A DNA stretch of 32,000 bases from positions 720,001 to 752,000 of the forward strand of contig NC_003450.3 in assembly GCF_000011325.1 (NCBI RefSeq), in the 5' to 3' direction. Every line of letters begins with the position of its first letter. Positions within the stretch are counted from its first letter, which is position 1. The stretch comes from Corynebacterium glutamicum ATCC 13032 (GTDB taxonomy: Bacteria > Actinomycetota > Actinomycetes > Mycobacteriales > Mycobacteriaceae). Shown one piece after another: positions 1-32,000 of the stretch. Below the pieces are notes generated by a model, which had not been told where the DNA came from, searched no databases, and saw nothing but the letters and a program-made list of their open reading frames with translations. The translations under genes were made by a program, and so were the position numbers.

Positions 1-352
<352 letters not shown>

Positions 353-543
353 TAATAACTCCTGATTTAAATTGATGACTCAGTGGGTAGACACATAGTT
401 GCCTGACCAATAGTGAATATTCTTGCACACTCAACCCCGAAGAACTCAACCAGATATGAGGACTTACTCATATTCTGGGGGAATTCTTCTGTTTTAGGCA
501 GGAAATATGGCTTATGTTCAGGCAAAAAGGGGATACGCCTATT

Positions 544-1449
544 CTATGACACCGAAACGTTATTTTTGGTGTTTTCGCCAGTTTCGATCGGCATGCGAAC
601 CATATTGCCCCATTCTGCCCACGATCCGTCATAGTTTCGGACGTTGTTGAAACCGAGCAGATACTTCAGCACGAACCAGGTGTGGGCCGCGCGGTCGCCA
701 ACCTGGCAGTAGACAACGGTATCGTCAGCTGGGTTGAGATCGGCGTAGAGCTTGTCCAACTCTGCACGGGTGCGGAAGTTTCCGTTGGGAAGAACAGCGT
801 CCGACCAATCCAGGTTGATCGCGCCTGGGATGTGTCCACCACGAAGCACGCCGGTGTTTGAGGTTGGGTTGCCGTGCTCATCCAATCCGGAGAACTCCGA
901 AGGGGTCCTGACGTCGACAAGCGTCATGCCACCGGATTGCGTGAGCGAACCGAGCACCTCAGCCACGAACGCGCGCTGGTTTTCGTCGACACGCTCCACG
1001 ACGGGGTAGTTGGCGGAGGGGTACTCCGGAACCACGTAGGAGGTGTCGCGCTCTTCAGCCATCCACGCGTCGCGGCCGCCGTTGAGCAGGCGGACATCGG
1101 AGTGGCCGAACAGTTCGAAGACCCACAGGGTGAACGCAGCCCACCAGTTGGACTTGTCACCGTAGACAACAACGGTGTCATCGCGAGCGATGCCCTTGCG
1201 GTTCATCAGCTCAGCGAAAGCTTCACCGTCAATGAAATCGCGGGTGAGGGGATCGTTGAGGTCCTTTGCCCAGTCAATGCGCACAGCGCCGGGGAGGTGT
1301 CCGATATCGTAAAGAAGGGAATCTTCATTGGACTCCACAACCTTCAGACCAGGGGAGCCGAGGCGGGCGGAAAGCCAGGATGCAGACACGATCCTTTCAG
1401 GGTGTGCGTATTCCTCAAAAGCTGGGAATGGGTCGAACGGTGCTGCCAT
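544..1449 (-). CDS. thtR: Thiosulfate sulfurtransferase (tandem rhodanese domains, SseA/ThtR type)
   Basis: 301-aa ORF with an ATG start. It has two rhodanese repeats and the active-site context [12 protein letters not shown]. Its position between accBC and the maf/accE/accD block matches actinobacterial synteny (sseA next to accA3 in mycobacteria, from memory). Confidence 0.9.
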
Positions 1450-1776
1450 GTGGGGTCGCTGCCTTCCATAAACGAGTGCATAAATGGGTGAAAATTAAAT
1501 ACTGTATCCCAGCATATTGGTTAAAGGTGTTTGTGTCCTTAATTACTAGTGGCATAGTTGGGAAGCAAAGAACATCATCTGTGCTTTATTGTCTATTTTG
1601 TCAACGTGAAAATGCCCGGCGCTCAAGCTCACATTCAAGCGCTTCGAGGTTTCAGGGTTTCCCACGTTGAACATAGAAAACGTGTCTAAAAATTCAGTTT
1701 TTATTGCTGCTGATCACCTCTTGAAGAACTCAACCCAAAAGTGCTTCAAGTTATGAGAAAGTGAAATCCAACACCC

Positions 1777-2844
1777 ATGAAAAAGAGCATCGTTGTATTT
1801 GAAGTCGAAGGCGGCTCCGACAAGCACTTCGACGGTCACCGTAAAGACACCATGCCTATCGTCAACTCCATAAATGATGCTGGCTGGCAGGCAGAGGTTG
1901 TGTACTACCGCCCAGAGTGGACCGAAGGTCTCTTTGAGTACGTATCTGAAAACTTCGACGGCTACATCTCACGTGTCAACCCAGGCAACATCCCAGGCGG
2001 CGAGCGCGGCTACTTTGACCTGCTCACCCGCCTGTCCGAAGCAGGGCTCGTGGGCATGTCCACCCCTGAGGAAATGATGGCATACGGCGCGAAAGATGCG
2101 CTGGTCAAGCTATCCCAAACCGACCTGGTGCCATCCGACACCGAGGCGTACTACGACGTGGAGACCTTCCACAAGGTTTTCCCAACCTCCCTGTCCTTCG
2201 GTGAGCGCGTGCTCAAGCAAAACCGTGGCTCCACCGGCTCCGGCATTTGGCGCGTCCAGTTGGTAGACAAGGAACTGGCTGCATCCATCGAGCCAGGCAC
2301 CGCACTGCCATTGGACACTGAAATCAAGTGCACCGAAGCAGTCGACAACCACACTGAAGTCCGCAAGCTCGGCGAGTTCATGGATTTCTGTGACCAGTAC
2401 ATCATCGGCGACAACGGCATGCTCGTTGATATGCGTTTCATGCCACGCATCGTCGAAGGCGAAATCCGCATCCTTCTCGTCGGACCACACCCAGTGTTCG
2501 TCGTGCACAAGAAGCCAGCAGAAGGCGGCGACAACTTCTCCGCAACCCTGTTCTCCGGCGCGAAGTACACCTACGACAAGCCAGAGCAGTGGCAGGAACT
2601 GATTGACCTCTTCGCAGACGCTCGCCCAGTCATCGCAGAAAAGCTCGGCGGCGACAACATCCCATTGATCTGGACCGCAGACTTCATGCTCGGCGATGTC
2701 GTTGACGGCAAGGACACCTACGTGCTCGGTGAAATCAACTGCTCCTGCGTCGGCTTCACCTCCGAGCTGGACATGGGCATCCAGCAGCTTGTGGCATCAG
2801 AGGCCATCAAGCGCATCGAGGAATTCGCGCAGCTTACTGTTTAA
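1777..2844 (+). CDS. Conserved hypothetical protein, ATP-grasp-like (resembles what I recall as the Cj0069 family)
   Basis: 355-aa ORF with an ATG start and a protein-like composition. The motif VLKQNRGSTGSGIWRV resembles the ATP-grasp phosphate-binding loop. A strong terminator follows. The family name is from memory only. Confidence 0.7.
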   Translation: MKKSIVVFEVEGGSDKHFDGHRKDTMPIVNSINDAGWQAEVVYYRPEWTEGLFEYVSENFDGYISRVNPGNIPGGERGYFDLLTRLSEAGLVGMSTPEEMMAYGAKDALVKLSQTDLVPSDTEAYYDVETFHKVFPTSLSFGERVLKQNRGSTGSGIWRVQLVDKELAASIEPGTALPLDTEIKCTEAVDNHTEVRKLGEFMDFCDQYIIGDNGMLVDMRFMPRIVEGEIRILLVGPHPVFVVHKKPAEGGDNFSATLFSGAKYTYDKPEQWQELIDLFADARPVIAEKLGGDNIPLIWTADFMLGDVVDGKDTYVLGEINCSCVGFTSELDMGIQQLVASEAIKRIEEFAQLTV

Positions 2845-2861
2845 AACTTTGCTTCTCGACG

Positions 2862-2915
2862 TCTCCCTCCCGCACCTTGCCAGGCAAGGCGCGGGAGGGA
2901 GATTGTTTTATTTTT
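2862..2915. terminator. Bidirectional intrinsic terminator between convergent genes
   Basis: TCTCCCTCCCGCACCTTGCC / GGCAAGGCGCGGGAGGGAGA forms a ~20-bp stem with one mismatch and a very small loop (2862-2902). It is followed by TTGTTTTATTTTT. Confidence 0.75.
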
Positions 2916-2921
2916 GGTGGT

Positions 2922-3338
2922 TTATTTGTCGAGTAGGACTGCGACGGACTCTGGATCCGCATCAGAGAGCATCTGGCGGCAACGATCGTATTCGTTGTCC
3001 TCACCAATCAGCTTCGCAGCAAGAGCTAGGGAAGCGATAGCCCGCAACACTCCCTGGTTTGGCTCATGAGAGAAGGGGACAGGACCCCAACCCTTCCAAC
3101 CATTGGCACGCAGACGATCGAGACTGCGGTGGTAACCCGTGCGCGCAAAAGCGTAGGCCTGAATCTTCTCTTCATCATTTGATGCAGATTTGATAAGATT
3201 TTCAGCTCGGTACGCCCACACCAATGGGCTGTCAGGATGCGCAATCGCTGTCGAGGTCAAAGTTGGATCGGCGCCGAGGGCAGGATCTTCCGGAAGTTTT
3301 ACTGGAGGAGGGGCAAGCATGTCATTAATTTGAACCAT
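2922..3338 (-). CDS. Conserved actinobacterial protein, DUF3151-like
   Basis: 138-aa ORF with ATG at 3338. The motifs RTGYHRSLDRLRANGWKGWGPVPFSHEPNQG and EYDRCRQML match my recollection of DUF3151. Confidence 0.8.
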   Translation of the reverse strand: MVQINDMLAPPPVKLPEDPALGADPTLTSTAIAHPDSPLVWAYRAENLIKSASNDEEKIQAYAFARTGYHRSLDRLRANGWKGWGPVPFSHEPNQGVLRAIASLALAAKLIGEDNEYDRCRQMLSDADPESVAVLLDK

Positions 3339-3405
3339 GTCCCCAATCCTAACTTCAAAGGCAAGTGTGAGAAGATCATAGCGTTGTGCAGGATATGAAA
3401 AGAGG

Positions 3406-5562
3406 TTGTCGGTGGGAACGGCGAGAGGGCTTTCTCAAGTTCTGAAAGAAGCCAGACAAGGTGGAAAACCCACTTCAGCCACCCAGAAAGTTCCACGCTC
3501 CGGCTACAGATATGACCTCGATGGGCTCCGCGGCATCGCGATCGCCTTCGTAGTTTTGTTCCATGTTTTCGTCGGAAAAGTCTCCGGCGGTGTGGATGTC
3601 TTCCTGCTGCTGTCTGGCTATTTCTTCTTAGGGTCGCAATTGCGTTATGCAGATCGTCCAGATTCTTCCATCAACCCCTGGTGGCCGATTTGGCGCACGC
3701 TACGCAGATTACTTCCTGCGTTAGTGCTGGTGTTGGGCGTTTCCATGGTCCTCATCTTGGCGTGGGTGCCCAGACTGCAACGAATAGAAATAGCCAACCA
3801 AGCAGTAGCCAGCCTCTTCTATGTCCAAAACTGGGAGCTCGCATCCCAAGGTGCTGCCTACGGAGCAGCCTCTGCAGAAGTCAGTCCTTTCCAGCACTTG
3901 TGGTCCATGGCTGTGCAAGGGCAGTTCTACCTCTTTGCCATCTTGTTGAGCATGGCGATCATCCTGATTCGTCGATACCGCCCCGAATACTCCGCAGTGC
4001 GACTAGCGACTCCTGTGCTGGCAGTGCTCACATCCGTATCATTTTTCAGTGCAATCCTGTGGCATTTCATTGATCAATCAGTCAACTACTATTCCACCTT
4101 CACCAGGTTCTGGGAGCTCGGCCTTGGTGCACTATTGGTGCTGCATGCGCCTCGAATTTTGATTTCTGCGAAGACTAAATCAATACTCGCAGCCGTCGGT
4201 TTGTTTATGGTGCTATCCACTGGATTCTTCATGGATGGCGCAGAGACTTTCCCTGGATTCCCCGCGCTGTATCCCATCTTGGGTGCTTGCTTAGTCATCC
4301 TTGGCGACGGTAAAATCTCGGTCTTTCTCTCCCGAAAATGGATGCTTTGGCTCGGCGATATCGCCTACCCGCTCTACTTGTGGCACTGGCCTCTGCTGAT
4401 CATTTTCACCGCTTTGTTCAACCAAGAAGAGCCATCCATCTGGCTGGGTATCGCCGTGATTATGCTGTCCCTTGGCTTGGCGCAGCTGACTAACAAATAC
4501 GTAGAAAAACCAATGCAACAGCAGGGAAAGCGCCCACTATTTAGGGAATCCCGCAGTGCTGATGCTTTGCAAAAGCTGCGTTCCTCCAGGCCTGCCCGAA
4601 TGCGTGCGTATGCGGGTATCGCAGTAGTCGCAGTCGGTTTCGCCCTGACATCTACTCCGCAGGTGCTCTACCAACGAGTCCTCGATACCCAAATGAGTGA
4701 TCTCGATCCGGAGATCTACCCCGGTGCACTCTCCCTGGCGGGCTTCGATGCCCCCGAAGTAAAACCCAAACCAAACCCCTACGTGCTGGCCGATACCGTC
4801 TCACCCGCCTGGGCAAAAGGCTGCATGTCCGTCTTCGGCGACGATCCATCTGAACTAGCACCAGACAACTACGACGAAGATTACTGCGCTTTCGGCAACC
4901 CCAACTCACCCGTCGAGGTCTACCTCGTCGGCGGATCCCACGCCGAACAATGGATGGCACCACTCGACGCCCTAGGCAAGCAACACAACTTCAAAGTGAT
5001 CCCCCTCGTCCGCCAATCCTGCCCCACCTTCGTGGTGGAACTCGACGGAATTTTCAGCGACGACTGCATCGAATTCAACGAAAAAGTGATCGAACGCCTC
5101 GCAGAAGTAAAACCCGACCTCGTGGTCTCCAACTCCACCAGACCGCTCCTTGAAAAAGGCCGCGGCATCGACGAAGTGCCAGAATCATACATCACGCTGT
5201 GGGACTTCCTCGAAGCCGAAGACATCCCATTCATGGGACTCCGCGACAACCCGTGGTTCATCCAGCCAGGAGGCGAAGGATGGATGGTGTCCCAATGCTA
5301 CGAAGAAGAACAATCCTTGGTGGACTGCTCGATCACCAAAGACAACTTCTACGCACCAGTAGACCCCGCTGAAAAAGAACTAGCCATCAGAAACAATATG
5401 CTCGCAGTGGATACTTCACGATGGTTCTGCCCAGACGACCTGTGTATCCCAGTGATCGGCAATGTGTATGTATACCGCGACGGCAACCACATGTCCGATG
5501 AATACGCACAATCTTTGGCTCCATTCCTGTGGAGCAATATGCGCAGGCTTCTGGTCGCTTAG
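3406..5562 (+). CDS. wbpC: Membrane acyltransferase family 3 (OafA/YrhL-like) fused to a C-terminal SGNH-type extracytoplasmic domain
   Basis: 718-aa ORF. The N-terminal ~380 aa are polytopic, with DGLRGIAIAFVVLFH and YLWHWP acyltransferase-3 motifs. The C-terminal ~300 aa are soluble. The TTG start at 3406 is uncertain. The symbol is recalled from the C. glutamicum annotation. Confidence 0.85.
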   Translation: MSVGTARGLSQVLKEARQGGKPTSATQKVPRSGYRYDLDGLRGIAIAFVVLFHVFVGKVSGGVDVFLLLSGYFFLGSQLRYADRPDSSINPWWPIWRTLRRLLPALVLVLGVSMVLILAWVPRLQRIEIANQAVASLFYVQNWELASQGAAYGAASAEVSPFQHLWSMAVQGQFYLFAILLSMAIILIRRYRPEYSAVRLATPVLAVLTSVSFFSAILWHFIDQSVNYYSTFTRFWELGLGALLVLHAPRILISAKTKSILAAVGLFMVLSTGFFMDGAETFPGFPALYPILGACLVILGDGKISVFLSRKWMLWLGDIAYPLYLWHWPLLIIFTALFNQEEPSIWLGIAVIMLSLGLAQLTNKYVEKPMQQQGKRPLFRESRSADALQKLRSSRPARMRAYAGIAVVAVGFALTSTPQVLYQRVLDTQMSDLDPEIYPGALSLAGFDAPEVKPKPNPYVLADTVSPAWAKGCMSVFGDDPSELAPDNYDEDYCAFGNPNSPVEVYLVGGSHAEQWMAPLDALGKQHNFKVIPLVRQSCPTFVVELDGIFSDDCIEFNEKVIERLAEVKPDLVVSNSTRPLLEKGRGIDEVPESYITLWDFLEAEDIPFMGLRDNPWFIQPGGEGWMVSQCYEEEQSLVDCSITKDNFYAPVDPAEKELAIRNNMLAVDTSRWFCPDDLCIPVIGNVYVYRDGNHMSDEYAQSLAPFLWSNMRRLLVA

Positions 5563-5664
5563 GACTCTTTATATAGGCGGGGCTGTGTTAGGCCGTTAGA
5601 AGCGGTTCTGAGAGGTCTACTTCTTTGGGGATAAGTGCCGGACATAGCGTCGGACCAAACGAGA

Positions 5665-5715
5665 ATGCCCACGAATCCCTAAAGGGGAGTTCGTGGGCAT
5701 GTGTGTTTGGTTTCC
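5665..5715 (+). terminator. Intrinsic terminator downstream of the acyltransferase gene
   Basis: ATGCCCACGAA(TCCCTAAAGGGGAG)TTCGTGGGCAT is a perfect 11-bp stem, followed by GTGTGTTTGGTTT. Confidence 0.7.
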
Positions 5716-5807
5716 GAGCCTCAATACCGGTCACAGATGCCCACGGATGGGGAATTCATCGTTGGTGGGCACTGTGGTTTGGTGGGGGACTCGAGACAGA
5801 CCAGACA

Positions 5808-5849
5808 GGCGTGCCAAAACTCTCGACGAATCGAAAATCTTGGCACGCC
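5808..5849 (-). terminator. Hairpin immediately downstream of maf (terminator-like, weak U tract)
   Basis: GGCGTGCCAA-22 nt-TTGGCACGCC is a perfect 10-bp stem lying 20 nt after the maf stop on the minus strand. Confidence 0.5.
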
Positions 5850-5868
5850 TGTTTGGTGCGGAAAGTGT

Positions 5869-6462
5869 TTACATGTTCCAGAAGTCGCTGGCGTTGAAAC
5901 CGAGGCGGTACAAAGCACGGCGCACGACGGGGAGAGACAATCCGATCACGGATGAGGGGTCGCCTTCGATGGAATCGATGAACCAACCACCAAGTGCTTC
6001 GAGGGTGAACGCGCCTGCGCACTCTAAGGGTTCGCCGGAGTCGGCGTATCGCTCAATATCTACATCGCTGGCCTCGGCGAAATGAATGTTGGTGGAGGAG
6101 GACTCCACGATCACTTCATCGCCAAAGATGATGGCGTGGCCGGTGATCAGTGTGGCCTTGTTGCCGCGTTGTTGTTTCCATCTTTCGATGGTGGCTTCGC
6201 GGGTGTGCGGCTTGCCTTGGAGGGTGGCGTCGATAAGCAGCATGGAATCGCCACCGATGACGACGTCGCCCGGATAGGACGGCGCAACCACCTGTGCTTT
6301 AGCCAGCGCAAGCTGGCGGACGATCTCCTCCGGCGCAGAGCCGTTGAGGGAGTGAAGGAGCGCGTCCTCATCAACATCAGCTGGGTGGATGAGGGGCTCG
6401 ACGCCCGCCGAATTGAGGATTCTTCGGCGGGACGGGGACTGCGAAGCCAGAACGATCTGCAT
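5869..6462 (-). CDS. maf: Maf-like nucleoside triphosphate pyrophosphatase
   Basis: 197-aa ORF beginning MQIVLASQSPSRRRIL, with the motifs GGDSML and GAFTLE. It starts 4 nt after the accE stop. Confidence 0.9.
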   Translation of the reverse strand: MQIVLASQSPSRRRILNSAGVEPLIHPADVDEDALLHSLNGSAPEEIVRQLALAKAQVVAPSYPGDVVIGGDSMLLIDATLQGKPHTREATIERWKQQRGNKATLITGHAIIFGDEVIVESSSTNIHFAEASDVDIERYADSGEPLECAGAFTLEALGGWFIDSIEGDPSSVIGLSLPVVRRALYRLGFNASDFWNM

Positions 6463-6466
6463 GTAA

Positions 6467-6715
6467 CTAGAAGAAATTCACATTCTGAAACGCGCTGGGG
6501 TTAAACGTGTTCGGGCGAGACAGACGCTCATCCAGGTTGCCCCAGTTGTTGCGGTCCTTGCTTGCCGACACCATCTGCTGTGCAGCGGCAGCTTTAGCCA
6601 AACCAGCGAACACCACGGTCAAGGCAGCAACCTCTTGATCGGTTGGGTTGCCAGATACGATCTGCAGAAAAGGCTTCTCTGCAGCCTTGGTGTCCTGAGT
6701 GGTTTCTTCAGACAT
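6467..6715 (-). CDS. accE: Acyl-CoA carboxylase epsilon subunit
   Basis: 82-aa ORF containing LQIVSGNPTDQEVAALTVVFAGL, typical of ACC epsilon peptides. It lies directly downstream of a carboxyltransferase gene. Confidence 0.85.
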   Translation of the reverse strand: MSEETTQDTKAAEKPFLQIVSGNPTDQEVAALTVVFAGLAKAAAAQQMVSASKDRNNWGNLDERLSRPNTFNPSAFQNVNFF

Positions 6716-6738
6716 GGTTCTCCTTTAAAAAACAGTTT

Positions 6739-8352
6739 CTATAGTGGAATGTTACCGTGCTTTTTAGCAGGAACATTGACCACCTTGCGATCCAGCAGAC
6801 GCAGACCCTCAATGATCTGGCCGCGGGTCTCAGAAGGTGGGATAACGGCATCAACCAGGCCACGCTCAGCTGCGACATAAGGGTTGACCAGAGTTTCTTC
6901 GTACTCCTGCTCGTAGCCCTTCATGACCTCAGCAACGTCCTTGCCTTCGGTGGCAGCCTGCTTGAGTTCCTTACGGTAGATAAATCCAACAGCACCTGAA
7001 GCGCCCATGACGGCGATCTGTGCGGTAGGCCAAGCGAATACGAGGTCAGCGCCCATATCCTTGGAACCCATCACGCAGTACGCTCCGCCGTAGGACTTGC
7101 GGGTGATGACGGTGATCTTGCCGACGGTTGCTTCAGCGTAAGCGTAAAGCAGCTTTGCGCCGCGGCGGATGATGCCGTCGAATTCCTGGTTGGTGCCAGG
7201 CAGGAAGCCTGGAACGTCCACGAACTCAAGGATTGGGATGTTGAAGGCATCGCAGGTGCGGATGAAACGGGCAGCCTTCTCAGATGCCTTAATATCCAAG
7301 CAGCCAGCGAACTGGGTTGGCTGGTTAGCCACGATGCCAACAGAACGGCCCTCAACGCGAGCGAAGCCACACAGGATGTTCTCTGCGTAGTCTTCCTGGA
7401 TCTCGAAGAACTCGGCGTCGTCGACGATGCGGGAAATAACTTCCTTCATGTCATAAGGCTGGTTCGGGGAATCCGGGATGATGGTGTCCAATTCCAGATC
7501 CACATCGTTGATGTTTTCCTGGATGGAACCGATCATGATGTCGGCCTCCTGGCGAGGAGTTTCCGCACGGTTGTTGGATGGAAGATAAGAGGTCAGCTCG
7601 CGAACCCAATCCAAAGCATCTGAATCATCAGAAGCAGAGTAATGGGAGGTACCGGAGGTAGCCATGTGGGTGTGAGCGCCACCGAGCTCCTCCTGGGTGA
7701 CATCTTCACCGGTGACAGTCTTGATGACATCAGGGCCGGTGATAAACATCTTGGAAGTCTGATCCACCATGACGATGAAGTCAGTCAGAGCAGGGGAGTA
7801 CACGTGACCACCAGCGCAGGCACCCATGATCAAAGAGATCTGTGGGATAACGCCAGACGCCTGGGTGTTGCGGTAGAAGATCTGTGAGTACAGACCCAGA
7901 GACACAACACCTTCCTGGATACGCGCACCAGCACCCTCATTGATTCCGATCAAAGGCACACCGGTCTTGATCGCAAGATCCATAACCTTAACGATCTTTT
8001 CACCATAAACTTCACCCAAAGCGCCACCGAATACAGCGCCGTCCTGGGAGAACACACAGACCTTACGGCCATCGATGGTGCCGTAACCAGTCACAACACC
8101 GTCAGTAACTGGACGCTTGGCATCCAGGCCGAAGTTCTTGGAACGGTGACGAGCAAGAGCATCGATCTCTACGAAAGAGCCCTCATCGAGCAAATACTCG
8201 ATACGTTCGCGGGCAGTCTTCCTGCCAGCAGCGTGCACTTTTTCTACAGTTGCTTCGCCCATTGGAGCTTGAGCTTCTGCAAGACGGGAGCGAAGATCGG
8301 ACAGCTTTCCAGCCGTGGTGGTGAGGTCAGGTTTGGTCTGTGCTGCAGTCAT
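6739..8352 (-). CDS. accD2: Acyl-CoA carboxylase beta subunit (carboxyltransferase), DtsR2/AccD2
   Basis: 537-aa ORF with the full carboxyl_trans domain. It is a close paralogue of the next gene. I recognise it as DtsR2. Confidence 0.92.
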
Positions 8353-8548
8353 GGTTTCTTAGTCTAAATCCTGAAGGGTGAGAGTGAATAATGCGCTTGG
8401 TCGTGGTCGACGTACTTTGAAGGCGTTGTGCAGGGTTCTTGTGTGAACATACAAACGCCAAAATACGACCCACTTCGAGGGTTAATCCCCCTAACAAGGG
8501 ACTAATCGTTTCGCTAACCGGTTATATTAGCCCAGCGCCACCCCCCAT

Positions 8549-8617
8549 GTCTTAAAGATTGGGTGTAAAGAGTTGCCAATTTTCATTGGTATTTCTTTAC
8601 ACCCAATCATTTAAGAC
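8549..8617. repeat. Long near-perfect inverted repeat (23/24 nt arms, 22-nt spacer)
   Basis: GTCTTAAAGATTGGGTGTAAAGA (8549-8571) pairs with TCTTTACACCCAATCATTTAAGAC (8594-8617). The spacer contains the mini-palindrome CCAATtttcATTGG. Confidence 0.8.
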
Positions 8618-8621
8618 GGCC

Positions 8622-8675
8622 CTTATTGAACCCTTATTGAATTCTTATTGAATTCTTATTGAATTCTTTTGAACC
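8622..8675. repeat. 11-bp tandem repeat, about 5 copies (CTTATTGAAYY)
   Basis: The copies are CTTATTGAACC, then CTTATTGAATT three times, then a degenerate CTTTTGAACC. The array lies between the accD1 stop and the accD2 upstream region. Confidence 0.85.
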
Positions 8676-8692
8676 TTTATGGATTCGCCGAT

Positions 8693-10324
8693 TTACAGTG
8701 GCATGTTGCCGTGCTTGCGAGCAGGGCGAGTGACGTTCTTGTGCTTGAGCAGGCGAAGGTTGCGGGAAATCTGTCCGCGGGTTTCGCTTGGCAGGATCAC
8801 GGCGTCGATCAGGCCACGTTCTGCAGCGTGGTACGGGTTGAGCATGTGGTCTTCATACTCGCGCTCGAAGGACTTAGCCAGAGCTACGGTATCGAGGCCC
8901 TTGGCATCAGCTGCCATGAGCTCCTTGCGGTAGATGAATCCAACTGCGCCAGCAGCGCCCATGACGGCGATCTGTGCGGTTGGCCATGCAAGGTTGATGT
9001 CAGAGCCCAAGCCCTTGGAACCCATCACGCAGTACGCTCCGCCGTAAGCCTTACGCATGGTGACGGTGATCTTTGGAACGGTTGCTTCGCCGTATGCGTA
9101 GAGCAGCTTTGCGCCACGACGCAGAATGCCACCGTACTCCTGGCCTGCGCCTGGGAGGAAGCCGGGGACGTCGACAAGCATGACGATTGGGATGTTGAAC
9201 GCGTCGCAGGTGCGGACGAAGCGAGCTGCCTTCTCAGAGGAGTCGATGTCCAGGCAGCCAGCGAACTGGGTTGGCTGGTTGGCAACAAAGCCAACGGACT
9301 GGCCTTCGATGCGGCCGAATGCAATAACAACGTTTTCTGCGCGGTCTGCCTGGATTTCCAGGTATTCGCCATCGTCGGTGAGGCATTCGATGACATCGCG
9401 GACGTCGTAAGGAACGGTCGCGGAATCTGGGATGATCTCGTCGAGCTTCAGATCGTCAGCGGTGATGTTTTCTTCAACGCCGCCTTCTTCCTCGTCGAAG
9501 TCTTCCATCGGTGCGTAGGAGCGATTGTTGGATGGGAGGAAGGACACCAGGTCCTGTACCCAATCCAGTGCTTCCTCATCGGTCGCAGCGGTGTAGTGGG
9601 AGTTACCAGCGGTCACCATGTGGGTGGTTGCTCCGCCAAGCTCTTCCTGGGTGATTTCCTCGCCGGTGACGGTCTTGATCACGTCTGGGCCGGTAACGAA
9701 CATCTTGGAGGTCTTGTCCACCATGACCACGAAGTCGGTCAGAGCTGGGCCGTAAGCGTTGCCACCTGCACATGCGCCCATGATGACGGAGATCTGTGGG
9801 ATAACGCCAGAAGCCTGAATGTTTTGGTAGAAGGTCTGGGAAATGAAGTCCAGGGAGACAGCGCCGTCCTGAATACGAGCGCCAGCGCCTTCGTAAAGAC
9901 CGATCAATGGGCGGCCGGTGTCGATTGCCAGCTCCATGATCTTGATCATCTTTTCGCCGTACACCTCACCAAGCGCGCCACCGAATACGGTGCCGTCCTG
10001 CGAGAAGATGCAGACTTCGCGTCCATCAATGGTGCCCCAGCCGGTCACGATGCCGTCGGTTGCAGGACGCTTAGCGCCCAGGCCGAAAGCGGTGGTGCGG
10101 TGGCGAGCCAGCTGATCGGTCTCGATGAAGGAGCCCTCATCGAGTAAGTAATCCAAGCGCTCACGGGCAGTGAGGCGTCCAGCAGCGTGGACCTTCTCTA
10201 CTGCCTTTTCACCCATGGGGAAATGGGCTTCCGCGCGGCGAGCCTTAAGGTCGGCGATCTTGCCGGCAGTGGTGTTGATGTCTGGAAGGTTGGCGACGTC
10301 AATCAAAGGTGAGGAAATGGTCAT
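8693..10324 (-). CDS. accD1: Acetyl/propionyl-CoA carboxylase beta subunit (carboxyltransferase), DtsR1/AccD1
   Basis: 543-aa ORF beginning [30 protein letters not shown], recognised as DtsR1. It has the complete carboxyl_trans domain. Confidence 0.95.
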
Positions 10325-10492
10325 GTTTTGAAATCGTAGCGGTAGGCGGGGGTAACGTCCACAATATTTCCGCGGTGATTTACATCACTGAACAGGTTCG
10401 TGCTGCGTGCGGGTAGTTTTTAAAGGTAAAACTTTTTGGGCGTGTCGCCCTTAAAGCGCGCTTTTCGACGCGACCCCACTACATTGGCTTCC

Positions 10493-11302
10493 ATGAACGT
10501 TGACATTTCACGATCCAGAGAGCCGCTAAACGTTGAGCTCCTGAAGGAAAAATTGCTCCAAAACGGTGACTTTGGCCAGGTCATTTACGAAAAAGTGACA
10601 GGCTCCACTAATGCTGACTTGCTGGCACTTGCAGGTTCTGGCGCTCCAAACTGGACGGTGAAAACTGTCGAGTTTCAAGATCATGCGCGTGGGCGACTCG
10701 GCCGCCCGTGGTCTGCCCCTGAGGGTTCCCAAACAATCGTGTCTGTGCTCGTTCAACTATCTATTGATCAAGTGGACCGGATTGGCACTATTCCACTCGC
10801 GGCGGGACTCGCTGTCATGGATGCGTTGAATGACCTCGGTGTGGAAGGTGCCGGACTGAAATGGCCCAACGATGTTCAAATCCACGGCAAGAAACTCTGC
10901 GGCATCCTGGTGGAAGCCACCGGCTTTGATTCCACCCCAACAGTTGTCATCGGTTGGGGCACTAATATCAGCCTGACTAAAGAGGAGCTTCCTGTTCCTC
11001 ATGCAACTTCCCTCGCATTGGAAGGTGTTGAAGTCGACAGAACCACATTCCTTATTAATATGCTCACACATCTGCATACTCGACTGGACCAGTGGCAGGG
11101 TCCAAGTGTGGATTGGCTCGATGATTACCGTGCGGTATGTTCCAGTATTGGCCAAGATGTTCGAGTGCTTCTACCTGGGGATAAAGAACTCTTAGGTGAA
11201 GCGATCGGTGTCGCGACTGGCGGAGAAATTCGTGTTCGCGATGCTTCGGGCACCGTTCACACCCTCAACGCCGGTGAAATTACGCACCTTCGCCTGCAGT
11301 AA
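10493..11302 (+). CDS. birA: Biotin-[acetyl-CoA-carboxylase] ligase, class I (no N-terminal HTH)
   Basis: The motifs GRGRLGRPWSAP and KWPNDV are BirA motifs. I prefer ATG 10493 (269 aa, MNVDISRSREP...) over the track's TTG at 10436. The 19 extra residues look non-coding and overlap the divergent promoter region. Confidence 0.88.
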   Translation: MNVDISRSREPLNVELLKEKLLQNGDFGQVIYEKVTGSTNADLLALAGSGAPNWTVKTVEFQDHARGRLGRPWSAPEGSQTIVSVLVQLSIDQVDRIGTIPLAAGLAVMDALNDLGVEGAGLKWPNDVQIHGKKLCGILVEATGFDSTPTVVIGWGTNISLTKEELPVPHATSLALEGVEVDRTTFLINMLTHLHTRLDQWQGPSVDWLDDYRAVCSSIGQDVRVLLPGDKELLGEAIGVATGGEIRVRDASGTVHTLNAGEITHLRLQ

Positions 11303-11311
11303 GGTGACGGT

Positions 11312-11800
11312 ATGGGGAATTCACTTGAGAAACATATTGCAGAGGGAGACCGGATCCACGTCGATCTGACATCTCCTTTATCCGCAATGTTGTTCCCCAT
11401 TTTTGAACTCATTGTGATTACTGGAATCTGTTGGATGGGCATCGGCTTTTTGGATCAGCTTCCAGGAATCGATGGCACCAACCCCGCCGATAGCTTCCCC
11501 GAAGGCACCCGCAATCTTCTAGTGGGTGTGTGGGCAGTACTTGCTGCATGGCGTTTCGGTCTTCCTTTAATAAGGCAACGTCGACTCCGCGTGATCTTGA
11601 GCGACCGCAAACTGCTGGTCCGACGCGCGGGTCTGCGCACCGGGTTCGATTCCATTCCACTGAGCTACATTCAGCGAGTCCAACGTCGGCGAAACACCCT
11701 GGTCTTAGGTGTTGGTGGACACCACCGACCCTATGTAATCAACCAGGTTCCCAAGGCTCGAAAAGTGGAAGCGCTGCTCAAAGATCTTACATTTTGGTGA
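11312..11800 (+). CDS. Conserved membrane protein (two TM segments plus a basic C-terminal domain)
   Basis: 162-aa ORF starting 10 nt after birA. Its position between birA and purK is conserved in mycobacteria, from memory. Confidence 0.75.
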   Translation: MGNSLEKHIAEGDRIHVDLTSPLSAMLFPIFELIVITGICWMGIGFLDQLPGIDGTNPADSFPEGTRNLLVGVWAVLAAWRFGLPLIRQRRLRVILSDRKLLVRRAGLRTGFDSIPLSYIQRVQRRRNTLVLGVGGHHRPYVINQVPKARKVEALLKDLTFW

Positions 11801-11820
11801 AGGCGTTATAGTTAGGACTT

Positions 11821-13020
11821 GTGACTTCTACAGGAAACCAAGCCCACGCTCCAGGAATGCCCATCGTCGCAGTAATTGGTGACGGCCAATTAGCCCGCAT
11901 GATGCAGACCTCCGCCATCGAACTCGGACAATCACTGCGAGTTCTAGCTGGAGCGCCGGATTCCTCCGCAGCTCAAGTAGCTGCTGATGTTGTTCTCGGC
12001 GATTACACCAACATTGATGATCTGCGCGTCGCCATCGAAGGCGCCGATGTGATGACCTTCGACCACGAGCACGTCCCCAACGAACACCTGCACCAACTCA
12101 TCGCAGAAGGCGTCAACGTTCAGCCACGCCCAGAAGCGCTGGTCAACGCACAAGACAAACTTGTCATGCGCAAGCGTCTACGTGAACTCGGCGCACCAGT
12201 CCCACCATTTGCTGCCATTGAATCAGTCGAAGATGCAGTGGGATTCTTCGAAGCAGTTGATGGCCAAGTTTGCCTCAAAGCACGCCGTGGCGGATACGAC
12301 GGCAAGGGCGTATGGTTCCCAGCCGATGTAGCAGAGCTTCAGTCGCTTGTGGCAGAGCTTCTCGACGGCGGCACCCCACTCATGGCAGAAAAGAAAGTTG
12401 CCCTCAACAGGGAACTGTCCGCCATGGTTGCCCGCACCCCAAGTGGAGAAACCAAAGCGTGGCCAGTCGTAGAATCAGTGCAGAAGAACGGTGTGTGTGC
12501 AGAAGCAATCGCTCCCGCACCTGAACTATCCGCAGAACTGCAGGAATCCACCAGAGGATTGGCCCAGAAGATCGCCACGGAACTCGGCGTCACTGGTGTC
12601 TTGGCAGTGGAGCTTTTTGAAACCCTCGACCAAAACGGCCAGCCAGAGATCTTTGTCAACGAGCTCGCCATGCGTCCACACAACACCGGCCACTGGACTC
12701 AAGATGGCTGCGTGACCAGCCAATTCGAGCAGCACCTCCGCGCAGTCCTCGACTACCCACTGGGTGCTACCGACACTTTGGCTGATTACACCGTGATGGC
12801 CAACGTGCTCGGTGCCGACACCGACCCAGAGATGCCCATGGCAACCCGCATGGTGGAAGTGGGGCGCAAGTACCCAGATGCCAAGATTCACCTCTACGGC
12901 AAGGGACATCGCCCGGGACGAAAGATTGGCCACGTCAACATGGTGGGATCCGACCTTGAAAAGACCCGAGCCGAAGCCCTGGCCTGCGCATACTTCCTTG
13001 TCAACGCTCGCTGGGATTAG
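11821..13020 (+). CDS. purK: N5-carboxyaminoimidazole ribonucleotide synthase
   Basis: 399-aa ATP-grasp protein with a GTG start. Motifs seen are GGYDGKGVW and NELAMRPHNTGHWT. Confidence 0.92.
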   Translation: MTSTGNQAHAPGMPIVAVIGDGQLARMMQTSAIELGQSLRVLAGAPDSSAAQVAADVVLGDYTNIDDLRVAIEGADVMTFDHEHVPNEHLHQLIAEGVNVQPRPEALVNAQDKLVMRKRLRELGAPVPPFAAIESVEDAVGFFEAVDGQVCLKARRGGYDGKGVWFPADVAELQSLVAELLDGGTPLMAEKKVALNRELSAMVARTPSGETKAWPVVESVQKNGVCAEAIAPAPELSAELQESTRGLAQKIATELGVTGVLAVELFETLDQNGQPEIFVNELAMRPHNTGHWTQDGCVTSQFEQHLRAVLDYPLGATDTLADYTVMANVLGADTDPEMPMATRMVEVGRKYPDAKIHLYGKGHRPGRKIGHVNMVGSDLEKTRAEALACAYFLVNARWD

Positions 13021-13059
13021 GTCTTTTCTGAGCGCTAGCATTTCTCCACTCAAAGGAGC

Positions 13060-14946
13060 ATGCTTAACCGCATGAAAAGTGCGCGGCCAAAATCAGTCGC
13101 TCCAAAATCCGGACAAGCTTTACTCACTCTCGGTGCCCTAGGTGTTGTGTTCGGCGACATCGGCACCAGCCCCCTGTACTCACTTCACACTGCATTCAGC
13201 ATGCAGCACAACAAAGTCGAAGTCACTCAGGAAAATGTGTACGGCATCATCTCCATGGTGTTGTGGACCATCACTTTGATCGTCACCGTCAAATACGTCA
13301 TGCTGGTCACCCGAGCTGACAACCAAGGACAAGGTGGCATCCTGGCGCTCGTTGCTTTGCTGAAAAACCGTGGGCACTGGGGAAAATTCGTGGCAGTAGC
13401 CGGCATGTTGGGCGCCGCATTGTTTTATGGCGATGTGGTGATCACCCCGGCGATCTCTGTTCTCAGCGCAACAGAAGGCTTGACGGTTATCTCCCCAAGC
13501 TTTGAGCGCTTCATTCTGCCCGTATCTCTCGCAGTTCTGATCGCTATTTTTGCAATCCAACCGCTCGGTACAGAAAAAGTCGGCAAAGCCTTCGGCCCCA
13601 TCATGTTGCTGTGGTTTGTCACCCTTGCAGGATTGGGAATTCCGCAAATCATCGGGCACCCAGAAATCTTGCAGAGCTTGTCTCCACATTGGGCCCTGCG
13701 CTTGATTGTGGCTGAGCCTTTCCAAGCATTTGTGCTGCTTGGTGCCGTTGTCCTGACAGTAACGGGTGCGGAAGCGCTCTACGCTGATATGGGCCATTTT
13801 GGGGCGAGGCCAATCAGAGTGGCGTGGTTTTGCGTCGTCATGCCTGCTTTAATCTTGACGTATTTGGGGCAGGGCGCCTTGGTGATCAACCAGCCTGAAG
13901 CGGTGCGCAACCCCATGTTTTATCTCGCGCCGGAAGGTCTGCGGATTCCGTTGGTTATTTTGGCGACCATCGCTACGGTGATCGCATCGCAGGCCGTGAT
14001 TTCTGGTGCGTATTCATTGACCAAGCAGGCCGTGAATTTGAAACTGCTGCCACGCATGGTGATCCGGCATACCTCCCGCAAAGAGGAAGGCCAGATCTAT
14101 ATGCCACTGGTTAATGGATTGCTGTTTGTATCCGTGATGGTTGTGGTGCTGGTATTCCGATCCTCTGAAAGCCTCGCCAGCGCGTACGGACTTGCAGTGA
14201 CCGGAACCTTGGTGCTGGTCAGCGTCCTGTATCTGATCTATGTTCACACCACATGGTGGAAAACAGCGCTGTTCATTGTGCTCATCGGTATTCCAGAAGT
14301 ACTTCTATTCGCCTCGAACACCACGAAAATTCACGACGGTGGCTGGCTTCCACTACTTATTGCGGCCGTGCTCATCGTGGTGATGCGGACCTGGGAGTGG
14401 GGAAGTGACCGCGTCAATCAGGAACGCGCAGAGCTGGAACTTCCCATGGATAAGTTCTTGGAGAAACTCGATCAGCCACACAATATTGGTCTGCGTAAAG
14501 TTGCCGAAGTGGCAGTATTTCCACATGGCACCAGCGATACTGTCCCGTTGTCATTGGTTCGCTGCGTGAAAGACCTCAAGCTTTTATACCGAGAGATCGT
14601 GATCGTTCGAATCGTCCAAGAACACGTTCCGCACGTGCCACCAGAGGAACGCGCGGAAATGGAAGTGCTCCATCACGCCCCGATCAGAGTCGTGCGAGTT
14701 GATCTGCACCTTGGTTATTTTGATGAGCAGAACCTGCCTGAGCATCTCCATGCCATTGACCCAACATGGGATAACGCCACCTACTTCCTGTCTGCCCTGA
14801 CTCTTCGGAGCAGGTTGCCTGGAAAGATTGCTGGCTGGCGTGATCGTTTGTATCTTTCGATGGAACGTAATCAGGCATCTCGAACTGAGTCTTTCAAATT
14901 GCAACCAAGCAAAACCATCACGGTTGGAACAGAGCTGCACCTTTAA
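13060..14946 (+). CDS. kup: KUP/HAK/KT family potassium transporter
   Basis: 628-aa polytopic protein with GDIGTSPLY and GAEALYADMGHFG signature motifs. The start could be 13060 or 13072; the AGGAG spacing is poor for both. Confidence 0.92.
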   Translation: MLNRMKSARPKSVAPKSGQALLTLGALGVVFGDIGTSPLYSLHTAFSMQHNKVEVTQENVYGIISMVLWTITLIVTVKYVMLVTRADNQGQGGILALVALLKNRGHWGKFVAVAGMLGAALFYGDVVITPAISVLSATEGLTVISPSFERFILPVSLAVLIAIFAIQPLGTEKVGKAFGPIMLLWFVTLAGLGIPQIIGHPEILQSLSPHWALRLIVAEPFQAFVLLGAVVLTVTGAEALYADMGHFGARPIRVAWFCVVMPALILTYLGQGALVINQPEAVRNPMFYLAPEGLRIPLVILATIATVIASQAVISGAYSLTKQAVNLKLLPRMVIRHTSRKEEGQIYMPLVNGLLFVSVMVVVLVFRSSESLASAYGLAVTGTLVLVSVLYLIYVHTTWWKTALFIVLIGIPEVLLFASNTTKIHDGGWLPLLIAAVLIVVMRTWEWGSDRVNQERAELELPMDKFLEKLDQPHNIGLRKVAEVAVFPHGTSDTVPLSLVRCVKDLKLLYREIVIVRIVQEHVPHVPPEERAEMEVLHHAPIRVVRVDLHLGYFDEQNLPEHLHAIDPTWDNATYFLSALTLRSRLPGKIAGWRDRLYLSMERNQASRTESFKLQPSKTITVGTELHL

Positions 14947-14983
14947 TCAGGCAGTTGCTGGCCAACTGAGTTAGCCTAAAACG

Positions 14984-15343
14984 ATGAAGAAAAATCCTTT
15001 GGTTGAATGGGTCTGGGTTATGGATGAACTCGGGGTTGGCTGGTGCCAATGCGAGAAAGATTCCATCACCGGAAAAGCACCACATCCCGTGAACAAGCCA
15101 CTGGTCACCAAATCCATTATCAGGGCTCTAGGCGATGTCCCCGATGTCATGAGCAACCAGGACATCAGCCTTGTGGTGGTGGATTTGTGGAAATTCGATA
15201 CCATTACTCCTCCAATCGCAGAATCCCTCATGCGTTCCGTCAAAGCTGTTAACGGTGAGATGCACCCGCAGTATCCCACCGCGACAGCAATGGCTGCGAT
15301 CAAGCATTTCTCCAACACTTTTGATGGACAGATTAACGCTTAA
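14984..15343 (+). CDS. Hypothetical protein (orphan, no recognisable family)
   Basis: 119-aa ORF with a plausible soluble-protein composition. The overlapping antisense ORF 14971..15318 looks less protein-like. No clear SD was seen. Confidence 0.5.
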   Translation: MKKNPLVEWVWVMDELGVGWCQCEKDSITGKAPHPVNKPLVTKSIIRALGDVPDVMSNQDISLVVVDLWKFDTITPPIAESLMRSVKAVNGEMHPQYPTATAMAAIKHFSNTFDGQINA

Positions 15344-15401
15344 AAGGCCTGTTATAGACTGATAAACCGATACGTAACTTTCGCGCTTAAGGAGAATTTC
15401 A

Positions 15402-15899
15402 GTGGGTCCTCTAGTTGGTTTGATCATGGGTTCGGATTCGGATTGGGACACTGTAGCGCCAGCTGCAGAGGTACTCGCTGAGTTTGGCATTCCTTTTGAA
15501 GTCGGAGTTGTCTCTGCACACCGCACCCCAGAGAAGATGCTCAACTACGCAAAGACTGCACATGAGCGCGGCATCAAGACGATCATCGCGTGTGCTGGCG
15601 GCGCTGCACACCTGCCAGGCATGGTGGCTGCAGCAACTCCACTTCCAGTCATCGGTGTTCCACGCGCATTGAAGGATCTCGACGGTTTGGATTCCTTGCT
15701 GTCCATCGTCCAGATGCCAGGCGGCGTTCCAGTCGCCACTGTCTCCATCGGTGGCGCGAAGAATGCAGGCCTACTTGCCGTTCGTATTCTCGGTGCTGGT
15801 GATCCTTCTTTGGTCACGAAGATGGCCGATTACCAAGAGAATATGGCGAAGGAAGTTGAAGCCAAGGACGAAGCACTGAAGAAGCGCTTGCTCGGCTAA
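15402..15899 (+). CDS. purE: N5-CAIR mutase
   Basis: 165-aa ORF. A GTG start is preceded by AAGGAG. Motifs seen are MGSDSDW, SAHRTP and GGAAHLPGM. Confidence 0.93.
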
Positions 15900-16354
15900 T
15901 GAATCCGATCGTGGTGCTGGGATCCAAAGTTGTTGATGGTCAAGTCACTGGCCTTTTGGCCTCAAGGCTGGAAAAGGCCATTGAGGTCTCATCTTTGACC
16001 CCAGAAGCACCCGTTGTGGTCAGCGGTTTCGGTGAAGCCGCCGCCATGGCAGATTATTTACGCGCCCGTGGAGTGACCACCATTGTGGAAGAACCATGGG
16101 CCACCAGCACCAATGAGAATTTAGAAAACGCCCACGCATTATTTCCGGACACACTACAGTGGACTGTTGTGACCAGTGGCTTTCATGCCTGGCGCACCTA
16201 TTTATGGGCTTGGCATTTAGGGATTCCCATCAAGGTGGTCACTGCTCGTACACCTTCAGCTGAGCGCCTAGGGATGGCGATGAGAGAGTGTTTTGCACTG
16301 CCGCATTCAACACTTCGAGTGCTGTGGCGAAAAATCCGAACTCCAAAGAACTAG
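15899..16354 (+). CDS. DUF218 / YdcF-ElyC-like protein
   Basis: 151-aa ORF whose start overlaps the purE stop (TAATG). The pattern GFGEAAAMADYL...STNENLENA...VTSGFHAWR fits DUF218. Confidence 0.8.
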   Translation: MNPIVVLGSKVVDGQVTGLLASRLEKAIEVSSLTPEAPVVVSGFGEAAAMADYLRARGVTTIVEEPWATSTNENLENAHALFPDTLQWTVVTSGFHAWRTYLWAWHLGIPIKVVTARTPSAERLGMAMRECFALPHSTLRVLWRKIRTPKN

Positions 16355-16412
16355 CCTAAGAACTAGCCCCATGAGCTATCCCTCAAAAAATTACTGATAG
16401 TGAGGTTTTCGC

Positions 16413-17207
16413 ATGTCAACTGCATATTTTATTGCGCACGGAAACGATACGTACCGCCCAACGGAGCATTCCAGCGGTGTGTGGCGCGATGATGAACTCC
16501 ACCTTGCACCGGTTGCCGGTTTGGTGATTCACCATATGGAACGTTGGCGCAGGGAAGTGGTTGGCGATGCTTTGGTGTTCAGCCGTTTTAGTTTGGAGGT
16601 CTTGGGCCAGATCGCTCGGGATGATGTCACCTTGAGAACAGAGATCGTTCGTCCCGGGCGCACCATTGAACTTATTGAAACCGTGGCTGAAATCAACGGC
16701 AGAGTGACGATTCGTGCACGCGCCTGGTTGCTGAAGACCTCTGATCTTGCCCATATTTCTGGCGATACTTTTGAAGCGTTGCCGTCAATGACTGAACTGG
16801 CAGATGTTAAGTCAGCGTTCCAGTGGTCTGGTGGATTTATGGACAGCATTGTGTTTGTTGAGGACGCTGAGAAAATTCCGGGCAAAAACCGCGCGTGGAT
16901 TACCGGCGATGTGCAGTTGGTTGACGGCGAAGATTCTGAGCCTTTGGCAGAGTTTTCCAAATTCTTGGATGTGGCCAATGGCGTGGCGGTTCGGGAAGAT
17001 CCAAAGACTTGGATGTTCCCGAACGTGGATCTTACTTTCCATCTGTTCCGCCAGCCGGTGGGCACCAAGGTGGGTTTTGATACCCGCGCGGCGTTTGGAC
17101 CCAACGGCATCGGTTTGACCACGTCGGTGATTCACGATGCCGAAGGTCCTGTGGGCACGCTTAATCAATCATTGACAGTGCGCCCAATTGCTGAGTTAAA
17201 CAAGTGA
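16413..17207 (+). CDS. Thioesterase-like protein (double hot-dog, acyl-CoA thioesterase family, tentative)
   Basis: 264-aa ORF. Its length and pattern resemble TesB-like 4HBT_3 proteins. The family call is from memory and of moderate confidence. The last four codons lie in the 17-bp repeat array. Confidence 0.7.
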   Translation: MSTAYFIAHGNDTYRPTEHSSGVWRDDELHLAPVAGLVIHHMERWRREVVGDALVFSRFSLEVLGQIARDDVTLRTEIVRPGRTIELIETVAEINGRVTIRARAWLLKTSDLAHISGDTFEALPSMTELADVKSAFQWSGGFMDSIVFVEDAEKIPGKNRAWITGDVQLVDGEDSEPLAEFSKFLDVANGVAVREDPKTWMFPNVDLTFHLFRQPVGTKVGFDTRAAFGPNGIGLTTSVIHDAEGPVGTLNQSLTVRPIAELNK

Positions 17208-17263
17208 CCTAGTTAAACAAGTGACCGGGCTGAATAAGCAACCTGGTTAAACAAGTGACCGCG
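17196..17263. repeat. 17-bp tandem repeat, 4 units (core TTAAACAAGTGACC; unit 3 degenerate)
   Basis: Units start at 17196, 17213, 17230 and 17247. Three cores are identical 14-mers. Unit 3 is CTGAATAAGCAACC. Confidence 0.88.
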
Positions 17264-18529
17264 CAGCGTGGTGTGACTGTATTCTGTGCGGAATCGGCCA
17301 CGTCGCTGCAGTTCAGGGACTACTAAGTCAACAAAGTCGTCCAAACTGTGGGGGAGCATCGGTGGCATGAGGTTGAAGCCATCGGCACCGCCCTCGTCGA
17401 TCCAGCGCTCGATTTCATCAGCGATGCTTTCCGGAGTGCCGATAAATGTGGCGTGCCCACCGCCTGCTGCGAGGTAGCCCAAAAGTTCGCGGACGGTTGG
17501 TGATTTAGATTCGATGATCCGCAGGACCGTTTCGTACCTGCCTTTAGGACCGGAAAACTCTTCTAGCGGTGGCAGTGGTGGGGGAGGTGCATCCAAATCC
17601 CACGTCGAGCAATCTTGACCCACAAAGAAACTCAACTGATTTAGTGAGTCTTTGACCGGCAGCAACGCATTAAGAGCCTGCTGTTTTGCACGCGCTTCTT
17701 CCACGGTCGTGCCAACAAAAGTCACCAAACCAGGAAGCACCGGCATGGGCTCGCGACCCTGGGCAGTGGCACGAGCATGAATATCAGAGCGATAATCTTG
17801 CGCTTGCTCCAAATCCCACGCCACAGAGTAAATTGCCTCGGCGTATTTCGCAGCGATTTCCCGTCCTTGCGGTGAGGATCCAGCCTGAAAAAGTACGGGT
17901 CGACCCTGCGGAGGACTGGGGATATTCAGCGGACCAGCGACTTGGAAGAACTCACCATCATGATCGATAGATTTAATGAGCGAGGAGTCCGCAAATTTTC
18001 CAGCACGATCCATCACCAAACTTTCCGCAGGCCAAGAATCCCACAGCGCAGTGATGGTTTCAATAAATTCCGCAGCGCGCGCATAGCGAACATCGTGACC
18101 CGGCAACGCATCCATCCCGTGGTTACGCGCCTCCGCATCGGTCATCGATGTCACCACATTGATTCCAGCACGCCCACCCGAAATATGATCCAAGCTGGCG
18201 ATCATCCGCGCCGCATGAAACGGCTGCCAAAACGTACTGGAAATTGTGCTGATCAACCCAATATTGTTCGTCGCCCGCGCCATCGCAGTCAACGCGGTCA
18301 CCGGCTCCAAAAACCAGCCCGGCCCATTCTCCAGACCGACCGGATTAATCGCCTGCCCATCGGCCAAAAAGACCGCATCCAGCTTGCCCCGCTCAGCGGT
18401 GCGCGCGAGTTCCTCCCACCAGGAAATTAAACCCAGCTTTTCGACGCTTCCCTCCACCGCTCGCCACGCCGCCGCGTGGTGCCCGGCACCGAAAGCAAAA
18501 AGGTTGAGGTGTATTTCTTTCGGTGTCAT
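17213..18529 (-). CDS. ntaA: FMN-dependent LLM-class monooxygenase, NtaA/SnaA/DszA family
   Basis: 438 aa counted from ATG 18529 (MTPKEIHLNLFAFGAGHH...). The track's longer version (to 18622) reads into the IS end. The symbol is recalled from the C. glutamicum annotation; the true substrate is unknown. Confidence 0.88.
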   Translation of the reverse strand: MTPKEIHLNLFAFGAGHHAAAWRAVEGSVEKLGLISWWEELARTAERGKLDAVFLADGQAINPVGLENGPGWFLEPVTALTAMARATNNIGLISTISSTFWQPFHAARMIASLDHISGGRAGINVVTSMTDAEARNHGMDALPGHDVRYARAAEFIETITALWDSWPAESLVMDRAGKFADSSLIKSIDHDGEFFQVAGPLNIPSPPQGRPVLFQAGSSPQGREIAAKYAEAIYSVAWDLEQAQDYRSDIHARATAQGREPMPVLPGLVTFVGTTVEEARAKQQALNALLPVKDSLNQLSFFVGQDCSTWDLDAPPPPLPPLEEFSGPKGRYETVLRIIESKSPTVRELLGYLAAGGGHATFIGTPESIADEIERWIDEGGADGFNLMPPMLPHSLDDFVDLVVPELQRRGRFRTEYSHTTLRGHLFNQVAYSARSLV

Positions 18530-18531
18530 TA

Positions 18532-18545
18532 GTTGAAAACCAGTC
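18532..18545. repeat. Target-site duplication, left copy (GTTGAAAACCAGTC)
   Basis: Identical 14-mer at 20264-20277, directly abutting the TGT...ACA ends of the IS. Confidence 0.85.
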
Positions 18546-18669
18546 TGTAAAGTGTCAGCACGTTGTGCACACCCAATGTCATATCCTTGTGCACGCCCTA
18601 TCCCACTAGGTTGTGCACACACAAAGCCACAGCAGTGTGCACACCAACCCAGCCCCTCGGGACAAGTTT

Positions 18670-20115
18670 CTAGCGCAGAAGATCCCCCGGATCTATCGAC
18701 TTGAATCGCTTCTCAGCCTCATCACGTTTGCGTTGCCACAACGGTGTCGGGTGTTGCATCCACACCCCACGAATGTTGTAAGAATTGATATACGACTTAC
18801 CCCGGGCAATCGCCACAACCGGCAACGGAATCGACAACTCAAGCTCCCCGGTTATCGCATCCCAGAAACCAAGCTCAGTTGCCGTCACCGTCCGATAAAA
18901 CTCCCTGTCCCTCATCGTACGAGGAACAGAAATACGCATCCCCTGGAACACCACCTTCTGATTATTCCCAGCAAACGTAAACACATCAGGATCCACCGGC
19001 TTTTTACCAAAACGACGTACCCGTCGACGTTGCTCGGTCTGCTGCATCTTAGACACCGGAACAGATTCCTCCTGCCGAACAAGCGGGACATCTGATTGCT
19101 TCTCAATTCGACGACGGGCATAGTGATCGGCTTGCTGTTGAAGCACGACGGGATCAATCGGGGGTTGTTGTTCCACACAGCCCACAATCTCCCAGGCCGC
19201 GGCCGGGGTGAGATTATTCGGCAACCCCTGATGCGGGCGACGATTGTTGTAATGATCGCGGAACTGTTCAATATAGTGCGCACATTCCTCAAGTGTGTGT
19301 GGTTGATGAGCTTGAAGGAAACGAAATAGTGTGCGGTGGCTGCGTTCGTTTTTACCTTGGGTTTGAGGATGCCCAGGCTTGCCGGTAATGCTTAAACACC
19401 CCACCGTCGCGAGATAGCTTTCCAAGCTTCCGACGTATCCTTGCCGCATCCGGTTAAACGCTGAGCCGTTATCACTGAGTAATTCATGCGGGGCACCGAA
19501 ATGAGCAATCGCTTGTTCTAGCGCTGTTCGGGCATCGACTGAGTTTTCATTCGCGGGGAAGACACAGGTTCCGACATCAAACCGAGTGGCATCATCAAGG
19601 ATTTGATAGATCGTTACCCGAGTCAGATCAGTATCGTGCAGTGTGTAGATGAAACCATCTATTTGCCACATTTCCATGGCTTGACCTCGTTGAAACCTCA
19701 CCACCGACGACTTCGGTCGCTTCTTAGGGTTACTTTCAACAGCTCCTGCGGCGCGTAACAAACGAGCAATGGTTGAAACAGATGGAATCGGTGCAGTCAG
19801 TTCCCCGGTGGAGATGCCTTCGAATCGAATAGAGATCGGGCCGTACTCCCATCCTTGGGCTTTCAGGCGTGCGCGGATGGACAGCAAGGTGCTGGTGATG
19901 GATTCATCGTACGTTCGCCGGGCGGTGATTGGGGCGCTGGAGTGTGGATGCAGTGCTGCGTTGGCGTCTTGTTGGTATCGGTTGCGGATGTTGTAGAAGC
20001 TGCGCCGCGATATTTTTAGCCGACTGCAGAACTCTTCGATCGAGGGGCTGTTCGGTGCGAACGGATCGAAATCGATGATCTTGCGTCGGGTTTCTGGGGG
20101 TAGGGGTTTAGGCAT
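18670..20115 (-). CDS. DDE transposase (N-terminal HTH, rve integrase core, extended C-terminal domain)
   Basis: The core region is WQIDGF...LDDATRF...LSDNGSAF...GHPQTQGKNERSHRTL...YNNRRPHQGL. I prefer ATG 20115 (MPKPLPPETRRK, 481 aa). The track start at 20172 lies inside the terminal repeats. Confidence 0.88.
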   Translation of the reverse strand: MPKPLPPETRRKIIDFDPFAPNSPSIEEFCSRLKISRRSFYNIRNRYQQDANAALHPHSSAPITARRTYDESITSTLLSIRARLKAQGWEYGPISIRFEGISTGELTAPIPSVSTIARLLRAAGAVESNPKKRPKSSVVRFQRGQAMEMWQIDGFIYTLHDTDLTRVTIYQILDDATRFDVGTCVFPANENSVDARTALEQAIAHFGAPHELLSDNGSAFNRMRQGYVGSLESYLATVGCLSITGKPGHPQTQGKNERSHRTLFRFLQAHQPHTLEECAHYIEQFRDHYNNRRPHQGLPNNLTPAAAWEIVGCVEQQPPIDPVVLQQQADHYARRRIEKQSDVPLVRQEESVPVSKMQQTEQRRRVRRFGKKPVDPDVFTFAGNNQKVVFQGMRISVPRTMRDREFYRTVTATELGFWDAITGELELSIPLPVVAIARGKSYINSYNIRGVWMQHPTPLWQRKRDEAEKRFKSIDPGDLLR

Positions 20116-20164
20116 GATGTCAATTGTGAGCAGCCTAGGACTATGCCTGTGGTGTAGGTCTGGG

Positions 20165-20263
20165 GTGTGCACAAGGTCATGACACTATGCATGCACAAGG
20201 TCATGGCATTAAGTGTGCATAAGGTCATGACACTGAGTGTGCACAACCCTCTGACACAAAACA
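20165..20263. repeat. Subterminal array of 24-bp direct repeats at the IS right end (3 copies plus the terminal IR)
   Basis: The units are GTGTGCACAAGGTCATGACACTAT, GCATGCACAAGGTCATGGCATTAA, GTGTGCATAAGGTCATGACACTGA and GTGTGCACAACCCTCTGACACAAAACA. Confidence 0.85.
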
Positions 20264-21016
20264 GTTGAAAACCAGTCCTCCGTCGACGACCAAGTTTTGG
20301 CCTGTAACCGCGCGCGACCAGGGGGATGCGAAGAAGAGGGAGGCGTCGGCAAGCTCTTGGGGAGTGGTGACGGACCCCAGTGGGGTGCCGGCGGCGATGA
20401 AATCAAAGACTTCCTCGGGCGTGGCGGCGCTGGCGCCGGTGGTGCGCAGCAGGCCGCCGCTGACCATGTTGACCGTGATGTGGCGTGGGCCCAAATCCTT
20501 GGCAAACGTGCGAGTCAAGGACAGCAGCGCAGCCTTCGCAGCGGTGTAATCGTGGTAGGGGACAGTCGGATTCTGGAAAAGATTCGTGCCGATGTTAATC
20601 ACACGACCACTTCCCACCTCCTCAAAACCAGGCAAAGCCTCCTGGATGGTGTTCAGCGCGCCCTCGATTGCGCTGGTGTACTGCTGATTAAAACGCTCAA
20701 TGGTGATGTCCTCCGCCTTGGGACGCGCATCGCCATCAAAGCTGAAATCCGCCAAAGCGCTGTTGACCACAGTGGTGATCGGGCTGCCGAAATGTTCCTT
20801 GGCCTGCGCAAACATGCTTTTCACCTGTTCGCGATCACGAACATCAGCCTGAATCGCCACCGCCTTTTCACCAGCCAGCTCTGCGGCAGCATCAGCCGAA
20901 CGGTGATAGTTCACCACAACACGAGCACCCTCGCGCAAAAATGATTCAGACAACGCGCGACCAAGTCCGCGTGCACCGCCGGTGACCAAAACAATTTGCT
21001 CAGAAATATCAAGCAT
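20225..21016 (-). CDS. Short-chain dehydrogenase/reductase (FabG-like); the last 12 codons and the stop are supplied by the IS end
   Basis: 263-aa ORF with the TGGARGLG cofactor motif and the YHDYTAAKAA catalytic motif. The codons for CFVSEGCAHSVS* (20261-20225) lie inside the IS. Confidence 0.88.
   Translation of the reverse strand: MLDISEQIVLVTGGARGLGRALSESFLREGARVVVNYHRSADAAAELAGEKAVAIQADVRDREQVKSMFAQAKEHFGSPITTVVNSALADFSFDGDARPKAEDITIERFNQQYTSAIEGALNTIQEALPGFEEVGSGRVINIGTNLFQNPTVPYHDYTAAKAALLSLTRTFAKDLGPRHITVNMVSGGLLRTTGASAATPEEVFDFIAAGTPLGSVTTPQELADASLFFASPWSRAVTGQNLVVDGGLVFNCFVSEGCAHSVS
20264..20277. repeat. Target-site duplication, right copy (GTTGAAAACCAGTC)
   Basis: Identical to 18532-18545. 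Confidence 0.85.
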
Positions 21017-21177
21017 GAAAAAACGCCCTTCTTGGGTTGGGGCGAAGGGCAGAGGGACCTATCCCTTGGGAGGATGGGTCCAATGCGACAGTCCCTTCGC
21101 CAGTACTAACTGGATCAGGTTCGACGGGTGTAATCTCAGCGAAAGCTTTTTTAAAGTGCTTTTGCACCCCGTGTCAC
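21017..21177 (-). promoter_or_regulatory. TPP (THI-box) riboswitch with a terminator-type expression platform
   Basis: The minus-strand aptamer spans 21177-21085 and contains the blocks GGGGUGC, CUGAGA, ACCCGU and GAACCUGAUCCAGUUAGUACUGGCGAAGGGA, with P1 formed by GUGACA/UGUCGC. The terminator GCCCUUC-12 nt-GAAGGGC plus U6 spans 21050-21018. It ends 1 nt before the SDR ATG. Confidence 0.88.
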
Positions 21178-21396
21178 TAGTAGCCGAGGGTATCAGTTTG
21201 TGAGCGCGTGTGGGGCGAGTTGGTACAGAAGAGCAATTCAGGCCGACACCACAAACTCCGATCTAACAAAGATTTGCGCTGCCAACTATGGCAGTTTTGG
21301 ATCCTAGATACCATGCTTGTAAAAGTACTGCAAATGGATACTGGACTGTCGTAACGGTATACCATAGAAACAATCTGTAATCCTCTAAGGAGCGCG

Positions 21397-21768
21397 ATGA
21401 AAGATTCGTCTAAGTTTGCGACAAAAAATTATTCTGCTCGACTGTTCTTATTGCTTTATGTCTTAACGGTCGTAGTCGGGTGGATATTTGCCCTTGGGAA
21501 TCCCTATTCAGTAGTAACCGCTTTTTCAATTTTTGTTGGAGTTGGTTTTGCTGTAGCTGCAGTTGCTTGTGCCCTAACAAGAAGAGCTCCCTTGTGGCTT
21601 TTGGGGTTCTTAGGTGGTGTAGGAATCGTTCTTGTCTTGATGGGAATCTATTTCAGGGTAACTCAGCCTGATGGAATCCTAACTGGATATTTGATACCGA
21701 TTGGTTTTGGATTTTTTCTCGCAGAAGCAGCTGTGGCAATAGAGCGTTATTGGCATCGTCGTCACTAA
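21397..21768 (+). CDS. Small integral membrane protein (about 4 TM), AT-rich
   Basis: 123-aa hydrophobic ORF with an ATG start preceded by AAGGAG. No family was recognised. Confidence 0.65.
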   Translation: MKDSSKFATKNYSARLFLLLYVLTVVVGWIFALGNPYSVVTAFSIFVGVGFAVAAVACALTRRAPLWLLGFLGGVGIVLVLMGIYFRVTQPDGILTGYLIPIGFGFFLAEAAVAIERYWHRRH

Positions 21769-21814
21769 GCACTGCGTTCTTAAAGGAAGAGCTTTCTGCC
21801 CAAAACTCTACAAA

Positions 21815-22384
21815 TTAAGCCCCTTTAATCGTCTCCAGGGTGATCTCGGTGAATTGTCCAACCTCGCGGACATTTACGGTGCGGAGACGATTACTTTCGA
21901 TCCGGCGGGGCATCGCTGGCTGCCCTTCATCGAGAAACACTGGCGCCATGGTCAAGATGATCCGATCGAGTGCACCCGCATCAAAGAATTGACCCGCCAG
22001 ATCGCCACCACCGACGATCCAAATATCAGTGTTCTCTGGACTCTCTTCCAGTATGGCGGGGAGAACATCGGCGACATCTCCATTTACTACCTTGACAGGT
22101 TTTCCTTCCGGGGTTTCCAAGTTCCTGCTGCTGAACACCCACGTGGGGCGATCGCCATACACATCGGTCCACTTGTGGGGATCGCTGATGAAATCTAGGT
22201 CCTTGAGCAGCCATTCATAGGTGGTGGATCCCATTACGATGGTGCCGGCTTTTGAAAGGAAATTACCGAAGTCTTCAGAGGCACCGTCGCTGCCGGGGAC
22301 GTCGAAAAGCCATTGCAGGGAGTTGTCTTTGTCTGCGATGAAGCCGTTGAGCGTGCTCGATGTGTTGTAGATGATCGCCATCAC
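21815..22384 (-). CDS. Dihydrofolate reductase-like protein (RibD C-terminal domain family)
   Basis: 189-aa ORF with the pattern STLNGFIA...MGSTTYEW...WIVGGGDLAGQF, typical of the RibD_C family. Confidence 0.85.
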   Translation of the reverse strand: MMAIIYNTSSTLNGFIADKDNSLQWLFDVPGSDGASEDFGNFLSKAGTIVMGSTTYEWLLKDLDFISDPHKWTDVYGDRPTWVFSSRNLETPEGKPVKVVNGDVADVLPAILEESPENTDIWIVGGGDLAGQFFDAGALDRIILTMAPVFLDEGQPAMPRRIESNRLRTVNVREVGQFTEITLETIKGA

Positions 22385-22387
22385 ACG

Positions 22388-22831
22388 ATGCTACCTACGA
22401 TGGGGATCATGGGAATTAAACGTTTGGACAACGTGGCGATTGTGGTGGAATCGTTGGATGAAGCAGTCGGTTTCTTTGAGAAATTAGGGATGTCCCTAGA
22501 TGGCCGAACAATGGTCCAAGGGGATTTTGCTGATCGGACCGTTGGTCTCAGCGGAATTCGATCTGAGATCGCGGTGCTGAAAACTCCGGATGGACATTCT
22601 CGGGTGGAGCTTACTCAATATCTACAACCGGAACCGATTGCAACCGCTCCATCTGCACCTAACCAGATTGGGATGCACCGTTTGATGTTTGCGGTGGATG
22701 ATATTGAGGAAACGATCGAACATATCGGTGCGGAACCACTAGATGGGATCGCAAATTACGAGGACACCTACCGATTGTGTTATCTGCGCGGGCCATCTGG
22801 AATTATCGTGGCGTTGGCGCAGGAACTTTAA
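22388..22831 (+). CDS. VOC/glyoxalase-family protein
   Basis: The sequence IKRLDNVAIVVESLDEAVGFFEKLGM is a VOC beta-alpha-beta-beta-beta module. The start is placed at the first ATG after the divergent gene (22388). ATGs at 22400 and 22409 are also possible. The track's 22313 start overlaps the DHFR-like gene. Confidence 0.8.
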   Translation: MLPTMGIMGIKRLDNVAIVVESLDEAVGFFEKLGMSLDGRTMVQGDFADRTVGLSGIRSEIAVLKTPDGHSRVELTQYLQPEPIATAPSAPNQIGMHRLMFAVDDIEETIEHIGAEPLDGIANYEDTYRLCYLRGPSGIIVALAQEL

Positions 22832-23052
22832 TTAGGGCGGCGCTTTCGCCAAGCCCTCCATACTGACACTGTGGCGATTACTAAAACGAGCGCGAGAAGA
22901 GCTGGCCACACGGCAGGTTCGGGGCGTAACACGTTGATGACTGCCTGGATGACGGCGAGGAATGAGAAAAATCCCAGGAATCCAAGCAGCGCTTCGGGTT
23001 GAAGCCCTTTGCGTTGCGATTCGGATTGGTCCTGGGATTTATCAGCACTCAT
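22828..23052 (-). CDS. Small membrane protein (2 TM) trailing the tus permease genes
   Basis: 74-aa ORF starting 11 nt downstream of the tusG stop. It has two hydrophobic helices and no obvious SD. Confidence 0.5.
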   Translation of the reverse strand: MSADKSQDQSESQRKGLQPEALLGFLGFFSFLAVIQAVINVLRPEPAVWPALLALVLVIATVSVWRAWRKRRPN

Positions 23053-23063
23053 GAGTATCTAGT

Positions 23064-23900
23064 CTAGGCTTTCACGCCACCTGCGGTGAGTCCGGAGACG
23101 ATGCGGCGTTGGAAGATGAGAACCATGATGATCAGTGGGATGGTCACCAAAGCTCCCGCTGCCATGACAGAGGCGTAGGGGTATTCGAAGGAGCTTGGTC
23201 CGGTGAACCTTGCGATCGCAACGGTCACTGGCTCTGTGGAGGTGTTGGATAGTTGGCGGGCCAGCATGAATTCGTTCCACGTTGCAATGAATGCGAGGAT
23301 CGCGGTGGTAAATAGTGCGGGCGCTGCTAGAGGAAGCAGGATCATGCGGAAGGCTTGGCCACGTGTGGCGCCGTCGACACGTGCTGATTCTTCGAGTTCC
23401 CAGGGCAGTTGCCTGAAGAAGGATACGAGCGTGTAGATCGTCAGAGGTAGCGCGAAGGAAATGTTCGGGATAATCAGCGCTTGGTAGGTGCCGATCCAGT
23501 TGAGGTCACCGAAGAGCTGGAACAGCGGAGTGACCAGGGCGATGCCGGGGAACATGGAGGCTGCCAAGATGATGCCGGTGACAATGCCTTTGCCCGGGAA
23601 TTCCAGTCGGGCTAGAGCGTAGGCGGTGAACACTCCCACGAGAACAGCGATCGCTGTTGTGGTGACGCTGATGACCAGTGAGTTGCCAATGGCTGCGAGG
23701 AAGTTGTTGCCTTTGTCGGTGGCCAGTGCGTCCCGGAAGTTATCCAAGGTGACGTGCGTTGGCCATGGGGTGGTGTCAAAGGTGTGCTTGGAATCGCGCA
23801 GTGCGGTGATAACCATCCAGTAGAAGGGAGCTAGTCCCCAGAAGAGGATGAACACCACTCCGGCGTAGTTGAGGATGAGTCCTTTTGTTCGTTTAGTCAT
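23064..23900 (-). CDS. tusG: ABC sugar permease (MalG-type), trehalose uptake system
   Basis: 278-aa ORF with 6 TM segments and an EAA loop (ESARVDGATRGQAFRMILLP). ATGA overlap with tusF. Confidence 0.92.
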   Translation of the reverse strand: MTKRTKGLILNYAGVVFILFWGLAPFYWMVITALRDSKHTFDTTPWPTHVTLDNFRDALATDKGNNFLAAIGNSLVISVTTTAIAVLVGVFTAYALARLEFPGKGIVTGIILAASMFPGIALVTPLFQLFGDLNWIGTYQALIIPNISFALPLTIYTLVSFFRQLPWELEESARVDGATRGQAFRMILLPLAAPALFTTAILAFIATWNEFMLARQLSNTSTEPVTVAIARFTGPSSFEYPYASVMAAGALVTIPLIIMVLIFQRRIVSGLTAGGVKA

Positions 23901-24931
23901 GGCTTAGCGGCTTCCTTCACAGCAGAATCGGCCTTTACAACAGCATCCTTAGCGGTGGGTTTCTCATCCTTGGTTCCGCCCAGTTTCTTTTTCTTTATTC
24001 CGCGTTGGCCCGAAACATCTGCGCCGAGGAATCGGATCATGATGAACGCCACGAAGAAGATCAGCAGGAAGATCAGTGTGGAAAGGGCGGAAGCGGAGTT
24101 GAAGTTGTTTTGGCGCATGTCTTCCACAACCAGCTGGGAGATAACAGCGGTGGGGGAGTTGGAGGAGCTGGAGATCATGATGACGGGGAGGTCATACATG
24201 CGTAGCGCATCGAGGGTGCGGAAGAGTACTGCCACCATCAAAGCTGGGCGCACCAGCGGGAGGGTGATCTTGGTGAATTGCTGCCACGCGGTTGCGCCAT
24301 CGACGCGGGCTGCTTCGTAGGTTTCCTTCGGGATCATTTGCAGACCGGCGAGGATCAGCAGTGCCATGAATGGTGTGGTTTTCCAGACGTCGGCAAGAAT
24401 GACGGCGGCTCTAGCTGCCCACGGATCGGTGGTCCAACTGACACTAAGTCCAAACATGGAGTTGATGATGCCTTGTGGTGCGAAGATGAACTGCCACAGT
24501 TTTGCGGTGACGGCGGTGGGGATTGCCCAAGGGATAAGAATCGCTGCGCGAACAAGTGCGCGGCCACGGAATTCTTTGTTCATGATCAGTGCCATGGCGG
24601 TGCCGAGGATAGTTTCCAAGCCGACGGTAACCACGGTGAAGAACAACGTGATGCGTAGTGCTGGCCAGAAGTCGGTGGCTAGTGTGCCGGGTGGGCAGGT
24701 ACGGATGGTGCCGTCTGAACCCATGCATCGTTGGGTGAGCCAGTAGAGGTAATTGTCTAGTCCTGCGAAGCCACCGTCGGTGAAGAGTCCGGTGGTGGGG
24801 TCGAGGCCTTTGTCGGCCTGGAAGGATAGCCAAATTGCTCGGACGATGGGATATCCGATCACCACTGCAAGGACCACGAGGGCGGGGGCGATCAGCCAGG
24901 CAGCGCTTCTGGCCTGTTTGAATGTGGCCAT
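23897..24931 (-). CDS. tusF: ABC sugar permease (MalF-type), trehalose uptake system
   Basis: 344-aa ORF with an EAA loop (EAARVDGATAWQQFTKITLP). Confidence 0.92.
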   Translation of the reverse strand: MATFKQARSAAWLIAPALVVLAVVIGYPIVRAIWLSFQADKGLDPTTGLFTDGGFAGLDNYLYWLTQRCMGSDGTIRTCPPGTLATDFWPALRITLFFTVVTVGLETILGTAMALIMNKEFRGRALVRAAILIPWAIPTAVTAKLWQFIFAPQGIINSMFGLSVSWTTDPWAARAAVILADVWKTTPFMALLILAGLQMIPKETYEAARVDGATAWQQFTKITLPLVRPALMVAVLFRTLDALRMYDLPVIMISSSSNSPTAVISQLVVEDMRQNNFNSASALSTLIFLLIFFVAFIMIRFLGADVSGQRGIKKKKLGGTKDEKPTAKDAVVKADSAVKEAAKP

Positions 24932-25042
24932 GTGTCGTCGCTCCTTTTGTCAGGTCAAAATAAGTTGATTGTCAGTTCTGTGAAACTGCACATTCTTGTT
25001 ACATGGATCATAATCCGCCACACATCGTGATGGACACATTGC

Positions 25043-25498
25043 CTATTGCTTATAAAACCCGTCGCGGAGGTTCACTCCGTATTCCAGCCACGCTTTTAGT
25101 GCGGACAGCATGCCAGTCCATCCCATCTGGCTGCCCAGAGCCTCTTGGGCTCCTGCGGGAGTGAGCGGCCAACTGCCTTCGGTGATGGTGAGTTTCGTGC
25201 GGGTGAAATTTCTAAAAGGTTCGAACTCGAAGTTGACGGAACGCAGCTCATTTGCTTGTCCCCAGCGGAGTTCAATGTGTTCAGCCTGTGTAGCTGAGAC
25301 AACTTGGACCGGAAACGCACCGGGAAAATCAACGAAGTCCCAATAGACAGTCGATCCGGTTTCGAGGCGGCCAGATACTCCGCCGGTGGCGAAGTAGCGT
25401 TCTAGTTGTCTGGGATCTGCGATTGCTTCGTAGACCTGCACGGGGCAGCGGGAGATGTAGCCAAATGTGGAAACTTGAAGATCTTTGCCGGAAGCCAT
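25043..25498 (-). CDS. SRPBCC/AHSA1-like small soluble protein embedded in the tus cluster
   Basis: 151 aa counted from ATG 25498, which is preceded by AAAGGAG at good spacing. The track's GTG at 25513 is less likely. The C-terminal GWTGMLSALKAWLEYG is typical of the AHSA1/SRPBCC fold. Confidence 0.8.
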   Translation of the reverse strand: MASGKDLQVSTFGYISRCPVQVYEAIADPRQLERYFATGGVSGRLETGSTVYWDFVDFPGAFPVQVVSATQAEHIELRWGQANELRSVNFEFEPFRNFTRTKLTITEGSWPLTPAGAQEALGSQMGWTGMLSALKAWLEYGVNLRDGFYKQ

Positions 25499-25546
25499 CC
25501 GGACTCCTTTCACACAAGTTCAATTACACCCAACAATAGGACAAAA

Positions 25547-25599
25547 CTCCGGCCACCTTTGTGGAAATCCGCTAAGGATTTCAGGGAAGGTGGCCGGAG
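25547..25599 (-). terminator. Strong intrinsic terminator directly after tusE
   Basis: CTCCGGCCACCTT / AAGGTGGCCGGAG is a perfect 13-bp stem. The loop contains the sub-stem GAAATCC/GGATTTC. On the minus strand the hairpin is followed by TTTTGTCCTATTGTT. Confidence 0.75.
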
Positions 25600-25618
25600 A
25601 ATGAACTAAATTACCGAA

Positions 25619-26893
25619 CTAGCTGGAAGCGTTTTCGATCGCTGCCTTCATATCGGTGGTTGCCTGGTCAACGTCGACGTTGCCGTTAAGCGCTGCGTAG
25701 GCGTTGTCCTGGATTGCCTTGGAGATGGCTGGGTAGAAAGGAGACACTGGGCGTGGTGCTGCGTTTTCCAGGGATTCCTTCAGTGCTGGCAGGTATGGGT
25801 ACTGCTCAACAAGGGACTCATCATCGTAGATGGATGCCAGAACTGGTGGGAAGGAGTTGTCCGCGAACCAGGTTTGGTTCTCTTCGTTGATGATGAATTC
25901 GATGAAGTCGCGGGCGGTTGCCTTGTTTTCGGAGTTGACGTTGATGCCGTTGTTGTAGCCACCAAGGGTGGATACGCCGACGCCGTCTTTACCTACGAGG
26001 GGCTGTACTTCGAATTTGCCTGCGGTTGCTTCGGCTTCTTCGGAGTTGGTGTACATGTATGGCCAGTTAATGGCGTAGGCGGTTTGGCCTTCGGTGAATG
26101 CGAGGTTGGTTTCTTCTTCGGTCGCTGCAAGGGATGCCTTGGAGATGGTGCCGTCGTCGAAGCCGTCGACAAGCGCTTGAAGGCCTGCCTTGGCGTCGTC
26201 GCTGTCTACGGTGACGTTGCCGTCATCGTCTAGGACGCTGCCTCCCCAACCTTCGATGAAGCCGATGGTGTTCACTGAAAGGCCTTCGTACTGCTTGAGC
26301 TGAGTGGTCAGGCAATCAACGCCTGCTTCTTCAGCAAGCGTGCAGGATTCCACGAGGTCAGCCCAGTTTGCTGGTGCTTCTGGGATGATTTCGGTGTTGC
26401 GGAACAGTAGCTGGCCGTTGGTGTTCTGTGGCAGTGCGTAGAGGGTGCCGTTGTAGGTTGCGGAATCCACGGTGGATTGCAGCAGTCCGGAGGTGTCTAC
26501 CTCGAGGTCGCCTTCAAGTGGTGCGAGCCATTGGTTTGCCGCGAAGTCTGCGGTCCAGATGACGTCGAGCGCCATGACGTCGTAGTCAGAGTTGCCGGCC
26601 TGCAGGGATTGCACGAGGGTTTCGCGCTGCGCGTCGGCTTCACCGGCGAGTTCGTTGAGCGTTACCTGCTCATCGGGGTGGGCTTCGTTCCAGCGGTCGA
26701 TGATCGGAATGACTTTGTCGGTGTCGTTTTTGCCCATCGCAAAGGTGATGGGGCCGCGGCTGTCTGCGCCTTCGCTAGCGGTGGAATCTGTGGAGTCGGA
26801 GCTTGAGTCTGAACTACAACCGGCCAGTGCGATCGCTGCCAACAGTGTGGTGGCTGCAAGTGACGCGCCGGTCTTGCGGGAAATCGAGGACAT
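25619..26893 (-). CDS. tusE: Extracellular sugar-binding lipoprotein, trehalose uptake system
   Basis: 424-aa ORF with a signal peptide and lipobox (LAGCSS) and an SBP family 1 pattern. Confidence 0.92.
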   Translation of the reverse strand: MSSISRKTGASLAATTLLAAIALAGCSSDSSSDSTDSTASEGADSRGPITFAMGKNDTDKVIPIIDRWNEAHPDEQVTLNELAGEADAQRETLVQSLQAGNSDYDVMALDVIWTADFAANQWLAPLEGDLEVDTSGLLQSTVDSATYNGTLYALPQNTNGQLLFRNTEIIPEAPANWADLVESCTLAEEAGVDCLTTQLKQYEGLSVNTIGFIEGWGGSVLDDDGNVTVDSDDAKAGLQALVDGFDDGTISKASLAATEEETNLAFTEGQTAYAINWPYMYTNSEEAEATAGKFEVQPLVGKDGVGVSTLGGYNNGINVNSENKATARDFIEFIINEENQTWFADNSFPPVLASIYDDESLVEQYPYLPALKESLENAAPRPVSPFYPAISKAIQDNAYAALNGNVDVDQATTDMKAAIENASS

Positions 26894-27027
26894 AGGAAGT
26901 CACCTTTCTTAACAACAGATGCTTATCAATCTAATGACCTCGAACACGTTTGTGTGGAATTTTAGGTTAAATCACCCCCGGAGGGTCAAAAATAAAGATG
27001 CTTTTCGACGCCTCCCCACGTCCGAAA

Positions 27028-28026
27028 CTAAGCGATACGCTCGCCCGACTCCAGATCGAAATGATGCGCCTGCGCCGCATCATAGGAAAAAGTCACAGGC
27101 GTGCCAGGGGCTGGCACGGGGCCTTCCACCCAACGGGCCACCAGGCGGTGGCCCTCCCAAGTGGCATAAACATACGATTCGGAGCCAAGCTCCTCGACGA
27201 TATCCACCACAGCATCAATGCTTGTGAAACCCTCAGGGGTCTCATTGACCAGCATCTTCTCCGGGCGCACACCCATCTTGTGCCCGTTGGCAGGGAAGAG
27301 GTTCATGGACGGCGAGCCGATGAAGCCCGCAACGAATTCGTTGACCGGGGCGTCGTAAAGCTCCCTGGGCGGTGCGACCTGCTGCAGCAACCCGTCCTTG
27401 AGCACCGCAACCCGATCGCCCATCGTCATTGCCTCAACCTGATCGTGGGTGACATACACCGTGGTGGTGCCCAGGCGACGCTGCAAAGCAGCGACCTCCG
27501 CGCGGGTTTGCACGCGCAATTTCGCATCCAGGTTGGACAGCGGCTCATCCATGAGGAACACCTTCGGATCACGCACCAACGCGCGACCCATCGCCACACG
27601 CTGACGCTGACCACCCGATAAATCCTTAGGCTTGCGATCCAAAAACTCCGTCAACCCAAGAATTTCCGCAGCCTCATTGACCTTCGCATCGATCTGCGCC
27701 TGCGGCAGCTTAGCCAACTTCAGCGCAAAACCCATATTCTTCGCCACCGTCATGTGAGGGTACAGAGCATAATTCTGGAACACCATCGCGATATCGCGAT
27801 CCGCCGGCTCCTGACCAGTGACATCCTTGCCATCAATTTTGATCACACCCGACTCCACGCCCTCAAGCCCCGCCAAAGCACGCAGCGTAGTGGATTTACC
27901 ACAACCCGAAGGGCCGACGAGCACCAAAAACTCGCCATCAGCGATATCTAAATCAAGCTCATGAACTGTTGCGCGCTCCGCGCCGGGGTACCGGATTGTG
28001 ACCTTGTCGAATGTGACCGTTGCCAT
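27028..28026 (-). CDS. tusK: ABC ATPase (MalK/MsiK-type), trehalose uptake system
   Basis: 332-aa ORF with Walker A GPSGCGKST, signature LSGGQRQR and Walker B VFLMDEPLS. Confidence 0.93.
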   Translation of the reverse strand: MATVTFDKVTIRYPGAERATVHELDLDIADGEFLVLVGPSGCGKSTTLRALAGLEGVESGVIKIDGKDVTGQEPADRDIAMVFQNYALYPHMTVAKNMGFALKLAKLPQAQIDAKVNEAAEILGLTEFLDRKPKDLSGGQRQRVAMGRALVRDPKVFLMDEPLSNLDAKLRVQTRAEVAALQRRLGTTTVYVTHDQVEAMTMGDRVAVLKDGLLQQVAPPRELYDAPVNEFVAGFIGSPSMNLFPANGHKMGVRPEKMLVNETPEGFTSIDAVVDIVEELGSESYVYATWEGHRLVARWVEGPVPAPGTPVTFSYDAAQAHHFDLESGERIA

Positions 28027-28112
28027 GTTCTACTAAATTACCAGCACCAGTACACATTGTGGGTTTAGCGGGTCTAAATTGGGACCGCTGTTCAAGGTCA
28101 GGAGCAGAACGC

Positions 28113-28445
28113 ATGGCTACTGCCAAAGTTCGCGATCGGTGGCAACAACTCTTTTGGGGCGGCATCAAGCTCAAAGGACTCAACGGCTTATTTGAGCTCA
28201 TCGGCGGAGTGCTCCTCCTTCTTGTCGATCCCGAAAGCCTTCACCACTGGACCGTTCTGCTCACCCAAAACGAACTGAATGAAGATCCCGACAATGGCAT
28301 CGCCACGTTCCTTGGGCACAGCAGTGAATCACTCACCAGCCACGCTACGTTGTTCAGCGCTAGATATCTACTGACGCACGGCCTTGCGAAAGTGGTACTC
28401 CTGGTCGCAGTCCTGAAAACAAACTGTGGGCATACCCGTGGATGA
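28113..28445 (+). pseudogene. DUF2127-like membrane protein, apparently disrupted (in-frame TGA at 28443-28445)
   Basis: ATG 28113 is preceded by CAGGAG. The sequence IKLKGLNGLFELIGGVLLLL...NELNEDPDN fits my recollection of DUF2127. Family-like sequence continues past the stop: KLWAYPWMIAAGF in another frame, then IAYQLYQIALH in frame. Confidence 0.45.
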
Positions 28446-28845
28446 TTGCTGCTGGCTTTCATCGCGTATCAGCTGTACCAAATCGCACTTCACGCCAGCG
28501 CCGGAATGATCGCGCCGACAATTTTCCACAGTATCGGTGTAACTCGGGAAAAACTCCACCACGTATGGATCTGCAATGTCGACGGCGTAGTTGGTGTCTC
28601 CTGTTTGATTCGTATTGATATTGAGAATCTGATCCATCACCAGCTCAACGGGAGCACCAGAACGATCACGTTTTCTCGTGGTTGTTCATCTACGCTTTCA
28701 CTGCTCCATGAGACAAGCGATGCGCCAAGGGCAAGAGTTGCTCCGATTAAGGCTAAAGTGCGTCGTGTATTTATGCGTCCAATTCGAATTTTATTGGGGT
28801 TGGGATCTTCGCGATGATACTGAAAGCACCCCAGCCTTAGTCGGT

Positions 28846-28869
28846 CCCACAGCTGCTTTTAGCTGTGGG
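28846..28869 (-). terminator. Hairpin just after the helicase stop (no U tract)
   Basis: CCCACAGCT-GCTTTT-AGCTGTGGG is a perfect 9-bp stem lying 14 nt downstream of the stop at 28883-28885. Confidence 0.5.
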
Positions 28870-28882
28870 TAGCTGGTGTTAT

Positions 28883-31800
28883 CTACTCAGATTTTGGCAT
28901 CGCAACCGCCATATGGTGAAGCAAGTCCAATGCAATATCGCGCCTTAAATCGAGATGGAAACGCTGGTTAGAAAATGATCGCAAACAGGCATAACACGAA
29001 GTATCGATGCCACAAGAACAGGTTTCGACCCTTCTAATTGCCGCTTCGAGTACTTGAGGGAAGTTTTCTCGAACTTTTCGGGTAATACCAGCTCCACCAG
29101 GAACAGTATCGAACAACACCATCGTTGGCCTGTTGTCGTGTTTCGCCATGGTGCCGTTTAGATCATCACGATTGATTTCTAAACATTCAGCAGCTGCCTC
29201 GATGATGGCGTACATTCCAGAGCGCCACCCTTCGAAGTCAAGATTTGTATAAGAAGGAACGGCAACTGTCGCGATGTCAGTTTGGTAGGTGTGACCCAAA
29301 GAGTGGGGTTCTAAGTAGTAGGTGCCACACTGCTGCTTAGTTCTGGGGTTTCGATGGCTTTTAGGGATTTCGGCGCCATTGGGAGTGCCGAATCCGCATG
29401 TTTGGCAATACCAAAATCCATTCTTGTTAGGACCTGTTTCAAGCGCTCCCATCTCCGTCCGACTCCAAGAAGAAGTAAGTACTTGCGCAGTTGCTGTCCC
29501 ATCTGAATTTGAGAACTCTTCACTGTCATCTTTGACACCGAACTGCTTTACAAATTCAAGTCGATTAGAGGATCGGACCGGGGGAGCAGTGCCCACTTCA
29601 GTTGGATTTGGGTCTGCAACGAAACCAAAACGAGGGATAAGGAACTTGTTCTCTTTACCCAGCGATATTGGTGCAGAGCACTGAGAACAGACATCTTCAG
29701 ATGTAAATCCAAAACGAGAGGTTTCAGTATGTTTACACTCAGTACACGTTGTCCAATAAAAAGTTTCCACCTTTTTACCGGCTAGGTGTCGAATGCCAGC
29801 GGATTTCCACAATTTTCCGCCTGCTACTAACTCCGCACCAGGAGCATAGTCGGTAATCGCTAGCTGAAGATCTCGTGACAAGCTCACCTTATTTCCAGCT
29901 TCACTGAAGTTTGTTTGAAGATCTACTGTATCGACAGGGAAGCTGTACTTGGGCAGCATGTTCTTCTTGGCCAAGTATCCCAAAAGATCTTGGTCCATCA
30001 GAGTTGTGATTGTGCGTTTGAAGGCATCTGCCTTTTTGCCTTGTTCACTGCCCAGCGCTCGCCCTTGCATCTTTTTAAGCGTTTGGAAATCTTCGGAGAT
30101 CTCCTGACGAGTTGTATCGAAAATTTCAAGGAATTGTTTAACCCAACCTTGATTTTCAATATCCAGATCCTCATGCAGGGACTCAGGGAATACGCGACGG
30201 AGGGCTTCAGTGATGTAATTAGGAACAGGGGAGAGAAACTCTTCGAGGATCTCCGTTGCCTCTTGCTCTGCGACAGCAGGCCTAAGGTATGGAGCTGCAT
30301 CAGTGCCAAGGAAGAACTCTCCGGCCTTTTTCCAGAACCGATTTTGGGCAGCCTGCTCTCGGAAAAATGCGGCGAGAGCGATTGAATAGGTGTGACGACG
30401 GGCGATTCGGGCATTGTTAATGTGCAAAAATGGCACTGTCATTTCGCCATCAATCATCTGGGTTGGGTTCTTAAATACAGCCAAGTCATGAGAAGATCGC
30501 TTAGCAAAGGTAAGCACAAAAGCTGCTGAACCTGATCGGCGTCCCGCACGTCCCGCACGTTGCACATAGTTAGCCGTACGTGGCGGTACGTTGCGCATCA
30601 TTACTGACTGCAGATCACCAACGTCAACTCCAAGCTCAAACGTAGTAGAACAGCTTAGGACATTGATTTTTCCTTCGATGAATTCTTTCTGAACCTCTGC
30701 AGCCTCCGTTGGCGTCCATTGAGCAGTGTGCTCTTTGGCTGAAAGCGGAAGAATTTCAAGCGATGTTGCCAACTTCCGATAATGATTGTTGGCATACTCC
30801 GGTAAAGAAGTATCGATTTCTTTTAGCTTGCCTTTACAGAACCCATGTGGACACAGCCCGAGAACATTAAATGGCGTTGTATTTCTACAAGTGTCACATT
30901 CATACCAGGAATGTTGTTTTCCAGGGCTTACTTGCAGTGAGTTGTAGTTAAGTGTGTAGCCTTCGGCCTTTTCGCCTGGGACCTTCAAAATTTCGGAATT
31001 AGTGTAGTCATTCCATAGGTGATGGAGAAGCGTCGTAATATTTTCACCTTCGTCACCTGCTTGTCCGATGCGGTTCAAGACTTTTGTAATGAAGTCCTTG
31101 CGATTGTTGGTTCCTCGTTGCGGAATCCATGAGTAGAGGCGTCGTGTTGATTTTCTTCCACCATCTTTGGTGAAAAAGTGCTGCCCACGACGAGGGCCAA
31201 AGCGTTCATCCTCAAGATTGACGTAGTCAGGGCAATTGATTGCGCCCTTGTGACGGAATTCTTGAGCGAAGAGATTAAAAAAGGCGTCGGCGGCATCCGG
31301 ATCCCCAAACATCTCGCCAAGTGGTTTTCTGAAACTGAGTTGCGACAAAGCCTCAGGGGTCAGTTCAATTTTGGCTAGTCCAAGCCCTTCAGTCGAACTA
31401 CGTCGGACTGTCGAAGCAAGATCTGCGAATACCCAGTTACCTGTCTGTTCTAGTGTTTCGCGTGGGTTCAAGTTGTTAGCGAGGACTCGATTGTTTTTCG
31501 CCACTTCACTTGCGCGGGAAATCCATCGTTCAATGGATGCGCCTTCAGTAAATTCTTCATCCCGCAGGGTCTCAATGAGGATTCTTCGCTCTAGCAACCT
31601 GGTGTAACTTGCTTGCAAATATGGTGCTGCGTAAGCGGCAGCCTGGCGGGAGTCAGAAAACGTGAGTAGTTTGCGTCCAGCACCGATCTTGCGTGATGTA
31701 TCTTGATCAGCTGATTCTGGCAACAGTTGGAACAATGATGTGGTGAGGACAGAAGGTGCAGCATTTGAATCGGTTCGGAGTCGTCGAATCAGGTTCTTTT

Positions 31801-32000
31801 CTCGGCCACCGCATCGAGTGCATGTTAATTGGCTACCATTCCGGGGTTCCAAGATCTTTACATCAATAAACTGGTCATGATGTGATGAGCATCCGGAGCA
31901 GAGAAGAGAGTTCTTTCCGTTTAGTTTTCCGCAGGCCGTACATAATTTTTGTAGCTCAAGGACTTTGACGTTCTCGTCAGCATCAGTTTCTAGGTCATCT
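28883..32000 (-). CDS. Very large SF2 (DEAD/DEAH-type) helicase with multiple zinc ribbons and a C-terminal DUF1998/MrfA-type Zn-binding domain; the N-terminus lies beyond the right edge
   Basis: The motifs are LLTFSDSRQ, HTAQW, STTFELGVDVGDL and QRAGRAGRR, followed by LPKYSFPVDTVDL. The zinc-ribbon candidates are CTEC..CSQC, CQTCG and the terminal CSCGIDTSCYAC...FHLDLRRD. My own translation of 31853-32000 stays open (…LQKLCTACGKLNGKNSLLCSGCSSHHDQFIDVKILEPRNG…). The track's start at 31852 is therefore not the real start. Confidence 0.9.
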   Translation of the reverse strand, partial: DDLETDADENVKVLELQKLCTACGKLNGKNSLLCSGCSSHHDQFIDVKILEPRNGSQLTCTRCGGREKNLIRRLRTDSNAAPSVLTTSLFQLLPESADQDTSRKIGAGRKLLTFSDSRQAAAYAAPYLQASYTRLLERRILIETLRDEEFTEGASIERWISRASEVAKNNRVLANNLNPRETLEQTGNWVFADLASTVRRSSTEGLGLAKIELTPEALSQLSFRKPLGEMFGDPDAADAFFNLFAQEFRHKGAINCPDYVNLEDERFGPRRGQHFFTKDGGRKSTRRLYSWIPQRGTNNRKDFITKVLNRIGQAGDEGENITTLLHHLWNDYTNSEILKVPGEKAEGYTLNYNSLQVSPGKQHSWYECDTCRNTTPFNVLGLCPHGFCKGKLKEIDTSLPEYANNHYRKLATSLEILPLSAKEHTAQWTPTEAAEVQKEFIEGKINVLSCSTTFELGVDVGDLQSVMMRNVPPRTANYVQRAGRAGRRSGSAAFVLTFAKRSSHDLAVFKNPTQMIDGEMTVPFLHINNARIARRHTYSIALAAFFREQAAQNRFWKKAGEFFLGTDAAPYLRPAVAEQEATEILEEFLSPVPNYITEALRRVFPESLHEDLDIENQGWVKQFLEIFDTTRQEISEDFQTLKKMQGRALGSEQGKKADAFKRTITTLMDQDLLGYLAKKNMLPKYSFPVDTVDLQTNFSEAGNKVSLSRDLQLAITDYAPGAELVAGGKLWKSAGIRHLAGKKVETFYWTTCTECKHTETSRFGFTSEDVCSQCSAPISLGKENKFLIPRFGFVADPNPTEVGTAPPVRSSNRLEFVKQFGVKDDSEEFSNSDGTATAQVLTSSWSRTEMGALETGPNKNGFWYCQTCGFGTPNGAEIPKSHRNPRTKQQCGTYYLEPHSLGHTYQTDIATVAVPSYTNLDFEGWRSGMYAIIEAAAECLEINRDDLNGTMAKHDNRPTMVLFDTVPGGAGITRKVRENFPQVLEAAIRRVETCSCGIDTSCYACLRSFSNQRFHLDLRRDIALDLLHHMAVAMPKSE

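Follow-up and report, generated by a model that had tools for sequence, protein, structure and literature searches.

The locus upstream of oarX (cg0825) in Corynebacterium glutamicum ATCC 13032 is best explained as a whole, and with high probability, by a known TPP riboswitch in the 162-nt 5' untranslated region (5'UTR) of oarX, which would act as a switch hiding the Shine-Dalgarno (SD) sequence in an operon that was split by the insertion sequence ISCg5a. Riboswitch, transcript and the pair oarX-fmnO have all been published before, and the window, i.e., the whole stretch of 32,000 nucleotides analyzed here, brings no new association. Coordinates below are those of the window and published genome coordinates were converted by subtracting 721,473.

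Identity and structure of the aptamer

21074 to 21181, minus strand: TPP riboswitch aptamer (THI element), from the RF00059 covariance match and the minimum-free-energy fold.

An earlier sequence-only reading of this DNA had identified a TPP riboswitch on the minus strand and had named an Rfam scan as the way to check it. The whole 32-kb window was scanned against all 4227 Rfam families, and the sole match was RF00059 (TPP riboswitch) at 21181-21074 on the minus strand with 67.3 bits, above the gathering score of 54.3 (E = 2.4e-11), the alignment covering the full model from position 1 to 105. The minus strand, read over 20900-21300, carries GGGGUGC, CUGAGA, ACCCGU and GAACCUGAUCCAGUUAGUACUGGCGAAGGGA in canonical order, each at the place where the sequence-only reading had put it. 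The ligand-contacting blocks CUGAGA and ACCUGAUC...GCG.AGGGA are all present in the leader. Helix P1, described before as GUGACA/UGUCGC, was found at 21177-21172 and 21090-21085 with six pairs, one of them G-U, and the minimum-free-energy fold of the leader recovers P1, P2 and P4/P5. Judged from its sequence, the leader element is a genuine TPP riboswitch that agrees with RF00059 in every point that can be tested, and it presumably responds to TPP.

Promoter, transcript and earlier descriptions

21187 to 21192, minus strand: -10 hexamer TACCCT of the oarX (cg0825) promoter, from the published table of transcription start sites (TSS), with identical flanking sequence.

The riboswitch is placed within the transcribed 5' leader of the oarX mRNA by a mapped TSS and by an identical UTR sequence. 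The TSS of oarX at genome position 742651 corresponds to 21178 in the window, and the stretch 21178-21017 is identical, letter for letter, to the published 162-nt 5'UTR of cg0825, which was observed by RNA-seq at 742,651-742,490 (Pfeifer-Sancar 2013, PMC3890552). Table 2 of the same work lists the TPP riboswitch of C. glutamicum ATCC 13032 at 742,654-742,547 on the minus strand, and its supplement calls the ribosome-binding site (RBS) of cg0825 as AGGGC with a spacing of 8 (Pfeifer-Sancar 2013, PMC3890552). The cg0825 riboswitch was also validated in a further study (Mentz 2013, PMC4046766). Recently, a dedicated study of the oarX-fmnO riboswitch operon of C. glutamicum was published, in which repression is asserted with reference to an sRNA-seq survey (Oliveira-Filho, Rodionov and Hanson 2024, PMC11223231). 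According to this paper, the position of oarX behind a TPP riboswitch 'has long been known', the credit going to Rodionov et al. 2002; on the strength of that passage, the THI-regulated oxidoreductase mentioned in the sequence-only reading is oarX. That reading had moreover considered the controlled genes to lie outside the known thiamine sets. This holds as far as the role of the two enzymes is concerned, but the pair is already recognized as a member of the TPP regulon and as a candidate salvage system (PMC11223231).

The genes oarX and fmnO

20225 to 21016, minus strand: oarX (cg0825), short-chain reductase (SDR), from the NF006393 match; the native 251 codons end at 20264.
17213 to 18529, minus strand: fmnO (cg0823, 'ntaA'), FMN-dependent monooxygenase of 438 aa, from the TIGR03860 match.

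OarX matches NCBIfam NF006393/PRK08642 with 445.5 bits at an equivalog cut-off of 292; FabG models reach about 154 bits, which is under their cut-offs. The protein is 97% identical to a 251-aa protein of C. suranareeae. A search of the PDB with OarX gave no close solved relative, the best match having 118.6 bits and offering no substrate clue. FmnO matches TIGR03860 (NtaA/DmoA family) over its full length with 506 bits (cut-off 279.7). This model begins at residue 39 of the longer fmnO open reading frame (ORF), and the true start is the ATG at 18529 (published ATG 740002), giving the 438 aa. The best PDB matches of FmnO are 3sdo, 1yw1, 5tlc and 6ak1 with E-values from 1e-85 to 1e-67, and structures of NtaA, YtnJ and DszA are matched at E about 1e-85 to 1e-83. 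Neither OarX nor FmnO is closely related to a solved structure with a known substrate. FmnO was reported to branch off in a clade apart, its identity to characterized members being no more than about 45% (PMC11223231).

Upstream of the riboswitch promoter, a gene with a RibD_C domain (dihydrofolate-reductase-like) is encoded on the minus strand (21815-22384), and the small divergent ORF cg0826 on the plus strand (21397-21768) has no family match. No link of either gene to the riboswitch is evident.

Distribution of the riboswitch and the gene pair across oarX loci

For comparison, 80 oarX loci (L001-L080) were taken from a collection with one genome per species by means of an alignment of OarX homologues, C. 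glutamicum itself not being among the matches listed; all counts given for them hold among the matches listed. Their products are 65-76% identical to OarX and they belong to Actinobacteria and to Alpha-, Beta- and Gammaproteobacteria. In these loci oarX lies at about 7001-7760 and fmnO at about 7760-9050.

The sequence-only reading had suggested profiling the co-occurrence of the pair with THI elements, and the profile obtained is a clear one. Among the matches listed, a TPP riboswitch is present directly upstream of oarX on the same strand in 64 of the 80 loci, fmnO follows immediately downstream in 52 of the 80 (FmnO identity 59-70%), and all 52 oarX-fmnO pairs have the riboswitch. Twelve further loci among the matches listed show riboswitch and oarX without fmnO, two of them (L060 and L074) being cut by contig ends, and the remaining 16 of the 80 show neither riboswitch nor fmnO. 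The upstream riboswitch was found by a regular-expression motif scan in 63 loci, and Rfam added L031, which the expression had missed; altogether Rfam confirmed the upstream riboswitch in 11 of 11 loci tested, i.e., ten found by the expression and L031. For the 16 loci lacking an upstream motif, the Rfam scan covered about 14.7 kb and was negative for TPP elements throughout. Distant minus-strand matches of the THI-core expression in Stenotrophomonas and Luteimonas loci were unconfirmed by Rfam and are false positives. Thiamine control is lost or was never acquired in the lineages of these 16 loci (L011, L036, L038, L043, L048, L051, L055, L061-L063, L069, L070, L072, L073, L077, L079), whose OarX homologues (66-71% identity) have no TPP riboswitch within 7 kb and are encoded in Stenotrophomonas, Luteimonas, other Lysobacteraceae, Pandoraea, a Burkholderiaceae MAG, a Polyangiaceae MAG and an Actinomycetota MAG.

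A second, divergent TPP riboswitch was found in 18 loci among the matches listed. Of 16 genes scanned under this divergent riboswitch, 13 encode SSF sodium:solute symporters (ThiV-like) and two are thiM. In Marinobacter and several other proteobacterial loci (L008, L009, L010, L016, L018, L021, L022, L024, L028, L031, L042, L053, L078) the two TPP riboswitches stand back to back within about 250 nt (about 6650-6930), one driving oarX-fmnO and the other the divergent sodium:solute symporter (ThiV-like). The listed loci have no conserved gene 3' of fmnO, so the operon ends there, and a dedicated flavin reductase is likewise missing as a constant neighbor of fmnO.

According to its annotation as '3-oxoacyl-ACP reductase' by NCBIfam and most sources, the SDR could be a FabG paralogue of lipid metabolism with a THI element upstream by coincidence. 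The chance of this is close to negligible: the riboswitch is kept in 64 of the 80 orthologous loci among the matches listed and in three bacterial classes, the neighbors of oarX include thiV-like transporters, thiM and thiG, the SDR lacks a close solved structure, its best PDB match having only the 118.6 bits mentioned above, and OarX is about 30% identical to FabG and falls into a separate clade (PMC11223231). The comparison agrees with what was published before and makes it somewhat sharper.

For both OarX (65-76%) and FmnO (59-70%), the similarity of actinobacterial proteins to those of Alpha-, Beta- and Gammaproteobacteria is unusually high, and the riboswitch travels along. The riboswitch-oarX-fmnO cassette looks horizontally mobile. 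In single loci further elements were seen, namely a Guanidine-II riboswitch in Luteimonas huabeiensis (L061, 3921-3965) and an array of tRNA genes that immediately precedes the riboswitch-oarX unit in Halomonas icarae (L049, 1178-6556).

Expression platform and proposed mechanism of switching

21018 to 21051, minus strand: sequestor/terminator hairpin (21051-21044 / 21031-21024) followed by U6, from folding and the published RBS.
21041 to 21049, minus strand: anti-aptamer (anti-sequestor or antiterminator) segment CCCUUCGCC, complementary to 21101-21093 of the aptamer.
21055 to 21081, minus strand: linker hairpin from the aptamer to the expression platform, predicted in the OFF and in the forced ON folds.

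The arms of the platform hairpin are GCCCUUC (21050-21044) and GAAGGGC (21031-21025); including a closing U-G pair it has eight pairs, a 12-nt loop and a predicted energy of -12.7 kcal/mol. The sequence-only reading had described this hairpin with its U6 and both are present, although its stem coordinates were one base off. It had let the U tract end 1 nt before the start codon, in agreement with U6 at 21023-21018, C at 21017 and AUG at 21016, and had assigned the SD to the right arm, where GAAGGG (21031-21026) is indeed located within the 3' arm of the hairpin, in line with the published RBS AGGGC. The alternative pairing it proposed is likewise exact: GGCGAAGGG (21101-21093) and CCCUUCGCC (21049-21041) are 9-nt complements with a duplex of -17.0 kcal/mol.

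In the folding calculations the OFF fold, with aptamer and hairpin, is the minimum-free-energy structure of the full leader at -55.6 kcal/mol, and the forced ON fold has -52.2 kcal/mol, a cost of 3.4 kcal/mol. In a transcript that stops short of the hairpin's 3' arm, the alternative (ON) helix forms spontaneously. The linker hairpin at 21055-21081 is modeled to bring both competing segments close together; it is the only part in which the leader differs from that of C. suranareeae. By these models the two-state OFF architecture of the leader is real, and we infer the ligand response and the relative weight of translational versus transcriptional control. If TPP is scarce, the aptamer 3' strand GGCGAAGGG would pair with CCCUUCGCC, the SD GAAGGG would be free and oarX would be expressed. 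With TPP bound, the aptamer would keep its own strand, CCCUUC would pair with GAAGGG and the ribosome-binding site would be hidden. Ribosomes must be shut out in the OFF state, since the SD makes up the hairpin's 3' arm. Since U6 follows the hairpin in C. glutamicum, some premature termination in addition is plausible.

The leaders of the other oarX loci were compared for the same features. Among the matches listed, 33 of the 64 oarX leaders retain a segment exactly complementary to the aptamer strand over 7 nt or more, which is CCTTCGCC in 24 of them. A start codon was usable in 52 leaders, and in 39 of these, pairing in the platform fold takes up 60% or more of the SD window; in 28 of the 37 leaders carrying an anti-aptamer segment of at least 6 nt the pairing partner of the SD overlaps this segment, again among the matches listed. 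The mean paired fraction of the SD, 0.66 against 0.56 in shuffled sequences (Wilcoxon p = 7e-5), is only modestly above the shuffled controls.

It could be argued that the switch is essentially of the terminator/antiterminator type, TPP causing RNA polymerase to stop at U6 and translation control being incidental, which we consider possible, although rather unlikely. Such a stop would be in keeping with the G+C-rich hairpin of eight pairs and the U6 directly after it, with the 100% conservation of both in C. suranareeae and with the antiterminator helix that forms in the folded truncated transcript; moreover, transcription running on into cg0824 is recorded as an operon. However, a loop of 12 nt exceeds what is usual in intrinsic terminators, and only 1 nt separates the U tract from the AUG, so that the same helix necessarily hides the SD. 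A terminator scan of the leader reported no hairpin, because it accepts only loops of 3-8 nt. A 3' end at U6 (21018-21023) was sought in published sRNA-seq, and the recorded end is at 742,535, corresponding to 21062 and not to the U tract, which may reflect read length. Compared to the 80 loci among the matches listed, a U run after the hairpin is found in the window only, the close relative C. suranareeae sharing the U6, and in those inspected of the other loci with a U run (e.g., L018) it is placed inside the hairpin loop; the logic of the SD hairpin, in contrast, is widespread. It is concluded that SD sequestration is the conserved mechanism of oarX leaders, and it is plausible that transcription termination is an addition specific to the C. 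glutamicum group. What the sequence-only reading had called a textbook terminator is upheld in part, as a two-state OFF design with hairpin and U6, but it is SD sequestration that is conserved instead, the U tract being confined to the window and C. suranareeae.

Insertion of ISCg5a into the operon

18546 to 20262, minus strand: ISCg5a, 1717 bp, with imperfect terminal inverted repeats of the TGT...ACA type, from inverted and direct repeats.
20172 to 18670, minus strand: transposase ORF of ISCg5a, from rve/rve_3 integrase domains.
20263 to 20277, minus strand: target-site duplication, copy 1 (GACTGGTTTTCAACT), exact 15-nt direct repeat.
18531 to 18545, minus strand: target-site duplication, copy 2, exact 15-nt direct repeat.

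The insertion is located exactly at the overlap of the oarX stop with the fmnO start. Removing ISCg5a and one copy of the repeat restores ...GGLVFN-TAATG-TPKEIHLNLF..., i.e., an oarX stop codon overlapping the fmnO start codon. The IS-free comparator, the locus of C. suranareeae retrieved via protein look-up, has a TGATG overlap and aligns collinearly with the reconstructed window for 2.35 kb (88% identity). This reconstruction of the junction, together with the profile matches, agrees with the claim of the sequence-only reading that the switch controls a FabG-like SDR and, prior to the insertion, also controlled an NtaA/DszA-type FMN monooxygenase; by the overlap, the two were translationally coupled. 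As a consequence of the insertion site, OarX has 263 aa compared to the native 251, the last 12 codons and the stop (20263-20225) being encoded by the IS.

The element at this locus was named tnp5a ISCg5a (cg0824) in the supplement of an earlier study (Mentz 2013, PMC4046766). ISCg5 was reported to transpose. The best NCBIfam match of the transposase is IS481, with 198 bits below the cut-off of 224, and inverted repeats and the 15-bp duplication are present; because of the score below the cut-off, the element is labeled 'IS481-like', an assignment from sequence. Each end of ISCg5a (20165-20270 and 18543-18645) contains three to five subterminal repeats 24 nt apart with the palindrome TGTGCACA, which presumably are multiple transposase-binding sites.

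The published operon tables combine cg0824-cg0825 to one operon transcribed from the cg0825 TSS, and give cg0823 as a monocistronic gene whose TSS, at 740,043, corresponds to 18570 and thus lies inside the end of the IS (Pfeifer-Sancar 2013 supplement, PMC3890552). The -10 element of fmnO, TATGAC, is contained in the right end of ISCg5a. The riboswitch transcript accordingly runs into the transposase gene, and fmnO is transcribed from an outward promoter in the IS end. From the operon tables and the fmnO TSS inside the IS it follows that the riboswitch may no longer govern fmnO in the ATCC 13032-type strain. Through the IS, thiamine control may have been extended to the mRNA of the ISCg5a transposase and lost for fmnO. 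No comment on this natural rewiring was found in the published work on the locus, and the 2024 study, performed in strain ATCC 14067, makes no mention of an insertion or a transposase (PMC11223231).

Going further, one might regard the riboswitch of the ATCC 13032-type strain as a relic that has no regulatory role after disruption by the IS, given the altered C-terminus of OarX, the removal of fmnO from the riboswitch transcript and the lack of a phenotype of an oarX-fmnO knockout in another strain (PMC11223231). This is very improbable. The IS-free relative has the very same aptamer and platform, the score is well above threshold, the riboswitch promoter is active and the UTR is transcribed, and the IS lies 750 bp downstream and leaves the leader untouched. 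For practical purposes, the split operon in ATCC 13032-type genomes means that the system should be studied in an IS-free strain or that it can be used as a natural uncoupling experiment.

Possible function of OarX and FmnO

The ancestral switch would have governed a two-gene operon, oarX-fmnO, encoding a thiamine-linked pair. By their families, OarX would be an NAD(P)H-type short-chain reductase and FmnO an FMNH2-dependent monooxygenase of the NtaA/DszA type. The characterized enzymes related to FmnO act by hydroxylation of a carbon adjacent to N or S, thereby releasing an aldehyde. By analogy to NtaA, EmoA, DmoA and DszA, it can be speculated that FmnO hydroxylates a carbon next to N or S of a thiamine-derived compound, and, equally speculatively, that OarX would reduce the resulting aldehyde to a usable alcohol, HMP or HET.

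In the 2024 study, five oxidized thiamine products were excluded as substrates, namely PCA, MTA, oxo-HET, oxo-thiamin and thiamin acetic acid, and aldehyde-level intermediates are absent from these five compounds (PMC11223231). The sequence-only reading had pointed to an uncharacterized thiamine-linked activity, for example salvage; the first part of this still applies to the pair, but salvage of the five oxidized products is already excluded (PMC11223231). Deletion of oarX-fmnO as one unit in ATCC 14067 gave no phenotype (PMC11223231), so that the thiamine-linked function rests on genomic association. Taken jointly, the aldehyde chemistry of FmnO followed by OarX and the rewiring by the IS of thiamine control over transposase and fmnO are a reading to which we would assign a small chance. 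A literature search for later work resolving OarX returned the 2024 paper alone (PMC11223231). The function of OarX and FmnO constitutes a question of about 20 years in thiamine salvage and repair that is already framed in the literature.

Comparison with known systems

The cg0825 leader resembles the E. coli thiM-type TPP riboswitch in that the aptamer 3' strand competes with an anti-SD segment and ligand binding would hide the SD, a principle that oarX leaders have conserved; it differs in that its hairpin also has U6 and the look of a terminator, and in that the mechanism is predicted here from sequence. In termination-type TPP riboswitches of Firmicutes, a hairpin is followed by a U tract and the antiterminator shares a strand with the aptamer. 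Both features are found again in the cg0825 leader, whereas here the U tract lies right next to the start codon, the loop spans 12 nt and orthologous leaders do not share the terminator feature.

FmnO is similar to the two-component FMNH2 monooxygenases NtaA, DszA, DmoA and YtnJ (TIGR03860), to which it is linked by the full-length match of 506 bits, but it forms a clade of its own (PMC11223231) and lacks a conserved adjacent flavin reductase. The inserted element corresponds to the IS481-like ISCg5 of C. glutamicum by its rve-type DDE transposase, its TGT...ACA ends and the tnp5a annotation at this position, while measured against the IS481 model of NCBIfam its transposase stays at 198 bits with a cut-off of 224. 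The closest system is the published TPP riboswitch-oarX-fmnO operon of C. glutamicum (PMC11223231), with which the window shares the locus, an identical leader, the gene pair and the genomic association; the differences are that strain ATCC 14067 was used there and that in the window the operon is split by ISCg5a.

What the first reader, a model, noticed from the sequence alone, without database searches (positions are those of the whole stretch)
28883..32000. Giant helicase-DUF1998 fusion with extra zinc ribbons at an AT-richer island edge: candidate defence or DNA-repair module, only partly visible
**What the sequence shows**
- At least 1,039 codons of one minus-strand ORF are visible, and the RecA1 lobe (Walker A/B) is still missing. 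The full protein is therefore probably well over 1,300 aa.
- A CxxC...CxxC...CxxC segment (about 31800-31950) precedes the motif-IV-like LLTFSDSRQ (about 31643-31669).
- An insertion of about 300 aa carrying another ribbon (CDTC...CPHGFC) separates LLTFSDSRQ from HTAQW / FELGVDVGDL / QRAGRAGRR (30536-30562).
- A tail of about 550 aa follows, with LPKYSFPVDTVDL, CTEC...CSQC and CQTCG. It ends in the cysteine cluster CSCGIDTSCYAC...NQRFHLDL, typical of DUF1998.

**What is known about this architecture**
- Helicase plus DUF1998 is the architecture of MrfA/YprA, which acts in mitomycin repair and is about 750 aa.
- It is also the architecture of Druantia DruE, which is much larger.
- In DISARM the same two modules are split as DrmA and DrmB.
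- The size and the extra insertions here fit the defence-type proteins better than MrfA.

**Context**
- By eye the gene is AT-richer than the flanking core genes.
- It is separated from the tus operon by decayed ORFs.
- From memory, the reference C. glutamicum annotation continues with further helicase, methylase and SNF2 genes. I cannot verify that from this window.
Basis: partly seen in the sequence, partly recalled or inferred. Interest (0 to 1): 0.75.

Follow-up and report, generated by a model that had tools for sequence, protein, structure and literature searches.

The report
Druantia type III anti-phage helicase DruE
The large gene at the window's right edge is the helicase half (DruE, cg0838) of a two-gene Druantia type III-B anti-phage system in Corynebacterium glutamicum, a recently characterised kind of bacterial immunity, so it is a correctly spotted but ordinary member of a known family.

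Summary
Window 28883-31999 (-) is an intact 1038-codon open frame that runs off the window. The full protein is 1600 aa: C. glutamicum cg0838/NCgl0700.

It is a DruE helicase:
- PADLOC DruE models match at E 1e-190 to 1e-116.
- The solved E. coli DruE (9tu7) matches at E 7.6e-85.
- A profile alignment to E. coli DruE is colinear over 1412 columns.
- It ends 33 aa after the MZB/DUF1998 cysteine cluster, so it lacks the C-terminal PLD-like domains of E. coli DruE. This is the compact "III-B" form.

Eight bases upstream, outside the window, lies cg0839 (1233 aa, no Pfam). A homologous ~1100-1350-aa gene sits directly upstream of the helicase in 81 of 84 related loci with an upstream ORF, across several phyla. 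DruH HMMs miss it. Two results still identify it as a divergent DruH:
- Profile-profile comparison with proteobacterial DruH gives 95% probability, E 2.8e-8.
- Its AlphaFold model (pLDDT 89) has DruH's plan: N-terminal helical domain, Ig-like array, C-terminal helical domain.

The extra zinc ribbons are published features of defence-type YprA helicases. The gene is AT-rich (47.6% GC against 52.6-58.6%) and sits in a defence island. A system inferred to be of this form protects M. smegmatis from phages. Verdict: new member of a known kind; modest interest.

The parts
28883..31999 (-). C-terminal 1038 codons plus stop of druE (cg0838/NCgl0700; full length 1600 aa). The N-terminal 562 codons (RecA1, BrxA-like domain, start of the zinc module) lie beyond the window.
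   Evidence: Translation; PADLOC DruE1 4e-114 and DruE3 1.6e-108 on the fragment; P0001 is 100% identical; named in C. glutamicum records.
31796..31954 (-). Zinc-binding beta-barrel module at the start of RecA2 (fragment residues about 16-68; CxxC at 20/23, 34/37, 60/63).
   Evidence: Cysteines conserved in 60 homologues (C20, C23, C34, C60, C63 invariant; fourth position near-invariant); strands in the AF2 model; domain described for Druantia helicases in PMC12458937 and as ZBM_L in E. coli DruE.
31643..31669 (-). Helicase motif IV-like LLTFSDSRQ (fragment residues 111-119).
   Evidence: K110-Q119 invariant or nearly invariant in alignment A5.
30740..31642 (-). About 300-aa mainly helical insertion into RecA2 (fragment residues 120-420). 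It corresponds to the MarR-like/'Cap' region of DruE and ends in a four-cysteine ribbon, C368/C371/C383/C388 (30836-30898).
   Evidence: AF2 secondary structure; invariant cysteines; hhalign runs colinear through this region with E. coli DruE; literature.
30425..30739 (-). RecA2 core with HTAQW, FELGVDVGDL and QRAGRAGRR (motifs V-VI; fragment residues 421-525).
   Evidence: Pfam Helicase_C 1.5e-10 at residues 418-488; near-complete invariance of this stretch.
29960..30412 (-). Helical (winged-HTH-like) domain between RecA2 and the OB fold (fragment residues about 530-680).
   Evidence: Long helices at 530-678 in the AF2 model; position as in MrfA and DruE.
29213..29959 (-). OB fold and connector with two small zinc-binding insertions (C752/C755/C771/C774; C865/C868/C891). 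Includes LPKYSFPVDTVDL.
   Evidence: Invariant residues; beta-rich model; Foldseek top hit MrfA 6znp, E 1e-11; two inserted zinc modules reported in all Druantia types.
28982..29212 (-). MZB (DUF1998) zinc-binding domain with cysteine cluster C994/C996/C1002/C1005. The protein ends 33 residues later, with no PLD-like or other nuclease domain.
   Evidence: Pfam PF09369 2.5e-17; E. coli DruE continues about 390 aa beyond the aligned end.
28020..28817 (+). DUF2127-like pseudogene in the spacer between druE and the trehalose ABC-transporter genes (in-frame stop at 28443-28445). Not part of the system; it marks the island edge.
   Evidence: Pfam DUF2127 1.3e-11, covering profile positions 8-90 of 140; translation.

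Best explanation
The ORF is druE, the helicase of a two-gene Druantia type III anti-phage system of the compact III-B form. Its partner druH (cg0839, 1233 aa) ends 8 bases upstream of the druE start, just outside the window.

**Shown here**
- DruE is an intact YprA/MrfA-like SF2 helicase. It has Walker A, DEAH, motifs IV-VI, a zinc beta-barrel, a helical insertion in RecA2, and OB-connector-MZB.
- It is colinear with the solved E. coli DruE but has no C-terminal nuclease-like domains.
- It is always paired with a fast-evolving protein that is a remote homologue of DruH and has DruH's domain plan: N-terminal helical domain, Ig-like array, C-terminal helical domain.
- The pair is AT-rich, patchily distributed, and sits among other defence genes.

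**Inferred from characterised relatives**
- After infection, DruH senses or processes exposed single-stranded phage DNA or 3' ends.
- DruE, probably as a dimer, loads at ssDNA-duplex junctions and unwinds 3'-to-5' using ATP.
- Together they block phage genome circularisation and replication.
- The protein has no nuclease domain of its own. DNA destruction, if it occurs, must come from DruH or host nucleases.
For: **DruE identity**
- PADLOC on full-length P0001: DruE1 1.5e-190, DruE3 2.7e-180, DruE2 5e-127, DruE4 2e-116.
- PDB 9tu7 (E. coli DruE, identity of the entry confirmed) matches at E 7.6e-85, against MrfA at 7e-30.
- hhalign of 12 actinobacterial homologues against E. coli DruE: probability 100%, E 2e-90, 1412 columns, E. 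coli residues 47-1717 of 2104.
- No counterpart exists for the last ~390 E. coli residues. [quoted passage not shown]

**Partner**
- A 1233-aa ORF ends 8 nt before druE in L001.
- ORFs of ~1100-1350 aa sit in the same position in C. pacaense, Rhodococcus and M. canettii and in most of the 80 genome loci from Actinomycetota, Chloroflexota, Bacillota and an archaeon.
- An iterated profile places 81 of 84 upstream ORFs in one family.
- hhalign of 52 partners against 8 proteobacterial DruH: probability 95.2%, E 2.8e-8, 683 colinear columns.
- AF2 model: pLDDT 89, pTM 0.72, with helical, beta-rich (124-710) and helical (727-1050) regions. Foldseek hits Ig/macroglobulin domain arrays. Cryo-EM of P. 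aeruginosa DruH shows the same plan (10.64898/2026.05.13.724313).

**Function in relatives**
- M. smegmatis MSMEG_1253 (1132 aa) plus MSMEG_1254 (1667 aa) reduces plating of mycobacteriophages by more than 10^4. Both genes and the helicase/MZB residues K119, A292 and C1516 are needed (PMC13316683).
- Those residue numbers match the Walker A lysine (K119) of the mycobacterial members found here; A292 and C1516 fit motif III and the MZB cysteines by offset from P0001.

**Accessory character**
- GC 0.476 against 0.526-0.586.
- The C. pacaense copy sits at the same site. Its DruE is 59% and DruH 41% identical, against 70-87% for flanking genes. Other corynebacteria carry the pair elsewhere.
- Neighbours are GmrSD, a UvrD/GajB-like helicase and a second YprA-like helicase.
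Against: - No experiment on C. glutamicum links cg0838/cg0839 to phage resistance, and no paper in the searchable library connects Corynebacterium with Druantia.
- All eleven-odd PADLOC DruH models and NCBIfam YjiT_fam miss the partner, although they hit every proteobacterial DruH tested.
- The DruH link rests on one profile-profile result that covers only the N-terminal two thirds, plus a shared domain plan. It could not be checked by superposition, because the Foldseek library predates the DruH entry 9tud.
- The best single PADLOC model is DruE1 (type I), not DruE3.
- I did not align MSMEG_1254 directly. Its membership of this clade is inferred from size, taxon and residue numbering.
- Published mechanisms for type III disagree. 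DruH is described as an exonuclease, as an ATP-inhibited ssDNA binder, and as a scaffold. The PLD domain is reported as essential and as dispensable. The outcome is reported as abortive and as non-abortive. The mechanistic steps for a PLD-less system are therefore uncertain.
Confidence: 0.88

Rival explanations
1. It is an enlarged MrfA/YprA-type DNA-repair helicase that acts on mitomycin-type lesions, not on phage.
For: It has the same core fold. MrfA is the best Foldseek hit in the library available (6znp, E 1e-11), and it shares the MZB domain. In E. coli, Druantia III-A becomes toxic with mitomycin C, so the family does touch damaged DNA. M. smegmatis SftH can replace DruE next to DruH.
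Against: The sequence match to MrfA (7e-30) is far weaker than to DruE (7.6e-85). TIGR03817 scores 62 bits against a cut-off of 874. The protein is twice MrfA's size, with the Druantia-lineage insertions. No MrfB-like exonuclease is nearby; the partner is DruH-like. Composition is AT-rich and distribution is patchy.
Confidence: 0.04
2. It belongs to another YprA-based system (Druantia type I, II or IV, DISARM or ARMADA), and cg0839 is an unrelated neighbour.
For: The top PADLOC model is DruE1. The island holds a second 2100-aa helicase-MZB protein. That would fit ARMADA, which co-occurs with Druantia III in E. coli.
Against: No DruA-D, DruM/F/G, DruL, DrmB/C or methylase models hit the genes within 10 kb upstream. 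DrmA models reach only 1e-13. Helicase and MZB are fused, unlike DISARM. The 1100-1350-aa partner is the only gene conserved next to this helicase across phyla, and in C. pacaense and M. canettii the pair stands alone.
Confidence: 0.05
3. The locus is a decaying or silent remnant with no current function.
For: The adjacent DUF2127 gene is broken. Related loci include a frameshifted druH (L021). E. coli K-12 carries only pseudogene remnants of this system (own knowledge).
Against: Both ORFs are intact over 1600 and 1233 codons, and all catalytic motifs and zinc ligands are conserved. The same protein sequences recur in many C. glutamicum assemblies. cg0838 mRNA is detected and regulated in published transcriptomes.
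Confidence: 0.03

Closest known systems
Druantia type III-B (DruH-DruE), e.g. M. smegmatis MSMEG_1253/MSMEG_1254 (PMC13316683); III-B representative GIH50614.1 in PMC12458937
   Same: Two co-directional, abutting genes. DruE is ~1550-1670 aa, with DEAH helicase, zinc modules and MZB, and no PLD domains. DruH is ~1100-1250 aa with no Pfam domain. Host is an actinobacterium. Mycobacterial homologues found here are 40-41% identical to the window fragment of Cg0838, and their Walker A lysine matches the numbering of the mutated M. smegmatis residue K119.
   Different: Cg0838 has an N-terminal extension of about 40 aa and only a 33-aa tail after the MZB cluster; some Rhodococcus and Mycobacterium members have 125-140 aa there. 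Cg0839 is only 20-22% identical to the Rhodococcus and Mycobacterium partners. The C. glutamicum system is untested.
Druantia type III-A of E. coli and P. aeruginosa (DruE PDB 9tu7; DruH PDB 9tud; YjiT/STY4851 family)
   Same: Same gene order and the same helicase architecture, colinear over about 1400 columns. The partner has the same domain plan and is detectable as a remote homologue.
   Different: III-A DruE is ~2100 aa, with two C-terminal PLD-like domains that are absent here. III-A DruH is recognised by PADLOC DruH3 and NCBIfam YjiT_fam, whereas the partner here is not. The C-terminal third of the partner did not align in hhalign.
MrfA/YprA (B. subtilis mitomycin repair factor A, PDB 6znp)
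   Same: RecA1-RecA2-helical-OB-connector-MZB core. Best structural match in the older PDB library.
   Different: MrfA is 750 aa and lacks the BrxA-like, zinc beta-barrel and RecA2 insertions. It works with the MrfB exonuclease in repair. Sequence similarity is much weaker.
ARMADA and DISARM (YprA-like helicase with SNF2/BrxHII-like helicase and methyltransferase)
   Same: Same helicase superfamily. ARMADA helicases share the BrxA-like and zinc beta-barrel insertions, and ARMADA co-occurs with Druantia III.
   Different: No SNF2 or methyltransferase gene adjoins cg0838, and it has no C-terminal Vsr nuclease. In DISARM the MZB module is a separate protein.

Membership tests
Druantia type III (DruH-DruE) | DruE: large YprA-like SF2 helicase with DEAD/DEAH, Helicase_C and MZB (DUF1998) domains that matches DruE-specific profiles | tested here: met
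   Pfam DEAD 3.6e-24, Helicase_C 2.5e-11, MZB 2.1e-17. PADLOC DruE models 1.5e-190 to 1.9e-116. PDB E. coli DruE 7.6e-85. hhalign E 2e-90 over 1412 columns.
Druantia type III (DruH-DruE) | A single large partner gene immediately upstream and co-directional, with no other Druantia genes | tested here: met
   cg0839 (1233 aa) ends 8 nt before druE in L001. No DruA-D/F/G/L/M hits on neighbours. The same pairing occurs in 81 of 84 related loci with an upstream ORF. The partner lies outside the window.
Druantia type III (DruH-DruE) | Partner recognised by curated DruH models (PADLOC DruH3; NCBIfam YjiT_fam NF038336) | tested here: not met
   No hit for Cg0839 or 11 other partners. The positive controls all hit: four proteobacterial DruH against the PADLOC models and E. 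coli DruH against YjiT_fam. The models appear to have been built from the III-A branch only.
Druantia type III (DruH-DruE) | Partner homologous to DruH at profile level and with DruH's domain plan (N-terminal helical, Ig-like array, C-terminal helical) | tested here: met
   hhalign of 52 against 8 sequences: probability 95.2%, E 2.8e-8, 683 columns. AF2 model with pLDDT 89 shows the three-part plan. Foldseek hits Ig/macroglobulin arrays. DruH structure described. Direct superposition on 9tud was not possible.
Druantia subtype III-B | Compact DruE without the two C-terminal PLD-like domains | tested here: met
   The protein ends 33 aa after the MZB cluster. E. coli DruE residues ~1718-2104 have no counterpart. 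No nuclease fold appears in the model search. Definition.
Druantia type III (DruH-DruE) | Confers phage resistance that requires both genes | not testable with these tools
   Shown for the M. smegmatis system and for E. coli and P. aeruginosa III-A. Not tested for C. glutamicum.
MrfA/YprA repair helicase (MrfAB) | About 750-aa helicase reaching the family's curated score, paired with the MrfB exonuclease | tested here: not met
   1600 aa. TIGR03817 scores 62 bits against a cut-off of 874. No exonuclease partner among the neighbours.
DISARM | Helicase (DrmA) and DUF1998 protein (DrmB) as separate genes, with DrmC and a methylase | tested here: not met
   Helicase and MZB are fused. DrmA models reach only 7e-13. 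No DrmB/C or methylase within 10 kb upstream.
ARMADA | YprA-like helicase adjacent to a BrxHII-like SNF2 helicase and a PglX-like methyltransferase, usually with a C-terminal Vsr nuclease | tested here: not met
   Neither gene adjoins cg0838 in L001, and there is no C-terminal extension. The second helicase of the island (cg0843) might qualify; this was not tested.
Druantia type I | DruA, DruB, DruC and DruD upstream of DruE | tested here: not met
   DruE1 is the top PADLOC model, but no DruA-D hits appear on the upstream genes.

The most novel reading that the evidence does not exclude
The III-B partner may do a different job from proteobacterial DruH.

- No DruH model detects it, it evolves about twice as fast as its helicase, and its C-terminal third did not align with III-A DruH.
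- It might sense a phage structural protein (as the minor tail protein trigger in M. smegmatis hints) and directly block genome circularisation.
- On this reading, nuclease-free Druantia would stop phages by a mechanism distinct from the helicase-nuclease degradation proposed for III-A.
- In C. glutamicum the system might also be wired to the cell-division regulator FtsR, which binds inside cg0839.
Probability: 0.15. Interest if true: 0.55.

Novelty: new member of a known kind. Interest (0 to 1): 0.3.

Why it matters
C. glutamicum is an industrial workhorse and a model actinobacterium in which phage contamination and phage-host biology matter. cg0838/cg0839 have so far been annotated only as 'helicase' and 'hypothetical protein'. 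Assigning them to Druantia III-B adds a named, testable immune system to the organism's defence island.

The work also exposes a practical gap. Current DruH profile models (PADLOC 2.0, NCBIfam) miss the whole III-B partner family, so automated tools will under-call this system in Actinomycetota, Chloroflexota and Bacillota.

The 2026 mechanistic papers disagree on whether the PLD nuclease of DruE is needed. A naturally PLD-less system in a tractable host is a convenient test case. None of this changes current understanding of the family.

Tried and rejected
- **Word-indexed homology search for the partner.** The search with Cg0839 found only itself and one close relative. The exhaustive phmmer search was needed (76 representatives).
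- **Sequence and profile searches of the PDB with the partner family.** These found nothing, although DruH is deposited as 9tud.
- **hhalign of the partner profile against a single E. coli DruH sequence.** This was insignificant (probability 2%). It became significant only after I built an 8-sequence III-A profile from plasmid records.
- **Foldseek against the PDB.** This could not test the DruH or DruE structures, because the library stops at 2026-04-08. It returned only generic Ig-domain arrays and MrfA.
- **My third homology search.** I used the C-terminal 149 aa of the 2100-aa neighbour, to reach the methylase and SNF2 genes. It found nothing, so the far side of the island stays unverified.
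- **A simple codon-usage distance.** It did not separate druE from core genes; GC and GC3 do.
- **Promoter and terminator scan.** No sigma-70-like promoter appeared in the spacer. The one terminator-like hairpin near the druE stop (28850-28875) is on the opposite (+) strand and within chance expectation.
- **tRNA genes or integration repeats at the island edge.** I looked for tRNAs in the window and found none.
- **MrfA, DISARM, ARMADA and Druantia I/II/IV.** Considered and rejected, as set out in the membership tests.

Full report
**Observation.** Window 28883-31999 on the minus strand translates into 1038 sense codons followed by a stop, and the frame is still open at the window edge. Pfam finds Helicase_C (residues 418-488 of the fragment) and the MrfA zinc-binding domain MZB/DUF1998 (930-1006). 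The region is AT-richer than the rest of the window. GC is 0.476 and GC3 is 0.438, against GC 0.526-0.586 and GC3 0.505-0.733 for 16 other long ORFs.

**Identity of the gene.**
- A search of 5.8 billion proteins returned a 1600-aa protein (P0001) identical over the whole fragment.
- Its cluster members are named 'putative helicase' or 'DEAD/DEAH box helicase' of Corynebacterium glutamicum (MB001 AGT04723.1 and others).
- The literature knows it as cg0838/NCgl0700, a 179-kDa ATP-dependent helicase with a C-terminal cysteine cluster (PMC6683498).
- The missing N-terminus carries Walker A (GTGSGKT, 152-158) and DEAH (294-297).
- PADLOC's Druantia DruE models match the full protein at E 1.5e-190 (DruE1), 2.7e-180 (DruE3), 5e-127 (DruE2) and 2e-116 (DruE4). 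BrxH, DrmA and DpdF/J models reach only 1e-27 to 1e-9.
- In the PDB the best match is a 2108-aa chain, 9tu7 (E 7.6e-85), which I confirmed to be E. coli DruE. MrfA/YprA comes third at 7e-30.
- The YprA-type NCBIfam model scores 62 bits against a cut-off of 874.

**Context.** A Logan contig carrying P0001 (L001) is the reverse complement of the window, with 2 mismatches in 6382 bases, so it extends the window by 11.7 kb. Upstream of druE it shows, in order:
- a 1233-aa ORF with no Pfam, PADLOC or NCBIfam hit, ending 8 bases before the druE start (cg0839);
- a 217-aa TIGR03089-family gene (cg0840);
- an 811-aa GmrSD-type enzyme;
- a 766-aa UvrD/GajB-like helicase;
- the end of a second 2100-aa DEAD/Helicase_C/MZB protein.

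Downstream, the 856-base spacer to the trehalose ABC-transporter genes contains a DUF2127-like ORF. It is truncated relative to its profile and interrupted by an in-frame stop.

**The partner is conserved.**
- In C. pacaense, Rhodococcus rhodochrous and M. canettii, a 1125-1189-aa protein with no Pfam domain sits immediately upstream of the DruE homologue.
- These partners align end to end with Cg0839 at 20-22% identity.
- A scan of one genome per species found at least 591 species with a relative. In the 80 loci returned (Actinomycetota, Chloroflexota, Bacillota, Bacteroidota, an Aquificaceae genome and a Methanosarcinales genome), most have an 1100-1350-aa open frame ending at or overlapping the helicase start.
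- An iterated profile search grew from 31 to 81 of the 84 upstream ORFs.
- An exhaustive phmmer search of 1.84 billion representatives found 76 relatives, almost all 1100-1250 aa.

The two genes therefore form a conserved module.

**Is the partner DruH?** The curated models say no. None of 12 partners from different phyla hit any PADLOC DruH3 model or NCBIfam YjiT_fam. The positive controls all hit: four proteobacterial DruH against the PADLOC models and E. coli DruH against YjiT_fam.

I took bona fide III-A DruH proteins from plasmids that carry the E. coli-type Zorya II-Druantia III-ARMADA array and from seven other proteobacterial plasmids. The E. coli one is the deposited structure 9tud 'DruH'. 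Results of the comparison:
- Partner family profile against the single E. coli sequence: insignificant.
- Profile against profile: probability 95.2%, E 2.8e-8, over 683 colinear columns from the N-terminus through the middle region.
- AlphaFold model built on 54 family members: mean pLDDT 89, pTM 0.72. It shows an N-terminal helical part, a beta-rich stretch (124-710) and a C-terminal helical domain (727-1050).
- Foldseek matches for that model are arrays of Ig/macroglobulin-like domains.

[quoted passage not shown] I conclude that Cg0839 is a divergent DruH. The caveat is that direct superposition was impossible, because the fold library predates 9tud.

**Subtype.** A profile of 12 actinobacterial DruE aligns with E. 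coli DruE at probability 100%, E 2e-90, over 1412 columns. The alignment covers E. coli residues 47-1717 of 2104. The remaining ~390 E. coli residues are the two PLD-like domains (10.64898/2026.05.12.722862; PMC13192584). They have no counterpart here, and Cg0838 ends 33 residues after the MZB cluster. [quoted passage not shown] It also matches the 'Type III-like' branch of Bell et al., where most members have 'no nuclease domain at all'. A model of the window fragment (pLDDT 82.8) finds MrfA as its top structural match and no nuclease fold.

**The extra zinc ribbons.** The cysteines are conserved in 60 homologues, nearly all of them invariant. They correspond to modules already described for the Druantia/ARMADA/BRIGADE/TALON lineage (PMC12458937; ZBM_L and Cap):
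- a zinc-binding beta-barrel at the start of RecA2;
- a MarR-like insertion into RecA2 with a zinc module at its end;
- two small zinc modules inside the OB-connector region.

They are real, but not new.

**How it probably works.** Shown here: an intact helicase with all motifs, an intact DruH-like partner, operon-like spacing, and defence-island context. The rest is inferred from relatives.
- The M. smegmatis pair MSMEG_1253 (1132 aa) and MSMEG_1254 (1667 aa) reduces plating of several mycobacteriophages by more than 10^4. It needs both proteins, their interaction, and the Walker A, motif III and MZB residues. It blocks phage DNA circularisation and replication (PMC13316683).
- The mutated residue K119 coincides with the Walker A lysine of the mycobacterial members of the family found here, and A292 and C1516 fit motif III and the MZB cysteines by offset from P0001. 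This supports, but does not prove, that the system belongs to the same clade.
- For III-A, DruE is a dimeric 3'-to-5' DNA helicase that loads at ssDNA-duplex junctions.
- DruH is variously reported as an ATP-inhibited ssDNA-binding protein, a 3'-5' exonuclease that licenses DruE, or a scaffold or sensor.
- The PLD domains are reported as dispensable or as required.

For the PLD-less C. glutamicum protein, the most likely scheme has three steps. DruH recognises or trims exposed phage ssDNA. DruE then unwinds the DNA using ATP. Replication and circularisation fail. Any DNA degradation would come from DruH or host nucleases.

**Accessory nature.**
- In C. pacaense the pair occupies the same site between the TIGR03089 gene and the trehalose transporter. 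Its DruE is 59% and its DruH 41% identical, against 70-87% for the flanking genes.
- Two other corynebacteria carry the pair in unrelated contexts.
- DruH diverges roughly twice as fast as DruE throughout.

Together with the low GC, this argues against a core repair orthologue.

**What is known, and novelty.** No paper in the searchable library links Corynebacterium to Druantia. cg0838 appears there only in two contexts: as a helicase with an FtsR ChAP-seq peak inside cg0839, and among helicase genes down-regulated by a phage gyrase inhibitor. The system type, its III-B form and its anti-phage activity in an actinobacterium are all published. This is therefore a new member of a known kind. The useful by-product is that current DruH models miss the entire III-B partner family.

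**Limits.**
- The partner and the N-terminal third of DruE lie outside the window, and were read from a near-identical contig.
- Function in C. glutamicum is untested.

Noticed in passing
window 21074-21181 (-): TPP riboswitch (Rfam RF00059, 67.3 bits against a gathering score of 54.3, full-length). It lies just upstream of the 263-aa ORF at 20225-21016 (-).
   Followed up: no
window 28020-28817 (+): DUF2127-family membrane-protein gene with an in-frame stop at 28443-28445. The text after the stop still looks like the family (LLLAFIAYQLYQ), so this is probably a pseudogene at the island edge. C. pacaense has only 54 nt between druE and the ABC gene.
   Followed up: partly
L001 1-5325 (beyond the window's right end): The defence island continues with an 811-aa GmrSD type IV restriction enzyme (GC 0.461), a 766-aa UvrD/GajB-like helicase, and a second, 2100-aa DEAD/Helicase_C/MZB protein (cg0843). 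With the methylase and SNF2 genes reported further on, cg0843 could be an ARMADA system next to Druantia III, as in E. coli.
   Followed up: partly
L001 3-449: A word-indexed search with the C-terminal 149 aa of the 2100-aa protein found no hit at all, although the gene is called on that contig. Unexplained; possibly an indexing gap.
   Followed up: no
L003 14956-18393 (Rhodococcus rhodochrous): A second DruH-family paralogue (1141 aa, E 1.8e-229 against the III-B partner profile) lies directly downstream of DruE, giving DruH-DruE-DruH'. This was seen only in this Rhodococcus locus, fetched as two contigs (L003 and L004), among the related loci scanned. An SNF2 helicase and an MmeI-like methyltransferase lie divergently upstream.
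   Followed up: partly
L021 6409-9903 (Nocardiopsis halotolerans): The druH gene is split into three overlapping frames, so it is apparently a frameshifted pseudogene next to an intact DruE.
   Followed up: no
L094 (Azotobacter chroococcum plasmid pAcX50f): A YjiT-type (III-A) DruH is paired with a compact DruE of about 1705 aa. DruE length and DruH type are therefore not strictly coupled.
   Followed up: no
L001 6291-9992 (cg0839): A published ChAP-seq study places a binding peak of the cell-division regulator FtsR inside cg0839. cg0838 mRNA rose 4.6-fold in the ftsR mutant, beyond the effect of an amplification of cg0830-cg0838 (PMC6683498).
   Followed up: no
window 8669-10324: Two long antisense open frames overlap almost completely (492 aa on +, 543 aa on -), so only one can be the gene. 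GC and GC3 were computed only for the minus-strand ORF (0.586 and 0.697).
   Followed up: no
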